This document shows, piece after piece, positions 1 to 64,000 of a stretch of 64,000 bases of DNA. The notes under the pieces were generated by a model. That model saw only the letters and a list, made by a program, of their open reading frames with translations, had not been told where the DNA came from and searched no databases. The stretch lies in NCBI GenBank assembly GCA_964429945.1, contig CAYSDX010000002.1:10154-74153 (forward strand). Direction: 5' to 3'. How positions within the stretch are numbered: position 1 is the first letter of the stretch; every line of letters starts with the position of its first letter. The position numbers and the translations under genes were made by a program. Source of the stretch: an uncultured Spirochaetia bacterium (GTDB lineage Bacteria; Desulfobacterota_D; UBA1144; Nemesobacterales; Nemesobacteraceae).

Positions 1-245
1 AAGCGATGGTAAAGGCCGAGGAGGAGATAAAGAAAAGCCTCGCCATAATCAACTCCATGACCGCGCCCGAAAGAAGAAACCACACGATCCTAAATGGCAG
101 CCGCAGAAAAAGAATTGCGAAAGGGAGCGGAACCACCGTGCCTGACGTGAACCGCATGATAAAAAACTACATACAAATGCGAAACATGATGAAAAACATG
201 GGGAAAATGGGTAGACTAGCAAAGAGAATGACGAAATTCAGATAA
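1..245 (+). CDS. ffh: Signal recognition particle protein Ffh, C-terminal fragment (5' end outside window)
   Basis: ORF is open to the window edge. The tail [43 protein letters not shown] is the conserved Ffh M-domain C-terminus. It heads the classic ffh-rpsP-rimM-trmD-rplS string. Confidence 0.85.
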
Positions 246-288
246 CGGGAGCATGCCTTTGGCCCCGGATCTAGGAGGTAGCAGCAGT

Positions 289-522
289 TTGGTCAAGATA
301 AGATTGAGCAGGATAGGATCCAAGAAGAAACCGTTCTACAGGATAGTCGCCGCGGATGTGCGTTCCCCGCGCGACGGGAAGTTTCTTGAAATACTGGGAC
401 ATTACGATCCGAGAAAAAAACCCCACGAATTGAAGATAGACATAGAGAGAGTACAGGCATGGATGGATAACGGTGCCAAGGCAACCAACAGGGTGAGCAA
501 GCTCATATCTCAGGTTACGTAG
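289..522 (+). CDS. rpsP: 30S ribosomal protein S16
   Basis: ORF 253-522 contains [33 protein letters not shown]. An in-frame TTG at 289 lies 9 nt after AGGAGG (274-279), so the start is probably 289 rather than 253. Confidence 0.9.
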
Positions 523-584
523 CACTTTTTCTTCCACGCGAAAGTTCAGGCAGATAGATTTTAGTTTCAGGAGGGAAGCTCCTT

Positions 585-824
585 ATGAGTCAACTCAGAG
601 AGTTCGTCGAATTCATGGCCAAGTCCATTGTCGACAACCCTGAAGAGGTTCAGGTTACGGAAGTAGCGGGTGAGAAGACTACGGTTATTGAGCTTAGGGT
701 GGCCTCAGAAGATCTGGGAAAGGTAATCGGAAAACAGGGAAGAACAGCAAAGGCGATTCGCAGCATACTGAGTGCCTCGGCCGCGAAAATAAAAAAACGC
801 GCCGTCTTGGAGATTCTTGAGTAG
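585..824 (+). CDS. KH-domain RNA-binding protein (YlqC/UPF0109 family)
   Basis: 79 aa with a KH GxxG loop ([18 protein letters not shown]). GGAGG lies upstream. It occupies the conserved slot between rpsP and rimM. Confidence 0.85.
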
Positions 825-826
825 CA

Positions 827-1360
827 TTGCCGGAAAGTGCGAAACAAAGTCTTGTTCTCTACGGGAGGATAACAAAAAGACACGGCCTTTCCGGTGAAGT
901 AAAAATGTTCGCCTTCGGCGGACGTCCTGAAACCCTGTCCAGGGTGAAGAAAGTCTATATGGAAGTTCCCGACCAGGCAGAACCCCGGAAATTCATCCTG
1001 TCCCGGGTAAGAACCCATAAAAACACCGCGATTTTGAAATTAAAGGGCGTTGATACGCCCGAGGCCGCTGACGGGCTGAGGGATCTCAACGTGCTGGTGG
1101 AAAGAGATGATCTGCAGCCCCCCGGAGAGGACGAATATTACTGGTCTGATCTCATTGGGCTTCAGGTTTGTACCTCCCACGGAGAGACTATCGGCGAGGT
1201 AAGGGATCTCATAGATTCGGGCGGACACGATATTCTAGTGATAAAAAGTTCAGGGCGTGGGCGGGAATTTCTGGTTCCGTTTGTTAAAAAATTCGTGACT
1301 GCGGTTGATCTTGACGGTTCTGTGATTACCGTGGAGCCGGTAGAGGGGCTCTTCGAGTAG
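827..1360 (+). CDS. rimM: 16S rRNA processing protein RimM
   Basis: 177 aa with a TTG start. RimM-like N-terminus (GRITKRHGLSGEVKMF) and a PRC-barrel-like C-terminal half. Operon position is conserved. Confidence 0.85.
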   Translation: MPESAKQSLVLYGRITKRHGLSGEVKMFAFGGRPETLSRVKKVYMEVPDQAEPRKFILSRVRTHKNTAILKLKGVDTPEAADGLRDLNVLVERDDLQPPGEDEYYWSDLIGLQVCTSHGETIGEVRDLIDSGGHDILVIKSSGRGREFLVPFVKKFVTAVDLDGSVITVEPVEGLFE

Positions 1361-1375
1361 CCTCGTGACTTTGCC

Positions 1376-2674
1376 ATGAAGTTTGACATAGTGACAATTT
1401 TCCCGGATTTTTTCGAATCCGTTTTCTCCTTCGGAGTGATAAGCAGGGCGGTTGAGAACAAGACGGTTGAGATAAACGTCCACGACCTCAGGACTTACTC
1501 TCCTGCCAAGCACGGGAAAACGGATGACACCCCCTACGGAGGGGGAAGCGGAATGCTTATGACCCCGGGGCCGATAGGAAACGCAATCAACAGTATAAGG
1601 GAGAAAGGTCTGCGTTCCGCGGTGATTCTCACGACCCCCAAAGGGGAGGAATTTAACGACCGCAAGGCGCAGGAACTCTGCGGCTTTGAGCAACTGATAA
1701 TACTCTGCGGTCGGTACGAAGGGGTGGACGACAGGGTAAACGAGCTTTATGTCGACATGAAGATATCCACTGGGAAATATATAAATTCCGGTGGAGAATA
1801 CGCCTGTTCCCTGATAGTGGATGCCGTATCGAGATATCTTCCCGGAGTTCTCGGAAACACGGAGTCTCTTGCCTCCGAATCTCTTAAAGACGGGCTTCTT
1901 GAGTACCCTCAGTACACGAAGCCGCGAACGTACAGTGGGAAGAAGGTTCCCGAGGTGCTTATTTCCGGAGACCACGAAAAAATAATGAAATGGAGAAGGC
2001 GGGAAAGCATAAAAAGCACTTTCATTCAAAACCCCGCTTCTCTTGACGACGCGCAACTCTCCAAAGAAGAGGACGCCTTTTTGAAGGAGCTTAAGGCTGA
2101 GAGTGCTGCCGGTTTTAAGGTTTATATAGCGCTTGTTCATTATCCGGTGTACAATAGCCGCCTCGAAGTCGTCTCAACTGCTTTTAAAAGCATAGACGCG
2201 CACGACATATCAAGGGACGCCACCACGTACGGGGTGAGAAAGTTCTATCTGATAAACCCCGTGGAGGAGCAACGCCACCTCGCCGGGAGGCTCGTTGATC
2301 ACTGGATTGAGGGAGAGGGAAAGAATTTTAACGAGACTAAAAGCAAGGCCTTCGGCATTATAAGCATAATAAGCACGATCGAGGAGGCCATAGGGCAAAT
2401 AGAGGAAATAGAGGGGAAAAAACCAAAGATCGTGGCCACAGACGCCCGCTTTTCAGACGACATGACGGGCTACCGGACTCTTCGGGAGAAAATATTTGAA
2501 AACGAAGAACCGTTTCTGATTCTTTTCGGTACGGGATCGGGACTCACCCTTGAGACGATAAAAGCGGCCGACTACGTCCTTAGGCCCATAAGCGGTTACA
2601 GCGAATTTAACCATCTTTCAGTAAGAAGCGCGGCCGCCATAGTGCTTGACAGGCTGCTTTCCTGCGGGGCCTGA
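1376..2674 (+). CDS. trmD: tRNA (guanine37-N1)-methyltransferase TrmD fused to a second SPOUT-like domain (TM1570/PF09936-type)
   Basis: 432 aa. Residues 1 to about 245 are TrmD (MKFDIVTIFPDFF, DDTPYGGGSGML, ILCGRYEGVDDRV, LEYPQYTKP). Residues about 247-432 (nt about 2114-2674; VYIALVHYPVYN, IDAHDISRDATTYGV, FLILFGTGSGL) resemble the stand-alone SPOUT protein found beside trmD in Thermotoga. That second assignment is from memory. Confidence 0.85.
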   Translation: MKFDIVTIFPDFFESVFSFGVISRAVENKTVEINVHDLRTYSPAKHGKTDDTPYGGGSGMLMTPGPIGNAINSIREKGLRSAVILTTPKGEEFNDRKAQELCGFEQLIILCGRYEGVDDRVNELYVDMKISTGKYINSGGEYACSLIVDAVSRYLPGVLGNTESLASESLKDGLLEYPQYTKPRTYSGKKVPEVLISGDHEKIMKWRRRESIKSTFIQNPASLDDAQLSKEEDAFLKELKAESAAGFKVYIALVHYPVYNSRLEVVSTAFKSIDAHDISRDATTYGVRKFYLINPVEEQRHLAGRLVDHWIEGEGKNFNETKSKAFGIISIISTIEEAIGQIEEIEGKKPKIVATDARFSDDMTGYRTLREKIFENEEPFLILFGTGSGLTLETIKAADYVLRPISGYSEFNHLSVRSAAAIVLDRLLSCGA

Positions 2675-2748
2675 TCCGCTCAGACCGGGTGGGGTAGACG
2701 TTTCAGAAAACCTTTTTGGTTAGCCGAGGAAAAAGCCTCTTTAATATT

Positions 2749-2777
2749 TTGACAACATCCGAGAGGTTCTGTATATT
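2749..2777 (+). promoter_or_regulatory. Sigma70-type promoter upstream of rplS (TTGACA-17 nt-TATATT)
   Basis: TTGACA at 2749-2754, a 17-nt spacer, then TATATT at 2772-2777, about 30 nt upstream of the rplS ATG. Confidence 0.5.
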
Positions 2778-2806
2778 CAACATCCCGCGAAAAGGAAGAT
2801 TAAGAA

Positions 2807-3151
2807 ATGGGAATCATAGCAGAAGTTGAAAAAAAGCATCTCAGAACCGACCTGCCGGAGTTTCGTGCCGGAGACACCGTATCGGTCCACTACAACATTA
2901 AGGAAGGCGAGAGGAGAAGGATCCAGGTTTTTGAAGGCACCGTGATAGCCAAAAAAGGCTCAGGCTTCAGAGAGACCTTTACGGTAAGAAAGGTTTCCTA
3001 CGGTATCGGCGTTGAAAGGATCTTTCCCTTGCATTCCCCTCTTATAGGGAAAATAGAGGTAAAAAGAAAAGGCCGAGTGAGAAGAGCCAAGCTTTACTAC
3101 CTAAGAGGCCTTTCAAAGAAAGCTAGCAGGATAAGGGAGAGAAGCTCCTAA
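2807..3151 (+). CDS. rplS: 50S ribosomal protein L19
   Basis: 114 aa with [33 protein letters not shown] and [18 protein letters not shown], typical of L19. Confidence 0.95.
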
Positions 3152-3888
3152 CCTACTGCTCCGGTTCCGTCCGTTCCGCCGTTCCCGGTTTCCTCTATCT
3201 TCTTCATTACATGAGTCATTCTCTGTATTGAAGTGTAAAAGGAAAAGATGCAGAGGATGATGATAGAGAATTTCAGCAGGTAATTCCTGTTTCCTAACCC
3301 TAGAAGGAAAGTAACTATGTTGCCAAGGAAGTTAAACGCCGCGAGAACCCCTAGATAGACCATCCTCTCGGTTCTCTGCATTATTCCTACCTCGCATTCA
3401 ATTCCGAGTCCTTCTGCCCTGGCTTTCGTGTAACTGACCATCATGGAACAGCTGGCTATCAGGAAAACGATGTAAACAAAGAAAGTGTCTCTGAAAAAGC
3501 TCAGAAGGCCCAAGTAGATGAGAACTTCTGAGTACCTGTCCACGCAGGAGTCAAAGAAAGCTCCCTTGGGTGAATTGAGACCTTGTGCCCGCGCTACTCT
3601 GCCGTCGAAAATGTCAAAAGTTGAGCCGGCCAGCAGCAGCACCCCGGCTACGAAAATCATGCCCAGATGGAAAAAATAACCCGCAAGGGCGGAAACCACC
3701 AGCGTGGTGATAGTGAGTACGTTGGGGAGGAACTTTCTGTCTATAAGAAAGTCTTCTATGGGGTTCATTAGAAGGACCCACCAGGACTTGACCCCGCCCG
3801 AGAGAAGCTTGGAAGACTCCGGTTTTCTTCCTGTTTTCGATCTTTCGTCAGTTTCCCCGGAGTTAGCCGGTGTCCATTCGTTTTCCAT
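3148..3888 (-). CDS. CDP-alcohol phosphatidyltransferase family protein (PgsA-like)
   Basis: Carries the DG-x2-AR-x8-G-x3-D-x3-D motif ([23 protein letters not shown]) and several TM segments. The real start may be the internal MNPIED (about 3768). Confidence 0.8.
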
Positions 3889-3962
3889 GAAAACAAATAA
3901 TACCCTGTAATTTCCCCTGTAGTCTATCTGTTGGCAGGCGGTATACGGCTGTGCTACGCAGT

Positions 3963-4484
3963 TCAGTCGTTAATGGTTACGTAGAACTTGAAGTCTCTTT
4001 CCTTCTCTTTTATCTCGTTGCCAAATTCCTGCGCCTGCTCTTTGGATTGAAAGGTTCCTATCCTCACCCTGTAAAAAGTGGTGATTTCAGAAGGCGAGTA
4101 TTCTCTTATAAAAGCTGGATATCCCTTGTCTTTGTAAAACCTTATGGTGCGGTTGGCGACTTTTTTGCTCAGGAAGGAACTGACCTGAATAGTATATTTG
4201 TGGTCGGGATTGATCATCGCCGACAGGTACTCATCGCGGGCAGATGTTCCCGAGGGTGAATCGACCAGTTTTCCCGCTTCGCCGCTCGGCAGTTTCCCTC
4301 GCGACCCGAACGAAAACAGCTTTTCCAGCAGGCCGGGGGATTTCTCCGCTGAAACCGGCCCGTCTGGGGGTATGAACTTCTTCCCCACTACGACTCCCAG
4401 GGAAAACACCATTGTAAAGACAACGAGAAAAACCAGAGACAGGTGCAGCACCCTGGGATCTTTTTCTTTTTTTTCTTCAGTCAT
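3963..4484 (-). CDS. SPOR domain-containing protein (septal peptidoglycan binding)
   Basis: N-terminal TM segment plus a C-terminal SPOR-like repeat (YTIQVSSFLSKKVANRTIRFYKDKGYPAFI..YRVRIGTFQSKEQAQEF). Confidence 0.75.
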   Translation of the reverse strand: MTEEKKEKDPRVLHLSLVFLVVFTMVFSLGVVVGKKFIPPDGPVSAEKSPGLLEKLFSFGSRGKLPSGEAGKLVDSPSGTSARDEYLSAMINPDHKYTIQVSSFLSKKVANRTIRFYKDKGYPAFIREYSPSEITTFYRVRIGTFQSKEQAQEFGNEIKEKERDFKFYVTIND

Positions 4485-4487
4485 TTC

Positions 4488-6161
4488 TTACATGCTTCGA
4501 GGAGCGGTTATTCCTAAGAGCCCGAGACCGTTTTCTATAACTACCTGTACGCAGCGAGCGAGATAAAGCCTCGCGGAAGCTGTATCGGCATTCTCTGAAT
4601 CCAGTATCCTCGTTTTATTGTAATAAAAATGAAACTCAGCTGCCAATTCTTGGAGATAATAGACTACCTTGTGAGGAGAAAGAGAATCAGCTGCCGAGCG
4701 TACTACCTCGGGAAACCTGAGAAGTATCTTCACTATGTTTCGTTCCTCATCGTCTGAGAGGAGGTCAAGATGTTCCTCAGAAGCGCTCACTCCAGCTTCA
4801 GCCGAGTTTCTCATCAGGCTTGAGATTCTTGCGTTTGCGTACTGAACGTAGTAAACGGGATTTTCGCTCGATTCCTTTTTTGCCAGGGAAAGATCAAAAT
4901 CAAGGTGGCTGTCCGAACTTCTCATCAGCAAAAAGAATCTAGTGGCGTCACATCCGACTTCGCGAAGCACTTCGCGAAGCGTGACGAAATCACCGGCTCT
5001 TTTCGACATCGGGACTTCCACGCCGTCCCTTACAAGTCTGACAAACTGCATGAGAAGCACATGCAGAGAGAATTCGTCCAGACCGAGAGCCTTCATGGAT
5101 GACTTAAGACGCGAGACGTGACTGTGGTGATCGGCCCCCCAGACGTTTATAAGCCTGGAAAAGCCCCTTGAATATTTATCCACGTGATAGGCTATGTCGG
5201 AGAGAAAGTAAGTCGGAGTACCGTCTTTTTTTATTATTACCCAGTCCTTGCCGTCCCCGTAGAGGGATGTCTTAAACCAGAGCGCATCCTCTTTTTCCTC
5301 AACTACGTCAAGATCCCGAAGTCTGGCAAGAGTCTTGTCGATTTTCCCCTCTTCCGAGCCGCGACCGTGTATTTTAGCCCTCTCGCTGTACCAGTTGTCA
5401 AAATCCACCCTCAGGTCAAGAAGGTCCGTTTTTATTTCCCCAAGCAGTTTTGAGTAGGCAAATTCTTTACAGAACTCGATGGCAACCGATTCATCCCCGG
5501 GCACCTGCGGACATTTGTCCGACACCTTTATCTCTTCGGCAAGCTGGGATACGTACTCGCCGCGATAACCGTCTTCAGGAATCTCTCTTGCGAGTCCGAA
5601 TAATCGCGCGAGAGCCGAGTACACCGACTCGCCGAGCATATCCATCTGCCTTCCCGCGTCGTTTACGTAAAACTCTCTTGTTACCTCGTATCCGCGAAAG
5701 GAAAGTATCCTGCACACTGAATCTCCGACAACGGCATTTCGCGCGTGACCGAAATGAAGGTAGCCCGTGGGATTGGCGCTTACGAACTCGACTATTACCT
5801 TTTGGCCGGAACCCTCTCTGGAGGCTCCGTATCGCTCACCGAGACGAAGGATCTCAAGAAGAGCGGATTCAAACAAGGTTTCATTGACGAAGAAGTTGAT
5901 AAATCCCGGTCCCGCTATATCGAGCCTTTCTATGAAACCGCACTGGCTCCGCTCTATGGCCTCGACTATCTGTTGCGCGACTTTGCGCGGATTTTCGCCC
6001 GTCATGCTTCCTATGATGAGCGCCGCGTTTGTGGAGAAATCGCCGAATTCCTTTTTTTTCGGAACCGACACCTCAAACTCCGCCTTATCACCCGGCGGGA
6101 TTCCAGGGAACTCAAGCAAATCCACGGATTCTTTTATGACTTTCAGTATTTCGTCTTTCAT
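4488..6161 (-). CDS. argS: Arginine--tRNA ligase
   Basis: 557 aa with SANPTGYLHFGHARNAVVGD (HIGH region), FYVNDAGRQM and MSKRAG (KMSK-like). Ends in ...RSM as ArgRS typically does. Confidence 0.95.
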   Translation of the reverse strand: MKDEILKVIKESVDLLEFPGIPPGDKAEFEVSVPKKKEFGDFSTNAALIIGSMTGENPRKVAQQIVEAIERSQCGFIERLDIAGPGFINFFVNETLFESALLEILRLGERYGASREGSGQKVIVEFVSANPTGYLHFGHARNAVVGDSVCRILSFRGYEVTREFYVNDAGRQMDMLGESVYSALARLFGLAREIPEDGYRGEYVSQLAEEIKVSDKCPQVPGDESVAIEFCKEFAYSKLLGEIKTDLLDLRVDFDNWYSERAKIHGRGSEEGKIDKTLARLRDLDVVEEKEDALWFKTSLYGDGKDWVIIKKDGTPTYFLSDIAYHVDKYSRGFSRLINVWGADHHSHVSRLKSSMKALGLDEFSLHVLLMQFVRLVRDGVEVPMSKRAGDFVTLREVLREVGCDATRFFLLMRSSDSHLDFDLSLAKKESSENPVYYVQYANARISSLMRNSAEAGVSASEEHLDLLSDDEERNIVKILLRFPEVVRSAADSLSPHKVVYYLQELAAEFHFYYNKTRILDSENADTASARLYLARCVQVVIENGLGLLGITAPRSM

Positions 6162-6179
6162 TAACTTCCTCGTCCCGGC

Positions 6180-6794
6180 TTATTCATCGGGAGAGTTCAG
6201 GTGATCAATATCGTTAAGGGATATTATAACGAACCTGTCGTTGTATATTTCAATGACGGTTTTTGAGGCTTCGTCCACTATGTAATCGCGTAGTTTCTTA
6301 AGGGGGCTTCCGGTAAAACTGCAGAGCAGCGTACCTATAACCATATTGTGGCTTACGACCACTATGTTCTGCGATCCGAAACGGCTTCTGATATCAGCTA
6401 TGGCGTCAAGGGCCCTTTGCTGAACGCCGATTAGGGATTCTCCGCCCGGCAACTGCAGGGTTTCGGGGTCGTTGCGCCAGTGCTCAAGCACGTGAGAATA
6501 TTCCTCCTGTATGTGGGAGAAATAAAGTCCTTCGAGAATTCCCTGGTCCATTTCCCGAAGATCGTCTCTGAAATTAACGTCAACAGAGTGATACCCGGCG
6601 ATTTTCTCGGCGGTCACCTTTGCCCTTACGAGGCTGCTTGAGTATATGCGGTCGATCCTCTCGTCTTTAAGGGAGAAAGCCAGTTTCTCGGCCTGCTCAA
6701 TTCCGGAGGAGTTAAGCGGAACGTCACTTATCCCCTGGCATCTTCCGGTTTCATTCCAGTCAGTTTTTCCGTGTCTTACTAGTGTCAGGCGCAT
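6180..6794 (-). CDS. Histidine phosphatase family protein (phosphoglycerate mutase/CobC-like)
   Basis: Has the RHG motif at the N-terminus (MRLTLVRHGKTDWN) and a second catalytic His region (VVVSHNMVIG). Confidence 0.8.
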   Translation of the reverse strand: MRLTLVRHGKTDWNETGRCQGISDVPLNSSGIEQAEKLAFSLKDERIDRIYSSSLVRAKVTAEKIAGYHSVDVNFRDDLREMDQGILEGLYFSHIQEEYSHVLEHWRNDPETLQLPGGESLIGVQQRALDAIADIRSRFGSQNIVVVSHNMVIGTLLCSFTGSPLKKLRDYIVDEASKTVIEIYNDRFVIISLNDIDHLNSPDE

Positions 6795-6800
6795 AATAGC

Positions 6801-7592
6801 TCACTTTTTGGTTTCACAGGAGATTACAAAGAATTCCGATTTTATCCTGTCTCTCAACTCAGTTGGCGGAGCGGGAAACGGCGAAGCGGCGTTTACGGCT
6901 TTTATGCAGTAAGAATCAAACTTCGTGTTTCCAGAACTTCTCTCTATCCCCACATCATATACCTCGCCGTTTTCCTTCATATAAAAATTCACCTGGGCTG
7001 CGAGGAAAGCACTGGAGTCTATGTTAGGGAGCAGAAACAGGTTTTTCTGTATGCGTTTCGATATTGTCCTGTAATAAACGTCAAGCACAAGCGAGATGAT
7101 TCCCGGGCCGGTCTCTTTGGAAGCCGGCTGGACCGATGTTCCTGCTGTTTTCTTGATGGTTTTCAAGACGGATTCCTTCTTTATATTCCTGATTACCTCC
7201 TCTCTCTCCGATTCCAGAGGGCTTTCTTCGGCAGGGGGAGTTTCTTTCCGCATTTCGGGTTCCGTTTTCTCCGCGGTTTTCTCGGTAACCGTTTCCTTGG
7301 GCTTCACTGCAGGTTCTTTTTTCTTCTCGGGGGGTTTTACCTGCGCCGGGGGAGCTTTTTTGACTTTTTTCTTTACGCTTTGCGACGGCTTCTTCGGGCG
7401 GCTGGGTGCCTTCACCTCTGATTTTTTCTTGTTAACGCGCGGAGCGTGGGTTGAAAGCGATACCTCTATTGAATTCTCCGGGGAAATTTTCCCGTGCCCT
7501 CCCACTCCTAAGGCAAGCAGGCAGACTATGAGCAGATGAAGACCCAGAGAAATGAAAAGCCCTTTACGAAATAGATTTTCCTCTCCCTTCAT
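6801..7592 (-). CDS. TonB/TolA-family energy transducer
   Basis: N-terminal TM anchor, a long Lys/Pro/Glu-rich spacer, and a TonB_C-like end (SSGNTKFDSYCIKAVNAASPFPAPP). It lies directly downstream of the TolQ/TolR-like pair. Confidence 0.7.
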   Translation of the reverse strand: MKGEENLFRKGLFISLGLHLLIVCLLALGVGGHGKISPENSIEVSLSTHAPRVNKKKSEVKAPSRPKKPSQSVKKKVKKAPPAQVKPPEKKKEPAVKPKETVTEKTAEKTEPEMRKETPPAEESPLESEREEVIRNIKKESVLKTIKKTAGTSVQPASKETGPGIISLVLDVYYRTISKRIQKNLFLLPNIDSSAFLAAQVNFYMKENGEVYDVGIERSSGNTKFDSYCIKAVNAASPFPAPPTELRDRIKSEFFVISCETKK

Positions 7593-7596
7593 CTTT

Positions 7597-8055
7597 TTAC
7601 ATGTCCGCTTTTTTATCCCTTATGTTTTTTGACTCCGTGACCAGGCTTAGTCTTTGTACTCCGGTTTTTTTTATCTCGTCTATCACCTTTACCACGAATC
7701 CGTATTTGACCGACTTGTCGGCCCTTAGAAAAACCCGCCCGCTATCGGGCGCCGTTCCTTCCGCTTCCATGAGTTTGCCTAGAGCGGCGCCGATCTGGGA
7801 GAGCGGATAAGTCTTGTCTTCGAGAAATATATTTCCGGATCCCGTCAGGGTCACGGTTATTCTTTTCTGGTTTTTCACGGGGATTTTAGAAGACGCTGTC
7901 TGCGGAAGGCTTACCTTGATCCCCTGATAGAGTATGGGAGTGGTAACCATGAAAATGACCAGCAGAACCAGCATCACGTCGACAAAGGGAGTGACGTTTA
8001 TCTCGGAGAGGGGCGACCTGCGTGAACCCGTATTGAATTTTCCCGCTGCTGCCAT
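7597..8055 (-). CDS. ExbD/TolR family biopolymer transport protein
   Basis: 152 aa with INVTPFVDVMLVLLVIFMV, the typical ExbD/TolR N-terminus, and a single TM segment. Confidence 0.85.
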   Translation of the reverse strand: MAAAGKFNTGSRRSPLSEINVTPFVDVMLVLLVIFMVTTPILYQGIKVSLPQTASSKIPVKNQKRITVTLTGSGNIFLEDKTYPLSQIGAALGKLMEAEGTAPDSGRVFLRADKSVKYGFVVKVIDEIKKTGVQRLSLVTESKNIRDKKADM

Positions 8056-8071
8056 GAGGCGAAATTCCCCG

Positions 8072-8788
8072 CTACCTGTTTAGATACCTGTCCGCCGTGT
8101 TGAGAAACCCGGCGCAGAAGTTCTCCATTTCCGCTTCCATCGCTCTTACCTGGCTGACGAAGTAATTGTAGGCCACCGTGGCGGGAATAGCGGCGGCAAG
8201 ACCTATTGCGGTCGCTATAAGAGCCTCCGCGATTCCAGGGGCCACCACCTCAAGCGAGGGGACCCCTTTGCTTCCCGCGAGTCCTATAAAGGAGTTCATG
8301 ATACCCCACACGGTTCCGAACAGCCCTATGAACGGGGCGGAACTGCCGGTGGTGGCAAGAAAGACCAGGGACTTCTCGAGCTTCGAAGCTTCAGCGGTCA
8401 TTGCCCTGTTAAGAGCTCTTTCCACTAGGTCTACGGATTCGGCGCGAGAAGACATGTCTCCATTTTGCTGCGGGTCGTGTTCATCCCGGCTTTTCTTCTT
8501 TTCCGTTTTCACCACTTCCGCGTAGCCCGCCCTGAACAGTTCGGCAACAGGACCACCGACTCTTTCCGAGAAGGAAAGAAGCGCTCTCATGTCTTCGTTT
8601 GAATGGTAGAGGTTGAGAAACGCAGCCGATTTCTTGGAAGAACTTCTTAGAAGACGGAATTTCGTGTAGATAATCGCCCAGGAAAAAACGGACATGAAGA
8701 TTAAAAGTAAAAGCACGGCCTTGACCACAGGTCCGGTGCTTACAAGCAGCATTAATATGTTGTTTGTTCCTTCTGCGAACAAATTCAT
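8072..8788 (-). CDS. MotA/TolQ/ExbB proton-channel protein
   Basis: 238 aa, three TM segments, conserved LATTGSSAPFIGLFGTVWGIM and GIAEALIATAIGL. Confidence 0.85.
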   Translation of the reverse strand: MNLFAEGTNNILMLLVSTGPVVKAVLLLLIFMSVFSWAIIYTKFRLLRSSSKKSAAFLNLYHSNEDMRALLSFSERVGGPVAELFRAGYAEVVKTEKKKSRDEHDPQQNGDMSSRAESVDLVERALNRAMTAEASKLEKSLVFLATTGSSAPFIGLFGTVWGIMNSFIGLAGSKGVPSLEVVAPGIAEALIATAIGLAAAIPATVAYNYFVSQVRAMEAEMENFCAGFLNTADRYLNR

Positions 8789-9043
8789 TAGAGGCGCTTA
8801 AGCGAAATTCGAAGGCTCCAGTTCTGTCGGTAAATCTTTCAAGTCATGTCGCGGGCGACAAGTGGTCGGATAACCCAATGCCGAGCGAAAAGATAGCCGC
8901 CAATAGAAATCGGACGGAAAATCTTAATCCTGATATTATACCCGTTTCGGGGAATTAAACATCCCTTCGCTGTCAGGTACAATTGGAAAACAGAGTCAAG
9001 TTCGCGAACATTCGTCAGTACTGCGCTTAATGGAGGAATCAAG

Positions 9044-9493
9044 GTGTCAAGAAAATATTGTTTCCCGGCCGTTTTTATCCTGATTTTTTTCCTCGCGACC
9101 GCCTCGGCGGTTCGTGCGGAGGAAGACAGGTACACGGTCGTGGTGGAAGAAAGCTTCTATACCGTGGCGCCCGAGAACCGCGAGGAGTTTCTCAGGGTGT
9201 ACAGAACACGTCTTTTTCCTTTCTGGCAGGAAATGAAGAAGATGGGCATTACCGTTGACGATTACAGGATGTATTCACAGAGAATACATACCGTAAAGCC
9301 GCTGTGGACCTACAAGACCGTGGTTAAATTCAAAAACTACGCGGCGATAGACAGGTGGCTTGAGATAAGAGACGAGGTATACAGAAAGCTGTTTCCAGGG
9401 GAGTCCGGGTATAAGGAGCCGAGGAAGATAATAGACGCCGTTTCCGGGAATCACTGGGATGAGTTCATAAGGGAAATCCCGCTTAACCGATAA
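9044..9493 (+). CDS. Hypothetical secreted protein (signal peptide; possible small alpha/beta-barrel fold)
   Basis: GGAGG lies before the GTG start. N-terminal signal peptide (FPAVFILIFFLATASAVRA/EE). I recognise no family. Confidence 0.5.
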   Translation: MSRKYCFPAVFILIFFLATASAVRAEEDRYTVVVEESFYTVAPENREEFLRVYRTRLFPFWQEMKKMGITVDDYRMYSQRIHTVKPLWTYKTVVKFKNYAAIDRWLEIRDEVYRKLFPGESGYKEPRKIIDAVSGNHWDEFIREIPLNR

Positions 9494-9514
9494 TCTTCTG
9501 ATTTTTCGCGCGGA

Positions 9515-10540
9515 TCAGAGAAGTTTCGGCTGACCCTGGCTCGGGGTGAGTCCGAGGTGCCTGTAGGCAAGCTGGGTAGCTTTTCTTCCCCTGGGAGTTT
9601 TCTCCACAAGCCCCTCTCTTATAAGGAAGGGTTCGTAGACGTTTTCTATTGTGTCTTTATCTTCGCTTACCGCGGCCGAGATGGTGTCTATTCCTACCGG
9701 ACCGCCTCCGAATTTTTCGATTATGGCGGTGAGTATCGATCTGTCGAGGTTGTCAAGGCCCATTGAGTCGATCTCAAGCATCGAAAGCGCGTCCCGAACC
9801 ACGGGTTCGGTTATCCGCCCGTCCGATTTCATCTGGGAGTAATCCCTGACCCTCTTAAGAAACCTGTTGGCTATCCTGGGGGTGCCTCTTGCTCTTGAGG
9901 TCATCTCGCGGGCGCCTTCGTCCGTTATCTCGACTCCCAGAATCCCGGAGGACCTCTTCACTATGCTTGAAAGTTCTTCGCTGCTGTAGTAATCGAGCCT
10001 TAGTTCGACCCCGAAGCGGGAGCGAAACGGGGAGGTGAGAAGTCCCGTCCTGGTGGTCGCTCCTATGAGCGTAAACCTGTTCAGGTTTATTTTCACGGAT
10101 CTTGCCGTCGGACCTTCTCCTATCATGAGGTCGATTGTGAAATCCTCCATTGCTGAATAGAGATATTCCTCGACGACCCTGTTTATCCTGTGTATCTCGT
10201 CAACGAAAAGCACGTTTTTTTCGCTGAGATTGGTGAGCATGGATGCGAGATCTCCTGTTCTTTCGAGGACCGGACCCGAGGTAAGATGAAGACCTACGCC
10301 CAGTTCGTTTGCGAATATGTGCGCAAGGGTGGTCTTTCCAAGTCCGGGGGGACCGGAGAGAAGCACGTGGTCAAGGGCCTCTCCTCTTGCTTTTGCGGCG
10401 CCGATGAATATGTCGACCTGTTCCTTTACGCTCGGCTGTCCGATAAAGTCCCGAAGAAAAGCGGGACGGAGACTCATATCCGTGAGTTCATCTGTTTCCG
10501 TGTATTCTGGAGAAACGGTTCTTTCTGTATCCTGTGACAT
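9515..10540 (-). CDS. ruvB: Holliday junction branch migration helicase RuvB
   Basis: Walker A ([11 protein letters not shown]), Walker B (LFVDEIHR), and [13 protein letters not shown] motifs. Confidence 0.95.
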
Positions 10541-11125
10541 CTATTTTCTGATTACCTTAAGAGAATCCCGGAGCGCGTCCTCGATGGAACCTGAGACCTC
10601 GATAATTTTTTTGATCTCGGTGGTTTTTTTCTCCACTTCGGCCCTCGTATAACCCAGGTTGAGCAGTGCGGAGAATGTGTCGTTAAGCATGGTGTTTGAC
10701 TCTGAGGATTCTTCGTCCGTGGCAAGATCATCAAGCTTGTCCTTGAGTTCGTTTACTATCTTTGTTGCGGTTCTCGTGCCGATTCCGCGGATTTTTCTCT
10801 GCGCCAAATTCCCGTTTACTATGGATCTTACGAGCTCGGAAACGGAAACATTGGAAAGCACGTTTGTCGCCGCTTTCGGTCCTATCCCGGAAACGCTAAT
10901 GAGTCTTTCGAAGAGTTTTCTCTCCGCATCGGTGAGAAAACCGAACAGCTCTATACTGTTTTCCCTGTGGCTCGTGTGTATTTTCAGTTCAACTTCCTCC
11001 CCGACGGCCCCAAGGTCGTAGTAAGTCGAAAGTGGAACGGTAACGCCATAGCCGACCCCGTTTACATCGACGACGACGGTTCCGATTTCCTTACAAGCGA
11101 TTACGCCTCTAAGTAGATAGATCAT
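10541..11125 (-). CDS. ruvA: Holliday junction DNA-binding protein RuvA
   Basis: 194 aa with MIYLLRGVI...VDVNGVGYGV and the HhH region SVSGIGPKAA. It abuts ruvB. Confidence 0.9.
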   Translation of the reverse strand: MIYLLRGVIACKEIGTVVVDVNGVGYGVTVPLSTYYDLGAVGEEVELKIHTSHRENSIELFGFLTDAERKLFERLISVSGIGPKAATNVLSNVSVSELVRSIVNGNLAQRKIRGIGTRTATKIVNELKDKLDDLATDEESSESNTMLNDTFSALLNLGYTRAEVEKKTTEIKKIIEVSGSIEDALRDSLKVIRK

Positions 11126-11675
11126 TTACCGTGTATCTCTTTTTCCTGCGCCGGTTGCCCGCGCTGCCGAATGAGCCGTCCGGAAGTCCGTATTTTGAGA
11201 GGTTTAAGTGGCAGATCGCGATCGCAAGCGCGTCGGACTCATCAGTGCTTTGGAATTCATTGACTCCGAGCATGTAAGAAAGCATTTTCTGTATCTCTTC
11301 CTTTCCCGCCCTGCCTCTGCCGGTCAGGGCAAGCTTTACCCTGGTGGGTGCGTACTCGCTTACCGGTATTCCTCTTTGCGCCGCTGCCAGGATTGCTATT
11401 CCTCTTGACTGGCCAAGTTTTATGGCGCTTCTGGCGTTTTTGGCGAAAAACATCTCCTCGACTGATACGACCGAGGGACCGTAATCGTCAATCACCCTCA
11501 GGACCCCGACATAGATGTCATTCAATCTTTCGGAAGTGGAACTTCCAGATGCGGGGGAAATCGTTCCGCTGGTCACGTAGCTCAGCCGGTTTCCCGCGCC
11601 GTCCACGATTCCGTAGCCGCAGGACCTTGATCCCGGGTCGATTCCCATGACCCTGGTGTCGGAATTTTTATCCAA
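11109..11675 (-). CDS. ruvC: Crossover junction endodeoxyribonuclease RuvC
   Basis: Contains [36 protein letters not shown] and [12 protein letters not shown]. Confidence 0.9.
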
Positions 11676-12414
11676 TTGCCTCGAGTAACTGCTCGTCTAT
11701 GTCGAAGTTGGCGTATACGTTCTGAACGTCGTCGCTGTCTTCAAGCGCTTCCATCAGCCTTATCATGTGCTCGGCCTCGCGTCCTTCGATTCTCACGCTT
11801 GCCTGCGGTATCATGGTGACCTCGGCTGACTCGTACTGAATTCCGGCATCGGCGACAGCTTTTTTTACGGCTTCATAGCTGTCCGTCGGGGTTATCACCA
11901 CGATTTCGCTGTCCTCTGTGCGCACATCGTCCGCCCCCGCGTCTATTACCAGGTCGAAAAGCGCATCCTCATCGACCGAATCTCCCGCGAACGCGATTCT
12001 GCCCTTAAGATCGAACATCCACGCCACGCAGCCGTTCTCCCCGAGCCCTCCGCCGTGTTTCGTGAATATTCTTCTTATATCGGAGACAGTCCTGTTTCTG
12101 TTGTCGGTAAGGGTTTTTACGTATACGGCGCTTCCGCCGGGTCCGTACCCCTCGTAAAATATCTCGTTGTAGACTACTCCCTCGATGTCTCCGGTGCCTC
12201 GTTTTATAGCCCTTTCGATCGTGTCGTTAGGCATGTTGGCGCCCTTGGCGGTCGCTACGGCGGTGCGAAGACGGGGATTAGCTTCCGGATCGCCTCCCCC
12301 TTCCTTGGCGGCAACCGTAAGCTCCCTGATAAGCTTGGTGAATATCTTGCCCCGCTTGGCGTCAACCGCGGCTTTTCTGTGTTTTATGTTTGCCCATTTG
12401 GAATGGCCCGCCAT
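11668..12414 (-). CDS. yebC: YebC/PmpR family DNA-binding transcriptional regulator
   Basis: [28 protein letters not shown] is a diagnostic N-terminus. The yebC-ruvCAB arrangement is classic. Confidence 0.9.
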
Positions 12415-12711
12415 ATCAGCTCACCCCCTTGTTTCTCGGTTCGTTCGTATTTTTTCCTAAAGTATAACCGAAAATCCCCCCAAATTGCCACAACGGCCCG
12501 CAAGCCGTCGCGACTGACTGGGGGAGGTCGCAGGGCCCCGAACCCCTTGACATTTATTTTCATTCGTGTATTCACTAACAACAGTTGTAATCGCAGAGTC
12601 CAAAGCGTTGAACACGCTTGTCAGGGGGGAATGAGGTTTTCTATGTTGTAAGGGGTGTGGATTTTCTGCGGAGCAAAAATCCTTTTCTTCTGACAAGTTC
12701 GGTTTTAGATA

Positions 12712-12740
12712 TTGACAAGTTCGTTACGCGGCAATATTAT
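12712..12740 (+). promoter_or_regulatory. Sigma70-type promoter for rho (TTGACA-17 nt-TATTAT)
   Basis: TTGACA at 12712-12717, a 17-nt spacer, then TATTAT at 12735-12740. This leaves a leader of about 135 nt before the rho ATG at 12882. Confidence 0.5.
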
Positions 12741-12881
12741 TATCTGCATCGGTTGTACCGATTTTTCATTTTGAACTCTTAAACGCGCACGATTGTCGCA
12801 TTCCTGACACTTCAAAAAGATTTCAATTGCTTTTTTGAACCAAAAAATTTAACAACACCTTAGCTCAAGGAGTTTCACCTT

Positions 12882-14207
12882 ATGGCAAAAGTCTCTAAAG
12901 CGGAAGCTGCCGACTCCGTCCAGAAAAAAGAGGAGCAGGAAAACGGAAACGGCAAACTGCTTTACCTGAACGATCTAAGGGCGAAAAAGCCCTCAGACCT
13001 GATGAAGCTTAGCAGACAGGCCGGTATTGAAGATACCGCCAGAATGGCAAAGCAGGACCTGATCTATTCCCTGCTCAAGGCCCAGAGTGAAAAACACGGT
13101 TCCATCATAGCCGAGGGAGTGCTTGAGATCCTGACCGAAGGTTACGGTTTTCTAAGGTCTCCCAAGTACAGCTATCTGCCGAGCCCGGACGACATATACG
13201 TTTCGAAATCCCAGATAAGATCCTTCAGCCTCAAGACCGGGGACACCATAAGAGGTCTTGTGAGGCTTCCAAGAGAGGGGGAAAAGAACCTGGCCCTTCT
13301 AAAAATAGAAGAGGCAAACTACGACTCCCCAGAGATATGCAGACAGAGAACGCCTTTTGAGAGCCTTATTCCCCTTCATCCGGAAGAAAAAATAGATCTA
13401 GAGCACGACAAAAACGAGTTCTGCTCGAGGGTGATGAATCTTTTCGTGCCTGTGGGAAAGGGGCAGAGAGCCGTGATAGTGGCTCCTCCGCGAACCGGTA
13501 AAACCATAATCATCCAGAGAATAGCCAATGCGATAACGGACAATCACCCCGAAATCGAGCTTTTCGTTCTGCTGATAGACGAGCGCCCCGAGGAAGTTAC
13601 CGACATGCAGAGATCGGTCAATGGGGAGGTCGTCAGTTCGACTTTCGACGAACCGGCGCAAAGGCACATACAGGTTGCCGACATGGTGATCGAGAAGGCG
13701 AAAAGGTACGTTGAGCACGGAAAGGACGTCGTTATCCTGCTCGACAGCCTCACAAGGCTTGCAAGGGCAAGCAACACCGTGACTCCCGCAAGCGGAAAGG
13801 TGCTATCGGGAGGAATCGAGGCAAACGCTCTTCAGAGACCCAAGAGGTTCTTCGGGGCGGCGAGAAACACCGAGGAGGGAGGCAGTCTTACCATAATAGC
13901 TACCGCCCTTATAGATACCGGAAGCCGCATGGATGAGGTCATCTTCGAGGAGTTCAAGGGAACGGGTAACATGGAAGTGTACCTTGACCGCCGTCTTGCG
14001 GAGAGAAGGGTTTTTCCGGCTATAGATCTTCAGAGATCGGGAACCAGGAAGGAAGAGCTGCTTATCCCCGAATCCGAGCTTAACCGCATATGGCTTCTTC
14101 GGAAAATCCTCAATCCGATGAATACTACCGAGTCAATGGAATTTCTGCTCGACAAGCTTCGGGGAACGAAGAGCAACGCGGAATTTCTGAACATGATGCA
14201 CCAGTAG
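12882..14207 (+). CDS. rho: Transcription termination factor Rho
   Basis: 441 aa with [14 protein letters not shown] (RNA-binding domain), Walker A ([11 protein letters not shown]), [11 protein letters not shown] and [13 protein letters not shown]. Confidence 0.95.
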
Positions 14208-14254
14208 TTGTATATGGAGGGCGATTTCCGGTCGAACCCGCCCTTGTCCGTTCC

Positions 14255-14734
14255 TTATCCCTGCCTACGGCTTCCCTTAGCGCGTTTCCCTCTGGCACTG
14301 CGCACTCTCGGATCAACGATCTTACCTCTGGTGACGGTTAAGCCATGTGCCGATAAATGTTGCTTAGCAAGACGGAACAGTTCTTCGGACATTTTGTGTT
14401 TTACCAGAAAGTGCCGAAACTTGCAGAGAGTGGTCTCATCCGGAATTCTCTGCATGGACACGCCGGCAAAACGGCGCATGGACTCAATGTCGTAAAGACT
14501 TTCTTCCATCGCCGGATCCGACAACCCGTACCACTGCTGCATCAGGTAAATGCGCAGCATGACCTTGGCCGGTATAGGTCGGCGTCCCTTGCCGGACTTC
14601 GGATATTTCTTCAGTATCGGTTCAAGCAGCAGTTCCCACGGCAGCATCTCATCCATCTTTTCAAGGAATCGCTGCTTGCGGGTCACTTTCTTTTTGTTTC
14701 TGTAGGCTAGGTCGGAAAAACTGGGCTTTTTCAC
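14255..14734 (-). pseudogene. IS5-family (InsH-like) transposase, N-terminal fragment only; DDE domain deleted
   Basis: Collinear with E. coli IS5 InsH from the N-terminus (RKQRFLEKMDEMLPW, GRRPIPAKVMLRIYLMQQWYGLSD, ESMRRFAG) up to ...TRGKIVD. Homology stops near nt 14312, and 18 unrelated Arg-rich codons follow before the stop. Confidence 0.7.
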
Positions 14735-14976
14735 TATGATTACCTGATTATTACTTCTTTATAATACTATATCACAACGACTTAATTGAAGTCTCTTGAA
14801 GCAAAACACCCGGTAATGGTTCCACTGGAACTCAAAGCCGCTGCTGGGCATCATATTTTGCGGATGTTCTGTCACCGAGATAAGAGTCACTATATGGACT
14901 TCTTGTAAGGCCGGTTTAAGGATTGAGTTAGACCCTTAAATCATAGATACTTAAGCCTTAGGTTGGGTGACGGAAT

Positions 14977-15708
14977 ATGAACAAACCTGAAGACAGACCG
15001 CTTGACTTAAGCGAAAAGGGAAGAGGCGATGGCGGGGGAACCGCGTCTCTTGACAAAAGGCTTTTCATGCAGTTTCTCAGTTTCGGAGGTCTTGATTCCG
15101 CCCTTGAATCCCGTTTGGCGCGCGATCTGGAGAACTTTTCGGCAACGGCTGTTCTTTATTCGGACATAAACGATTACGGAGGCGCGGGTTTTTTGACCGT
15201 AAGCGAGAACCCCGATTTTTTCGTTACGGAACTCAGACGGTTTCTCTCAGACTCCTCCTTTGCCGTACTCAAACCTAAGCCGGAGTACACGATGCTCGGG
15301 AGAACCTATTCGCTCGGTTATGAAAAAGATCTAGAGAAAACCCTGATTTCGGGTCCTATGCGGAAAATTCTTGACCCGGAACTCGAGTGGGCCATCTGGT
15401 ATCCGCTTAGAAGGGCGAAGGCTTTTGAGACTCTCGCGCCTGAAGAACAGAGGGCCGTTCTGGCGGAACACGGCAAGATAGGGTTTCAGTTCGGGGACGC
15501 TGGATACGCAAAGGACATACGTCTTGCTAGCCACGGTCTTGACAAAAACGACAATGATTTCGTGATAGGGATTTTGGGCAAGGACCTACACCCGCTCTCC
15601 GCGCTGGTGGAGAGGATGAGAAAGACGAAGCAGACTTCAAGGTATCTTGAGAGCCTGGGACCGTTTTTTGTCGGTAAAAAACTGTTTTCAACCGGACAGT
15701 CCATATGA
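14977..15708 (+). CDS. Chlorite dismutase family (Cld/HemQ-like) protein
   Basis: 243 aa. The C-terminal block HGLDKNDNDFVIGILGKDLHPLSALVERMRKTKQTSRYLESLGPFFVGK matches the Cld/HemQ family pattern as I remember it. Confidence 0.6.
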   Translation: MNKPEDRPLDLSEKGRGDGGGTASLDKRLFMQFLSFGGLDSALESRLARDLENFSATAVLYSDINDYGGAGFLTVSENPDFFVTELRRFLSDSSFAVLKPKPEYTMLGRTYSLGYEKDLEKTLISGPMRKILDPELEWAIWYPLRRAKAFETLAPEEQRAVLAEHGKIGFQFGDAGYAKDIRLASHGLDKNDNDFVIGILGKDLHPLSALVERMRKTKQTSRYLESLGPFFVGKKLFSTGQSI

Positions 15709-17123
15709 AAGAGATAACTGAGCTTTTCTCGGGACTTGGAGCCCATTTTGATCCCGCGGTTATTATCCCGGTCTCTGTAGCCGTCGCTGCATTCGTGGCG
15801 GGTTATTTTCTCCTCAGGAAAAAAGAACCTCCGCCGGAAACCGTCGCGGAAACGCAGCAGGAGCAGCCAGGACCCGTTTCGGCCGAACCTGAGGAGGCGG
15901 AGCAGCCTGCAGAACCCCCGGCCCCGGAAGTTCCACCCGCAGAAGCTGCAGATCCTGCACCCGAACAGCAATTCGCCGCGCCCGAACCTGTAGTGGCGGA
16001 AGAGAAAGAGACTGTCCCGCCGTCCCCGGATCCAGTATCCGAAGTTGAGCCGGTTGAAGTTCCCCGAGAACCTGCTCCCGCCGAAGAGCTGGAAAAAGAT
16101 CCCGAACCGGTGGAACCCGAGCCTGAGGAAGATGCGGTAGCACAAGAGGCGGAGCAGGAGATTTCCGCGCCGCAGGAAGAAGAGGATACGGAGAAGGATT
16201 TCTTCTCTAGGTTGAGCCTTGGACTTTCCAAGACCCGCAGGGGGATTCTGCAGAATCTTGAGCATGTTTTCTCATCGGGGCGGATTGATGATGCAGCTTG
16301 GGATGAATTCGAAGAGATACTCATAATGTCGGACATGGGAGTTTCAACAACCGCGAAGCTGAGAGAGAAGGTCTCATCGGCTGCCGGGGTGGGGGAAAGC
16401 GGGGACATGGAGAAAATAAAAACCCTTTTGGAAGGGGGGATTCTCGATATCCTGAGAGGGGTCGAGAGTCCGGTGATCGAGCTTTCCGCCAAACCGACGG
16501 TTTTCATGGTTGCCGGAGTTAACGGCGTGGGGAAGACTACCTCCATAGGGAAAATCGCCAGCAGGTTCGCTCAGGACGGAAAAAGGGTAATGATTGCTGC
16601 TGCCGACACCTTCAGGGCGGCCGCCGTCGAACAGCTCGGCGTCTGGGCCGAGAGAGTCGGAAGCGATTTTCTCCGCGGCCAGACCGGAGCCGACCCTTCC
16701 GCCGTGGCTTACGACGCGGTAAAGGCATCGGTTTCAAGAGGTATCGACCTGCTCATAATAGACACCGCCGGGCGTGTCCACACGAAAACGGGACTTATGG
16801 AGGAACTCAGGAAGCTTAGAAGAGTGATAGCGCGGGAGCTTGAAGGGGCCCCTCATGAGGTTCTCCTAGTCGTCGACGCGACCACGGGGCAGAACGCCGT
16901 AGAGCAGGCGAGGGTCTTTGGCGAGGCGATAGAAGTAACCGGTATAGTGCTTACGAAACTCGACGGAACTGCTAAGGGAGGAATAATAGTGGCGATAGCT
17001 GACCAGCTCGGTCTTCCGGTCAAGTATATCGGGGTCGGAGAAGGTCTCGAGGATCTGCGCGAATTTGACGCCGAACAGTTCACAAAAGCGCTTTTCACAT
17101 CTGACAAGGAGGCTTTGCACTAG
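15705..17123 (+). CDS. ftsY: Signal recognition particle receptor FtsY
   Basis: N-terminal TM segment, an acidic Pro/Glu-rich A domain, then an NG domain with GVNGVGKTTSIGK, DTAGR and TKLDGTAKGG. Confidence 0.9.
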   Translation: MKEITELFSGLGAHFDPAVIIPVSVAVAAFVAGYFLLRKKEPPPETVAETQQEQPGPVSAEPEEAEQPAEPPAPEVPPAEAADPAPEQQFAAPEPVVAEEKETVPPSPDPVSEVEPVEVPREPAPAEELEKDPEPVEPEPEEDAVAQEAEQEISAPQEEEDTEKDFFSRLSLGLSKTRRGILQNLEHVFSSGRIDDAAWDEFEEILIMSDMGVSTTAKLREKVSSAAGVGESGDMEKIKTLLEGGILDILRGVESPVIELSAKPTVFMVAGVNGVGKTTSIGKIASRFAQDGKRVMIAAADTFRAAAVEQLGVWAERVGSDFLRGQTGADPSAVAYDAVKASVSRGIDLLIIDTAGRVHTKTGLMEELRKLRRVIARELEGAPHEVLLVVDATTGQNAVEQARVFGEAIEVTGIVLTKLDGTAKGGIIVAIADQLGLPVKYIGVGEGLEDLREFDAEQFTKALFTSDKEALH

Positions 17124-17132
17124 TTTTTTTTC

Positions 17133-18239
17133 ATGCCCGCTCGAAATGACACGGACTTTATGAAAAAAGCTCTGAGGCTTGCCCTCAGAGGGGAAGGGTG
17201 CACCAGCCCCAACCCCATGGTCGGCGCTGTCTGCGTGCTTGGGGGACGTATTGTAGGCCGTGGCTACCATAAAAAATCCGGTTCTCCTCACGCGGAAATC
17301 GAAGCTTTTGGGGATGCTGCGAAAAAAGGAATTTCTCTCGCGGGCGCAACGCTTTACGTGACGCTTGAGCCCTGCTGCCACACTGAGAAGCTTACTCCTC
17401 CGTGTACTGACGCTATAGTGGCCTCGGGCGTATCCAATGTTGTCGTGGGCACCATTGACCCGAATCCGAAAGTGAGCGGAAAGGGGGTGGCGAAGCTTCG
17501 CAGAAGCGGGATATCTGTGAGAACCGGGGTGCTTGAGAGGGAGTGCGCGGAAATAAACGAGTTTTTCAACAAGCACGTCGTCTCGGGACTTCCTTTCGTA
17601 ATCTTAAAATCCGCTTCGACTATTGACGGCAAAATAGCTTCAGGGACGGGTGATTCCAAGTGGATAGGGAGCGTGAGGCAGAGAAAGATGGCCCATGGGC
17701 TGAGAAAGAAAGTGGATGGCGTGATAGTCGGGATAAACACGGTGCGCGCAGATGATCCGGGGCTTGACGTTCGTCTCGTCGGCGGGAACGTGCGCCAGCC
17801 GGTTCCGGTGATTATGGATTCAAAGCTCCGTATTTCGCCCAAAGCAAAGATCTTCAGCGCCCATCCCCGCTCCGTAATAGCCACTACGGAGGCCGCAAGC
17901 CCGATTAAGGCCAAGAGACTTTCCAAGCTCGGTGCCGAAATCCTGAGATTAGAATCCGATTCTGCGGGCCGCGTGTCCGCTGTGGACCTCCTCCGCGAAC
18001 TCGGGGCCATGGGGATGTGTGGAGTTCTGGTTGAGGGAGGGAGCAGGGTAGGGGCCTGTTTTCTGCGAGAGGGCCTGGTTGACAAGGTGGTTTTCTTCTA
18101 CTCCCCCAGGATTATCGGAGGCGACGGGGTGAATATGATTGGAGATCTTGGGAAGGAATCGATTAAAGAGGCGATTAATGTCAAGAACATCAAGGTCAAA
18201 AGGTTCGGCGATGAAATGATGATAGAGGGTTACATATGA
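17133..18239 (+). CDS. ribD: Bifunctional riboflavin biosynthesis deaminase/reductase RibD
   Basis: CDA zinc motifs (HAEIEA, LEPCCH) followed by the reductase domain (KSASTIDGKIA, VLVEGG). Confidence 0.9.
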   Translation: MPARNDTDFMKKALRLALRGEGCTSPNPMVGAVCVLGGRIVGRGYHKKSGSPHAEIEAFGDAAKKGISLAGATLYVTLEPCCHTEKLTPPCTDAIVASGVSNVVVGTIDPNPKVSGKGVAKLRRSGISVRTGVLERECAEINEFFNKHVVSGLPFVILKSASTIDGKIASGTGDSKWIGSVRQRKMAHGLRKKVDGVIVGINTVRADDPGLDVRLVGGNVRQPVPVIMDSKLRISPKAKIFSAHPRSVIATTEAASPIKAKRLSKLGAEILRLESDSAGRVSAVDLLRELGAMGMCGVLVEGGSRVGACFLREGLVDKVVFFYSPRIIGGDGVNMIGDLGKESIKEAINVKNIKVKRFGDEMMIEGYI

Positions 18240-19490
18240 AAGTAGGGAGCCTTACATTACTAGATGTGAACGGATGCGATTGCAGGCAAATCGGGTATAT
18301 ATACGGTGATGATAAAGACTTACAAGTGCCGTGCCAAGCTGACAAAGTCGGGTCATAAAGCGTTATCTCTGGTGTTCGGGATGTGCGCGACACTTTACAA
18401 TGCCTGTCTTGAGGAGCGTATTGACTGCTACAGGAAGACGGGTAAATCCCGTTCATATTACGACCAGTGCAAGGCACTGACCGAAGTGAGAACGGATGAT
18501 CCAGAGTATGCCAATATCAGCGTTCAGGTGTTCCGTGGAGTTGTAGGTCGCATAGACAAGGCATACAAGCGGTTCTTTAAGCATGGTGGTTTCCCGCGAT
18601 TCAAGAGTTCCGGGCGTTGGCGGACAATAGAGATAAACGACCAGTGCTGGCATATGCTGAAGCGTGAGAGGCAGAAGCTTGTTCTCAAGGTAAAGGGGCT
18701 TCCCCGTATCGAAGTAAAGACCGAACGGGAGCTGCCCCCAAACTCATTGCTGAAAGCGATACGAATAACCAGAAAGCCTTTGCGCACGGAAGTCGCATTA
18801 TCTTACGAGTTGCCAACTCCCGAGGCAAAACCAGCCGGCAATCCCGTTGGGATAGACATGGGGATATCGAAGCGTCTTACCTTGAGCAACGGGGAGACCG
18901 TGGAGAAGAGGGAAGTGGACAGGCGGAGGTTAATGCGGCTACAGCGTTCCGTATCTCGCAAGAAGAAAGGAAGCAACAACAGAAGGAAGGCCATTTCGTT
19001 GCTGGCGAGAGAGTGGCAGAGACTTACGGAAAAAGAGAGGAACTATCTCCACAGGCTGACTTCGGAGATAGTAAGGATGTACGACTTTATAGCGGTAGAA
19101 AAACTTGAAACGAAAAAGATGCTTGGCAACAAGCAGTTGGCAAAGAGCATACAGGAACAGACTTGGAGAAAATTTGCTACGCTGCTTAACGAGAAGGCTG
19201 AGAGTGCTGGCGTTACAGTAGTGGCGGTGAACCCCAAGGGGACTTCGCAGGAATGCTCAAGTTGTGGAGCAACAGTAGAGAAATCTCTGTCTGTCCGGAC
19301 GCACAGGTGTAATTGTGGATATGAAGCGGACAGAGACGTAAACGCGGCAATAAATATCCTTCATCGAGGCATCTCGGTTGTGGGTGGGAAACTCAAGCAG
19401 TCCCGCATGGTCGGAAGGATGAGAGAGAAGCAAGACAGCAGTCTTGCTCGGCCAAGAACAGTATATGTCTACCAATGTGTATAAATCCCA
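18240..19490 (+). mobile_element. IS200/IS605-family element remnant carrying tnpB only (no tnpA); ends not mapped
   Basis: It fills the whole ribD-nadD gap. Only 66 bp lie upstream of tnpB, and the tnpB stop overlaps the nadD start. No Y1 transposase ORF is present. Boundaries are approximate. Confidence 0.5.
18306..19484 (+). CDS. tnpB: TnpB (IS200/IS605 OrfB) RNA-guided DNA endonuclease, catalytic residues intact
   Basis: 392 aa with RuvC-I GIDMG, RuvC-II AVEKLE, zinc ribbon CSSC-x14-CNC and RuvC-III DRDVNAAINIL. N-terminus is MIKTYKCRAKL. The start is GTG 18306 or ATG 18309. Confidence 0.9.
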   Translation: MMIKTYKCRAKLTKSGHKALSLVFGMCATLYNACLEERIDCYRKTGKSRSYYDQCKALTEVRTDDPEYANISVQVFRGVVGRIDKAYKRFFKHGGFPRFKSSGRWRTIEINDQCWHMLKRERQKLVLKVKGLPRIEVKTERELPPNSLLKAIRITRKPLRTEVALSYELPTPEAKPAGNPVGIDMGISKRLTLSNGETVEKREVDRRRLMRLQRSVSRKKKGSNNRRKAISLLAREWQRLTEKERNYLHRLTSEIVRMYDFIAVEKLETKKMLGNKQLAKSIQEQTWRKFATLLNEKAESAGVTVVAVNPKGTSQECSSCGATVEKSLSVRTHRCNCGYEADRDVNAAINILHRGISVVGGKLKQSRMVGRMREKQDSSLARPRTVYVYQCV

Positions 19491-19495
19491 AAATA
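19350..19495 (+). ncRNA. Predicted omega-RNA (reRNA) scaffold overlapping the tnpB 3' end
   Basis: Inferred from TnpB biology plus visible structure: a perfect 8-bp hairpin (AGCAAGAC-AGCA-GTCTTGCT, 19429-19448) and an enclosing CCTTC/GAAGG pairing (19358-19362 with 19413-19417). Ends are not defined. Confidence 0.3.
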
Positions 19496-20152
19496 GGTCT
19501 TATGGGCGGTTCGTTCGATCCCGTGCATGCCGGTCACCTGAGGGCCGCTGAAGAGATAAGCGAAAAACTGGGGCTTGACGAAGTGGTTTTCATTCCGGTT
19601 CTTCTCTCTCCTCATAAAAACTCCGAGACCATGACCAACTCCTCCCACAGGCTCAACATGCTTAACCTCTCGATAAAAGCCAATCCTCATTTCAAGATTT
19701 CCGATATGGAACTTCGCAGGGAGCCCCCGTCCTACACTGTCGATACTCTCAGGTCGCTCAACGAAAGCAACCCGGAAGACAGGCATTATTTCATAATGGG
19801 TTCCGAACTTTTCGCCGAGATAGATACGTGGAAAGAGTTCGCGGAGCTTTTTAACTACTCAAGTTTCGTTGTTCTCCGCCGTCCCGGTTACGACGTTCCC
19901 GATTCCGCCAGCCTGATTCCTCTTGCCCTCAAAAATGACTTTCGATATTCTTATAGCGACAAGGGCATGGATGTTTTTACTCACACAAGCTCAAATGAGT
20001 TGTTTTTCGTAGATATCGCCGGCATAAGGGTTTCTTCCACGGAGGTCAGGGAACTCGCGAGCCGGGGTAATTCCCTAAGATATCTGGTAGTGCCTGAAGT
20101 GGAAGAGTACATAGCGGGAAACGGCCTTTACCAGCTGGAGGAAAAACTATAG
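19475..20152 (+). CDS. nadD: Nicotinate-nucleotide adenylyltransferase NadD
   Basis: KIGLMGGSFDPVHAGHL (the (H/T)xGH motif) and a SSTEVR-type C-terminal motif (ISSTEVRE). The ATG at 19475 overlaps the tnpB stop at 19482-19484. Confidence 0.9.
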   Translation: MCINPKIGLMGGSFDPVHAGHLRAAEEISEKLGLDEVVFIPVLLSPHKNSETMTNSSHRLNMLNLSIKANPHFKISDMELRREPPSYTVDTLRSLNESNPEDRHYFIMGSELFAEIDTWKEFAELFNYSSFVVLRRPGYDVPDSASLIPLALKNDFRYSYSDKGMDVFTHTSSNELFFVDIAGIRVSSTEVRELASRGNSLRYLVVPEVEEYIAGNGLYQLEEKL

Positions 20153-20169
20153 AGTCCAGGGAAAAAGCC

Positions 20170-20520
20170 TTGCTTGTCGCCCGCGCCGCTTGGGAGAAAA
20201 AAGCGGAGAATCCCGTCGTATTGGATATTGGGGAAAAAAGTGACGTGGCGGATTATTTCGTCGTGTGCAGCGCTAACTCCGACAGGGGCGTGAAGACCAT
20301 AGTGGAGAGCGTTGAACGGGAGCTTAAAAAACGCGGGATAAAGATATTCGGAACCGAAGGCGTCTCAGAAGGCAGATGGGTGCTGCTTGACCTTGTAGAC
20401 GTTGTTCTCCACGTATTTTATCGGCCCGTACGGGAGTTCTACGATATAGAAGGACTCTGGATCGATACCCCGAGGGTGGACCTGCCTTTCCTTAAGGAAG
20501 GCAGATCCGAGGTTGTCTGA
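20170..20520 (+). CDS. rsfS: Ribosomal silencing factor RsfS (Iojap family)
   Basis: 116 aa with a TTG start. Contains KKAENPVVLDIGEKSDVADYFVVCSANSDRGVKTI and WVLLDLVDVVLHVF. Confidence 0.85.
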   Translation: MLVARAAWEKKAENPVVLDIGEKSDVADYFVVCSANSDRGVKTIVESVERELKKRGIKIFGTEGVSEGRWVLLDLVDVVLHVFYRPVREFYDIEGLWIDTPRVDLPFLKEGRSEVV

Positions 20521-20538
20521 CACCTCTCCGCACACTTC

Positions 20539-21618
20539 TTAACGGGCGGCGATTCTTTCTCTTCTTCTGACGAAAGTCGGTATGTCCAGGTTTTCCTCCA
20601 TATCCGGATTGAACGGCTGCTCCGAGATTATATCGGCCGTCTTTTTATCGATGTAATTCTCTATTCCGGTCGCGACCACCGTGATCCTTACGAAATCCTT
20701 GGCTTTTTCATCAAAGACCAGACCGAAAATCAGATCGATATCGCCGTTTGCTCTTTCCCTTATGTGGCTGCATGCTTCGTTCAGCTCCTCGATCCCGAAA
20801 TCCTCGGAAGCCGTTACGTTCATCAGTATCCCCTTGGCTCCGGCGATGGACACATCCTCGAGAAAAGGGCTTGTTATGGCCATCTGGGCTGCCTGAGTCG
20901 CCCGGTTCGGACCCTGTGCGAATCCGGAGCTCATAAGGGCTTTGCCTCCATGGTTTGCCATTATGCTCTTCACATCGGCAAAATCGACGTTGATGTAACC
21001 GGTTCCCGTAACAATGTCGGAAATTCCCTTTACCGCCTGATAGAGAACTTCATCTGCCTGACGGAAGGCGTCAAGGATGCTGACTTTGTGTATGGCCGCA
21101 AGCTTGTCGTTGGGAATTACGATCAGCGTGTCGACATATTTGTCCAGCTCCTCGATCCCGTAATCGGCATTCTCCCTTCTCGCAACTCCTTCGAATTCGA
21201 AGGGCTTTGTTACTATCGCCACGGTGAGAATGTCCTTCTCCCTGCATGCCTGGGCAATTACGGGAGAGGTGCCTGTTCCCGTTCCGCCTCCCATTCCCGC
21301 GGTTATGAAGACCATGTCGGCTTCCCCTATGACGTCGCTTATCTTGTCACGGTCATCCATGGCGGCCTCCTTCGCGAGCTGGGGATTCCCCCCGGAACCC
21401 AGACCCCTGGATATACTCTCTCCTATCTGGAGTTTCGTCGGGGCCAGAGATTTGGTCAGATCCTGAAAATCCGTGTTCACGGCGACGAACTCCACTTCTT
21501 TAAGTCTCTTGCTTATCATGGTGTTAATGGCGTTTCCGCCCGCCCCACCTGTTCCTAGAACCTTGATTTTCGCTTTGCTGAAGTCCTCTTCAACATGCTC
21601 AAACTCAAAGATTGCCAT
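20539..21618 (-). CDS. ftsZ: Cell division protein FtsZ
   Basis: GTGGAGGNAIN and GMGGGTGTG tubulin signatures. The ATG at 21618 has GGAGGG 8 nt upstream. The ORF-track TTG at 21633 lies inside that RBS. Confidence 0.95.
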   Translation of the reverse strand: MAIFEFEHVEEDFSKAKIKVLGTGGAGGNAINTMISKRLKEVEFVAVNTDFQDLTKSLAPTKLQIGESISRGLGSGGNPQLAKEAAMDDRDKISDVIGEADMVFITAGMGGGTGTGTSPVIAQACREKDILTVAIVTKPFEFEGVARRENADYGIEELDKYVDTLIVIPNDKLAAIHKVSILDAFRQADEVLYQAVKGISDIVTGTGYINVDFADVKSIMANHGGKALMSSGFAQGPNRATQAAQMAITSPFLEDVSIAGAKGILMNVTASEDFGIEELNEACSHIRERANGDIDLIFGLVFDEKAKDFVRITVVATGIENYIDKKTADIISEQPFNPDMEENLDIPTFVRRRERIAAR

Positions 21619-21645
21619 ATGCTTACCCTCCAATTGGATTTTTGC

Positions 21646-22884
21646 TTAAAAAAATTCGTTAAACCAGCCTTTCATTCTTGCAAAAACATTTTTCTGTCTC
21701 AAAATTCCTGCCGCGACGTCAGGGTCCTCGTTCAAACTGGCGTATTTGACCAGTCCCACTCCGGTCGAGTATATCGGGTCGGTAATAATTTCCTTGAGGC
21801 CTCGGGTGTCGTGGGGTATCCCAATGCGAACCGGCATATCAAGTATCCGCTCGGCAAGAGTCGCCATCTCCCGCATCTTACTGCTTCCGCCCGTTAGCAC
21901 TACTCCGGCTGGGAGCATGCCTGTGAACGACTGCTTTGTGAACTCTTCTTTTATCAGCGTAAAAATTTCCTCCATCCTAAGTTCTATTATCTTCGTAAGA
22001 TCCGTCTTCAGAACACGTTTGGATATGTGTCCCGAAGCGCTTTTTACCTCTATTCTCTCGTCGATCGCCATTTCATCCGGCTTTGCCGTGGCTGCGCCGT
22101 GATTTTCCTTGAGCATTCTCGCTTCCGGAAGCGGTACCGAGAATGCGAATGCTATATCCCTGTCAAGATGGTCTCCTCCAAGGGTAATGCTTTCGGTATA
22201 CTTAACGCTTCCGTTCATAAACACCGCTATGTCGCAAGTGCCTCCTCCGAAATCTATCATTGCCGTCCCGATTTCCTTTTCGTCCTGCGTGAGAACCGCT
22301 TCGCTCGAAGCTATCTGCTCAAGTATCATGTCGGCGGAAGCCATTCCGGACATTTCTATGCACTTTATAATATTACGGGCCGCGGTCACGTCCCCCGTGA
22401 CTATATGAACATCCGCCTCAAGCTTTAAGCCGTGGATTCCAACCGGATCTTTTATGCCGCTTTCCCTGTCAACCCTGTAATCTCGCACTATAGCGTGAAT
22501 AATTTCCCTTTCTGCTGGAATCAGAAGTGCGTTTGCCGATTCGATCACTCTTTCGATATCCTTGGGAGTTACTTCCTTATCCCGCAGGGTAACCATACCG
22601 TGGCCATTCATTCCCTTTATGTGCCCGCCGGCGATTCCTACCATGACTTTCTCTATTCTGTGTCCAGACATGCGTTCAGCTTTCTCAACCGCTTTTTGTA
22701 TGGAGTCCACGGTCTGTTCTATGTTGACTACTACTCCTCTTTTAAGTCCTCGGGACGGATGGTTGCCGACGCCAATTATTTCAATCTCGCCGTCTAGGTC
22801 AAGCTCTCCCACGACTACGGAGACTTTCGTCGTTCCTATGTCAAGACCAACTATCGGCAGCGAACTGTTTTTTCTATTCGTCAT
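21646..22884 (-). CDS. ftsA: Cell division protein FtsA
   Basis: 412 aa, actin-like ATPase (VGLDIGTTKVSVVV, IDFGGGTCDIAVF, LTGGSS). Confidence 0.95.
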   Translation of the reverse strand: MTNRKNSSLPIVGLDIGTTKVSVVVGELDLDGEIEIIGVGNHPSRGLKRGVVVNIEQTVDSIQKAVEKAERMSGHRIEKVMVGIAGGHIKGMNGHGMVTLRDKEVTPKDIERVIESANALLIPAEREIIHAIVRDYRVDRESGIKDPVGIHGLKLEADVHIVTGDVTAARNIIKCIEMSGMASADMILEQIASSEAVLTQDEKEIGTAMIDFGGGTCDIAVFMNGSVKYTESITLGGDHLDRDIAFAFSVPLPEARMLKENHGAATAKPDEMAIDERIEVKSASGHISKRVLKTDLTKIIELRMEEIFTLIKEEFTKQSFTGMLPAGVVLTGGSSKMREMATLAERILDMPVRIGIPHDTRGLKEIITDPIYSTGVGLVKYASLNEDPDVAAGILRQKNVFARMKGWFNEFF

Positions 22885-22894
22885 CTTCGCAATA

Positions 22895-23596
22895 TTATGA
22901 GTCGTAACCGATCAGACCTACCTCGCCTGAGCTTATATCTATGTATTTTTCTACGAGGTTTTTCTTGCGGGCATGAACTATTATCCTCTCAATCTTGCGC
23001 CACTTGCTTGTCATGTTGTTTTTTCCGAAGTTTATAAACCTTCGATCCATCGTCAGAAGCTTGATTCCGAAGTTCTCCTCCACAACTATTCTCGAAATTT
23101 CCGACCACTCAAGAATCGAGCTTGACTTGGAAAGATCTAGAATCTCGATTGCCTGGAGCAGCAGGTCCTGGCTTATCTTCTCTTCTCCCGAGACCAGCGG
23201 CAAATTGGAAGCCTGAGACATCTCTGCGACTCCAAGCCTCTTTCCTTTTCTGTTTACATAATAAGGCTTTTCCCCCTCCGGGATGACCACGCAAAAGGGT
23301 TCGTTCTCGGAAATCTTTATCACTATCTTTCCGTGAAGAAATTTTTTCACGGAGATGTCGCCTATCCATGGGTTTTCCAATATTCTCTTTCTCACCCCGG
23401 AAGATGAAAACAGCATTGAGGTGGACCCTGCTTTTATATCGGAGCGTTCTACTATTTCTGATATATTTATCCTATCGTTTCCAGAGATTACAATTTCCTT
23501 TACCGTAAGATGTTTTGACGGCTGAACTGCAGAAAGCGCGATCCCGCAAATGGAGAAGAACAGAACTATTTTCAGTCCCTTGGTCAAAATCTTCAT
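22895..23596 (-). CDS. ftsQ: Cell division protein FtsQ (POTRA domain)
   Basis: 233 aa, N-terminal TM segment, POTRA-like VKEIVISGNDRI. Position is between murB and ftsA. Confidence 0.8.
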   Translation of the reverse strand: MKILTKGLKIVLFFSICGIALSAVQPSKHLTVKEIVISGNDRINISEIVERSDIKAGSTSMLFSSSGVRKRILENPWIGDISVKKFLHGKIVIKISENEPFCVVIPEGEKPYYVNRKGKRLGVAEMSQASNLPLVSGEEKISQDLLLQAIEILDLSKSSSILEWSEISRIVVEENFGIKLLTMDRRFINFGKNNMTSKWRKIERIIVHARKKNLVEKYIDISSGEVGLIGYDS

Positions 23597-24480
23597 CTGA
23601 CTTCAGCCTCCTTTCCCATTATCTCGACCTCGGGTTCGAGCGTTATATTTCTTTTCCTCAAAGCGGTTTCCTTAGCTGTTTTGATGAGCTCTATGATATC
23701 GTCCGCTTTTGCCTTGTTGAAGTTCACGATGAAATTCGCATGGATTTCGGAAAACTTTGCTCCGCCGACGCGGCGTCCTTTGAATCCGAGTCCCTCAAGG
23801 AGTTCCCCGGCGCTGACCGTGGTCGGATTTTTAAAGACCGAACCCGTATTGGCCATTTTAACGGGCTGGGTCCTGTTCCTGTAGGCGAGGTATTGTCTCA
23901 CATTTTCTTCGCTCTTTTTCCTATCTCCTTCACGCAGTTCAAATACGGCTTTTGTCACCACGCAGTCCGCGGGCAGGTTGCTTTTTCTGTATTCGAAGTT
24001 TATTTCCTTCCTTGACATCTCTTTTTCCTTTCCTTTGTGCCATATGTACACTTTTTTCACCGCGTCCTTTATTTCTCCTCCGTTCGCGCCGGCGTTCATG
24101 TATATGCTTCCTCCCACCGTTCCCGGTATGCCCGCGGCGAACTCAAACCCCGTGAGCCCGAGCCTGATCGATTTGTTCATTATGAACGAAAGCATAGCTC
24201 CGCATTCGGCTTCAACGCGCGTGCCGTCTATGCGCACCTCCTTGAGTTTCTTTGTGCTTATCACCACGCCGTCAATTCCCTGCTCGGTTATTATGGTGTT
24301 GGAACCCGCTCCGAGCACGGTGACTTTCTCCCCTTCGTCATGGTAGCGCTTGAGTAGTTGCAAGAAGCTTTTCATGTTCCGCGGATACACGAGACGCTTT
24401 GCTTCGCCGCCGACCTTTATGTACAGGTATTTTCTCATCGGGTAGTTGTCCAGTATGTCAATATCGCTGTTTGGATTCAT
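23593..24480 (-). CDS. murB: UDP-N-acetylenolpyruvoylglucosamine reductase MurB
   Basis: 295 aa with VLGAGSNTII, AGIPGTVGG and GSVFKNP motifs. Confidence 0.9.
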   Translation of the reverse strand: MNPNSDIDILDNYPMRKYLYIKVGGEAKRLVYPRNMKSFLQLLKRYHDEGEKVTVLGAGSNTIITEQGIDGVVISTKKLKEVRIDGTRVEAECGAMLSFIMNKSIRLGLTGFEFAAGIPGTVGGSIYMNAGANGGEIKDAVKKVYIWHKGKEKEMSRKEINFEYRKSNLPADCVVTKAVFELREGDRKKSEENVRQYLAYRNRTQPVKMANTGSVFKNPTTVSAGELLEGLGFKGRRVGGAKFSEIHANFIVNFNKAKADDIIELIKTAKETALRKRNITLEPEVEIMGKEAEVR

Positions 24481-25853
24481 GTCGCTAATCTGATTCGCTG
24501 TGCAATTTCTTCCCCGTACTTCCAGACATTTCCTGCACCCGAGGTAAGCAGGATGTCTCCTTCTTCAAGCTCACTCGCCAGACGGCCCGCAAAATCATCG
24601 GGGTTTTCCACGTAAAGCGCGTTTGCGTTGCCCGTCTTTTTTATGTCTTCGACCAGCTTCTTGGAAGTTATTCCCTCTATCGGTTTTTCGCCGGCGGGAT
24701 ATATGTCGATAACGTATAGGTGTTTTATTTTTGCTAAAACCCTGACGAAATCATCGTAAAGAAGTTTTGTTCTTGAGAATCTGTGGGGCTGGAAGAGTAG
24801 GATCGGTTCCCGGGAAAAAGCCGCTTTAAGAGCTTCTATAGTGACCTCCAGCTCGCTTGGGTGATGCCCGTAATCGTCCACTATCCTTATACCTTTCCCC
24901 TCGCTTTTCAATTCCAGTCTTCTTTCCGTACCGCGGAAATCAGCGAGACCCTCCCTTATCTTCTCGAAACCGAAACCGAATTCCATGCCGACCGCTATTG
25001 CGGCCAGAGAGTTCAAAGCGTTATGGGCACCCAGCGTTTTCAGTTTCACTTCTCCAAGCAGGTGATTTCTGTAAGTTGCTTCAAAAGATGTTCCGCGGTC
25101 CGAGAGCCGTATGTTCCGCGCCATCAGGTCCGCAGGGTTTTTTATTCCGTAAGTCAGTATTTTTCTGTTGAATTTCCTGCTCACTTCAGCCGTTCTCGCG
25201 CAGTCGGCGCATGTTATTGCAAGTCCGTAGAAGGGAATCTTATGAAGAAAGTCCGAAAAGGCCGCCTCGAGGGACTCCATTGTTCCGTAGAAGTCGATGT
25301 GCTCTCTGTCGATATTGGTGAGTACGGTGACAACCGGAGAGAGTTTCTCAAAGGATCCGTCGCTCTCGTCGGCTTCTACGACCATGAACCGGCCGGTTCC
25401 AAGGTGAGCGTTTGAGTTTATGGTCCGTAGCTTTCCCCCGACTACTATAGTCGGGTCCGCCCCGCAATGAGAAAGCACCGACGCTATCATGGAGGATGTC
25501 GTGGTTTTCCCGTGACTTCCGGCGACGGCGATGCCGAATTTGAGCCTCATCAGTTCCGCCAGCATCTCCGCCCTAGGTATAAGGGGAATCCTCGCCGCCG
25601 CGGCGGCGATTATCTCCGGGTTATCATCTGGAATCGCCGAGGAGTAAACTACCACTTCGCTTCCCTTTATGTTCTCGGAGTCATGTCCCGTGTGAATGAC
25701 TGCTCCCATGGAAGCTAGCCGCCGGGTTATCTGGGTTTGCGCCATATCGGATCCGCTTACCTCAAGACCCATGTTGATTAGCACTTCCGCTATGCCACTC
25801 ATTCCTATGCCTCCTATGCCTACGAAATGGATTTTCTTGATTTTTCCGTACAT
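24477..25853 (-). CDS. murC: UDP-N-acetylmuramate--L-alanine ligase MurC
   Basis: HFVGIGGIGMSGIAEVL and AVAGSHGKTTTSSM, Mur ligase architecture. Confidence 0.95.
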   Translation of the reverse strand: MYGKIKKIHFVGIGGIGMSGIAEVLINMGLEVSGSDMAQTQITRRLASMGAVIHTGHDSENIKGSEVVVYSSAIPDDNPEIIAAAAARIPLIPRAEMLAELMRLKFGIAVAGSHGKTTTSSMIASVLSHCGADPTIVVGGKLRTINSNAHLGTGRFMVVEADESDGSFEKLSPVVTVLTNIDREHIDFYGTMESLEAAFSDFLHKIPFYGLAITCADCARTAEVSRKFNRKILTYGIKNPADLMARNIRLSDRGTSFEATYRNHLLGEVKLKTLGAHNALNSLAAIAVGMEFGFGFEKIREGLADFRGTERRLELKSEGKGIRIVDDYGHHPSELEVTIEALKAAFSREPILLFQPHRFSRTKLLYDDFVRVLAKIKHLYVIDIYPAGEKPIEGITSKKLVEDIKKTGNANALYVENPDDFAGRLASELEEGDILLTSGAGNVWKYGEEIAQRIRLAT

Positions 25854-25857
25854 TTTC

Positions 25858-26925
25858 TTATCCGATGAGTTGCTCGATCTCGTTTACGATTTCCCGGGCG
25901 GCATGGGGCCGCGCAAGTTTTTTTGAGTTTACAGCCATGCGCTCGAGTTCGCTTTTCTCAAGAATTCTTTCCATGACCGTGCAGAGACCATCGACCGAAA
26001 GTTCTTTTTCCTCAACTACCACCGCCGCGTTGTTTGACTCCAATATCCTGGCGTTTTTTAGCTGATGGTCGTGCGCGGACGCGGCTAGGGGAATGAGTAC
26101 TGACGGTATTCCAAACGCTGTTATCTCCGATAGCGTTCCAGAACCGGCCCTGCAAATCACAAGATCCGTTTTTTCGTAAATCAGGGATATCCTGTCCGTA
26201 AATCCGAACACTTCCGCAGCAATGCCCAGTTTCCGGTAAGTTTCCTTTACGCTCTCTGCATGGATTTCTCCAGTCTGATGGGCCACGTTTACCTCTGTGC
26301 CTAGTTTTCCCAAAGACAGGGGCACGATTTCATTCAGTTTCCGGGCCCCCTGACTTCCTCCGAGTACGAATATGTTTCGCGGGGTGTTTTGACGCGTTCT
26401 TTTCTCCGTTGCGCCGCGGGCAATATCCCGCCTTATGGGGTTTCCTGTGAGCACAGTTTTTCTTGTGGGCAGATGTTCTTTGCTTTCTTCAAAAGTTATG
26501 AATATTTTCGCGACGAATCTTGAGAGGATTCTGTTGGCAAGACCCGGAACAGAGTTCTGTTCGCAAACGGCGGTTGGTATGCGGTTCATGCAGGCGCAAA
26601 GCAGGGTGGGCCCAGATGCATATCCTCCGACTCCTATTACCGCGTCAGGTCTGAATCTTCTGAGTATCTTTAGCGAGCTTGCCATTGCTCCAGGCAGTGA
26701 GGCCGCGGCCTTCGTCATTTCGGAAACGCTTTTTCCAACAAGTCCTCTCAAGTTTATGAATTCAACTGCGTAGCCTTTTTCGGGAAGAATTCTTCTTTCG
26801 ATGCCATGTCTCGTGCCCACGAACAGAACCTCGTTTCCGCCGTTTCTGCCTAGTATCTCCTCGGCGATTGATATTGCGGGGAAAAGATGTCCCCCGGTTC
26901 CTCCTCCTGCTATTATCACTTTCAT
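25858..26925 (-). CDS. murG: Undecaprenyldiphospho-muramoylpentapeptide beta-N-acetylglucosaminyltransferase MurG
   Basis: IAGGGTGGHLFPAISIAEE and GGSQGARKLN motifs. Confidence 0.95.
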   Translation of the reverse strand: MKVIIAGGGTGGHLFPAISIAEEILGRNGGNEVLFVGTRHGIERRILPEKGYAVEFINLRGLVGKSVSEMTKAAASLPGAMASSLKILRRFRPDAVIGVGGYASGPTLLCACMNRIPTAVCEQNSVPGLANRILSRFVAKIFITFEESKEHLPTRKTVLTGNPIRRDIARGATEKRTRQNTPRNIFVLGGSQGARKLNEIVPLSLGKLGTEVNVAHQTGEIHAESVKETYRKLGIAAEVFGFTDRISLIYEKTDLVICRAGSGTLSEITAFGIPSVLIPLAASAHDHQLKNARILESNNAAVVVEEKELSVDGLCTVMERILEKSELERMAVNSKKLARPHAAREIVNEIEQLIG

Positions 26926-28031
26926 CTTCTATGCGTGCTGAACCTCGATACACTCAGGATAATTCCAAACGCTGCGAACGTCGATACCAGAGAACTTCCT
27001 CCGTAGCTTACAAGAGGCAATGTTAGCCCCGTGGTCGGAAAAAGCCCGACTGCCACCCCCATGTTAAGCGCCGCTTGGAGCGTTATGAGTACCGTAAAAC
27101 CGAACACCATGTACCTTAAGAAAGAATGCTCTACCCCGATGGATATCCTCAGGCATCTCACTAAGATCACCAAAAAAAGTGCGATTAGCGTTATTACCCC
27201 TATGAATCCGAACTCTTCGCCTATTATCGAGAAGACAAAATCGGTGTGTGCCTGGGGAAGGAAGAGCAGTTTTTGGGAACTGTTTCCGAGACCACTTCCG
27301 TACATTCCCCCGAGGCCGAATGCCGTAAATGACTGAATGGCCTGATACCCCGAACCGAGCGGATCTTTCCACGGATCAAGAAACGACATTATTCTTTTCA
27401 TCCTGTAGCTCTCGTTGATGATTGCGGCGGTGAAGATCAGCCCCGATACGACCCCGACGCCCAGCAGGTACTTGACTCTTGTGTTCCCGACGAAAAGCAT
27501 CAAGAAAAGCACCATAAGCACGAGAAAGGATGTTCCAAGATCCGGTTCAGCTAAAATAAGAGCCACGTAAGCCCCGCCGATGAGCAAGGGAAAGAAAAGG
27601 CCGACCCAGAAACTGTCCATCTTTTCTTTTTTCTTGGAGAGGAAATGCGCCATGTAGATGACCAGCATGTATTTGCAGAACTCGGAGGGCTGAAACGAAA
27701 CCCCCCCGATCGACAGCCATCTTCTTCCTCCGCCTACCTCCTTGCCTATTTCGGGAACGAGCACTATTACCAGCAAAGCGAGTCCGAGCAGATAGCCGGG
27801 ATAAACAAGCTTTCTCAGGAAAAGCGGGTTTATGTGCATAAACGTCACCATCACAGCTATTCCAACGAAAAAGTATACGAGATGGAATTTCAGGAAATGC
27901 ATCGAGTTGTCGTAGTGTTTGAGCGAAAATATTGAGCTTGAGTTATATACCGCCACCACCCCGATTACCGCCACTATAAGCACGAGACCGAGCAGTATTA
28001 TGTCGAAATCCCTGTTTTTGAAATCAAACAT
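26922..28031 (-). CDS. ftsW: Peptidoglycan glycosyltransferase FtsW (SEDS family)
   Basis: 369 aa polytopic protein with SFQPSEFCK, LPQAHTDFVFS and GLTLPLVSYGGSS. Confidence 0.9.
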   Translation of the reverse strand: MFDFKNRDFDIILLGLVLIVAVIGVVAVYNSSSIFSLKHYDNSMHFLKFHLVYFFVGIAVMVTFMHINPLFLRKLVYPGYLLGLALLVIVLVPEIGKEVGGGRRWLSIGGVSFQPSEFCKYMLVIYMAHFLSKKKEKMDSFWVGLFFPLLIGGAYVALILAEPDLGTSFLVLMVLFLMLFVGNTRVKYLLGVGVVSGLIFTAAIINESYRMKRIMSFLDPWKDPLGSGYQAIQSFTAFGLGGMYGSGLGNSSQKLLFLPQAHTDFVFSIIGEEFGFIGVITLIALFLVILVRCLRISIGVEHSFLRYMVFGFTVLITLQAALNMGVAVGLFPTTGLTLPLVSYGGSSLVSTFAAFGIILSVSRFSTHRR

Positions 28032-29352
28032 TTCTCACGATCTCCTTGAACTGATTCCCTCTCTCCTCGTACGAGCTGAACATGTCAAAGCTCGAGCATC
28101 CCGGGGAAAACAGAAGCGTATCTCCTGCTTCGGACAACTCAAAAGCGTTTTGCATCGCCTCTTTCAGCGAATCCGCACATGTCGTTTGTGCTAGGTTGCC
28201 CAACTGAGCGCGCATTTTTTCCTTTGTTTCTCCTATGAAAACCAGTGCCTTCACCTTGTTCGCCACAGCGTCCCTCAGGCAGTCGTAGTCGATTCCCTTG
28301 TCCTTTCCCCCGGCGACCAGTATGATCGGGGAGGGCAGGCTCTCGATGGCTCTTAACGTTGAGAAGGGGGTTGTGGATTTCGAATCGTTGTAGATACTCA
28401 CCCCTCTTGCCGTCAGCACGAATTCCATTCTGTGGGGAAGCGGGCGAAATTCGTCTATGCTTTTCTGCACCGGATCCCGCTGACAGCCAAGTATTCCCGC
28501 CACCGCTACCGCGGCCATTATGTTTTCCTTGTTGTGTTCCCCGAGAAGAGCAGAGTCCCGAACGGAGAAGGAGAGTTCTCCGGACACTATTTCGTCCTCC
28601 CTGCGGTGGATGTCTGTTCTTCCGTCCTGGGAGCCGAAAGATATTTTTTTCGCTCTGAATCCGCCTGAGCCTCTGAGTACCGCCGGATCCTCTGCGTTGA
28701 ACACTGCCCAGTCGTCTTCGGTCTGGTTTGCGAAAAGGCCGAGTTTCGCCGCCTCGTATTCTTCCATGCTCGAGTGGTGGTCCAGGTGGTCTGGCGATAT
28801 GTTCAGGATTACGGCGATGTGGGGTGTGAAGTTCCTTATTCCCTGTAGCTGAAAGCTGCTTAACTCGAGCAGCAGAAAATCGTATTCGTCGTCTTTCTCG
28901 GCTATCGATATAAGAGGCGTTCCTATGTTTCCTCCCGTAAAGATTTTCAAGCCGTTTCGTCTGAGCATTTCCGAGAGAAGAGACGTGGTAGTTGTCTTTC
29001 CGTTCGTTCCTGTTACGCCTATTACCGGCTTTGATATGAAGTTCCACGCAAGCTCGATTTCGCTTATTACCGTCTTTCCGACTGCCTGGGCGTCCCTGAT
29101 CTCTGGAAGGTCGAACCTTACCCCGGGGCTCAGCACGATCGTGTCTGCCCATTCGAAAAACTCGGGGGCGTGAGTCCCGCACCGGATCTCCACCCCTCCC
29201 GTTGTGAGTTCTTCAACCACGGAACCGAGTTCACCGGCTTCCCTTGAGTCGGTTGCCTTTACCGGCGCTCCTTTGGCGCGGAGGAATCTTGAAGTTTCCA
29301 CTCCCGTTATCCCGAGACCAACTACTAAGAATCTGTTTTCCGCAAGTTCCAT
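28024..29352 (-). CDS. murD: UDP-N-acetylmuramoylalanine--D-glutamate ligase MurD
   Basis: VVGLGITGV at the N-terminus and GVTGTNGKTTTTSL, Mur ligase domains. Confidence 0.95.
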   Translation of the reverse strand: MELAENRFLVVGLGITGVETSRFLRAKGAPVKATDSREAGELGSVVEELTTGGVEIRCGTHAPEFFEWADTIVLSPGVRFDLPEIRDAQAVGKTVISEIELAWNFISKPVIGVTGTNGKTTTTSLLSEMLRRNGLKIFTGGNIGTPLISIAEKDDEYDFLLLELSSFQLQGIRNFTPHIAVILNISPDHLDHHSSMEEYEAAKLGLFANQTEDDWAVFNAEDPAVLRGSGGFRAKKISFGSQDGRTDIHRREDEIVSGELSFSVRDSALLGEHNKENIMAAVAVAGILGCQRDPVQKSIDEFRPLPHRMEFVLTARGVSIYNDSKSTTPFSTLRAIESLPSPIILVAGGKDKGIDYDCLRDAVANKVKALVFIGETKEKMRAQLGNLAQTTCADSLKEAMQNAFELSEAGDTLLFSPGCSSFDMFSSYEERGNQFKEIVRNV

Positions 29353-29356
29353 CTGA

Positions 29357-30469
29357 TCACCTTATTTTCAGGCTTGAAAGAGCAAGAATGGAAAGAACCA
29401 CGCATATTATCCAGAAACGCACCACCACTTTCGATTCGGCCCATCCGGCAAGTTCGAAGTGGTGATGAAGAGGGGTCATCCTGAAAATCCTTTTGCCGGT
29501 GGAACGAAACGACGCCACCTGGATTATCACCGAGAGGGTTTCCACGAAGAATATTCCTCCGGCAACTATCAGAAGTATCTCCTGCTTTATCATAAGAGCG
29601 CTGAATCCTATGGCAGCCCCCAGCGAAAGGGAACCTACGTCTCCCATGAAAACCTCGGCGGGGTGAGAGTTGTACCAGAGAAATCCAAGACATGCCCCTC
29701 CGACCGCCGCGAGAAAGATGGCCAGTTCTCCCGCTCCCTGTACATGCGGAATCTGCAGGTAGCTTGCAAACTGAAGGTTTCCCGCGAGATAGGCGAAAAT
29801 TATGTAGGTAGTGGTTGCAATGGCGATCGAGCCTATGGCCAGACCGTCAAGACCGTCGGTCAGATTCACCGCGTTTGAAGAACCAACAGTAACTAGGAGA
29901 GCGAAAAGTATGTATAGATACCCGAGATCTACCACGGCCTGCTTTATGAAAGGGAACACTATTGAGGTCGAGGAATACACCGCGCTCTCACCGGCCCTCA
30001 TGGACATTGAAAAACTTCCGCTTTCATTCATGCAGAGAATAACCACAAACGTCACAGCGATGAGCGCCTGCCAGAGAAACTTTACCCTTGCCCTTATTCC
30101 TTTTCCTCTCTTTATTTTCATAAAATCGTCGAGGAATCCCAGGACGGCGAAACTTACCGTAAAGAGGACCACGAGCATCACCTTGTCTACGAGAAAGTTC
30201 GTCCAGAGAAGGGATGAGATGACTATGGCCATTACGATGAATATCCCTCCCATCGTGGGGGTGCCGGCTTTCGCGCCATGGCTGCTGGGTCCGTCTTTGC
30301 GTATGGTCTCGTGAAACTGGGCGGCTTTGAGCAGGTCAATCAGCTTTTTTCCCAGAAGAATGCAGAGAAGAAAAGAGGTCAGGCCAGCCCCGAAAGAGCG
30401 GAAAGTTATGTACTTGAAGACATTGAGGAAAACAAAGTCGTCTTTTAAAAGATGCAAAAAATAGAGCAT
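29357..30469 (-). CDS. mraY: Phospho-N-acetylmuramoyl-pentapeptide-transferase MraY
   Basis: GTPTMGG, NAVNLTDGLDGLA, FMGDVGSLSLG and PLHHHFE motifs. Confidence 0.95.
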   Translation of the reverse strand: MLYFLHLLKDDFVFLNVFKYITFRSFGAGLTSFLLCILLGKKLIDLLKAAQFHETIRKDGPSSHGAKAGTPTMGGIFIVMAIVISSLLWTNFLVDKVMLVVLFTVSFAVLGFLDDFMKIKRGKGIRARVKFLWQALIAVTFVVILCMNESGSFSMSMRAGESAVYSSTSIVFPFIKQAVVDLGYLYILFALLVTVGSSNAVNLTDGLDGLAIGSIAIATTTYIIFAYLAGNLQFASYLQIPHVQGAGELAIFLAAVGGACLGFLWYNSHPAEVFMGDVGSLSLGAAIGFSALMIKQEILLIVAGGIFFVETLSVIIQVASFRSTGKRIFRMTPLHHHFELAGWAESKVVVRFWIICVVLSILALSSLKIR

Positions 30470-30473
30470 GGGC

Positions 30474-31859
30474 TTATGTTTTGTAAAGCGTCTGTATTAC
30501 CGCTTCCATCTTCATTCCCCGCGACCCCTTTACAAGCACTATGTCATCCTCTCCGCAGACATCGAGAAGCAGGGCCGCCGCCGCCTGCGGGCTCTGCGCC
30601 ACATGGCACGCCGTTTCGCTTCGTACCGCCGATACGAGCGACTCCGAGAATTTTCCCATTGCCACCACTATGTCCAGACCGAGCTTCGAAATGTATTCCC
30701 CGATCAGTTCATGCTCCGTTTCGCTGCTCTCTCCCAGTTCGAGCATGTCTCCTAGAACTGCTACCGCCTTTGCCTTGCCGTCTCTGTGGGCGATAAGTTC
30801 GTCAAGCGCCGCGCGCATTGAGTCGGGATTTGCGTTGTATGAGTCGTTTATGATTCTGAAGCCGAACGGAGTACGGATGACTTCGAGGCGCATGGCGGAG
30901 GGGACATATTTTTCAAGACCGGCAAGTATCTCATTCATCCCGCATCCGAACGAATACGCAAGAGCGGCGGCGGAGAGGGCGTTTGAAACATTGTGCACGC
31001 CTATTCCCTTTATTCTTGTCTTGGCGGATCGCTTGCCGATGTATATCGTGAATTCAATGGATTCCATTCCCGCATGGCTTATGTTGTCTGCCCTTATAAA
31101 TGCCTCGGGGGAAATGACTCCGTACGTAACTTTCCGGCAGCGTGCACGGTCGGCTATCTTCGATACCCACGGATCATCAATGTTTACGCAGAAGGTGTTT
31201 TCCTCACCGAAGTTTTCAACTAGCTCGCCTTTTGCCCTCGCGACTCCTTCAAGGTCTTTCATTTCCTCTAGGTGGGCTTTGCCTACCGTGGTAATCGTTC
31301 CCACGTCGGGCGAGGCCACGCCTGCAAGGGTTCTTATCTCCCCGAAAGAGTTCATTCCCATCTCAAGCACGCAGAAATCGTGCTCCTTCTCCAATTTCAG
31401 CAGGTTTAGCGGAAGACCTATGAGGTTGTTGAGATTGCCATAGGTGCTGAGCACGTTACCTGATATGGACAGTATGCTGTGGGTCATGTTCTTGGTCGTG
31501 GTTTTTCCGTTAGAACCCGTAATGGCTGCGACACGAAGATCGGGAAACAGATTTCTCCAGCATCTCGACACCTCAAGCAGGGCTTTTTGCGTGGATTCGA
31601 CCTTTATTATTGCTCCGCAGCTATGCTTTGCATCCTGTATTTGGGGATATTTTTCCACTATTGCTCCCACGGAACCTTTTTCAAAGGCCTCGGCGACATA
31701 ATCGTGGCCGTCGAAATTGGGACCCTCTATGGCGACGAAAAGCTGGTCTTTCTTTACCTTCCTCGAATCTATAGAGACCCCTGAAGCTCCGATCGGCATC
31801 TTGCCGCCGACGAGTCTGCCTCCCGTGGAATTTAGCAGAAAATCAAGGCTGAGTCTCAA
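30474..31859 (-). CDS. murF: UDP-N-acetylmuramoyl-tripeptide--D-alanyl-D-alanine ligase MurF
   Basis: AITGSNGKTTTKNM, DSYNANPDSM and GDMLELG motifs. Confidence 0.95.
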   Translation of the reverse strand: MRLSLDFLLNSTGGRLVGGKMPIGASGVSIDSRKVKKDQLFVAIEGPNFDGHDYVAEAFEKGSVGAIVEKYPQIQDAKHSCGAIIKVESTQKALLEVSRCWRNLFPDLRVAAITGSNGKTTTKNMTHSILSISGNVLSTYGNLNNLIGLPLNLLKLEKEHDFCVLEMGMNSFGEIRTLAGVASPDVGTITTVGKAHLEEMKDLEGVARAKGELVENFGEENTFCVNIDDPWVSKIADRARCRKVTYGVISPEAFIRADNISHAGMESIEFTIYIGKRSAKTRIKGIGVHNVSNALSAAALAYSFGCGMNEILAGLEKYVPSAMRLEVIRTPFGFRIINDSYNANPDSMRAALDELIAHRDGKAKAVAVLGDMLELGESSETEHELIGEYISKLGLDIVVAMGKFSESLVSAVRSETACHVAQSPQAAAALLLDVCGEDDIVLVKGSRGMKMEAVIQTLYKT

Positions 31860-33358
31860 AGTCTTCTCCTGTTTCTGGCTTCAAGGTATTTTTCCGCGAT
31901 TTCCCTGTCGTCAAAATGAATTTTCTCGGTGCCGATTATCTGGCAGTCTTCATGTCCCTTGCCGGCTATCAGCACTGTGTCTGCGCGCCCGGCCGCATTC
32001 ACGGCGTGTTTTATGGCTTCTTCCCTGTCGGTTATTGTCACAACCCCAGGGTCTTGGGATTCTATTCCTTCAATCATATCCGCGATTATCCCCTCCGGAT
32101 CCTCCGTTCTGGGATTATCCGAAGTCACTATCAGCACGTCCGAATACCTGCGCCCGATCGCGGCCATGAGGGGTCGTTTCTTCCTGTCCCTGTCTCCGCC
32201 ACAACCCACCACGGTGATCAGTTTTTCCGCGCAAAGAGGTTTCAGGCACTCAAGCACATTCTCAAGCGCATCGGGAGTGTGTGCGTAATCCACGAAAACG
32301 TCTATCCCCGAGGCGTTTTCTATTCTCTCCAGCCTTCCCGGTATGCGCCCGAGTTCACTCAGCGCTCTCCCGGTTGTCCCGGGGGACGAACCGAGAGAGA
32401 GAAGTGTTCCGGCTGCCGCCATCATGTTATAGAGGTTGTGTTTCCCCATGAGTTTTGAATCAAGTTCCACCTTGCCCCACGGGCTGGCCAGAGTGGCCTT
32501 TATGCCTCCTGAATCAAGCATGAAATTCTCCACAAATACAACTGAGTCTTTTTTTTTCGTGGAAAAAGTTATTTTTTGGCCTTTTTTCGGGACTGATATC
32601 CTCATTGCGAAAGGGTCGTCCACATTTATTATCGAGAACACTTCTTTTTTCGCGCTTCTTTCGAGAATTTCCGAGAAAAACCTTTCCTTGGCCCTGAAGT
32701 AATCTTCAAGCGTCTTGTGGTAGTCGAGATGATCCTGGGTGAGGTTTGTGAATACCGCCGCGTCAAAATGACATCCGTCGACCCTTTTTAGGTCAAGGGC
32801 GTGTGAGGATACCTCGAACGTGACGTTTGTCACTCCGGCATCTTTCATTTCGCGCAGCATGCCCATAAAAGCGATGGGATCTGGTGTCGTGAGAGAGGCA
32901 GCTTCGGTTTTCCCCATGTATCTGTTCTCTATGGTCCCCAAAAGCCCCGTGTTTATCCCCTCGGCTTTCCAGCCGGCTTCAATCATGTGAGAGACCGTGG
33001 TTTTCCCGTTGGTTCCCGTCACCCCCACGACTTTCATTGCGAGGGAAGGGTGATCGTGGAAGTTGGAGGCGACAATGGAAGCCGCGGCCCTTGAGTCGGT
33101 TGTTCTCGCGACGGGAACCCCCAGATCAGGAATTTCTTCTGGAACCTCCTCAAGCAGAAGTGCTACCGCCCCCTTTTTTACTGCCGAGGCGGCGTACATA
33201 TGCCCGTCAGTAACTTTTCCCTTGATGGCGATAAAAAGAGAACCCGGTTCCACGTTCTGAGAGTTGAGAGTTATTCCTTTAATTTCCGTATCTCCCGGAT
33301 TCTTCGATCCAGTTAATCTTTCAATTCCCGCGTTTTTCAGAACATCCGCTAATTTCAT
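31856..33358 (-). CDS. murE: UDP-N-acetylmuramoyl-L-alanyl-D-glutamate--2,6-diaminopimelate ligase MurE
   Basis: GVTGTNGKTTVSHM, VDYAHTPDAL, and GGDRDRKKRP with DNPRTEDP (a DNPR-type motif consistent with meso-DAP specificity). Confidence 0.9.
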   Translation of the reverse strand: MKLADVLKNAGIERLTGSKNPGDTEIKGITLNSQNVEPGSLFIAIKGKVTDGHMYAASAVKKGAVALLLEEVPEEIPDLGVPVARTTDSRAAASIVASNFHDHPSLAMKVVGVTGTNGKTTVSHMIEAGWKAEGINTGLLGTIENRYMGKTEAASLTTPDPIAFMGMLREMKDAGVTNVTFEVSSHALDLKRVDGCHFDAAVFTNLTQDHLDYHKTLEDYFRAKERFFSEILERSAKKEVFSIINVDDPFAMRISVPKKGQKITFSTKKKDSVVFVENFMLDSGGIKATLASPWGKVELDSKLMGKHNLYNMMAAAGTLLSLGSSPGTTGRALSELGRIPGRLERIENASGIDVFVDYAHTPDALENVLECLKPLCAEKLITVVGCGGDRDRKKRPLMAAIGRRYSDVLIVTSDNPRTEDPEGIIADMIEGIESQDPGVVTITDREEAIKHAVNAAGRADTVLIAGKGHEDCQIIGTEKIHFDDREIAEKYLEARNRRRL

Positions 33359-35220
33359 ATATTCTGCTTAAGAGTAAAAGTGCGGTCTTCTTCCTTTATT
33401 GTCTTTTCTTCTGTGGATGTTTGCTGGATGACTACCTGCTCTTCGGGCCGCTTGATCCCGGTTTTCGCGCTTTCGTTCATCATTTCAGGCGCGGTTTTAT
33501 CTTCAGATGGTTCTTCGCGTGGTGGTATGCGCATGTAAAACAGGACTTTTTCAGTTATGGACTTGAAAATGGGTGCTGCGACAATTCCTCCATAGGTGTG
33601 CTCCTTGGCGTTATCAACAATTACCACCAGTACAAGACTCGGGTCATCGGCAGGCGCGAATCCCGCAAAAGACGAGATATATCTATTTTTGTAGTAAGTG
33701 CGGGTTCGGGGATTGGGAACCTGCGCCGTGCCGGTTTTTCCGGCGATTCTGTAACCTGGGATCGAGGCATTCGCACCCGTACCATCCTTCACCACTTGTT
33801 CAAGGATTTCAGCGATCTTTGAAGCCGTGTCATAGGAAATGACCTTCTTCAGGACATCAGGTTTTTTTTCCGTGAGAACTTCTCCCTTGGGTGAGACAAT
33901 TTTTTTCACTATGTACGGTTTCATCAGATATCCGCCGTTTGCGATACTTGAAAATGCGGTTGCCAGCTGAATTGGCGTCACTGATATTCCCTGTCCGAAC
34001 GATATAGTAGCCAGTTCTATGTTCCCCCATTTCCGGAGGTTTTGTATCTTTCCGCTGGCTTCTCCTGGAAGGTCAACTCCATTTCTCTTCCCGAACCCGA
34101 AATTTCTCAGAGAGTCGTGCAGTTTTTTCTTTCCTAGGGTTTCCCCCATTTTCAGGGCGCATATGTTGCTTGAGTACTTTATGGTTTCGGAAATGGTAAG
34201 AATTCCGTATTCGTGTATGTCTCTTACCGTGTTCGAACCGATTTGCTTCATTCCGTTCTCACAGTCATACTCCGTGTTTTCATCAGCCATTTTTTCTTCG
34301 AGCAACGTCGCGGCCAGAAACACCTTGAGCGTCGAACCGGGTTCGAAGGAAAGCCATACAGGGAGGTTCTTTTTGCTTTTCTGAGAAAATTCCCTGAACC
34401 TGTTGGGATCAAAGGGAGGATAGGAGGCCATGGCTAGTACTTCACCCGTCTGTGGATTCATCATAAGGGCGGCCCCACTTTCTCCCCTCATCTTTCGTAT
34501 CCCCTTTTCTAGTTCCGTCTCCGTTATATGTTGAATATTGGAGTCCACAGTAAGAACCACGTCGTTTCCCCTTGTTAAATGCTCATTTTCCTTGAGCGGG
34601 ACATCCGATATGCGGTTTCCTTTCCCATCTCTTCTTATTCTTGTCGTGGCGGGTTTGCCGGCGAGAGCATTATCAAGGCCGTATTCAAGACCTTCTATGC
34701 CCTTGAGATCAACATCTGTAAATCCTAGAGCCTGTCCGAGCAGAGAACCGTTGGGATAGATTCTTTTCGGTTCTTCAACAAACCCAACTGCCTCGAGATT
34801 CATGGACTTTATTTTTTCCGCGGTCGCGCGGTTTTCTCCCCTTTTGATCCAGACAAAAGATTTCTCCGATTTGGCGAGATCAAGCAGTCTCTTGTGCGAC
34901 AGGCTAAGAGATTTGGATAGGATTCGCGCCAGATTACTTGGGTTTTCGATTTTTTTAGGATTCAGATAGATCGAGGTCGCCGAAACGGTTGTCGCCAGAG
35001 GTTTTTTGTTCCGGTCGTACAACGTTCCCCGTACCGGAGGTATTTTGTAAACCTTGGTGTGCTGATTTTTCGCCCTTGCCGAAAGTTTTTCGTTCTGCAG
35101 GACCTGGAGTTCGAAGGATCTGTATCCCAGAAGCATAAAGAGACCGGTAATAAAAACTGAGACAATATAAAACTTCCGTTTTTGTTTTTCAGAATCCCTC
35201 ATTCTGTTCTTCCTGCGCAA
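33355..35220 (-). CDS. ftsI: Penicillin-binding protein 3 / FtsI (class B transpeptidase)
   Basis: TM anchor plus SxxK (GSTLKVF), SxN (YSSNI) and KTG (GKTGTAQ) motifs. Confidence 0.9.
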   Translation of the reverse strand: MRRKNRMRDSEKQKRKFYIVSVFITGLFMLLGYRSFELQVLQNEKLSARAKNQHTKVYKIPPVRGTLYDRNKKPLATTVSATSIYLNPKKIENPSNLARILSKSLSLSHKRLLDLAKSEKSFVWIKRGENRATAEKIKSMNLEAVGFVEEPKRIYPNGSLLGQALGFTDVDLKGIEGLEYGLDNALAGKPATTRIRRDGKGNRISDVPLKENEHLTRGNDVVLTVDSNIQHITETELEKGIRKMRGESGAALMMNPQTGEVLAMASYPPFDPNRFREFSQKSKKNLPVWLSFEPGSTLKVFLAATLLEEKMADENTEYDCENGMKQIGSNTVRDIHEYGILTISETIKYSSNICALKMGETLGKKKLHDSLRNFGFGKRNGVDLPGEASGKIQNLRKWGNIELATISFGQGISVTPIQLATAFSSIANGGYLMKPYIVKKIVSPKGEVLTEKKPDVLKKVISYDTASKIAEILEQVVKDGTGANASIPGYRIAGKTGTAQVPNPRTRTYYKNRYISSFAGFAPADDPSLVLVVIVDNAKEHTYGGIVAAPIFKSITEKVLFYMRIPPREEPSEDKTAPEMMNESAKTGIKRPEEQVVIQQTSTEEKTIKEEDRTFTLKQNI

Positions 35221-35524
35221 CTATTACCTCTTCGAGGAAAATGACATCCTTATAAGTGGCGAACCTGAATCCCTTTTTGTCCGCAACCGGCTTCAAATGT
35301 TCAATGGACTTGAGTTTTGCAATTTCGTGCTGAAGCATTTGACTTTCCTTTATAAGACCCTGTTCTGCTTGCCTAGTTTTCGAAATCTCGTAACCCGTCC
35401 TCGTGTGTTCGACCTTGATGCGCAAAAAGCAAAGTGCGGCTATCAGGGCTACCCCGAGGATGATTGCTGTGCGCGGAAAAAATCTTCTCTCTGTTTTTTT
35501 CCTTACGGTAAAGTCCTTTTTCAT
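35189..35524 (-). CDS. ftsL: Cell division protein FtsL-like
   Basis: The ATG at 35524 gives 111 aa (MKKDFTVRKK...), with a single TM segment then a coiled-coil-like region. It sits between rsmH and ftsI. The longer ORF-track start would overlap rsmH. Confidence 0.7.
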   Translation of the reverse strand: MKKDFTVRKKTERRFFPRTAIILGVALIAALCFLRIKVEHTRTGYEISKTRQAEQGLIKESQMLQHEIAKLKSIEHLKPVADKKGFRFATYKDVIFLEEVIVAQEEQNEGF

Positions 35525-35529
35525 CTGAG

Positions 35530-36510
35530 TTATACCCCCTCTGCTACTCTCATTTTTGAACTTCTCGCTCTGGGATTTTCCGCCACCTCGCTTTTCCCAG
35601 GTCTTACGACCGAGCGGGTCACCCTTCGTATCTGCTGAACCCTTGCGCACGCGCATATGGAAAGGTCCGGAGGACAAGAACAGGGAGAGTCAAGTTTTTT
35701 GAACATATTCTTAACTATTCTGTCTTCAAGCGAGTGAAAAGAGATTATCGCCAGTCTTGCTCCGGTATTGAGAATCTTCACGGCCTCTTCAATAAAAATC
35801 GCCAAGTTGTCGAGTTCATTGTTAATCGAGATCCGAAGTGCCTGGAAAGTCTTGGTCGCGGGATGAGTCTTTTTCGGATGAAACTTTTTGGGGATGGAAC
35901 TTGATATTATCGAGGCCAGCTCAAAGGAAGTCTGTATACTTTTTTTGGCCCTGCTTTTCACTATCGAGCTAGCGATTCTCCCGGCGAATTTCTCTTCGCC
36001 GTATTCTCTCAGTATGTATTCCAGTTCTTCGGTTTTCATTCCGTTTACGAGATCGTAAGCGGAAAACTGAAGGCTCGCGTCCATCCTCATGTCTAGAAAC
36101 TCGTTTTTTCTGAAGCTGAATCCCTTGCCGCTGCGCTCAAGCTGGAAAGAAGAGATTCCCAGGTCGGCGACGATGCCGTCGACGTGCTCTATTTCCATGG
36201 AGTTGACCGTGCTTTTTATGTGTATGAAATTCCTGTTTACCATCTCCACTTTCTCCGCGCTGGCCGAAAGTCTGCCCTTCGCAAGAGAGATAGCGACCTG
36301 ATCAACGTCCATTCCTATGAGCTTTGATATTAAGGGGTATGAATTGAGAAGGCACTCGGAATGTCCGCCGAGACCCACGGTCGCGTCGACCACTATGGCT
36401 CCCTCGGGCAGATCGAGGTGCTCGACCACCTCTTTTGCCATAACAGGGGAGTGAAACTGTTCCTGGGGCTCAGAGCTTATGGCCGCGGCTTTTATTTTCT
36501 TAGAGTCCAT
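35530..36510 (-). CDS. rsmH: 16S rRNA (cytosine1402-N4)-methyltransferase RsmH (MraW)
   Basis: HSPVMAKEVVEHL, DATVGLGGHSE, DLGISSFQL and SFHSLEDRIVK. The likely start is ATG 36510 (MDSKKIK). Confidence 0.9.
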   Translation of the reverse strand: MDSKKIKAAAISSEPQEQFHSPVMAKEVVEHLDLPEGAIVVDATVGLGGHSECLLNSYPLISKLIGMDVDQVAISLAKGRLSASAEKVEMVNRNFIHIKSTVNSMEIEHVDGIVADLGISSFQLERSGKGFSFRKNEFLDMRMDASLQFSAYDLVNGMKTEELEYILREYGEEKFAGRIASSIVKSRAKKSIQTSFELASIISSSIPKKFHPKKTHPATKTFQALRISINNELDNLAIFIEEAVKILNTGARLAIISFHSLEDRIVKNMFKKLDSPCSCPPDLSICACARVQQIRRVTRSVVRPGKSEVAENPRARSSKMRVAEGV

Positions 36511-36946
36511 ATCCGGCAAGTACCTCTCTGCTCTGTATGAAGGTCTCAAATGCCCCGCTGCCGTTTTCTTTCTCCCAGATTTCCTTTGACCAGATTTCTA
36601 TTTTTTTCAGCATGCCGACCAGAACCACTTCAGTTTCGATGGTCGCGTATGAACGCAGCGACTGGGGAATCAGCACCCTTCCCTGGTTGTCCACGGGGCA
36701 GTCGACCGCATTTCCCATGAGATAGCGTATTGAAGAGACGGCCTCGCTGTCTGTTATGGATACCTTGGAGAGCTTCTTTTCAAGCTCGTTCCATTCCCTC
36801 ATGGGGTAGGCGATCAGGTAGCGGTCAAAGTTCGTGATCACGAAGGTCTCGTCTGAGTATTTCTTCCTGCAGACCTCCCTGAACTTTGAGGGAATGCTGA
36901 CCCTCCCGGTCTTGCTCATAGTGTGTTCGTATCTTCCTCTGAACAT
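36500..36946 (-). CDS. mraZ: Transcriptional regulator MraZ
   Basis: MFRGRYEHTMSKTGRVSIPSKFRE, with a second SpoVT/AbrB-like repeat (VDNQGRVLIPQSLR). Confidence 0.9.
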   Translation of the reverse strand: MFRGRYEHTMSKTGRVSIPSKFREVCRKKYSDETFVITNFDRYLIAYPMREWNELEKKLSKVSITDSEAVSSIRYLMGNAVDCPVDNQGRVLIPQSLRSYATIETEVVLVGMLKKIEIWSKEIWEKENGSGAFETFIQSREVLAGYGL

Positions 36947-36949
36947 TTT

Positions 36950-36996
36950 ATGCTATCTTCTGCCATTATATGCCAAAATATATTCTTTTCATGCCA
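36950..36996 (-). promoter_or_regulatory. Candidate MraZ operator: four T(G/A)GCA boxes phased 10, 10 and 21 bp in the mraZ leader
   Basis: On the minus strand: TGGCAT (36991-36996), TGGCAT (36970-36975), TGGCAG (36960-36965), TAGCAT (36950-36955). They lie between the putative promoter and the mraZ ATG (36946). Confidence 0.35.
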
Positions 36997-37004
36997 ATTC
37001 ATAA

Positions 37005-37031
37005 ATTATAAAAAAACATGCAAAAAGTCAA
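37005..37031 (-). promoter_or_regulatory. Candidate dcw (Pmra-like) promoter TTGACT-15 nt-TATAAT
   Basis: On the minus strand, TTGACT is at 37026-37031 and TATAAT at 37005-37010. The 15-nt spacer is short, so the call is tentative. Confidence 0.4.
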
Positions 37032-37246
37032 GTAACATTTTGAAATAGTTAATCTTTTCAGGGTGCGGACAGAGGAAATATAAAACTAGATGTTACTTTA
37101 ATAATGTGGGACGGCGGGGCGGGACTTAAGAAAAAATACTATCCGTTGGGTACGAGATTCTACTTGTTCGCTTATTTTGTATATACTCTCATCCGAAGAC
37201 ACGGCGGTTTTGCGGGTAAAATCCATCTGAGTTTGCTTAAGGAAAA

Positions 37247-37516
37247 ATGTCTATTTTTTTCATAAAACTTGCGGATAAGAGCTCCAACGTTCTTTTGCAG
37301 GCGATACTCGGCACCTACGGGCACCTGATGTGGGTGAGGACCGAGGTGCCGCAGGAGATGATAGTGAAGGTGATCACCACCCCTGGACTCGCTTCGGAAA
37401 CGCGCGAGGTGCTCGAGGCGCTGAGGAGGGAGATAGAGTTTGAGTTTGTAGGTCCTCCGGAAGGCGACGATCTGCCGGGGGAGCAGGACCCTCATGGAAA
37501 CAAGGGAAGATCATAA
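37247..37516 (+). CDS. Small conserved hypothetical protein (possibly DUF4911-like)
   Basis: 89 aa. AGGAAAAATG upstream. The 3' end overlaps the murJ start by 23 nt. The family assignment is from memory only. Confidence 0.5.
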   Translation: MSIFFIKLADKSSNVLLQAILGTYGHLMWVRTEVPQEMIVKVITTPGLASETREVLEALRREIEFEFVGPPEGDDLPGEQDPHGNKGRS

Positions 37517-39047
37517 GCGCAAGTGGGGGCTTGTAAGCTTCCTCACACTTCTAAGCAGGATCATCGGATACCTGAGGGATGTTGTGGTGGCGGCGCTTTT
37601 CGGAGCGGGTTTTCAGACCGATGCCTTCTATGTCGCGTTCCGCATCCCAAACCTGCTGCGCCGCCTTTTCGCCGAAGGATCTCTGGCGGCGATCTTCGTA
37701 CCCATATTCTCCGAGTATCTTGAATCGGGGGACAGGCGGGAGGCGAAGAACGCCCTGCGCTCCGCGTTTACCGTGCTTTTCATCGTTCTCGTTTTGGTGG
37801 TAGTGCTGGGAGTGATTTTTTCCCCCTGGCTCGTGAAGCTTTTCGCCTACGGGTTCGATCAGAAGACTTTCGATCTTGCGGTCTACCTCAACAGGCTTGT
37901 TTTTCCCTACGTGCTTTTCATATCTCTTACCGCCCTTGCAATGGGGGTTCTTAACTCCGTGAGACATTTCTTCGCTCCGGCTTTTTCTCCGGTTCTTTTC
38001 AACCTGTGCATAATAGCAAGCGCCCTGTTTCTCTACAAGGAACTTGAGGTGCCTATTGTTTCTCTCTGCTTCGGGGTTCTTGGCGGAGGGGTGCTGCAAC
38101 TGGTGCTCCACCTGTTTTATCTTCGCGAAAAAAAGTTCATGTTCGGGTTCACCAGAACCCTAAACCACCCGGCGGCCAAAAGACTCGCGTTGCTAATGTT
38201 CCCCCAGTTTTTCGGAATAGCAGTCTATAACCTCAATATACTCGTGAACACCCAGTACGCGTCTTTCATGTCCGAGGGAACGGTTTCCTATCTTTACTTC
38301 GCGGAGAGGATAATAGAGTTCCCCTTGGGAGTGGTGGCCGTTTCCCTGGCGACCGTTACGCTTCCGGCCCTTTCATCCCACGCGGCAAGAGAGGATTACG
38401 GTGGATTCGGCGGCGAGTATCTGCGTTCGCTAAGGCGCATGCTGTTTATAATGGTGCCCGCCATGGTCGGGATAGTCGCTTTGCGGGTTCCGCTCTGCAA
38501 CTTCCTTTACCAGCATGGCGAATTTGATTACGTGGCGGTTATAAACACTTCCCAGGCCATTTTGGGCTACGGCCTCGGACTTTTCGCCGTGGGAGGAATT
38601 CGCATCACCGTGCCCGCCTTTTTCGCTCTCCAGGATACGAAGACGCCGGTCAAGGTGGCGTTTTTCTGCTTCCTGCTAAACGCCGTCTGCGGGTTCGTCC
38701 TGGGATTTGTATTTTCGCTTGACCACCTCGGTCTGGCGCTTGCGAGTTCCATTTCTTCGGTGGCGAATTTCGTTCTGCTGGTGGTTCTGCTGAACGGAAG
38801 GCTGGGACGTTTTCTTTCCCGGGACATTATCTTCTTTTCGCTCAGGGTTCTTGCGATCGCGGTTGTCATGGGTTTTGCCGTGTGGGGTATTGCCGGATTT
38901 TCCTCGTGGAGCGAAACCGGTTTTTCTCTTCAGAAGGCGATGGTCATGGCTGCCTCGGTGGGTATCGGCGTTGTCCTTTACTTCCTGCTCGCCAAGCTGG
39001 TTGGGATAAAGGAAGTTGAAATGTTCTCTTTTATGAAAAAAAAGTGA
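37494..39047 (+). CDS. murJ: Lipid II flippase MurJ (MviN)
   Basis: 517 aa polytopic protein with SRIIGYLRDVVVAALFGAGFQTDAFYVAFRIPNLLRRLFAEGSL, a diagnostic N-terminus. Confidence 0.9.
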   Translation: METREDHKRKWGLVSFLTLLSRIIGYLRDVVVAALFGAGFQTDAFYVAFRIPNLLRRLFAEGSLAAIFVPIFSEYLESGDRREAKNALRSAFTVLFIVLVLVVVLGVIFSPWLVKLFAYGFDQKTFDLAVYLNRLVFPYVLFISLTALAMGVLNSVRHFFAPAFSPVLFNLCIIASALFLYKELEVPIVSLCFGVLGGGVLQLVLHLFYLREKKFMFGFTRTLNHPAAKRLALLMFPQFFGIAVYNLNILVNTQYASFMSEGTVSYLYFAERIIEFPLGVVAVSLATVTLPALSSHAAREDYGGFGGEYLRSLRRMLFIMVPAMVGIVALRVPLCNFLYQHGEFDYVAVINTSQAILGYGLGLFAVGGIRITVPAFFALQDTKTPVKVAFFCFLLNAVCGFVLGFVFSLDHLGLALASSISSVANFVLLVVLLNGRLGRFLSRDIIFFSLRVLAIAVVMGFAVWGIAGFSSWSETGFSLQKAMVMAASVGIGVVLYFLLAKLVGIKEVEMFSFMKKK

Positions 39048-39216
39048 CGTGGGGCCGGAACACCGTCCCGATTGGGGTTGTCCGCTACCCGGCATTGCGG
39101 TATCTTTGGTGAAACGGGTCAGGAATGCCGATTCGATTTCCATGTAAATAGTGTGCTCAGCGCGGATTGGGAAAAAGCGTGGAAGGTTAGGCAGTTGGAA
39201 AAAGCAGCAAAAGCTT

Positions 39217-39828
39217 ATGGATGAACTTAAAACCCTGAGTCAGCATGCTCTTGAGACGCTCAGGGAGAAGTACGAGTACACCTCGAGGATTTTTCCCGAC
39301 TCTGATTCGCTTCTTGCAATGGCGGAGGTTTCTCTTGCGCTTGGTGAAGTAACTAAGGCGAGACTATTGGTTTCTGATTTTACCGAAAAAAACGGAGACA
39401 GCAGTCGTGCGAGGGTTATTCTCGCAAAAGCTTATCTTATGTGCTGGGATGCCGCCGCCGCGGAAGAGGAGCTCAGAAAGGCCATTTCTCTTGATCATCG
39501 AAACACTCAGGCTTCCGAACTACTGATACATATATACGAAAGTGCGGGGAAAACGGGCGAAGCCTTCAGGGTGGCTCTGTCGCCTGGTTCATATTTGGAA
39601 CGACTGGAAGAGGGTCTCCCGGAACCCGAAGAACCTTCCCCCGAGCCGGAAAAGGAAATCAAGCCACAGGTCGGGGTTTTCGAAACGGACACGATGCTTA
39701 ATCTTTATTTCTCCCAAGGGCTTTATGAGGATGCCTTGGAAGTAGTCGAGGTTCTCTGCGAACTTGAGCCCGACAACCCGGTTTACCGCGGCAAGCGCGA
39801 AGAGATAATGACTCTTCTTGGAAAATAG
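39217..39828 (+). CDS. TPR-like repeat protein, function unknown
   Basis: Helical-repeat composition with an acidic linker (PEPEEPSPEPEKE). The likely start is ATG 39217 (MDELKTL) within ORF 39151-39828. Confidence 0.5.
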   Translation: MDELKTLSQHALETLREKYEYTSRIFPDSDSLLAMAEVSLALGEVTKARLLVSDFTEKNGDSSRARVILAKAYLMCWDAAAAEEELRKAISLDHRNTQASELLIHIYESAGKTGEAFRVALSPGSYLERLEEGLPEPEEPSPEPEKEIKPQVGVFETDTMLNLYFSQGLYEDALEVVEVLCELEPDNPVYRGKREEIMTLLGK

Positions 39829-39887
39829 CGTCTTCGTCTGGTTTTTTCCCGACCTTTTAATTATCATTACTTGCGGTATTTTGTCCC

Positions 39888-40343
39888 ATGAAAATAATTG
39901 TCATAAACGGTCCGAATCTCAACATGCTGGGCAAAAGGGAACCTGAGATTTACGGAAGCCTAACCCTTTCAGACATCGAGTCTTTTCTTTCTTCCCACAC
40001 CGAGTCTCTGGGCGAGGATGTCCAGCTTTCCTTCTTTCAGTCAAATTCCGAAGGGGAGATAGTTACCGCCATACAGGATGCCTACGGAAAGTTTGACGGA
40101 ATAGTGATAAACCCCGGCGCCTATACTCATACCAGCGTTGCAATAAGGGACGCCATACTCTCAACCGGAATGCCTGTTGTGGAAGTTCATATTTCCAATA
40201 TATACAAAAGGGAGGACTTCAGGCAGAAATCGTTTGTCTCGGGAGTATCGCTCGGCGTGGTGTCGGGCTTCGGGGCACGCAGTTATTACCTAGGACTTGT
40301 GGGCCTGGTTGAGCACCTGAGGAAAGAAAGCGCCTCTTCCTGA
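39888..40343 (+). CDS. aroQ: Type II 3-dehydroquinate dehydratase
   Basis: [34 protein letters not shown] and VEVHISNI motifs. Confidence 0.95.
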
Positions 40344-40364
40344 ATCTCTCCCCGCGGAATTTTT

Positions 40365-42071
40365 ATGAAGGAAAAGAAATGGGTAGTCGCAAAGCCCGCC
40401 AAAGGGCCGGTTGAGAAGATTTCGGCAAAGCTCGGCATTCTGCCGATAACGGCGGGACTTCTGGTAAACAGGGGGATAAGTTCAACTCAGGATGCCGAGG
40501 CTTTTCTCTGCGCATCACTTTCTGACCTGCCTTCTCCTTTTTTGATGAAAGGGATGGAAGAGGCGGTCGAGCGCCTTTGCAGGTGCGTTCACAAAAAAGA
40601 AAAAATCGCCGTCTACGGCGACTACGATGTCGACGGCATTACGGCGACTTCTCTTCTGACGGGTTTTCTAAGGGCCCTTGGCTGCGACGTCGTATACTAC
40701 ATTCCCGACAGGTTTAAAGAGGGTTACGGCGTAAACTCCCAGGCGCTTCGTGCTCTTAAACAAAAACAGGTGACCCTTGTAATCTCGGTTGACTGCGGAA
40801 TTACTGCCGTAGACGAGGTGGCGCAGGCCGGAGCGCTCGGGATGGACTTCATAGTTACGGATCATCACAGCTTCTTGGGCCAGCTGCCCGAGGCTGTTGC
40901 CGTTCTTAACCCGCGTCAGACGGACTGCGGGTATCCGGGAAAGGAAGTCGCGGGCGTCGGCGTTGCGTTTAACCTTGCCCTCGCCCTCAGGAGAACGCTC
41001 AGGGAAGAGGGGTTTTTCGAGACCACGGCGGAACCCAACATGGGAGATTTCCTTGACCTCGTTTCGCTCGGAACGGTTTCTGACCGCGTGCCTGTGGAAA
41101 ACGTAAACAGGATCATGCTAAAGGAAGGTCTTAAGAGAATGCGGAGTCCCAAAAGGCCGGGCCTGCGGGCTCTTAAGGATGTAAGCGGCATAGGCGACGG
41201 GATCGAGATATTCGATCTTGGTTTTCGCCTCGGTCCCAGGATAAACGCGGCCGGCAGGCTTGATTCCGCGGACAAGGCGGTCGAGCTTCTCCTCTCCGAC
41301 AGCCGGGAGGAGGCTTTTTCCCTCGCGAAGTTCCTTGACGAGCGCAACTCCAGGCGCCGCGAGATCGAAGAGGGGATACTGCGTGACGCGACCCGGATGG
41401 TTGAGTCTGTCCCCGGGGGCACAGAGGGCAATTCGCTTGTTCTCTCCTCCCGCGAATGGCACAGAGGCGTCGTAGGTATCGTGGCTTCCTCCATAGCCGG
41501 GTCTTACGGGAAACCCGCTTTTCTCATCTCGGTTGATGAAAACGGCGTAGGAAGGGGAAGCGGAAGATCCTTCGGAGGAATAAACATTTTCTCCGTGCTT
41601 TCAAAGTGCGAAGATCTTCTCATGGAATTCGGCGGGCATGCCTACGCGGCCGGCGTAACCCTCTTGGAGGAAAAAATCGGTCTTTTCAGGGAGAGGTTCT
41701 CAGAAGAACTTGAAAAAAGCGGTCAGAAGCCTGAAAGCAGGCTTAATATAGACTCCGAGATCACTCTCGCTTCCATAAGCGATACTCTTGTCTCCGAGAT
41801 TGAAACTCTCTCGCCTTTCGGAGAGGGAAATCCCGAACCTCTCTTTCTCTCGAGGGCCGTTAGGGTGGTGGATCAGAACCTGCTTAGGAATCAGCATCTG
41901 CGGTTTAAGGTGAGGAAAAACGGTTCTGTGCTGAGCTGCATCTGGTTTTACGCTTCCCGCAAGCGCCTTCCCGAAAAAATAGATCTGGTTTTCGCTCTAC
42001 GTTTCAACGTGCGAAACGGAGGAAGGGAGCCCCGCCTTTTCATAAAGGATGCGAGGGAGGCACTCCGGTGA
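40365..42071 (+). CDS. recJ: Single-stranded-DNA-specific exonuclease RecJ
   Basis: DHH family motifs (YGDYDVDGITA, VDCGI, TDHH, GGHAYAAG). Confidence 0.95.
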   Translation: MKEKKWVVAKPAKGPVEKISAKLGILPITAGLLVNRGISSTQDAEAFLCASLSDLPSPFLMKGMEEAVERLCRCVHKKEKIAVYGDYDVDGITATSLLTGFLRALGCDVVYYIPDRFKEGYGVNSQALRALKQKQVTLVISVDCGITAVDEVAQAGALGMDFIVTDHHSFLGQLPEAVAVLNPRQTDCGYPGKEVAGVGVAFNLALALRRTLREEGFFETTAEPNMGDFLDLVSLGTVSDRVPVENVNRIMLKEGLKRMRSPKRPGLRALKDVSGIGDGIEIFDLGFRLGPRINAAGRLDSADKAVELLLSDSREEAFSLAKFLDERNSRRREIEEGILRDATRMVESVPGGTEGNSLVLSSREWHRGVVGIVASSIAGSYGKPAFLISVDENGVGRGSGRSFGGINIFSVLSKCEDLLMEFGGHAYAAGVTLLEEKIGLFRERFSEELEKSGQKPESRLNIDSEITLASISDTLVSEIETLSPFGEGNPEPLFLSRAVRVVDQNLLRNQHLRFKVRKNGSVLSCIWFYASRKRLPEKIDLVFALRFNVRNGGREPRLFIKDAREALR

Positions 42072-42131
42072 ACCAGTTATGAGAGATAACTGAAGTTGGT
42101 TTTTCTGTAGTTTTCTTGCTTTTTAGCAATT

Positions 42132-43619
42132 TTATATCAACTGTAACTGTCGCAAGGTTTTACTGATGCTGTATCTATACTCAATTCCTGATTCTGCCAA
42201 AAGCCGATCAATATCCAAGGATTTAAGCAACTGGATCGTAATAGGTCTTTTGCTGTCCCAGAAAATAAAAGATCTATAGAAGATATTTGCTGTACCTGAG
42301 TTCAGCAGTTCTGCTAATCGGTAAGATTCTTCAGCGTTATCCATGGCAATGAAATTTACAGTATCATCAAATACAACAGCTTTCCTCTCGTGAGGACCAA
42401 CAACAAAGAATTCAAGTTTTTTGTAAAGGGCGGGAATAGCTACTTTCCAACTGCTAAAGGTATAGTCTCCAACTCCGAAAACGGAGAATCTCGGTTTGTC
42501 TTTATATATTGAACTTACTCTTCTATCTAGCAAGTCACTGTATTTTATCAGGTATTCTAATGTCTTAGGTGCCGTCTCCGCCAAATGTTTTGTTTCCTGT
42601 CCGATTCTTGTTTGTGGAACTAACATGAATTTTTCAGGAGTTCTGCCATTCGCAAGGCAGGAACCCTTCAACAAGGGGTAAAGACACGAGTCTTCAAGCT
42701 CGTTTGTATCACCAAGCCCGTTTATATATAAGTTTTCCTCAATTTTTTCCAATTCCATGATTTTTGAGCAGTCATGTTTGATTCCTGTTCTCCATTTATA
42801 ATGCTGTCCATATTCAATTAGGTGTTTTGTTTTTCCGTAGCTGTGGATATCGGCGACAAGAAAAGAGTCCCGCAATCCTATTGTCTGAATGGGATTATCC
42901 GCTTGTATATCATTATACACCTTGCATTCTTTGCATTTTTTATCGGATGAACTTACGGTCAGTAGGCAGGCATCAGCGGAAACCTGAAAATGAGATTTTG
43001 AATCAATGAGGTGCATGGTGGCAACTTCCATCTTCTTGTCGTGTTTCCATGCGTTCAGCAGAACTTTCCTTGCAACTGAAGTTTTACATAACATTGCTAC
43101 GATTCCCTGCTTTTTTTGGAGCCATTCAATCATCCGGTTTATCATCCACTCCGAGATATCAAAATTACTTTTTCCTGTTAAAGCATCCAACCCTTTCATT
43201 TTTTTATGATTTTGTTTTGCAGGCAGGTTATCGCTTTTTAACTGACCAAGCTGTGAGTTTGTAACCCATGGAGGATTCCCTATTACCAGAATGGGTTCCG
43301 GCAGATTATCCAAGTCAGATTCCCAGTTTTTAGAGAAAAAATCAGCTGTTTCAATTCTAGCGAGAATGTCCCCGCTGTAATCTGAGAACCAGTTTTTTAA
43401 CGCCTCAATGTAGCTACCGTCAATATCACAGGCGTATCCAGCCTTTGCTTCATTAAACGCATTCAGTGCTTCCATAAAGAAAGTGCCTATACCACAGGTT
43501 GGTTCAACGATGCTTCTTGGTACAACTTTGTTCTTTTTTAACAATATGCAGACTTGCTGTGCCAACTCTTGTGGAGTTTGAAAATCGCCGTATTCTACTT
43601 TCTTGGCATCTTTGGTCAT
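42132..43619 (-). CDS. Type II N6-adenine DNA methyltransferase (gamma-class, Eco57I/TaqI-like)
   Basis: FQTP-type N-terminus (YGDFQTPQELA), SAM motif I (VEPTCGIGTFF) and catalytic motif IV (GNPPW). About 300 aa of C-terminal sequence presumably forms the target-recognition region. DNA is low-GC. Confidence 0.8.
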   Translation of the reverse strand: MTKDAKKVEYGDFQTPQELAQQVCILLKKNKVVPRSIVEPTCGIGTFFMEALNAFNEAKAGYACDIDGSYIEALKNWFSDYSGDILARIETADFFSKNWESDLDNLPEPILVIGNPPWVTNSQLGQLKSDNLPAKQNHKKMKGLDALTGKSNFDISEWMINRMIEWLQKKQGIVAMLCKTSVARKVLLNAWKHDKKMEVATMHLIDSKSHFQVSADACLLTVSSSDKKCKECKVYNDIQADNPIQTIGLRDSFLVADIHSYGKTKHLIEYGQHYKWRTGIKHDCSKIMELEKIEENLYINGLGDTNELEDSCLYPLLKGSCLANGRTPEKFMLVPQTRIGQETKHLAETAPKTLEYLIKYSDLLDRRVSSIYKDKPRFSVFGVGDYTFSSWKVAIPALYKKLEFFVVGPHERKAVVFDDTVNFIAMDNAEESYRLAELLNSGTANIFYRSFIFWDSKRPITIQLLKSLDIDRLLAESGIEYRYSISKTLRQLQLI

Positions 43620-43624
43620 TGCTC

Positions 43625-44284
43625 TTATTTCAACAAATTATGTACCCTATCAACATTCCCGGCCACTTCGATTATGCGGCCGTACTGCAATCTCCATTGC
43701 ATGGCGTTTGAAATGGTCAGGTAACCTTGTTCAGGCTTTCTTTTAAGAAGTTCCTCCGCTATTTTGTTCGCTTGGATATCATCAACGGGCAAGTTCCTCT
43801 CATACATAAATGCGATAAGATCATCGCTGTTACAATTGTTTTCAAGTATATGACGTAACCCCTTGGTGGTTTGGTAATCACCCGTAATTTCTTTTTCTAC
43901 AAAAATTGTGTGCAGAAAGTTCAGGCGACCCGTTTTTTTCTTATGATCGTCAATTTTTTCATAGACAAAAACCAGAAGAGAATATCCCAAGCCATAAATT
44001 TTTTGCCTTGCAGACCTGTAGGGACAGGATGATTGAGGCTGCTTTATGCTTGTGACCTTTATGTCAATCTCCAAGTTTGGGAAATCAATTCCTTTTGCGG
44101 AACTTCCGAATTTGAATTCGTAGGTTTCGGCAAGATATTCCCTAAACTTATGTTCAATAAAAGTACCTACCGCTTTGCCGTCGGTTATTCCATAAATTTC
44201 AGGAAAAGTTATCCTTGAGTGGGTTGGGGAAAATGATTTTGCCCCCTGAAGAAGTCTTCTTCTTGTGAGTTTTGGTTTTTTCAC
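43625..44284 (-). CDS. Type II restriction endonuclease candidate (PD-(D/E)xK; MutH/Sau3AI-like catalytic block)
   Basis: GKAVGTFIEHKF...FGSSAKGIDFPNLEIDIKVTS resembles the E. coli MutH block [23 protein letters not shown]. The GTG at 44284 is preferred because longer starts overlap the divergent SPFH gene. There are 5 nt between it and the methylase gene. Confidence 0.65.
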   Translation of the reverse strand: MKKPKLTRRRLLQGAKSFSPTHSRITFPEIYGITDGKAVGTFIEHKFREYLAETYEFKFGSSAKGIDFPNLEIDIKVTSIKQPQSSCPYRSARQKIYGLGYSLLVFVYEKIDDHKKKTGRLNFLHTIFVEKEITGDYQTTKGLRHILENNCNSDDLIAFMYERNLPVDDIQANKIAEELLKRKPEQGYLTISNAMQWRLQYGRIIEVAGNVDRVHNLLK

Positions 44285-44332
44285 ACAAGTATTATAATGT
44301 ATGGACACATAAGTATCTAATGGAGGTGCCAG

Positions 44333-45220
44333 ATGAGAGCGAGGCCGCGACTGCCCAAACTTAATATTTTCTATCCGATAATTTTTATCCTGCTGTTTTT
44401 TCTGGTGACGGGAGTTTTCATAATAGTGGAAAGCGGGCATGTGGGGGTCGTGCGGACTCTTGGCGCGGTGCAGCCCAATGCGCTTCCGGAGGGATTCCAC
44501 CTGAAAAAACCTTTCATGGATAAGGTCGAACAGATCGATATCCGTCTTACCGCGGCGAGTGCCAAGGCTGTCTCAGCTTCCAAGGACCTCCAGACGGTAC
44601 AGACTCAGGTTACTCTCCAGTATTCCATTACGGGAGATCTAGCTCCCGTAATATTTCAGAAGATAGGGAAAAGAAACACCGTGTCGATTACGCTTATAGA
44701 GCCTGCGATACAGGAGTCTGTAAAGGCCATTACTGCCAAGTACACGGCCGAGCAGCTGGTCACCAAGAGGGCCGAGGTGAAAGTAGAGATACAGGAGGCC
44801 ATAAACAATTTCATATCAATTACTCTGGCCGAGAAGGGGATCTCTATCAACGCTCTTAGAATAGCCAACATCGCCATAACGGACTTTGATTTCTCAGATG
44901 AGTTCAACAAGGCGATTGAACTCAAGGTGAAGGCTGAGCAGGAGGCGCTTCAGGCTCTAAACGAGAAAATAAGAAGAGTGACCCAGGCTGAAGCTGCCGC
45001 TGAAGAGAAAAAGCTTGCAGCAAGTGCCCAGGCTTTCGAGATAGAAGTAGGGTCCAAGGCAAGAGCTGCTGCGATTGAGAGGGAAGCGAAGGCGCTTAAG
45101 AACAATCCACAGATCATTCAGCTGCGAATCGCAGAGAGGTGGGACGGTACCCTTCCCAAGTTCACGGGCAGTGGAACTGTGCCCTTAATAAACGTGGATT
45201 CTCTTCTGAAAGAAGAGTAG
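44333..45220 (+). CDS. SPFH/Band 7 (prohibitin/HflC-like) membrane protein
   Basis: GGAGG lies 6 nt upstream. N-terminal TM segment, SGHVGVVRTLGAV, and an Ala/Glu-rich coiled-coil C-terminus. Confidence 0.85.
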   Translation: MRARPRLPKLNIFYPIIFILLFFLVTGVFIIVESGHVGVVRTLGAVQPNALPEGFHLKKPFMDKVEQIDIRLTAASAKAVSASKDLQTVQTQVTLQYSITGDLAPVIFQKIGKRNTVSITLIEPAIQESVKAITAKYTAEQLVTKRAEVKVEIQEAINNFISITLAEKGISINALRIANIAITDFDFSDEFNKAIELKVKAEQEALQALNEKIRRVTQAEAAAEEKKLAASAQAFEIEVGSKARAAAIEREAKALKNNPQIIQLRIAERWDGTLPKFTGSGTVPLINVDSLLKEE

Positions 45221-45236
45221 GCCAGGGAGACGCCCT

Positions 45237-45992
45237 ATGTACCCGGTACTTCTCGACCTCGGCGGAGGTCTGGTCATCTACTCGTATTCGGTATTTCTTG
45301 CGCTTGGATATCTGGTCGCTTACTGGGTGGTGTCCGCGGACGTAAGCCGCAGGAAGATGGACCCGTCCCTTCCCGCGACTCTTCTGCTCGCGTGTTTTAT
45401 CGCCGGGCTTGTGGGAGCCAAGATGCTCTTTCTTTACCAGAACGCCACTTTAGCCGAGTTTCTCGCCAACCCCATGCGCTACTTTATATCGGGATATTCA
45501 TCTGTGGGCGGGCTTGTGGGGATTTTCTTGGCCCTGTGGATCGTCTCCAGGATCAGAAAAACGCATTTTGAGATTCTTCTCGATGTCGTGTGTCCCGCTC
45601 TCATTCTTGGTTATGGGGTAGGAAGGATAGGGTGTTTTCTTAACGGCTGCGATTACGGAACCGTGTGTTCCCTGCCTTGGGCGGTTTCTTTTTCCGAGAG
45701 AGTTGTCAATGTTCATCCCACGCAGCTTTACGACACGCTGTTTATGGTGCTGCTTTTCGTTTTTCTCTGGAAAATCAGAACCGAGGACCGTCCCACGGGC
45801 TTTGTCTCAGCGGTGGGATTCGTGATTCTCGGTACTCAGAGATTTTTTATTGAATTCATAAGGGAGACTACCCCTAGCTTTATAGAAGGTCTTTCCCAGG
45901 CGCAGCTGGCGGCTTTGGTGCTCGTTGCCGTCTTCGGGATAAGGCTGTTTCAGCTTTCCGGCGGCGTACTCGGAGAGCGGGCACGGGTTTAG
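45237..45992 (+). CDS. lgt: Prolipoprotein diacylglyceryl transferase
   Basis: 251 aa polytopic protein with an IYSYSVFLALGYL start and GRIGCFLNGCDYG (the GRxGNFxNxE-like Lgt motif). Confidence 0.8.
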   Translation: MYPVLLDLGGGLVIYSYSVFLALGYLVAYWVVSADVSRRKMDPSLPATLLLACFIAGLVGAKMLFLYQNATLAEFLANPMRYFISGYSSVGGLVGIFLALWIVSRIRKTHFEILLDVVCPALILGYGVGRIGCFLNGCDYGTVCSLPWAVSFSERVVNVHPTQLYDTLFMVLLFVFLWKIRTEDRPTGFVSAVGFVILGTQRFFIEFIRETTPSFIEGLSQAQLAALVLVAVFGIRLFQLSGGVLGERARV

Positions 45993-46001
45993 TTTGCTGC
46001 T

Positions 46002-47333
46002 ATGCGGAGAATTCTGATAATAGGTCTGGGGCAGGTGGGAAATTTCCTCTCAAAGGAGCTTTGCAAGACTCAGGAAGTCGTTGTCGTCGAAAAAGACGCC
46101 GAGCTTATAGCCAAGGCCAAGGAAACCCAGGATGTCCTGGCCATCGAGGGAACAGGAGACGACCCCACCGTCCTGAAGCATGCGGAGATAGAAAAGGCCG
46201 ATGTAGTTCTTGCTGTTACCGGGAATGACAGGACGAATATCCTGGCCTCGTTTATTGCCCATGCCGCGGGAGTCGAAAAGATCGTTGCCGCGGTAAGAAA
46301 CGCCAAATATGCCGAGTATGCGGGAGTTATTGAAAACTCGAACATCTCGATAGTAAGCTCGAGCAGCATAATCTCGGAGAAGATAAGCGCGCTTATAAGC
46401 GCTCCTTTCGCAGGCAGGGTGGAATTTTTTGCGAGCGGGAAAATCGAGCTTCTCAAGCTCAGGGTGGATGAAGGGGTTCCCATAATAAACGAGAAGCTTA
46501 AGAACTTCGTGAGCAGTCCCAGGAACTGGACTTTCGTCGGACTCCAGAGAGAGCACAAAATGAGCATTCCGCGGGGAGATACGGAGCTTCGCCCGGGGGA
46601 TTTCGTTTTCGCTCTCGGAGTTCCTTCGGCACTTGAGAAGCTTAAAAAGCTGTTTAACCTGAAAATCCAGAAGGTCCATTCCGCTATCATAGTCGGTGGG
46701 GGCAGTGTAGGGTGCGAAGTAGCTTCCACGCTTCACGACAAAGGACTTTCCGTAAGACTTGTTGAAAGCGACCATGAGAAGGCCAGGGCTGCCGCCGAGC
46801 AGCTTGTCGGCGTGATGGTGTTTGAAGGCGACGGAACCGACCTTGAGGTACTGAAGGAGGCCGGGGTTGAAAAGAGCGATTACCTGCTCGCGCTTACCGG
46901 AGATGACGAGAACAACGTGCTCAGCGCACTTCTCGCGAAAAATCTCGGCATTGATCGCTGCACGGTGCTTTATTCGAATCCCGATTACGTGGAAGTGCTT
47001 GAGGCGATAGGTATCGACAGGGCAATAAGCATAAACATGGCCGTGGCAAACGGTATTCTGAACTCGCTTCATCTCGGCGGAGAAGCTAACATATCTCTTC
47101 TTTACGAGGGAGCGGGAGAAATACTTGAATTTGACGTAAGCGAACACACGAAAATTCTCGGGGTGGCGCTTGCAGACTGTAAAGTGCCCCCCGGTTCCGT
47201 AATAGGCGTATGCATAAGGGACGGGAAACCGATATTCCCCGGCGGGGACTTCGTCGCGCAGGTCGGAGACCGTCTTGTGGTGTTCGCTCTGCCAGCCGCC
47301 GTACAAAAGGTTGAAGAGATACTGGTTTCGTGA
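46002..47333 (+). CDS. trkA: Trk potassium uptake system NAD-binding protein TrkA
   Basis: Two Rossmann/RCK repeats (ILIIGLGQVGNFL and AIIVGGGSVGCEV), 443 aa. Confidence 0.9.
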   Translation: MRRILIIGLGQVGNFLSKELCKTQEVVVVEKDAELIAKAKETQDVLAIEGTGDDPTVLKHAEIEKADVVLAVTGNDRTNILASFIAHAAGVEKIVAAVRNAKYAEYAGVIENSNISIVSSSSIISEKISALISAPFAGRVEFFASGKIELLKLRVDEGVPIINEKLKNFVSSPRNWTFVGLQREHKMSIPRGDTELRPGDFVFALGVPSALEKLKKLFNLKIQKVHSAIIVGGGSVGCEVASTLHDKGLSVRLVESDHEKARAAAEQLVGVMVFEGDGTDLEVLKEAGVEKSDYLLALTGDDENNVLSALLAKNLGIDRCTVLYSNPDYVEVLEAIGIDRAISINMAVANGILNSLHLGGEANISLLYEGAGEILEFDVSEHTKILGVALADCKVPPGSVIGVCIRDGKPIFPGGDFVAQVGDRLVVFALPAAVQKVEEILVS

Positions 47334-48787
47334 ACGTTAGGTTCTGTTTTGAGATCACGGGGAAATTCGTGATGTATCTGGGTCTGCTGATGCTCGTGCC
47401 GGCCGCCTGCACGCTGTTCTACGGTGAGAACGATCTCTCTACCTTCCTGATCTCGGCGCTTGTGACGTCGCTTGCCGGCCTTGCGCTCCTAGCGGTCTTC
47501 CGTCTCCCCGAAGCTCCGACTGAAATACGAAGAAGAGAAGGTTTTCTGATTGCGGCGCTTTGCTGGGTACTTGCGAGCGTTTTCGGCGCCATTCCCTATT
47601 ATATTTACGGGGTGTTCGCCAGCCCGGTTGACGCGCTTTTTGAATCGACCGCGGGTTTTACCACCACCGGAGCCACCGCACTTGCGTCCATTGAAGGGCT
47701 TCCCAAGGGCATCCTTTTCTGGAGGAATTTCACTCAGTGGCTCGGCGGCATGGGGATAATAGTCCTGGGAATCGCGATTCTCCCCAGGCTTTTTGTCGGC
47801 GGTGCGCAGATCATGGGGCATGAGACGCCGGGACCTGCAACGGAGAAATTCGCTCCGAAAATCGCCGAGACCGCCAAAAAGCTCTGGATTGTGTACATTG
47901 GCCTAACAGCTGCGTTGGCTGTGCTTCTTGTTTTCGGCGGAATGAGTTTCTTCGAAGCTCTAACGCATTCGTTCAGCACCCTTTCAACTGGAGGTTTTTC
48001 GTGCAGGGATGCAAGCATAGGGGCTTATGACAGCGTCTACATACAGGGGCTGATCACGTTTTTCATGTTCCTCGGCGGAACGAGTTTCGTGCTTCATTTC
48101 TACTTTTTCACCGGGAAGCCCGGGAGGCTTTTCAGGAACTCAGAGTTTCGGTTCTATCTCTTTTTCGTCATTGCTGCGACGATGTTTATAACAATGGAAC
48201 TCATGCAGACCGGCGTTTACGGAACCTTCTCCGAGTCCCTGCGCTACGCGTCTTTCCAGGTGGTTTCGATTATTACCACGACCGGCTTCACCACCGCGGA
48301 TTTTGACGCGTGGCCGGCTTTTGTGAAATGGGTGATTTTCATGCTGATGTTTTTCGGAGCGTGCGCGGGATCGACTTCCGGATCGGTAAAGGCGCTGAGA
48401 ATTATGGTGCTTTTCAAAAAAGCGCACAGGGAGGTGCGAAGGCTCGTTTATCCGAGCATGGTTTCTCCCATAACCATACAGGGAAAGACCATGAACGAAA
48501 AAGCCGTCTCGAGCATAACGAGCTTCTTTATCCTTTACATTTTTCTTTGCGGCTTCATTGCCCTTATGGTCCTTATGCTTGAGGACATATCCCTGGAATC
48601 CGCCGTCTCGGCCGCGGTTGCGTCCATAACCAACGTCGGACCCGCTTTTGACGAGGTCGGTCCGACCAACCACTATTCCCACCTGAGTTCGCCAACGAAA
48701 ATCATGCTTTCACTGGCCATGGTCATAGGGAGGCTTGAACTCTACACGGTTCTGGTGCTTTTCATGCCGTCTTTCTGGAAAAGGTAG
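47330..48787 (+). CDS. trkH: Trk potassium transporter membrane subunit TrkH
   Basis: 485 aa polytopic protein with selectivity-filter-like TTTGAT, STGGFS, TTTGFT and the SITNVGP segments. It overlaps the trkA stop. Confidence 0.9.
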   Translation: MNVRFCFEITGKFVMYLGLLMLVPAACTLFYGENDLSTFLISALVTSLAGLALLAVFRLPEAPTEIRRREGFLIAALCWVLASVFGAIPYYIYGVFASPVDALFESTAGFTTTGATALASIEGLPKGILFWRNFTQWLGGMGIIVLGIAILPRLFVGGAQIMGHETPGPATEKFAPKIAETAKKLWIVYIGLTAALAVLLVFGGMSFFEALTHSFSTLSTGGFSCRDASIGAYDSVYIQGLITFFMFLGGTSFVLHFYFFTGKPGRLFRNSEFRFYLFFVIAATMFITMELMQTGVYGTFSESLRYASFQVVSIITTTGFTTADFDAWPAFVKWVIFMLMFFGACAGSTSGSVKALRIMVLFKKAHREVRRLVYPSMVSPITIQGKTMNEKAVSSITSFFILYIFLCGFIALMVLMLEDISLESAVSAAVASITNVGPAFDEVGPTNHYSHLSSPTKIMLSLAMVIGRLELYTVLVLFMPSFWKR

Positions 48788-49039
48788 AAGAGATTCCTGC
48801 TTGGCTTGGCAATTATGGTTTCTGAACTATAGATCGTATAAGGATAATGTCTTTGTTCGCTAGGAAAAATTTTCTTTCTTGTCCAGCTCTTAGTGTATTT
48901 AAACGCACAGTAAGTTCCTTTTGAAAATTGGCAAAACTGAATGTAACCTAGTAGAACTATTATATGGTAGTATTTCATTCTTTCCTTCCCTGCTTCCAGC
49001 GGGTGTTTATTTTTTTTACGATTTTGGTTTTCGGAAAAC

Positions 49040-49981
49040 ATGGAAATTATCATTGATCCCAAACAGCCTCTGGATTTCCAGACATCAGCGGGCATTGGAA
49101 ATTTTGACGGCATTCATCTCGGACACAAAAAAATAATAAACGCCGTGAAACAGCGCTCGCGGGAAAATTCCACGCGTTCTTGCGCAATAACCTTCGATCC
49201 CCATCCGCAGAAAGTCCTCGGCAGAAAGGAGGTTTCCCTTATCTTCCCGCTAGAGCGTAGATTCGAGATGCTTGAGGCCACGGGAATTGACGTGGTCGTC
49301 TGTCTTAACTTTACCCGTGAACTCTCAGAGGTAAGTGCGGAGGATTTCGTAAAGGACATCCTTCTTCATCGCCTGAGGATAAAGAACATAATTGTGGGCC
49401 CCGGATTCTCTTTCGGACACAAAAGACAAGGAAACGTCGATCTTCTCAGGTCAATGGGGGAAACACATGGATTCAACACCGTGGTCGCCGAAGCGGCACA
49501 GGTGGATGACCGGGTGGTAAGCAGCAGCGCCATAAGAGGTCTTGTAAGAGACGGAGAAATCAGCGAGGCAAACCGGTTTTTCGGTTACGATTACTACATA
49601 GAGGGTATCGTTGTGGAAGGAGAAAGAAGAGGCAGGAAACTGGGTTTTCCTACGGTTAACCTTGATACCAAATGGGAGATTCTTCCCAGACCGGGAGTCT
49701 ACGCTACCTACGCCAAACTTCCCGACGGCTTCCACGAAAGTATTACCAATATAGGGATCCGCCCGACATTCGAGGAGAGCAAGCTTACGGTCGAGACCCA
49801 TATCTTTGATTTCAATGAGAACCTTTACGGAAAGGAATTCAGAGTTAACTTTGTCAAAAGGCTGAGAGATGAGAAACGTTTTGAGAACGTGGATAAGCTT
49901 GTAGCGCAGATCAAACACGATATCGCGGCGGTACGCGAAATTCTTCGCGGCCACCCGAAGGACGAGCGGATTTGGAAATAA
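49040..49981 (+). CDS. ribF: Bifunctional riboflavin kinase / FMN adenylyltransferase RibF
   Basis: GNFDGIHLGHKKII, a FAD synthetase N-domain, and a kinase domain (GERRGRKLGFPTVN, ETHIFDF). Confidence 0.95.
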   Translation: MEIIIDPKQPLDFQTSAGIGNFDGIHLGHKKIINAVKQRSRENSTRSCAITFDPHPQKVLGRKEVSLIFPLERRFEMLEATGIDVVVCLNFTRELSEVSAEDFVKDILLHRLRIKNIIVGPGFSFGHKRQGNVDLLRSMGETHGFNTVVAEAAQVDDRVVSSSAIRGLVRDGEISEANRFFGYDYYIEGIVVEGERRGRKLGFPTVNLDTKWEILPRPGVYATYAKLPDGFHESITNIGIRPTFEESKLTVETHIFDFNENLYGKEFRVNFVKRLRDEKRFENVDKLVAQIKHDIAAVREILRGHPKDERIWK

Positions 49982-50829
49982 GAGCCACGACACGGATATA
50001 CGGCATTTTTGGCCATCCGGTATCCCAGAGCCTGTCTCCTGCCATGCATAACGCGGCGTTTAGATATCTGGGACTTGACTGCATCTATCTGGCCTTTGAC
50101 GTGGGTCCCCGAAACGTAGTCGAGGCGGTAAGTTCTATAAGAGCCCTTGGTCTCTGCGGTATTAACGTCACTATCCCGCACAAGCAATCCGTCATGGCTG
50201 GCCTGGATGAAATTGCTCCCGAGGCATCCATGGTCGGAGCTGTAAACACCATAGTTAACGAGAGCGGAAGGCTCAAGGGCTATAATACGGACATCTCCGG
50301 GGTGTTGAGGGCGCTTGAATCCGAGCTTGAATTCTTCCCGAGGGGCAAGAATGTTTTTATCGTCGGAGCGGGCGGAGCCTCAAGAGCCGTCATAGTGGCG
50401 ACGTGTACGGGCGGAGCCCGAAGCGTTACGGTTGTGAACAGAACCTATTTGAAAGCTCAGAAGCTCTCGGAGGAATTTTCTCCGCACTTTGGCGACGTCG
50501 GGTTCTCCGCGGCACCGCTTGACGATTCGGGTCGGGTTTCGGAACTGATGGAGCAGGCGGATATCGTGATTAACTGCTCGTCTGCCGGGATGGGCGATAT
50601 CGAACCGCTTTCCCTCCCTCTTGATCTGCTTGGCCGAAACTGCGTGGTCTACGACCTTGTCTATAAGCCTCCCGTTACTCCGCTTGTAAGGGACTCCAGG
50701 GCTCTCGGGTTAAGGGCGGAATCCGGACTTGGCATGCTGCTTTACCAAGGGGTTGACGCTTTTGAGATCTGGACCGGCGAAGACGCCCCGGTAGAGGTGA
50801 TGAGAGAGGCTCTCTCTGTTCCCAGGTGA
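49972..50829 (+). CDS. aroE: Shikimate dehydrogenase AroE
   Basis: YGIFGHPVSQSLSPAMHNAAF, NVTIPHK and GAGGASRAV motifs. TTG start. Confidence 0.9.
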   Translation: MEIRATTRIYGIFGHPVSQSLSPAMHNAAFRYLGLDCIYLAFDVGPRNVVEAVSSIRALGLCGINVTIPHKQSVMAGLDEIAPEASMVGAVNTIVNESGRLKGYNTDISGVLRALESELEFFPRGKNVFIVGAGGASRAVIVATCTGGARSVTVVNRTYLKAQKLSEEFSPHFGDVGFSAAPLDDSGRVSELMEQADIVINCSSAGMGDIEPLSLPLDLLGRNCVVYDLVYKPPVTPLVRDSRALGLRAESGLGMLLYQGVDAFEIWTGEDAPVEVMREALSVPR

Positions 50830-50843
50830 GAGGTCCGGTTTTT

Positions 50844-50852
50844 TGGTATAAT
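50844..50852 (+). promoter_or_regulatory. Extended -10 element (TGgTATAAT) upstream of small ORF 50891
   Basis: TGGTATAAT at 50844-50852, 38 nt before the ATG at 50891. No clear -35 element. Confidence 0.35.
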
Positions 50853-50890
50853 GAATCCAGAGTTTTTTAATCGGTCACGGGAGAGTTTTA

Positions 50891-51115
50891 ATGAAAGTAA
50901 CCAGCCCAGCCGGGGATTTTGAGATAACGGTGAAAGAATCGTCCGTGGAGGGCGACTTTATAGTCATAAGCGGGCAGATGGGGGTTTGGGATTCGCAAAT
51001 CTACATGAAGCCCTCCGATCTTCTTAGTTTTGCGGGGGTGTTGTTTAACCTTCAGGTTGTTTTATTCCTCGCGAAGCAACCGTTCAGATGTATTTTCGGC
51101 AAAAAACAGGATTAA
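50891..51115 (+). CDS. Small hypothetical protein (74 aa)
   Basis: GGGAGAG lies 5 nt upstream of the ATG, and an extended -10 lies upstream of that. C-terminal hydrophobic stretch (LLSFAGVLFNLQVVLFLA). I recognise no family. Confidence 0.45.
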   Translation: MKVTSPAGDFEITVKESSVEGDFIVISGQMGVWDSQIYMKPSDLLSFAGVLFNLQVVLFLAKQPFRCIFGKKQD

Positions 51116-51164
51116 CCTGCGCGGTTTCTTCCGAGAGAGAAAAGACTGGTGGCAGCACAACTTC

Positions 51165-52475
51165 TCATCTGTCCGAGAACGGATCGGGGATATCGGGGTG
51201 CCAGCGCGCGAAATGGTTTTTGTGCGCTTCCGTATATGCTCCGGGCGGATAGTACTTGTCGTAGAAATCCAGATCCAGATGATGGGCCTGCACCATGAAC
51301 CGGAGGAACATCGGGTCTGAAAAAGCCGGGAACCTGCCGTACGTGTCGTAAACGTAGTTGCAGATGTCCTTTACGACCTGAATTTCGTCCTTGCTGGGCC
51401 TTTCAACCTCCGCGAGCACTCCCGTCGGATCCTTGTAGGGAAGCTTGTGAGATTCCCAGTTTGTCCATTTCATGTCGTTAAACGCTTCCACGGCTTCCCC
51501 CATGTCCTTGTAGTACGGCGGGCAGAACGCCTGGAACAGGTCGTCGCGACCTACCGCCACCGGGTTGGGATTTCCCGTGTCGCCCTGTATTTTCGGAGTG
51601 GCGAACCGGAAGCCCAGTCCCCTGTGAAAAGGGGTTCCGCCGAGCATGAACATGCTTGCGAATCCGCTGAAAAGCCATCCCCCGAGACCCAGGGTCTGAA
51701 GCGTCAGGACCATGTTCTGTCCCATGAAGGCCTGCTCGGCTATGTAGCCGTTTGCGAAGCGAAGCTCCGCCTCGACAAGCGGCATCCTTTTTGACTTGTC
51801 AAGAAAGCCTTGCTCAAGCCAGTGCGCGGTTCCGGGCGGTCTGAGCCTGTGAAGCTCGTCGACGAAATTGAACCTGTGATCCGGTCTCATGTAGAAGAAG
51901 TAGAGATTGATTATGCACGCCGAGAGGTCGGTTACCGGCATGAATACCGTAGTTCCGGGCTTGTTCACGTTCCAAAGATTGTGGGCGGCGATTCCCGGAG
52001 GTTTTGACGGCAGATCCGCCCTTCCGTCCGAAAGCTTGATTCTGGATTCGCGGAACAACTCGAGTATCCGGTCCACTCTCTCGTGCCGGGTCATTTTCTC
52101 AAGACCTTCAAAATCCTCGGCGCGGCGGTCATGCATTTTTATCATGTAGAGCCCCTCGTCGTTTGTGTAGAAAAGCTCGGTTCTGTGCACGTCCCCCAGG
52201 GCTGGAATCGTCTTGCTCGTGAACTGCATCTCAAGGTCAAGACCCACGTGCGGGGGGAAATCGGAGAGATTTATGTTTTTTATACCGAGACCCGTCCACA
52301 CCAGTATGGCTTCCTCAAGTTCGGACAGCGGTACGGGATCGTGCTTGGACTTGTATTGAAGAGGTCCCCTTTCGATTTCCATTCCAAGACCGAAACGACG
52401 GGACCTTCTCTGAAAAACGGCGTCGTAGAAACCGTGGTCTATGGCGTGATCAAGACCTTCTGGGTGTTTGCTCAT
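51165..52475 (-). CDS. Nitroreductase-superfamily-like protein of unknown function (436 aa)
   Basis: N-terminal FQRRSRRF...LSELEEAILVWTGLGI and later QNMVLTLQTLGLGGW recall the nitroreductase fold. The protein is about twice the usual size. It lies 42 nt downstream of def on the same strand. Confidence 0.55.
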   Translation of the reverse strand: MSKHPEGLDHAIDHGFYDAVFQRRSRRFGLGMEIERGPLQYKSKHDPVPLSELEEAILVWTGLGIKNINLSDFPPHVGLDLEMQFTSKTIPALGDVHRTELFYTNDEGLYMIKMHDRRAEDFEGLEKMTRHERVDRILELFRESRIKLSDGRADLPSKPPGIAAHNLWNVNKPGTTVFMPVTDLSACIINLYFFYMRPDHRFNFVDELHRLRPPGTAHWLEQGFLDKSKRMPLVEAELRFANGYIAEQAFMGQNMVLTLQTLGLGGWLFSGFASMFMLGGTPFHRGLGFRFATPKIQGDTGNPNPVAVGRDDLFQAFCPPYYKDMGEAVEAFNDMKWTNWESHKLPYKDPTGVLAEVERPSKDEIQVVKDICNYVYDTYGRFPAFSDPMFLRFMVQAHHLDLDFYDKYYPPGAYTEAHKNHFARWHPDIPDPFSDR

Positions 52476-52517
52476 GAATTTCTCCTTGGTTTGGTTTCTC
52501 CGCTTGAGCGGACAATT

Positions 52518-53066
52518 TCATTCTTCCTCCTCGGAATCGGACGGGGTCATAAGTTTCATATACTCATTTTCCGTGACTATCTCCAGCGAACTCTCGACCC
52601 TGTCAATAAATACCACTCCGTTTATGTGATCGTATTCGTGCTGGAACACTCTCGCCGCAAAATCCGAGAATCCCTCTTCGACAAGATTGGCATTCCTGTC
52701 CCTGTAGACTGCCCGGATGGACTTGTGTCTAGGCACAAGCGCCCGGAGTCCCGGGATGCTGAGACACCCCTCCCAGTCTTTTTCCATCTCGTCGGACACC
52801 GAGACTATTTTCGGGTTGATTACCACCTTGGTTTCCGTTTGCGGGGCATCGGGGTAGCGCGGGCTTGCGACTCCGGCTATTATGAAGATTCGGAGGGACT
52901 CGGATACCTGGGGAGCGGCGATTCCGACACCGCTTGCTTCGGCGGCTGTGATAATCAGGTCGTCAATCAGTTCCTGAATATCCGTGTCGCTTATGTTTTC
53001 GACGTTTTCGGCTTTCTGCCTGAGCACGGGGTTTCCAAGTTCAGTGATTTCACGTTGCTGAGCCAT
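52518..53066 (-). CDS. def: Peptide deformylase
   Basis: GIAAPQV, EGCLSIPG and HEYDHINGV motifs. The likely start is ATG 53066 (MAQQREITELGNPVLR). Acidic C-terminal tail. Confidence 0.9.
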   Translation of the reverse strand: MAQQREITELGNPVLRQKAENVENISDTDIQELIDDLIITAAEASGVGIAAPQVSESLRIFIIAGVASPRYPDAPQTETKVVINPKIVSVSDEMEKDWEGCLSIPGLRALVPRHKSIRAVYRDRNANLVEEGFSDFAARVFQHEYDHINGVVFIDRVESSLEIVTENEYMKLMTPSDSEEEE

Positions 53067-53167
53067 GATCGTAACTGATTGAAAACAGCCCGCTGAAGCG
53101 GATTGCGGGCCTCTGTTTAAGGTCTTATTATTATAAAACAAAAAGCCGGGAGGTTAAAGGAGGCATC

Positions 53168-54667
53168 GTGGCCGGGATTGAGCTTATACATAGGGCAGGC
53201 AGCTTCGCGGAGAGAACCGCGGTTGAGGACTTGACGGGAAACTTCACTTACACAGATCTGCTGCGCGTCTCCCGTTTCGGGGCACTTAACCTCCTCGGCG
53301 GCGAAAGAGATCTTGAGGAGAAGAGGGTGGCCTTTATCGTTCCCCCTGGATTCGGGTACGTCGCCCTCAAGCTCGGCGTGTGGATGGCGGGGGGCGTGTC
53401 CGTTCCCCTGGGTACCGCACATTCGCCAAGAGAGATAGAATACGTCACAGGGGACTCCGGGGCCGAGACGGTGATCTTTCACCCGGATCTTGGGCATAAA
53501 CTCGAGGAGGTTTCTTTTGCCGCCGGAGTGCGGTTACTAGAACTCGAGGATGTTCTGCGGCCGGCCGACGGAGAACTTCCGCTCATACGCGAGGAAAGAA
53601 GGGCGATGATCATATACACAAGCGGTACCACCTCGAGGCCCAAGGGGGTTGTCTCAACGCATCTTAACATAAAGGCCCAGATAAACAGCATGGCGGAGGC
53701 GTGGGAGTGGGGCCCTGAGGATTCGATACTCAACGTCCTGCCCCTTCATCATCTCCACGGCATACTGAATGTTGTTCTCTGTTCCCTTTGGTCCGGTGCC
53801 AGATGCGTAATGATGAACGGGTTCAGTGCGCGGGGCGTGTGGGAGAGATTCGAGAAAAAAGACCTGACCCTTTTTATGGGGGTCCCGACGATCTATTCCA
53901 AGCTGATAGATTTCTGGGAGAGTTCAACCGCCCAGAAGAAAAAACAGATGAGCGACTGCACCCGGGAATTGCGCCTCATGGTCTGCGGTTCTGCAGCTCT
54001 TCCCGTGTCCGTTCTTGAAAAATGGAAGGAAATAAGCGGTCACGTGCTTCTTGAGAGATACGGGATGACCGAGATAGGCATGGCTCTTTCGAATCCTTAC
54101 AGGGGCGAGAGGCTGCCCGGGCGCGTGGGATTTGCAATGCCGGGAGTCGAGGTGGGTCTTTTCGACGCGCGGGACGGCCAGCTGGGGGAAGGAGGTCAAG
54201 GAGAAATCAGGGTGAGGGGAAAAAACGTGTTTCTTGAGTACTGGGGAAAGCCGCGGGAGACGGAGCGTGCCTTTTGCGATGGATGGTTCAAAACGGGAGA
54301 CATCGCGTTTTCGGAGCGAGGGGGTTCCTACAGGATACTCGGGCGGGAGTCGGTGGACATAATAAAGTCAGGCGGATACAAGATATCCGCTCTTGAGATA
54401 GAGGAAGTACTCCGGGAGCATCCGCTTGTCGAGGAATGCACCGTGGTCGGGATTGCCGATCCCAGCTGGGGAGAGAGGCTAGGGGCCGCGCTTGTGTTGA
54501 GGGAGGGCTCCTCGATAGAGCTTGAGGAACTTCGCGACTGGGCTTCCAACAAGCTTGCCCGATACAAGCTTCCGACCCGTCTTCTGCTTCTTTCCTCGCT
54601 TCCGAGAAACTCCATGGGCAAGGTTACGAAAAACGCAATTAAGCAGTCTTTTGAAAATAGTTTATAA
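53168..54667 (+). CDS. AMP-dependent acyl-CoA synthetase/ligase family protein
   Basis: AGGAGG lies before the GTG start. AMP-binding motif IIYTSGTTSRPKGV, plus YGMTE, GWFKTGD and KISALEIEE. Substrate is unknown. Confidence 0.85.
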   Translation: MAGIELIHRAGSFAERTAVEDLTGNFTYTDLLRVSRFGALNLLGGERDLEEKRVAFIVPPGFGYVALKLGVWMAGGVSVPLGTAHSPREIEYVTGDSGAETVIFHPDLGHKLEEVSFAAGVRLLELEDVLRPADGELPLIREERRAMIIYTSGTTSRPKGVVSTHLNIKAQINSMAEAWEWGPEDSILNVLPLHHLHGILNVVLCSLWSGARCVMMNGFSARGVWERFEKKDLTLFMGVPTIYSKLIDFWESSTAQKKKQMSDCTRELRLMVCGSAALPVSVLEKWKEISGHVLLERYGMTEIGMALSNPYRGERLPGRVGFAMPGVEVGLFDARDGQLGEGGQGEIRVRGKNVFLEYWGKPRETERAFCDGWFKTGDIAFSERGGSYRILGRESVDIIKSGGYKISALEIEEVLREHPLVEECTVVGIADPSWGERLGAALVLREGSSIELEELRDWASNKLARYKLPTRLLLLSSLPRNSMGKVTKNAIKQSFENSL

Positions 54668-54787
54668 TTTCTTTCTGTAATCTAGGGTCGGTCTTCTTAG
54701 GTTTTAAGGATTAATGTGTGGAGAGAGATGAGCCAGGCTGGAAGCGCCCCCACGCGCTCAAACGGCCGTATCCGTTACGGTCCTGAC

Positions 54788-55924
54788 ATGAAAGTTCTCA
54801 TAGTCGGCGGCGGTGTCGCCGGACTCACCCTTTGCGGGCTTCTCCAGCAGCGGGGGTTTCAGCCCACCTTGGTTGAGAGGGCTCCCGAGTTCGGAGACGT
54901 GGGGTACGTGATAGTGGTGTGGCCTTCCGGTAGCAGGATACTCAAGGGGCTTGGCCTCTACGAGCGGCTGCAGGAGCGGGGCTGCGCCTTTACCAGTTAC
55001 AACATTTCCAACTACAGGGGCAAGGTCATAAACAGCTATACGATTGATTCCGTGGTGGAAAAATACGGCCCAATAATAAGCATTTACCGCCCCGATCTCA
55101 TAGACATACTTAGGGGGGCGGTAAGCGAAGATTCAATCAGGATGAATACCATGGTCGTTTCCCTTGAGGATACGGAGGACGGGGTCGAGACGGTGTTCAG
55201 CGACGGGAGTACGGGAACCTACGATCTCGTTATGGGATGTGACGGGATAAGGTCCAAAGTCCGCGGGGACGTCTTCGGCGAAGTGCCGCTTCGCTACAGC
55301 GGCATGTCCGGGTGGGGCTTCTGGGTCAACCCCGATCTCTGCTCACACGAGGGGATCATCGAGTACTGGGGAAGGGGAAAGTTCCTTGGAATGTGGCCGA
55401 CGCGCGGACGCCTTGCCGTTTTCACCAGCGTGAGAAGGAAATCCGGCGTCCACGACAGCGTCGATACGAGAATAGAGAGCATCCGGCAGAGTTTCGCCGA
55501 GTTCGGAGGGGTGGTGCCGGAAATTCTGCGTGGCCTTGAAGACCCCCGCGAAGTTTACTATGATGAATACAATGACCTCAGGATGGATGGCTGGTCGCAC
55601 GGAAGGGTGGTGCTTGTAGGAGACGCGGTTCACGCCATACTGCCAAACGCCGGCGCTGGAGTGTCGATGGCGATGGAATCGGCCGCCGTTTTGGCCGAGG
55701 AGCTTTGCAGAACCGATTCCGTAAACTTTTCCCACGCCTTCCGGCAGTACGAGTCAAGAAGAAAAGCCAGGGTGAACAAGGTTCAGAACCAGTCGAGAAT
55801 CATGGGGAAATTCATATACACAGAAAGCGGCATCCTCTCGTCGGTCCGCGATTATGTCGTGAGGGCGTATTCGAGCAGGCAGCTTTTCAGATACTGGGAC
55901 AACATGCTGAAAGATCCCCTTTGA
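54788..55924 (+). CDS. FAD-dependent monooxygenase (UbiH/salicylate hydroxylase-like)
   Basis: MKVLIVGGGVAGLTL (GxGxxG), GCDGIRSKVR and VLVGDAVHAILPNAGAGVSMAME. The start is uncertain (54716, 54728 or 54788). Confidence 0.8.
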   Translation: MKVLIVGGGVAGLTLCGLLQQRGFQPTLVERAPEFGDVGYVIVVWPSGSRILKGLGLYERLQERGCAFTSYNISNYRGKVINSYTIDSVVEKYGPIISIYRPDLIDILRGAVSEDSIRMNTMVVSLEDTEDGVETVFSDGSTGTYDLVMGCDGIRSKVRGDVFGEVPLRYSGMSGWGFWVNPDLCSHEGIIEYWGRGKFLGMWPTRGRLAVFTSVRRKSGVHDSVDTRIESIRQSFAEFGGVVPEILRGLEDPREVYYDEYNDLRMDGWSHGRVVLVGDAVHAILPNAGAGVSMAMESAAVLAEELCRTDSVNFSHAFRQYESRRKARVNKVQNQSRIMGKFIYTESGILSSVRDYVVRAYSSRQLFRYWDNMLKDPL

Positions 55925-55973
55925 AGTCGATTTTCCGCGGCTAAAAAATTTTCGGTTCCGGAGAGTAAATTAA

Positions 55974-57371
55974 ATGAAATCACCTAAACATCTGCTTTTT
56001 TTCTTTGTCGTGGCGGCGGTTTTCGCGCTTCCTTTCTCAAAGGCTCTTTCCCATGACTCTCCTGAGTCCATTTCGCCCACTGTAAAACGTCTTACACCCT
56101 CAGTCGTCAATATAAGCACGACAAACGTGATAAAAACCTCGCCGTTTGGCTCGCCATACCAGGATGAACAGTTCAAGAAATTCTTCGAAAAATTTTTCTC
56201 CGACCAGATGCCCGGGAGGGAATTCAGAAACAAGGGACTCGGTTCCGGCTTCGTAATGAGTTCCGATGGCTACATAATTACCAATAACCATGTCGTAAGA
56301 AAAGCCGAAGAGATCGAGGTGATACTCGAAGGCGGCAAGAAATACAATGCCAAGATAGTGGGCACCGACCCCGTAACCGATCTGGCGCTGCTGAAAATTG
56401 ATTCCGAAGAGCCTCTTCCCGCAGTGGAAATGGGCGATTCCTCGGCCCTCCAGATAGGAGACGGGGTGTTTGCTATCGGAAACCCCTTCGGCCTGGGTCA
56501 CACGGTTACCGCCGGGATAGTCAGCGCGAAGGGAAGGGCCCTTGGAATCGGGCGATACGACAATTTCATTCAGACCGACGCGGCTATTAACCCCGGAAAC
56601 AGCGGGGGCCCGCTTTTTGACTACGAGGGCAGGGTGGTGGGGGTGAATACCGCGGTTATGGCGCGCGGCCAGGGCCTTGGTTTCGCAATACCGATAAACA
56701 TGGCGAAGCTTGTCGTTGAGCAGCTCAAGGCTAACGGGAGAGTTATCAGGGGGTGGCTAGGAATAATGATTCAGGATATAACCCCGGAAATTTCAGAGGC
56801 ACTCGGGATTAAGCGCGACAAGGGAGGACTGATATCCGAGGTCAAGGGAGGGAGTCCGGCGGACAATGCGGGTCTTCGGAGGGGCGACGTGATCGTTTCC
56901 GTTGAGGGAGATGAGATTCCGGACGCCGCGACGCTTGCAAGAAAGCTGGCACTCACCAAGCCCGGGGTCGATACGAAGTTCGTGGTGCTTAGCGACGGGA
57001 AGGAGAAAACCCTTACCATAAAGCTTATAGAACATCCCGAGAACGAAAGAGTCGAGGAATCCACAGACAAGCTTAAAACCGAGGAGAAGCTTGGCATCGA
57101 AGTGAGCGAGATAACGCAGCAGCTAAGAAACCGGTTCAGGATTAATGCGTCGGGCGGAGTGATCATAGTAAACGTCGCGCCGGGGAGCCTCGCTTCTGAA
57201 TCAGGACTTCGCGTGGGCGACGTGATACTTGAGGTAAACGGAGATTCCGTCGACGGGCTTAAGGAATACCAAAAAGCACTTGAGAAGCACGGGTCGGGAA
57301 GAACCTTGCTTTTTCTAATCGAGCGTGGGGGCAGGACTATATATCTGGGCGTAAAGACGGGCCGCGGCTGA
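55974..57371 (+). CDS. htrA: Do/DegP/HtrA family periplasmic serine protease with two PDZ domains
   Basis: Signal peptide, catalytic triad context (ITNNHVV, DLALLKI, GNSGGPL) and two PDZ-like segments. Confidence 0.9.
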   Translation: MKSPKHLLFFFVVAAVFALPFSKALSHDSPESISPTVKRLTPSVVNISTTNVIKTSPFGSPYQDEQFKKFFEKFFSDQMPGREFRNKGLGSGFVMSSDGYIITNNHVVRKAEEIEVILEGGKKYNAKIVGTDPVTDLALLKIDSEEPLPAVEMGDSSALQIGDGVFAIGNPFGLGHTVTAGIVSAKGRALGIGRYDNFIQTDAAINPGNSGGPLFDYEGRVVGVNTAVMARGQGLGFAIPINMAKLVVEQLKANGRVIRGWLGIMIQDITPEISEALGIKRDKGGLISEVKGGSPADNAGLRRGDVIVSVEGDEIPDAATLARKLALTKPGVDTKFVVLSDGKEKTLTIKLIEHPENERVEESTDKLKTEEKLGIEVSEITQQLRNRFRINASGGVIIVNVAPGSLASESGLRVGDVILEVNGDSVDGLKEYQKALEKHGSGRTLLFLIERGGRTIYLGVKTGRG

Positions 57372-57862
57372 TGATAATAGAGGAAAAACTCTCGGAACTC
57401 GGAATAGAACTTGCAAAAGAAGTTCCCGCCCTGGGAAGTTACGTTCCCGCGACCGTGTCGGGCAATCTGATTTTCATATCGGGCCAGCTTCCCGTTAAAG
57501 ATGGAGAGCTTCTCTTCACGGGCAAGGCGGGGTCCGATCTTACGGTTGAGCAGGGCTACCGGGCGGCGAGGCTTGCGGCGATAAACGGCCTCTCCGTAAT
57601 CAGTCATATTCTGGAAGATCTGCGGCAGTTAAAAAGAATTATAAAAGTAACGGGTTACGTGGCAAGCGCTCCTGGTTTTACAGAACAGCACAAGGTGGTT
57701 AACGGCGCCTCTGAGCTTTTCACTGATGTGCTCTCGGAGCGCGGTCGCCACGCAAGGGTAGCCGTGGGGGTTCCCAGTCTTCCCATGGACTCGCCGGTTG
57801 AAATTGAGATTGTAGCCGAGTTCTCTCCCGCTGCCCTGAGAAGCTCGGATATTTCCCCCTGA
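57371..57862 (+). CDS. RidA/YjgF/L-PSP family protein
   Basis: 163 aa with YVPATVSGNLIFISGQLP and RVAVGVPSLPMDSPVEIE, typical of the family. Confidence 0.8.
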   Translation: MIIEEKLSELGIELAKEVPALGSYVPATVSGNLIFISGQLPVKDGELLFTGKAGSDLTVEQGYRAARLAAINGLSVISHILEDLRQLKRIIKVTGYVASAPGFTEQHKVVNGASELFTDVLSERGRHARVAVGVPSLPMDSPVEIEIVAEFSPAALRSSDISP

Positions 57863-58611
57863 TGTTTCCCGTATACCTTTATTCGGACAGTCCCTCGCAG
57901 TCGCTTGTCATGGAAGACGTGGTGGGTTTTCTCTCCGGGCTAGGTCTTTCGGTTGAGTTTCGCGGAGATTTTCTCAGTTTTCTCTCGCTTGAGGCTGAAG
58001 AGACGGCGGAACTTGACTCTCTTATACAGAAGGCCAGAGTCTTTGACATTGAAAAGCCCGTTGAATTCTCAGGTAGTCCGCGACCGTCTGATGTGTTCGA
58101 AAAAGAACTATACGACGGTTTCTGGATGCAGAGAATATTCTCGAAGTTTTTCCTGAAAAAGCATCTCGGAGAACTTGCGAAAACCGGCTTCCACGCGGTT
58201 GTTACGGGGAGGCTGCTTGGAACTTACGGATCCCGAAGATACCACGCGAGAGTCATCATCTCGGGGTTTCCATCCTTTATTTCAACCTCAGGAGTTGTGG
58301 AAGGCCCGGCTAGACCCAGGGAATATTATTTCCTCAAGGCGGAGTTTTCCCGGTTGGGAAAAGACCTCGCGGAGCTTGACGAGATATTCCGGGGAAAGTT
58401 TGTCGATTACGAAGACGATAAGATAACGAAGATAGCAAGCGCGTACGTGCTTCAACCCCTTCTACATAATTTTTCGGGGAAGGAGTTCTGCCAAAACGGC
58501 GGATGCGCCCTTTTCAATTCCCACTGGCAGAGGGAAGTTCTCGATATCCAGTACTCAGGTGTTTTGTGCGCCGAGTGCGAGAGTGAAATAAAGAGGATAG
58601 CAGGAGGGTAG
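57862..58611 (+). CDS. Hypothetical protein with an archaemetzincin-like C-terminal Cys4 module but no HEXXH
   Basis: 249 aa. C210-x4-C215-x20-C236-x2-C239 (FCQNGGCALFNSHW...LCAEC) parallels the archaemetzincin C-x4-C-x-M-x17-C-x2-C site. QPLLHNFSG sits where HEXXHXXG would be expected. Confidence 0.5.
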   Translation: MFPVYLYSDSPSQSLVMEDVVGFLSGLGLSVEFRGDFLSFLSLEAEETAELDSLIQKARVFDIEKPVEFSGSPRPSDVFEKELYDGFWMQRIFSKFFLKKHLGELAKTGFHAVVTGRLLGTYGSRRYHARVIISGFPSFISTSGVVEGPARPREYYFLKAEFSRLGKDLAELDEIFRGKFVDYEDDKITKIASAYVLQPLLHNFSGKEFCQNGGCALFNSHWQREVLDIQYSGVLCAECESEIKRIAGG

Positions 58612-58661
58612 AAGCGGCTCCTTGCACTGCGAAGAAGGATGATAGAAAACCTGTGTGGTTC

Positions 58662-59471
58662 CTAGTCCATCTCGTCAAGTATGTTTACCGCAACCTGGGC
58701 CACCTTTTTTCCGGAAAGCAGCATCCCCCCGAAAGTGGGTCCCATTCTCGGAAGCCCGAAGGTGGTGTTAACGGACATTCCGCATGCCAGCAGCCCGGGG
58801 TGTATTTCTCCGGTGTATTCGACGAGGGCTTCTTCTGACTTCTCAACCCACATTGATCCATGACCCGGAAGTTTTCTGTAAAGACCCTGCTGGGAGAGCC
58901 TTGAAACGCAGTAGGCGTCATGTCCCGTGGCGTCTATTACCAGCTTTGATTCTATCGCAATGGGGTCAAGACAGGTTATCTCCTTGGGCATGTTCGCTAT
59001 GGGCGTCCAGTTGATGACTATTCCCGCGACTCTTCCGTTCTCCCTGTAAACCAGGTCGTCAAACAGCGTCATGTTTCTTACTTTTGCTCCCGCTTCGCAC
59101 GCCGTCGCTATAAGCTTCGAGCAGGCGTAAGGGCCGTCGGCTACGAAAAGTCCTTCGGAGACCTCTTCGTACGGTACTTCGATCTCGTCGAGCACCGTCT
59201 GTCCCGGTGCGCGTACCGTGACCTTGTTCATGAGGTATCCGCCGATCCAGAACCCTCCTCCAAGGTAGTTCATCCTTTCAACGAGCAGCACCTTGTACTT
59301 TTTCTTCGCTATGTCCTTTGCCGCTACAAGCCCGCTTGGTCCCGCGCCGACGATTATAACGTCACTTGTAATGTATTCGCTGAATTCTTCCGAGAATCCC
59401 TCGACTATGGCCCGTGTTACTTCCTTCTCTCCTACCGGTGCGAACTGCGGGGTCTTTAAACTGTCTGACAT
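58662..59471 (-). CDS. thi4: Thiazole synthase Thi4 (eukaryote/archaeal-type ADP-thiazole synthase)
   Basis: [31 protein letters not shown] and [13 protein letters not shown] align with yeast THI4 as I remember it. Confidence 0.85.
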
Positions 59472-59521
59472 GTGGTTTTCCTCCGAAAAAACGTCAATAA
59501 GTCTTTCTGCTTTTTCCTGCT

Positions 59522-59974
59522 CTACTGCTCTTCTTCCTTCACGACATTTAGGGTTATCTGCTGGGTCACGTCCGTATGAAGCTTAAGATCGACCGTGTAT
59601 GTTCCAAGGGCTTTTATAGTGCCGTCAAGCGCTATATCCCTCCTTGAGATCTCAAATCCTTTTTCCGCCAGCGCGTCGGAAATGTTCTGCGAAGTGACTG
59701 ATCCGAACAGCCGGTCTTCTTCCCCGGACTTGGCGGATATGGAAATCTCAAGACCCTTGAGTTTCTCCGCGAGCGCCTTTGCGTTCTCGAGAACCTCGGT
59801 TTTGCGCAGTCTTATTGCCTCTATCCTGCTTTCCCAAGCCTTAAGGTTCGCCTCGGTTGCCTTTATCGCGAGCTTGCGGGGAAAAAGATAGTTTCTAGCC
59901 ATCCCGTTTTTCACGTCTTTTACGTCTCCGACGCTTCCTATGTTCTCCACATCGGAAATCAGAATTACTTTCAT
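59522..59974 (-). CDS. rplI: 50S ribosomal protein L9
   Basis: [36 protein letters not shown] is a diagnostic N-terminus. Confidence 0.95.
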
Positions 59975-60012
59975 TGTTTACCTCCGCGCATGGGTTAAGC
60001 GGTATCCGGGAA

Positions 60013-60267
60013 TCACTTGTGAGTTACTGTGTACGGCAAAAGCGCCATGAAACGGGCTCTCTTTATCGCGATCGCCACCTTCCTCTGCTCCTGCCTGGAA
60101 AGCCCGGTGTTTCTCCTGGGCAGTATCTTTTTTCTCTCCGTTATGAACTGAGAGAGGAGTTCCGTGTCCTTGTAATCTATCTGCTTGCCTTCCTTGGCAA
60201 GGTCTCTGGGTTTTTTTCTGCGCGAGTAAAACTTTCTGCCTCCCCCGCCCATTGCTCTTCTGCTCAT
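60013..60267 (-). CDS. rpsR: 30S ribosomal protein S18
   Basis: [50 protein letters not shown]. Confidence 0.95.
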
Positions 60268-60773
60268 GATTCGCTGCCTCCCTTAGTCTGTTCTTCGTCT
60301 TCCTGAGGCGGTTCCTGACTTTCTTCGGCCTGCTTCTCAGCTTCCTGAGGCGGTTCGGCATCTCCCTCGGCCTGCTCTTCAGCTGTTAAAGGAGGAGTCT
60401 GAAAAGCGCTTTGATCTTCCTGCCCGGATGCCTGCGGAGGAGCGCTCGTCGCGGCCCCCGTCGGTTTTTGCTCCTCGATGTATTTTACGGTCATAAACCG
60501 CAGAACGTTGTTCTTGGAAAGGTTAAAATATCTTTCTATGTCCGTTACGGCCCCAGGTTCAGATGCGTAAACGGCTATGTAGTAGGTGCCCCTGGTATAG
60601 TTGTCTATCCTGTATGCAAGATCCCTCTCGGCCCATTTCTCGGATTTTATTATTTCTCCGCCGTTTGCGGCCACACTCTGCTCGACCCTGTCCTGGATCG
60701 TAAGGAGATCTTCGGGGGATATATCTGGTCTTACTAGGTAAAGCGTTTCGTACTTCGTCGGCTCAATAGCCAT
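60264..60773 (-). CDS. rpsF: 30S ribosomal protein S6 with a long acidic C-terminal extension
   Basis: The ATG at 60773 gives [17 protein letters not shown]. The S6 core is followed by a tail of about 60 aa rich in Glu, Gln and Pro. Confidence 0.9.
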
Positions 60774-60846
60774 GCTTACTGCCTCCTGTCTTGGTCTTAG
60801 GCCCCTGAACGTCATTGCTTAGAAATCAGGAGCAACAGAGAAAACT

Positions 60847-60875
60847 ATTATACTGATTTTCAGAAACCGTGTAAA
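60847..60875 (-). promoter_or_regulatory. Sigma70-type promoter for rpsF-rpsR-rplI (TTTACA-17 nt-TATAAT)
   Basis: On the minus strand, TTTACA is at 60870-60875, the spacer is 17 nt, and TATAAT is at 60847-60852, about 70 nt upstream of the rpsF ATG. Confidence 0.5.
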
Positions 60876-60906
60876 TAACAAACGGGCGGGACTGTTGCCC
60901 CGCCCG
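60873..60906 (-). terminator. Intrinsic terminator downstream of hppA
   Basis: An 8-bp GC stem (60883-60890 pairs with 60899-60906) with an 8-nt loop. On the minus strand it is followed by TTTGTTATTT (60873-60882). It lies 18 nt after the hppA stop. Confidence 0.6.
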
Positions 60907-60923
60907 CAGTTCAGGCGTCCGTT

Positions 60924-62996
60924 TTACAGTATGAGAAGGGGAGCCACAACGAGCGATACTATGGACATAAGCTTGATGAGAATATTCATCGCCGGCCCTG
61001 AAGTATCCTTAAACGGATCTCCTATCGTGTCTCCTACGACGGCGGCTTTGTGCGCCTCAGATCCTTTTCCTCCTAGGTTTCCTTCCTCTATGAATTTCTT
61101 CGCGTTATCCCAGGCTCCGCCCGAGTTCGCCATCATAAGGGCGAGCATGACTCCCGCCACAACGGCGCCTGCGAGAAAACCTCCGAGGGCTTCCTCTCCG
61201 AGGGCAAAACCTATGATAAGTGGCACCACTATGGCGGTAATGCCGGGCAGTATCATCTCTTTTAGGGAAGCGTCTGTGCTTATCTGCACACACCTTGCGT
61301 AGTCCGGGGTAGCTTTTCCTTCAAGAAGTCCGGTTATTTCCCGAAACTGCCTTCTTACTTCCTCCACCATCTGCTGCGCCGACCTTCCCACGGAACCCAT
61401 TGTCAGGGCGCCTATGAGAAACGGGATCGTTCCGCCCACAAGCATTCCTGCCACTACCTTGGGCTGGGTAATGTCGATCGAGGTGAGTCCGACGGCGTTT
61501 GTGTAAGCGGCGAAAAGCGCAAGGGCGGAGAGGGCCGCAGAACCGATGGCGAATCCTTTTCCTATGGCTGCGGTCGTATTGCCGAGAGAGTCGAGCTTGT
61601 CCGTGATCTTTCTCACGTCCGTGCCGAGTTCCGACATCTCCGCGATACCGCCCGCGTTATCTGCTACCGGACCGTAGGCGTCAACCGACATCGTTATTCC
61701 TATGGTCGCCAGCATGCTGACCGCGGCTATCCCTATTCCGTAAAGTCCCGTGAACCAGTAAGACAGCACTATTGCCGCCGCGATTATGATCACCGGATAA
61801 GTCGTGCTGTACATTCCCACCGCGATTCCCTCGATTATGTTGGTGGCAACGCCCGTCTCGGAGGCCTTTGCTATTTTCCTTATCGGGGGCCCCGAGGTGA
61901 AGTGCTCCGTAACCTTGCCGATCAGTATTCCGGCGAGCAGACCCGCTATGGAAGTAAGCCATATGCTTATGTATCCCTGTTTACCCATGGTGGACAGGCT
62001 CTCTATCTGCGCCAGCCCGTAAAGTGCCAGCAGGGAGATCGCGCAGTATACGACCGCTGCAAATATGGTTGATCTTTCAAGCACGGCGCTTGGTTCTCCT
62101 TCCCTAAGCCATCCTACCGCCTTGGATCCCACGAGCGAGGAGAGGCTTCCTATTATGATGAGTATCAGCGGGACCGACATCATGGCGAGCTGATTTGTCG
62201 CCATGCTGGCCGCAATTACTACGGTAGCGATTACGGCTCCCACGTAGGATTCGAAAAGGTCGGCGCCCATTCCCGCCACGTCTCCGACGTTATCTCCGAC
62301 GTTGTCGGCGATCGTGGCCGGATTTCTCGGATCGTCCTCGGGTATTCCGGCCTCCACCTTTCCGACGAGGTCGGCTCCGACGTCAGCGGCCTTGGTGAAT
62401 ATCCCTCCGCCTATCCTTGCGAAAAGGGCTACAGTGCTGGCTCCCATTGCGAACCCGCCTATCATTCCTCCGAATTCCTTTAGGAACGCCGTGAAAAGGG
62501 TGCTGTCTTCGGGCTTTGTCTGAAGGTCGATTCCCAGAAGAAAAACGACTGAGAGTCCCAGGAGACCCAGACCTGCGACCGAAAGCCCCATCACGTTTCC
62601 GCCCCGGAAAGCCACCTCAAGGGCTTTTCCCTGTCCCTCGGTCGCCGCCGCCTGTGCTGTTCTCACGTTAGCCTTCGTAGCTGACTTCATGCCGAAAAAT
62701 CCGGCTATAAGCGAACATACCGCCCCGCCTAGGTAAGCAGCCCCGGTCTCGATTCCCAGAAACACCGAGAGCAGAACGAAAACAATCGCGGCGAAAAGAC
62801 CGATTATCCTGTATTCCCTTTTTAAAAACACCATCGCTCCCTCGTGAATCGCAGAAGCGATCTGCTTCATTTTGTCATTTCCTTCAGGAAGCTTGTTTAT
62901 CCCCCTGTATACAAATAACGCGTATAGGAGCACGATAAGACCTACCACGATTCCCACAAGTCCTATATTGCCCGCTAGTACTTCACCCATACCCAT
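60924..62996 (-). CDS. hppA: Membrane-bound ion-translocating pyrophosphatase (K+-dependent type signature)
   Basis: 690 aa polytopic protein with [27 protein letters not shown] and [20 protein letters not shown] has Ala rather than Lys, which marks the K+-dependent subfamily. Confidence 0.95.
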
Positions 62997-63030
62997 TGGT
63001 AAATTCCTCCTAGTAGAGAATTGTTTTTTT

Positions 63031-63603
63031 TCAGTTCAGTCGACTGTTAAATTTGTTCATTGCCGAATCCACCCCGGCGTTTATTATTTCAAGTATTGCC
63101 TCAACCGCGGTCTCGACCATCTCCGCCGCTGTGTCTCTCTCATTTACAGCGAATGTGGAGAGAACGTGATCCCGGCCCTCTTTTTTCCCCGAGGGTTTCC
63201 CTATGCCGATTCTCACCCTGCAGAATTCTTCGGAACCCAAAGAAGCTATCACGGATCTTATTCCGTTATGCCCGGCCGAGCCTCCTCCTCTGTTCACCCT
63301 TATGTTTCCCAGGGGCAAGTCTAGTTCGTCGTAGACTACGATTACTCGCTCAACCGCTATCCTGTAGAATTCCTTCGCTTCGCGAAGCGCCTCGCCGCTT
63401 GCGTTCATGAAGGTCTGGGGCTTTATTATCAGCAGCTTTTCATCCGAATAAACCGCCTCCGCGCAGAGACTTCTGAATTTTTTCTTTCCGATTTTTGTGC
63501 CGAGACGCTCCGCTGTGCGCTCCGCTGTGCGAAACCCTATATTATGTCTTGTATTGTCGTAAGCGGAACCGGGATTCCCCAGGCCGGCAATCAGATATCG
63601 CAT
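63031..63603 (-). CDS. pth: Peptidyl-tRNA hydrolase
   Basis: [29 protein letters not shown] and [10 protein letters not shown] motifs. Confidence 0.95.
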
Positions 63604-63615
63604 GGATTCGGTGAC

Positions 63616-64000
63616 TTATTCCTGGGCCTCGGATTCCTGTTCCTCTTCTTCGACTTCCGGCTCGCCCACTTCCTCTTCTTGTGCCCTCTGCGCTAACACC
63701 TGGACGACTTTTTCGCTCCCGCTTCTAAGCGGCGCTACTCCCTCGCCAAACGAGATGCCGTCTATGTCTACGAAATCTCCCATCTCGAGATCGCTCACGT
63801 CTATTTCTATTGAATCGGGAATGTCCCCCGGCAGGCATTCAAGATCGATGGTTCTCATCAGCTTTTCAAGCCTCCCGCCTCTTCTCTCCCCTTCGGATCT
63901 TCCCTGTGTGTTTACCGGAACCTTGACCCTGACGTTCTTTTGCATGTCGATAGCCAGAAAATCAAGATGGATAACCCTGTTTTTAAGGGGGTCTCTCTGG
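63616..64000 (-). CDS. rplY: 50S ribosomal protein L25 / general stress protein Ctc, C-terminal part (5' end outside window)
   Basis: The frame is open to the window edge. LECLPGDIPDSIEIDVSDLEMGD is the Ctc-type beta-domain motif. Acidic tail. The pth-adjacent position is conserved. Confidence 0.8.
   Translation of the reverse strand, partial: QRDPLKNRVIHLDFLAIDMQKNVRVKVPVNTQGRSEGERRGGRLEKLMRTIDLECLPGDIPDSIEIDVSDLEMGDFVDIDGISFGEGVAPLRSGSEKVVQVLAQRAQEEEVGEPEVEEEEQESEAQE

Follow-up and report, generated by a model that had tools for sequence, protein, structure and literature searches.

In the window, by which we mean the whole 64,000-nucleotide stretch of DNA analysed here, the genes ribD and nadD are separated by an element that carries a tnpB gene and a structured RNA at its 3' side (Table 1). 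The sequence-only reading of this DNA had described a TnpB wedged between ribD and nadD. The neighbours were named correctly, but the element lies inside nadD, after the original start codon of that gene. The evidence comes from the genomes of the two closest relatives (L063 and L064), in which the ±2 kb around the locus are 94-98% identical to the window and the site is cleanly empty, ...ACAT ATG AAAATAGG TCTT..., with an overlap of ribD and nadD. When the filled and empty sites are compared, as had been suggested for the ribD-nadD locus, the insertion is absent from both relatives, its point of entry falls between the original nadD ATG and codon 2, and 8 bp of target are duplicated at the filled site. 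Since the duplicated target begins with an A, the stop codon of ribD is preserved. The original nadD ATG now opens a leader ORF of 40 codons, which stops at 18358 and is not in the frame of tnpB. Two other views of the insertion were discarded. A left end at about 18266, obtained by alignment to relatives with short left ends, shows no duplication, and the empty-site genomes set the boundary at 18247. Co-conversion of the flanks by homing was rejected as well: the identity to L063 and L064 holds on both sides for 2 kb, and the divergent tract that begins 2 kb downstream is unrelated.

Table 1. Features of the tnpB element, its flanks and a related target site, in positions of the window
Feature	Position	Strand	Remarks
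ribD	17133..18239	+	Pfam RibD_C and dCMP_cyt_deam_1; stop TGA 18237-39 overlaps original nadD ATG
Original nadD start codon	18236..18238	+	severed from nadD; empty-site comparison
Left target-site duplication AAAGTAGG	18239..18246	.	7/8 match to right copy; filled versus empty comparison
Inserted element	18247..19489	+	1243 bp; absent from L063 and L064
Non-coding left end	18247..18308	+	62 nt; homologous to long left ends of L007 and L027; 4-nt gap in terminal repeat
tnpB	18309..19484	+	391 aa from probable start ATG 18309; GTG 18306 is the mechanical ORF start
RuvC-I D184	18855-57	+	ISDra2 alignment
RuvC-II E265	19098-100	+	ISDra2 alignment
Zinc ribbon CxxC...CxC	19254-19316	+	between RuvC-II and RuvC-III
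RuvC-III D344	19335-37	+	ISDra2 alignment
Structured RNA scaffold, omega RNA-like	19356..19489	+	overlaps tnpB 3' end, reaches element tip
Right terminal repeat	19464..19489	-	reverse complement GGGATTTATACACATTGGTAGACATA; matches family repeat profile, nhmmer E 5e-4
Element-encoded ATG	19475..19477	+	15 nt from right tip, in frame with nadD codon 2
nadD as now encoded	19475..20152	+	225 aa, MCINP then KIGLMGGSFDP...
Right target-site duplication AAAATAGG	19490..19497	.	nadD codons 2-3 plus two bases
Predicted guide AAAATAGGTCTTATGG	19490..19505	+	from ISDra2 TnpB/omega RNA geometry
Unoccupied target of a paralogous family member	52515..52522	-	single AATGAAAT at def stop codon; site comparison

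The ORF at 18306-19484, on the forward strand, encodes an intact, full-length TnpB. This had been claimed for the 392-aa frame from the letters alone, and Pfam, NCBIfam and the alignment with ISDra2 TnpB now agree on it. The start of the gene was placed at the ATG because every relative opens with ATGATAAG. Matches above the Pfam cut-offs were found for HTH_OrfB_IS605 (1.4e-6), OrfB_IS605 (1.2e-17) and Cas12f1-like_TNB (8e-24). The two profiles proposed earlier as a check both exceeded their cut-offs (PF01385, 64.6 bits against 30.5; PF07282, 84 against 26.3), as did PF12323 (28.1 against 21), and the NCBIfam model guided_TnpB (NF040570) gave 253.6 bits against a cut-off of 100. In a phmmer search of the PDB, residues 20-359 aligned to ISDra2 TnpB (8bf8/8exa) with an E-value of 2e-33, and the motifs around D191, E278 and D361 of ISDra2 fell on GIDMG, AVEKL and DRDVN. 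None of 121 family members differs at the corresponding D184, E265 or D344. Thus the D/E/D acids named by the sequence-only reading do occupy the catalytic positions, and its view that the protein is no nuclease-dead derivative of the TldR type holds. The zinc ribbon is the CSSC-x14-CNC that had been read; C317, C320, C335 and C337 are invariant among the 121 members, and a second pair of CxC rather than CxxC is a trait of the whole family. The protein is a predicted RNA-guided DNA endonuclease. Its composition is host-like in both G+C and GC3: the element has 49.7% G+C and the window 50.6%, and the line 18361-18420, counted by hand as 52%, measures 51.7%, in contrast to the restriction-modification island at 42.1-44.3 kb (39.5%).

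The element belongs to a TnpB family confined to Candidatus Dadabacteria, in which one genome carries several copies that have diverged from each other. No other protein more than 90% identical to the window TnpB was found in a set of 5.8 billion proteins, from which 5041 homologues were obtained, and a metagenome scan added only four close loci. Four relatives (L003, L004, L007 and L027) have terminal inverted repeats of about 25 bp, with scores of 33-51 against about 17±3 and none of 500 shuffles reaching them; L007 and L027 have their own repeat variant at both ends. The match between the two ends of the window copy is not above chance (18 versus 16.6±3.2 in shuffles), though its left duplication is 7/8 intact. 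In the window and in L001-L009 the terminal-repeat profile matched nothing but the ends of tnpB elements, a scan of viral contigs for the repeat gave no match, and distant cyanobacterial TnpB loci had no such inverted repeats. An 8-bp duplication is present at every readable site. It is perfect at six independent ones (L001/4, L002/6, L003, L007, L008 and L027) and 7/8 at three more, the window included. Two independent pairs of filled and empty sites show it directly. One is the window against L063/L064. The other is L057 against the window itself, where the site at 52515-52522 is empty; in L057-L062 this site is filled, and the element is flanked by AATGAAAT and AATGAGAT.

What moves the element was sought among the genes around it. 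The sequence-only reading had noted that no Y1/HUH TnpA lies beside tnpB or elsewhere in the window. This was borne out by a Pfam scan of 35 non-overlapping window ORFs, all those of 100-260 aa included, in which no Y1, serine-recombinase or DDE family was matched. The sole transposase-related match in the window was a truncated DUF772 (IS5-like) fragment at 14255-14734. It was rejected as a partner transposase: its end resembles the repeat at 9/11 bases by chance, and the second match, in L002, is inside an unrelated region. No Y1, DDE or other transposase was present among the gene calls of those relatives' loci that have gene calls, the roughly 0.5 Mb of Dadabacteria DNA that was sampled yielded no transposase with ends like those of the element, and the 1243 bp of the element leave no space for a tnpA gene. 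It is a non-autonomous element, carrying only tnpB and the structured 3' RNA. Two things had been missed earlier: the ends belong to the type with inverted repeats and target duplications, and the element rebuilds the start of nadD. For ends of this type, the missing partner that matters is not a Y1/HUH TnpA. In the relatives, the inverted repeats together with the perfect 8-bp duplications imply instead that a DDE-type transposase, supplied in trans, would move the element, and not a Y1 TnpA or a serine recombinase. It is much less likely that there is no separate transposase and that the inverted repeats are acted on by TnpB itself, which has an RNase-H fold. Associations of TnpB with DDE transposases and inverted terminal repeats have been described, as have solo copies inferred to be moved in trans (PMC10691335), and the reported DDE partners are of the IS630, ISL2 and IS1031 types (PMC13565253).

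The 3' structure is a covariation-supported RNA that resembles an omega RNA. RNAalifold predicted six nested helices and a possible pseudoknot from 17 copies, with 97.2% of cells paired and 10 pairs with compensatory changes, versus 1-3 in slid controls and with none of 500 shuffles reaching the value; the putative pseudoknot has one compensatory change only. The helices are intact in the window copy. A single-sequence fold is no better than shuffles (z -0.58), and searches of Rfam gave no match at gathering or permissive thresholds. Since the scaffold stops at the element tip, the guide would consist of nadD codons 2-7. The empty site of L064 has exactly the sequence of this predicted guide, and that of L063 differs from it at one base. 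If TnpB works as in ISDra2, nadD alleles that lack the element (...RTG + AAAATAGGTCTTATGG...) would be cut by the TnpB-RNA complex, and repair with an occupied allele as template would bring the element back or spread it. Retention or recovery of an element through cleavage at its empty site is the role expected of TnpB, as reportedly described by Meers et al. in 2023 and as reviewed in PMC13565253. Why a cut-and-paste element with inverted repeats would carry a TnpB is debated (PMC13565253).

The right end has a second property. It carries an ATG in frame with nadD, and NadD would therefore be remade with MCINP replacing its initial M. Native NadD has 221 aa and begins MKIGLMGG... in all of more than 40 orthologues compared. 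The gene caller of the source annotation took ATG 19502 for nadD (216 aa) and so dropped KIGL, which is kept before the GGSFDP motif in all 221-aa orthologues and which forms the first strand of the protein. From these comparisons we infer that the start actually used is the element ATG at 19475 rather than 19502. The nadD ORF opens inside the 3' end of tnpB and its ATG overlaps the region of the tnpB stop codon (TAA 19482-84), so translation of nadD is probably coupled to that of tnpB. The nadD ATG has no Shine-Dalgarno sequence of its own in the subfamily of the window copy; in one subfamily the right-end ATG has its own GGAGG. Because the element is co-oriented with the operon and contains no sense-strand terminator, it is probably transcribed through with the operon, and this read-through, the supplied ATG and the probable coupling would account for the tolerance of the insertion; no convincing promoter was found in the left end of the window copy or of L004. 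Coupling on the left side, with a leader ORF from the host ATG that stops just before the tnpB ATG, was tried as a family rule and rejected: it fits L002, L004 and L026 (TAG at -5) and fails in L003, L027 and the window. nadD is an essential gene of NAD synthesis, and imprecise loss of the element would destroy its start.

The position in nadD is not a single case. Of 15 independent sites, 9 have the right tip of the element exactly at codon 2 of a co-oriented ORF (117-703 aa). In six of these nine (the window NadD, L001, L003, L009, L026 and L027) a Pfam domain begins at residue 5-9, which is profile position 1-2; the fused ORFs of L002, L005 and L065 have no Pfam match. All nine gene-start copies keep the right-end ATG, and two of the six others have lost it. 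Under a model of random non-disruptive insertion, the enrichment at gene starts has P ~2.5e-17. In a simple model that combines purifying selection with a target motif resembling ATG followed by A, gene starts are expected to account for 26-35% of the insertions that survive, with P = 0.005-0.04 for 9/15, and much of the enrichment thus needs no special mechanism. At 11 of 13 readable sites RTG precedes the duplication, a motif that at gene starts is inseparable from the start codon itself. It sits where the target-adjacent motif of TnpB should be once the duplication is allowed for. Targeting of start codons by TnpB elements was not found in the literature searched. We suggest, tentatively, that the Dadabacteria family may be an undescribed kind of TnpB transposon, with DDE-style ends, an evolved insertion at the boundary between start codon and codon 2, and translational splicing into operons through a new in-frame right-end ATG that adjoins or overlaps the stop of tnpB. 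If this were true, expression of the host gene, here nadD, would depend on the element, and the opening codons of that gene would by default serve as the guide, which would arm the element against clean alleles. Such a design would be a distinct way for a transposon to occupy essential operons at low cost.

Taken together, we consider it rather likely that the window contains a non-autonomous TnpB element, moved in trans by a DDE transposase, that inserted after the nadD ATG, restarts nadD and homes on empty alleles. We regard it as a selfish element that is probably still functional. The element would be hard to lose because expression of the host gene is tied to it, and we infer that it acts as a selfish, low-cost and hard-to-lose element and not as a host gene.

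Other readings were weighed against this one. The copy could be a stranded relic, immobile and with an inactive TnpB, whose ORF is open only since translation through it starts nadD by coupling. The degenerate left end, the lack of a known donor copy and the overlap of the nadD ATG with the tnpB stop, together with its missing Shine-Dalgarno sequence, are what such a relic would leave. However, coupling would select for the open frame alone and not for the amino-acid sequence, and all seven catalytic and zinc-binding residues are intact, as are the RNA helices. Between the window tnpB and its nearest paralogues dN/dS is about 0.10, a figure that includes the history before insertion. This makes a relic unlikely.

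We consider it quite unlikely, too, that the host has domesticated the immobilised, nuclease-active TnpB and its RNA, for example to regulate or protect the ribD-nadD operon. The sequence-only reading had leaned this way, taking an isolated copy in a string of housekeeping genes as a candidate for a domesticated or new RNA-guided host function, and that conclusion is not borne out. The closest relatives and the more than 40 NadD orthologues lack the insertion, no second tnpB copy above 90% identity is known, the family is multicopy and sits at many unrelated genes, and the catalytic triad is intact, unlike that of TldR-type derivatives. The guide is the flank only, and flanking DNA as guide is the default state of any TnpB element. 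Strong purifying selection is evident across the TnpB family (dN/dS 0.10-0.24), including copies at the same site in different species (L001/L004, at dS 0.49), and could speak for a host function; it is equally expected of a selfish element that depends on homing. Host-like G+C and GC3, a left terminal repeat that is not recognisable in the window copy and a nadD translation that now seems to depend on the element also agree with domestication. Finally, it is very improbable that the element is a common IS200/IS605 member of the tnpB-only IS1341 group which a Y1 TnpA from another locus mobilises as single-stranded DNA: the best structural and sequence relatives of the protein are ISDra2-type TnpBs (about 36% identity), IS200_TnpB is the second-best NCBIfam match and solo tnpB copies are common (PMC10691335), but that match reaches only 203.4 bits against a cut-off of 425, the 8-bp duplication is seen in two filled-versus-empty pairs and relatives have terminal inverted repeats of about 25 bp, whereas IS200/IS605 elements have neither of these and adjoin the target motif directly at their left end (PMC13565253).

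In this family, filled and empty alleles occur naturally, the duplication has a defined length of 8 bp, and a compact predicted nuclease of 391 aa goes with an RNA of about 130 nt. Cas12 descends from TnpB, whose genes are among the commonest in prokaryotes. To our knowledge, what is understood of TnpB biology comes almost entirely from IS200/IS605 elements, whose excision leaves no scar. The family also carries a warning for annotation, as NadD in the window, like the host proteins of further sites, is given a wrong start or has an N-terminus derived from the element (for example MTIIP, MAIIP or MYISP).

Compared with known systems, the Dadabacteria element resembles ISDra2 in its protein and RNA and differs from it in its ends. 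In ISDra2 TnpB (8bf8, 8exa, 8h1j), of the IS200/IS605 family, the domains follow each other in the same order and the D/E/D triad aligns. There, too, a structured RNA begins within the 3' part of tnpB and extends to the end of the element, so that flanking DNA provides the guide. However, identity is only about 30-36%, the Dadabacteria zinc ribbon is CxxC...CxC, and in place of hairpin ends abutting TTGAT there are inverted repeats with an 8-bp duplication, and no TnpA; owing to the duplication, the RTG motif is 8 bp from the left end. IS607 was tested as well: no serine recombinase was matched, an 8-bp duplication is present and IS607_TnpB gave 96.9 bits, under its cut-off of 350. IS605 and IS607 have neither inverted repeats nor target duplications (PMC13565253).

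TldRs are likewise tnpB genes without a transposase gene beside host genes, but their RuvC residues have been lost and their targets are conserved promoters, whereas the RuvC triad is invariant in 121 members of the Dadabacteria family and close relatives differ in whether the locus is filled. IStrons, which combine a group I intron with TnpB, also insert without destroying the host gene, and in both systems the guide RNA and the expression of the host gene have to come from one transcript; in IStrons the gene is restored by RNA splicing, whereas the Dadabacteria family restores it at translation, with M and four further residues for the native M. Elements of the IS630, ISL2 and IS1031 types make duplications of 2-3 bp. 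The DDE-1 to DDE-6 TnpB branches (Altae-Tran et al. 2023, PMC10691335) similarly have symmetrical inverted ends, seen in the Dadabacteria family in the relatives of the window copy, tnpB within 250 bp of one end and solo copies; the Dadabacteria duplication is 8 bp.

The element between ribD and nadD is a non-autonomous, TnpB-only insertion sequence from a multicopy Dadabacteria family, and its ends are DDE-style. The comparison of the ribD-nadD locus with relatives that the sequence-only reading had proposed was made with L063 and L064, the two closest genomes, whose DNA is 94-98% identical to the window over 2 kb on each side of the insertion (NadD 94% and 93%, respectively). Both lack tnpB and read ...GGTTACAT ATG AAAATAGG TCTTATGGGCGG..., with ribD and nadD overlapping in ATGA. 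The window reads ...GGTTACAT ATG AAAGTAGG, element, AAAATAGG TCTTATGGGCGG..., which places 1243 bp exactly between the nadD ATG and codon 2, within an 8-bp duplication whose two copies now agree at 7/8 positions. The duplicated target begins with A, which preserves the ribD stop TGA. The def stop region gives a second filled-versus-empty pair: the window has a single AATGAAAT there, an unoccupied target site, and relatives L057-L062 carry a paralogous TnpB element between AATGAAAT and AATGAGAT. Beginning about 2 kb downstream of the nadD insertion, identity to the closest relatives falls from 94-98% to 66-87%, while L063 and L064 stay 93-97% identical to each other; the window's lineage seems to have imported this stretch by recombination.

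Coordinates of features in the window and in related loci
Feature	Position (strand)	Content
DUF772 ORF	14255-14734 (-)	159 aa, DUF772 only; between rho and a chlorite-dismutase-like gene
Original nadD ATG	18236-18238	
Leader ORF	18236-18358	40 codons, MKVGSLTLLDVNG...
Left duplication	18239-18246	AAAGTAGG
Element	18247-19489 (+)	tnpB and RNA
tnpB ORF	18306-19484 (+)	stop TAA at 19482-19484
Predicted RNA scaffold	~19356-19489	
Right-end ATG	19475-19477	15 bases inside the tip
Right duplication	19490-19497	AAAATAGG
nadD as annotated	19502-20152	216 aa, MGGSFDP
Divergent tract	~21500-24000	ftsA-ftsQ-murB
Low-G+C island	42132-44332	
Empty def stop site	52515-52522 (-)	AATGAAAT
Insert in tnpB, L009	5909-8100	~2.2 kb
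Second TnpB, L057-L060	1-785	409 aa
Extra uvrC 5' end, L073-L077	3205-3444	IELKRLL...GGYLMKNASGRPIYIGKAKNLRSRV

By every sequence test, the gene is a TnpB. HTH_OrfB_IS605, OrfB_IS605 and Cas12f1-like_TNB all exceeded their Pfam cut-offs, so that both the OrfB_IS605 and the zinc-ribbon-region domains sought were found, and the NCBIfam model guided_TnpB scored 253.6 bits (cut-off 100), in agreement with the earlier call of a full-length TnpB. The NCBIfam models IS200_TnpB (203 vs. 425) and IS607_TnpB (97 vs. 350) stayed below their cut-offs. In a phmmer search of the PDB, ISDra2 TnpB (8bf8/8exa/8h1j) aligned with residues 20-359 (E 2e-33), and its D191, E278 and D361 motifs matched GIDMG, AVEKL and DRDVN. 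The corresponding D184, E265 and D344, already proposed as RuvC acids, and the four zinc-ribbon cysteines show no variation when the protein is aligned with its 120 best homologues; in the same 121-protein alignment the CxxC...CxC spacing, first read as CSSC-x14-CNC, is common to the element's family. The ATG at 18309 is probably the true start, because all relatives begin with ATGATAAG. Host-like composition, previously judged from one 60-nt line (51.7% G+C), extends to the whole element (49.7%; window 50.6%) and to GC3 (57.5% vs. 56-61% in adjoining genes). Elsewhere in the window, a 495-aa ORF that weakly matches N6_Mtase and Eco57I methylase lies in an island of 39.5% G+C (vs. 50.6%), and ~700 bp without a long ORF follow it.

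Those labelled among the 119 listed homologues (74-90% identical; the window's own protein excluded) are Candidatus Dadabacteria; for the nine close genome loci, the record titles name Candidatus Dadabacteria or Thermodesulfobacteriota MAGs. Closed genomes carry several diverged tnpB copies each, such as P0010, P0012, P0047 and P0120 on a 1.90-Mb contig. In a set of 5.8 billion proteins, none besides the window TnpB itself (P0001) exceeded 90% identity to it; the closest cultured relatives (~36%) are on plasmids of Deinococcus, Thermus, Paenibacillus and Bosea. The dN/dS ratio, computed on codons 1-340 outside the RNA overlap, was 0.10-0.23 in every pair, figures that do not measure selection on the window copy since its insertion, this copy being without an orthologue. 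The pairs include same-site copies in different species (L001/L004, L005/L066 and L008/L028; for L001/L004, dS 0.49 and ratio 0.12). Such ratios indicate that the family TnpB proteins are kept functional in place. In L057-L060 the family member is preceded, at a distance of 2 kb, by a second, distant TnpB (~28% identical). In L009 an insert breaks tnpB after residue ~302, with tnpB and the right end resuming behind it. Judged by eye, a 453-aa ORF in this insert reads like the reverse transcriptase/maturase of a group II intron.

Flank alignment of close relatives showed ~25-bp imperfect inverted repeats, the left end being GGGAATTATAGnnAnAnCTAGACAG and the right its reverse complement, with an 8-bp direct repeat adjoining both ends on the outside. 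At six independent sites the two copies of the duplication match at every base: ATATCGCT (L001/L004), AAAATTCC (L002/L006), ATAAGACT (L003), ATAGCTTT (L007), TAAAAATA (L008/L028) and AAGATACT (L027). Inverted-repeat scores were 33-51 in relatives vs. ~17±3 in shuffles; distant cyanobacterial TnpB loci had no terminal repeats above noise. Both ends co-vary, since L007 and L027 have their own variant, GGGACTTATATA..., at each end. The window left end is recognisably akin to the long left ends of these two copies, with a 4-nt gap in its terminal repeat and a match to its own right end that is not significant; it may have looked so at insertion, because the adjoining duplication is still 7/8 identical. 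As had been noticed from the sequence for a Y1/HUH TnpA, no transposase accompanies the element: a scan of 35 window ORFs that do not overlap, among them all those of 100-260 aa, gave no Y1, serine-recombinase or DDE match. The sole transposase-related match was a truncated fragment with DUF772, the N-terminal part of IS5-type transposase. It is a conserved remnant rather than a recent one, because an ORF of equal length lies at the same place in L063 and L064.

We gathered 15 independent insertion sites. At nine, the right tip falls exactly at the second codon of a host ORF that runs in the same direction, with the right-end ATG in frame (9/9). The hosts are NadD (window), a CDC48-like AAA ATPase (L001), Glutathione S-transferase (L003), SAM hydroxide adenosyltransferase (L009), an ArgC-like dehydrogenase (L026), Epimerase (L027) and uncharacterised ORFs in L002, L005/L066 and L065. 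Pfam domains in five of the eight hosts outside the window begin at residue 5-9 with profile position 1-2; the L002, L005 and L065 ORFs had no Pfam match. ATG precedes the left duplication at seven of the nine sites (ACG at L002; L065 is unreadable), and this original codon is no longer needed after insertion. In two of the six copies without an intact gene-start fusion, the right-end ATG has become ATA (L007) or AAA (L008). One of the six, in L073, is fused to a degenerate, frameshifted extra uvrC 5' end downstream of its right end, with intact uvrC following in L073-L077; insertion seems to have taken place at a uvrC start that underwent rescue or duplication afterwards. The remaining five (L007, L008, L057, L067 and L078) lie between genes or at stop codons, and at several of them GTG, TGG or AGG precedes a duplication beginning with A. 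Random non-disruptive insertion would hardly give the gene-start pattern (P ~2.5e-17). If the target is an ATG-then-A-like motif and insertions that break genes are lost, 26-35% of the surviving insertions should lie at gene starts, as estimated from how often the motif occurs in the window; under this model 9/15 has P = 0.005-0.04. In our reading, most of the targeting comes from sequence preference, and the in-frame right-end ATG is the adaptation that makes gene-start sites viable.

In the window, ATG TGT ATA AAT CCC of the element, joined in frame to the duplicated target AAA ATA GGT CTT ATG GGC..., encodes MCINP-KIGLMGGSFDP. The resulting NadD has 225 aa, and the Pfam cytidylyltransferase domain starts, at profile position 1, at residue 9. 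The source gene caller picked ATG 19502, the one alternative start in this frame, a mis-annotation caused by the insertion. It would drop KIGL, which is kept before GGSFDP in all orthologues (all 221 aa, starting MKIGLMGGSFDP). In NadD structures these residues make up strand one of the nucleotide-binding fold. Fourteen full-length NadD cluster mates are all 221 aa, and one more is a 61-aa fragment. The tnpB stop overlaps the right-end ATG, as is typical of translationally coupled genes. The other subfamily has its stop 2 nt before the ATG, with GGAGG 12-13 nt upstream. No sense-strand terminator was predicted within the element, so operon transcription can plausibly cross it. We infer that nadD starts at the right-end ATG and is coupled to tnpB translation. 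The orphaned nadD ATG opens a leader ORF that crosses the left end and then 47 nt of tnpB in another frame, and may be translated by ribosomes coupled from ribD.

The final ~180 nt before the tip are much more conserved than the upstream coding sequence. RNAalifold predicted six helices from 17 copies, with 97.2% of cells paired and 10 pairs showing compensatory changes; sliding the partners by 1-3 columns as a control gave 1-3 such pairs, and 0/500 shuffles reached the observed values. A variable hairpin (GCAAGAC...GTCTTGC in the window) shows repeated two-sided changes, and a 7-bp pseudoknot of AUCCUUC with GGAAGGAU is possible, one compensatory change supporting it. All helices are intact in the window copy. 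The energy of the single-sequence fold does not stand out from shuffles (z -0.58), and the RNA had no Rfam match. By analogy with ISDra2, the scaffold would be followed by the flank AAAATAGGTCTTATGG as predicted guide. This sequence is present exactly at the empty site of L064 and with one mismatch at that of L063. Because of the 8-bp duplication, the empty allele shows it directly 3' of ...ATG, which should sit at the position of the target-adjacent motif. RTG may be part of this motif.

The element most likely persists as a selfish element. RNA-guided cutting of clean alleles would help it to persist, while its design would keep the host gene alive and only precise loss would be tolerated. 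Inverted repeats and duplications are both absent from IS200/IS605 and IS607 elements (PMC13565253), and by this defining end structure the element belongs to neither family. Neither the 8-bp duplication nor the start-codon replacement was found in the literature searched. Six DDE-transposase-linked TnpB branches have inverted terminal repeats, and solo TnpBs with such repeats are held to depend on movement in trans (PMC10691335). It is these rare DDE-linked TnpB elements that the window element resembles.

Follow-up and report, generated by a model that had tools for sequence, protein, structure and literature searches.

The structured 3' end of a transposon-borne tnpB gene (positions 19356-19489, plus strand; all positions refer to the window, the whole stretch of 64,000 nucleotides that was analyzed) most probably represents the scaffold of a TnpB omega-RNA (reRNA), a reading to which we assign a probability of roughly 80%. 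Its carrier, an IS1595-type element, is inserted exactly after the ATG of nadD, and its guide would be taken from the flank. An omega-RNA had been proposed here in the first-pass annotation, and its position, the intact nuclease and a covarying, pseudoknotted fold now support that proposal by sequence comparison. The locus is organized as follows.

17133 to 18239, plus strand: ribD (Pfam RibD_C and deaminase); its TGA stop at 18237-18239 overlaps the native nadD ATG.
18236 to 18238, plus strand: native nadD start codon, assigned by empty-site comparison, severed from nadD; candidate TAM (ATG).
18236 to 18358, plus strand: leader ORF of 40 codons, which begins at the native nadD ATG and crosses the left end into tnpB.
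18239 to 18246, plus strand: left copy of the 8-bp target-site duplication, AAAGTAGG, with one mismatch to AAAATAGG.
18247 to 19489, plus strand: tnpB-only element of 1243 bp with IS1595-type terminal inverted repeats, the left one degenerate here.
18309 to 19484, plus strand: tnpB, 391 aa (Pfam OrfB_IS605, Cas12f1-like_TNB, HTH_OrfB).
19475 to 19477, plus strand: ATG in the right end, likely the present nadD start, overlapping the tnpB stop region (TAA at 19482-84).
19475 to 20152, plus strand: nadD (nicotinate-nucleotide adenylyltransferase) in its present form (Pfam CTP_transf_like).
19490 to 19497, plus strand: right copy of the target-site duplication, AAAATAGG.
19490 to 19509, plus strand: predicted guide, AAAATAGGTCTTATGGGCGG, placed by the scaffold end at 19489 and a conserved motif 5' of the duplication.

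The ATGA overlap between the ribD stop and the nadD start is likewise found in 29 related genomes. All 29 other genomes of the genus that were searched carry the empty site, with the ribD TGA overlapping nadD ATG-AAAATAGG and the sequence continuing as ATG-AAAATAGG-TCTT. The insertion point therefore lies exactly after the nadD ATG, and the 8-bp duplication corresponds to the native nadD codons 2-4. The leader ORF overlaps tnpB by 47 nt in the window copy, and in about 12 of 16 copies its stop is found at most 10 nt from the tnpB ATG. Translational coupling of the two frames was given little weight, as the left ends have a common origin and a short open frame is readily expected by chance.

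The boundaries of the element were set from 57 copies, among which divergence begins after ...ATAANTCCC. The terminal inverted repeats measure approximately 27 bp (the right one spans about 19463-19489) and the target duplication 8 bp. The duplication is perfect (8/8) in 26 of the 57 copies compared to 3 of 2000 mismatched controls, and it reaches at least 7/8 in 38 copies of this set once small registration shifts are allowed. A genome scan for the 10-nt end motif returned mostly chance matches, and is informative only if a matching 8-bp duplication is required. The same terminal repeats (GGGAATTATRTA...) and AT-rich 8-bp duplications are common to the IS1595 transposase-carrying elements of this genome (two, on contigs C120 and C74) and of the genus (31 more), with a perfect 8-bp duplication in 33 out of 33. 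Pfam DDE_Tnp_IS1595 is matched at 2e-41 inside elements with this repeat and duplication length, and an IS1595 transposase was found in 32 of the 36 genomes of the genus. None of the 33 transposase-carrying IS1595 elements contains a tnpB, and the element at 18247-19489 contains no IS1595 transposase of its own, tnpB being the sole long sense-strand ORF. Judged by its matching ends and 8-bp duplication and by the absence of an own transposase, the element is a transposase-less IS1595-type derivative, and the IS1595 transposons of the same genome likely encode its transposase. Membership in IS200/IS605 (IS1341 group) is ruled out by the inverted repeats of about 27 bp and the 8-bp duplication; that family is defined by the lack of terminal inverted repeats and target duplication, by subterminal hairpin ends and by insertion 3' of a fixed 4-5-nt motif (PMC13565253).

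The encoded TnpB matches the ISDra2 TnpB structures 8EXA/8H1J at E = 2e-33. Its RuvC triad D183/E264/D343, aligned to the catalytic residues of ISDra2 TnpB, and its CxxC...CxC zinc finger are intact. The last 130 nt of the gene overlap the predicted scaffold, which is composed of the following parts.

19356 to 19489, plus strand: structured core of the predicted omega-RNA scaffold, overlapping tnpB codons 350-391 and stopping at the element boundary.
19356 to 19420, plus strand: Stem A, ATCCTTC (19356-62) with GAAGGAT (19414-20), enclosing P1 and P2.
19363 to 19378, plus strand: P1 hairpin, 19363-69 with 19372-78, core CGAG-GCAT-CTCG; 4 to 5 of 7 pairs covary.
19379 to 19407, plus strand: P2, TGTGGG (19379-84) with CCCGCA (19402-07); 2 of 6 pairs covary, and the loop carries a conserved GGGAA.
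19408 to 19454, plus strand: P3, the pseudoknot helix, TGGTCG (19408-13) with CGGCCA (19449-54), crossing Stem A; 4 of 6 pairs covary.
19429 to 19448, plus strand: P4, a perfect 8-bp hairpin with both-side changes in up to 32 sequences per pair.
19461 to 19482, plus strand: P5, GTATA (19461-65) with TGTAT (19478-82), inside the right inverted repeat; 3 of 5 pairs covary.

The structure had been described in the first-pass annotation as unusually clean for coding DNA. Folded as a single sequence, 19300-19520 is unremarkable (MFE -58.6 kcal/mol, shuffles -57.3 +/- 4.4, z = -0.30). The individual hairpins are present: AGCAAGAC-AGCA-GTCTTGCT reads at 19429-19448 exactly as claimed, and CGAG-GCAT-CTCG is present at 19365-19376. 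The outer CCTTC/GAAGG pairing also exists and extends to 7 bp, with CCTTC at 19358-19362, but its partner GAAGG is located at 19414-19418 and not at 19413-19417. The letters of a proposed GGGA...TCCC stem are there (19386-89 and 19401-04), but comparison favors TGYGGG (19379-84) with CCCGCA (19402-07) and leaves GGGA in the loop.

The main argument for the scaffold is its covariation. Among 67 homologues 95.8% of cells pair, compared to 34-45% with the partners slid; 17 pairs changed on both sides, and the observed values were reached by 0 of 500 shuffles. With a distant family included (83 sequences), compensatory changes among the homologous tnpB 3' regions, which had been suggested as a check, occur in 31 of 43 pairs and in both of the crossing helices that form the pseudoknot, although such counts overstate independence because the copies share ancestry and some of the insertions are orthologous. 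The 83-sequence alignment was fitted to a covariance model (span 19318-19489) for all helices but P3, which stands outside the model. All seven pairs of Stem A covary after inclusion of the distant family, the stem being found as ATCCTTC/GAAGGAT, ACTCTTA/TAAGAGT, GTTCTCA/TGGGAAC and ATTTGCA/TGTAAAT, and P3 occurs as TGGTCG/CGGCCA, GAGTGC/GCACTC and GCAAGC/GCTTGC. Third-codon identity is raised to 0.70-0.79 over 19327-19461 compared to about 0.55 in the rest of tnpB, and deletion derivatives retain the sequence from about 19328. In the window copy every scaffold helix is intact, scoring 180 bits against the covariance model. An outer GGG/UCC pairing suggested by RNAalifold (19339-41 with 19486-88) was dropped because it is invariant and broken in the window copy. 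There may possibly be a tertiary contact between GGGAA in the P2 loop and the terminal UUCCC; a single compensated case (L053) and a fifth pair that covaries in two distant copies hint at it, and several uncompensated cases argue against it.

One could also regard the conserved segment as a DNA-level transposition signal, namely as a hairpin that the transposase uses or as its subterminal binding sites. In favor of this, the final 27 nt coincide with the terminal inverted repeat, which includes helices P5 and P6. The 110 nt upstream, however, are absent from the 33 IS1595 elements that share these repeats and carry a transposase, and a search of 459 kb containing these elements with the covariance model gave nothing (best E = 0.18). 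The left end has no mirror-image copy. G-U pairs are frequent and would turn into A-C mismatches on the opposite strand, which ties the fold to the sense strand, and IS1595, known as a DDE family with simple terminal inverted repeats, gives no ground to expect such a signal. We regard this explanation as extremely improbable.

As the right element end is at 19489 the guide should begin at 19490, and with a scaffold that stops at this boundary the guide would be read from the flank. This is in agreement with the earlier suggestion that the guide reads into the first codons of nadD, insofar as it starts in codons 2-4; the present nadD start (19475), however, is inside the scaffold. The guide length of 16-20 nt was assumed from characterized TnpBs, and its 16-mer is unique in the genome.

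A further hint towards guide function arises from the sequence 5' of the duplication. Of 38 TnpB elements 35 have a G at position -1, and only on the side of the left end, compared to 13 of 66 sides of the 33 transposase-carrying elements, which is background level (p = 1.6e-13). The complete ATG is found in 14 of 18 subfamily-A copies. In another genus, the motif likewise changes from one TnpB clade to the next (TG in 8 of 8 copies, A in 7 of 7), so that ATG, KG, TG or A precede the duplication depending on the clade. Being one-sided, clade-dependent and at background in transposase-carrying relatives, the motif is therefore a candidate TAM (here ATG). As the duplication itself is variable and the conserved motif is located 5' of it, the duplication more likely represents the first 8 nt of the guide. 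It counts against the omega-RNA model that the candidate TAM comprises only 2-3 nt, compared to the 4-5 nt of IS200/IS605 target motifs (PMC13565253).

The insertion separates nadD from its native start codon, and the element appears to provide a replacement at 19475. Orthologues of the essential gene nadD are present in 36 of 36 genomes of the genus. Translation from 19475 yields MCINP-KIGLMGG compared to the native M-KIGLMGG, and NadD would thereby gain MCINP in place of M. Of 33 copies with a right-end ATG, 21 have it in the frame of a host ORF that spans 60 codons or more (the two remaining frames account for 2 and 4), and canonical host N-termini are restored at other insertion sites. For annotation this means that nadD, alaS and similar genes start inside a transposon end, with their native start codons 1.25 kb upstream. 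A start codon in the right end would be a compact means for a mobile element to occupy essential operons without killing the host.

The proximity of this start codon raises the question whether the fold acts in cis on the mRNA, controlling translational re-initiation from tnpB to the host gene or stabilizing the transcript. The new host ATG adjoins P5, and the tnpB stop lies 5 nt before the right-end ATG in nearly all ATG-bearing copies. Yet the fold is also kept at AT-rich sites without a right-end ATG, where an in-frame host ORF follows in only 3 of 26 cases, and it is kept in a second genus. Mini-elements of 257-327 bp that have lost tnpB retain exactly the scaffold module between their two ends. 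Place, size and pseudoknot moreover agree with the TnpB reRNAs in PMC10711439, and a cis-acting function as the explanation for the fold is accordingly quite improbable.

Taken as an omega-RNA module, the locus could work as follows. The element would have been inserted in trans, most likely by a DDE transposase of the IS1595 family, for instance one of those encoded at G000 C120:9705-13151 or C74:74598-80175, into the 8-mer AAAATAGG immediately 3' of the nadD ATG. The promoter scan, whose weight is small in an uncultured phylum, found no sense-strand sigma-70-like promoter within or ahead of the element, so transcription would probably proceed from the ribD-nadD operon. TnpB would bind and process the 3' part of this transcript, whose scaffold is predicted to consist of six covarying helices (Stem A and P1-P5), with Stem A and P3 forming the pseudoknot and P5 within the right inverted repeat. 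The guide AAAATAGGTCTTATGG..., i.e. the 8-bp target duplication followed by nadD, would direct the complex to cut element-free alleles reading ATG (the candidate TAM) and then AAAATAGGTCTTATGG, and the element would be restored by recombination with an occupied copy. At the occupied locus both copies of the duplication should escape cutting, the left one because its match to the guide is just 8 nt and the right one because TCCC precedes it in place of the candidate TAM. NadD would be translated from the right-end ATG. For DDE elements it is less clear what a homing nuclease would contribute, as their excision already leaves a double-strand break (PMC13565253).

One must keep in mind that the module may be real by descent while this copy is a fixed relic with an inactive TnpB and guide, its right end kept for the nadD start. 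The left and right repeats agree at only about 10 of 18 positions, a decay that would make excision impossible, and the left duplication carries a mismatch; the element may thus be immobile, and homing would then have no relevance. The insertion is not recent, given that its nearest relatives show 86-88% DNA identity and the second copy in the same genome 77%, and nadD is retained throughout the genus. A relic should, on the other hand, have acquired frameshifts as some other copies have, whereas here tnpB is open over its full 391 codons with all catalytic residues in place and the scaffold has kept every helix. We therefore consider a relic unlikely, though deserving consideration.

We tentatively propose, with more doubt than confidence, that this omega-RNA-bearing lineage is specialized for gene start codons: the host ATG would serve as TAM, the duplication as 5' end of the guide, and the right inverted repeat may have a triple role as transposase site, last guide-RNA helices and replacement in-frame start. 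If true, TnpB would decide which IS1595-type insertions persist, an essential gene (nadD, alaS, hemL) would be translated from inside a guide-RNA scaffold, and a single transcript would be contested by guide maturation and translation of the host gene. With some 80 natural copies in two genera, the scaffold fold, the boundary and the candidate TAM become readable by comparison. The useful traits of the family are a TAM motif that shifts with the TnpB clade and a target duplication that must fit into the guide; these copies therefore offer a direct test of what a homing nuclease brings to a transposon whose excision leaves a break.

TnpB guide RNAs are well characterized for IS200/IS605 and IS607 elements, whose insertion is scarless, and bacterial TnpB guide RNAs in cut-and-paste DDE transposons have been described as rare. 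Like the IS200/IS605 omega-RNA (ISDra2; 8EXA, 8H1J) the predicted RNA runs in the sense strand over the tnpB 3' end and the right end, has a multi-helix scaffold with a pseudoknot, stops at the element boundary and takes its guide from the flank, and the protein shares the D-E-D RuvC triad and the zinc finger. It differs in that terminal inverted repeats and an 8-bp duplication replace hairpin ends and scarless insertion, that a Y1 TnpA is lacking, that the guide would begin with the duplicated target, and that a candidate TAM of 2-3 nt (ATG or KG) stands in place of TTGAT. The scaffold has no sequence-level counterpart among the Rfam models: cmscan of 17500-20500 at E <= 10 returned no family match, just a chance hit elsewhere.

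Symmetrical inverted ends and a tnpB 3' end at most 250 bp from the element end are shared with the TnpB branches DDE-1 to DDE-6 (Altae-Tran et al. 2023, PMC10691335), as are solo TnpB elements whose ends are common to transposase-carrying relatives. Here, in contrast, the partner transposase is never part of the same element (0 of 33). The TnpB partner named in PMC10691335 is IS630, and a review (PMC13565253) names ISL2, IS630 and IS1031; IS1595 is absent from the main text of PMC10691335 and was not named as a TnpB partner in the literature searched. Compared to IS1595 insertion sequences the element has no transposase inside, its cargo being tnpB and the guide-RNA module, and its insertion sites show the extra one-sided flank motif. 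A further parallel is found in the Fanzor-bearing cut-and-paste transposons of eukaryotes (Yoon et al. 2023, PMC10711439), where a TnpB-family nuclease and its RNA likewise ride a transposon with terminal inverted repeats and target duplication, so that in both cases the RNA must cope with a duplication beside its scaffold. In those elements the duplication is counted among the scaffold sequences (PMC10711439), whereas in this bacterial system with its IS1595 partner it is more likely to supply the guide with its first 8 nt.

The source genome, a Candidatus Dadabacteria MAG of 2.07 Mb in 121 contigs, carries tnpB between ribD (17133-18239) and nadD (ending at 20152). NadD orthologues occur in 36 out of 36 genomes of the genus. 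In 29 other genomes, whose loci we fetched and read, ribD runs directly into nadD (...GGTTACATATGAAAATAGGTCTTATGGGCGG), the nadD ATG being overlapped by the ribD TGA and the NadD N-terminus reading MKIGLMGGSFDP; the flank is identical in the closest genome (NadD identity 95%). The element in the window (18247-19489, 1243 bp) is placed exactly after the native nadD ATG (18236-18238):

18239-18246, left copy of the 8-bp target-site duplication, AAAGTAGG, with one mismatch
18309-19484, plus strand, tnpB open reading frame, TnpB of 391 aa (Pfam OrfB_IS605, Cas12f1-like_TNB, HTH_OrfB)
19490-19497, right copy of the duplication, AAAATAGG

The encoded protein matches ISDra2 TnpB (8EXA/8H1J) at E = 2e-33, with which its RuvC residues D183, E264 and D343 align, and its zinc finger is intact. 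A 40-codon ORF (18236-18358) starts at the orphaned nadD ATG, crosses the left end and overlaps the beginning of tnpB by 47 nt in a different frame; this leader may deliver ribosomes to tnpB.

Searching 60 relatives at the DNA level revealed copies in 23 out of 35 same-genus genomes, with a maximum of 8 in any one genome, whereas genomes of other genera gave none; 69 loci were collected. The second copy in the source genome (C18:32422-33646, L002) lies upstream of alaS and is 77% identical. Its left end is too decayed for a clean duplication, and the alaS ORF now begins inside its right end (MAIIP-KGYDVRREF). The right end was placed at 19489, as all copies share ...ATAANTCCC and diverge after it. 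The left end starts with GGGAATTAT..., the reverse complement of the right end, giving repeats of about 27 bp. The 8 bp outside both ends are identical in 26 of 57 copies compared to 3 out of 2000 mismatched pairs, and after small registration shifts 38 copies match in at least 7 of 8 positions. An IS200/IS605-like element is ruled out by these inverted repeats and the duplication; IS200/IS605 and IS607 are without either (2026 review, PMC13565253).

Scanning the genome for pairs of ends flanked by matching 8-bp duplications yielded two larger elements that share these repeats (C120:9705-13151 and C74:74598-80175), both encoding DDE_Tnp_IS1595 and Zn_ribbon_IS1595 transposases plus methylase cargo. 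Both have perfect duplications; the former carries a fusion of an N6/N4 DNA methylase with an HNH nuclease, the latter a methylase-like protein of 618 aa along with several small membrane-like ORFs. IS1595 transposases occur in 32 out of 36 genomes of the genus, and 33 transposase-carrying elements with perfect 8-bp duplications could be delimited. None of the 33 contains tnpB, and a covariance model of the RNA module described below found nothing in them (best E = 0.18). We therefore classify the tnpB element as an IS1595-type element that lacks a transposase and has TnpB and an RNA module as cargo. Mini-elements of 257-327 bp keep nothing but the two ends and the RNA module. The window copy may be immobile because its left repeat is degenerate.

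Related structures were observed elsewhere. In the source genome, 538 bp bounded by IS1595-like inverted repeats with a 7/8 duplication (C17:26572-27109) enclose a 154-aa peroxiredoxin/Bcp-like ORF, which may be a mini-element with cargo or a chance end pairing. A 123-bp MITE-like element (C115:24847-24969) shares the terminal repeats, shows a 7/8 duplication and contains neither an ORF nor a guide-RNA module. In one genome of the genus (G026) the IS1595 transposase has 36 matches, of which many are broken into two ORFs at one shared point, and tnpB elements are absent; a frameshifted IS1595 lineage appears to have expanded there.

The first-pass annotation had proposed hairpins at the tnpB 3' end as an omega-RNA scaffold with a guide reading into nadD. 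Direct reading of the sequence found its 8-bp hairpin (19429-19448) and its CGAG-GCAT-CTCG hairpin exactly as described; the outer CCTTC/GAAGG pairing is present and extends to 7 bp, its partner lying at 19414-19418, one base off. The suggested folding of 19300-19520 as a single sequence was no better than shuffles (z = -0.30) and an Rfam search gave no match, so that one sequence alone proves nothing. Comparison of homologues did reveal compensatory covariation. In an alignment of 67 right ends RNAalifold gave helices with compensatory changes, to which Stem A (ATCCTTC 19356-19362 with GAAGGAT 19414-19420, the outer pairing) and a crossing helix P3 (TGGTCG 19408-19413 with CGGCCA 19449-19454) were added for a scored structure of 43 pairs. 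Paired cells amount to 95.8%, compared to 34-45% with slid partners; 17 pairs have changes on both sides, and 0 out of 500 shuffles reach the observed values.

The covariance model built from this alignment, as suggested, matches the window once (19318-19489) and the genome twice, and it also revealed a family missed by BLAST in another genus of the same order: 16 copies in one genome (G045, L186-L202) with TnpB 35% identical to ours. These copies are IS1595-type tnpB elements whose TnpBs fall into two clades, one of 404-407 aa and one of 463-485 aa. With this family included, fully compensatory versions comprise ATCCTTC/GAAGGAT, ACTCTTA/TAAGAGT, GTTCTCA/TGGGAAC and ATTTGCA/TGTAAAT for Stem A, and TGGTCG/CGGCCA, GAGTGC/GCACTC and GCAAGC/GCTTGC for P3, which was absent from the model that found the family; over all 83 sequences 31 of the 43 pairs covary. 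As Stem A crosses P3, the predicted RNA is pseudoknotted. G-U pairs are frequent, which assigns the fold to the sense strand, and third-codon identity is 0.70-0.79 over 19327-19461 compared to about 0.55 in the rest of tnpB.

The right end of the window copy's subfamily reads ATG NNN ATA ANT CCC, which is 15 nt, so that insertion directly after any start codon is in frame. Of the 33 right ends with an ATG, 21 lead into a host ORF 60 or more codons long in the ATG frame, and 2 and 4 in the others (binomial p = 3e-6, the copies not being fully independent as several are orthologous insertions); right ends lacking the ATG give 3, 5 and 5. The restored N-termini look canonical, e.g. M-KIAVIGTGYVGL and M-KIGLMGGSFDP. 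In almost every ATG-bearing copy the tnpB stop precedes this ATG by 5 nt; in the window copy the two overlap. These observations suggest that nadD is most likely translated from a new start codon at 19475, as MCINP-KIGLMGG.... Two loci in two species (L012 in G030, L035 in G003) are one and the same insertion; in L012 the original host start codon, which lies upstream of the left duplication, is now ACG, a drift that would be expected had this codon fallen out of use.

With the scaffold ending at 19489 the guide would be AAAATAGGTCTTATGG..., and this 16-mer occurs only once in the genome. Of 38 well-delimited TnpB elements, 35 have G as the base directly 5' of the left duplication, and ATG stands there in 14 of 18 members of the subfamily including the window copy; G is at background at the equivalent right-side base (8/38) and beside transposase-carrying elements (13/66 sides; Fisher p = 1.6e-13). 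In the second genus this motif tracks the TnpB clade, with TG in the 407-aa clade (G in 8/8) and A at -1 in the 463-485-aa clade (7/7). Such a one-sided motif, following the nuclease rather than the transposase, would be expected of a TAM; we infer that it is a candidate TAM and that TnpB may have a role in homing. The duplication varies in sequence, and its AT-rich preference is the same in TnpB and transposase-carrying elements; it is therefore more likely to supply the guide's first 8 nt than to belong to the scaffold.

Our literature search found no paper connecting TnpB with IS1595 and no description of start-codon replacement by a TnpB element, and IS1595 is unmentioned in the main text of Altae-Tran et al. 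2023 (PMC10691335). Prokaryotic TnpB with DDE transposases (ISL2, IS630, IS1031) is known but rare (PMC13565253); Altae-Tran et al. reported six DDE-associated branches whose elements have inverted ends, as well as solo TnpBs with those same ends. Published TnpB reRNAs are pseudoknotted (PMC10711439), a feature they have in common with the RNA predicted here.
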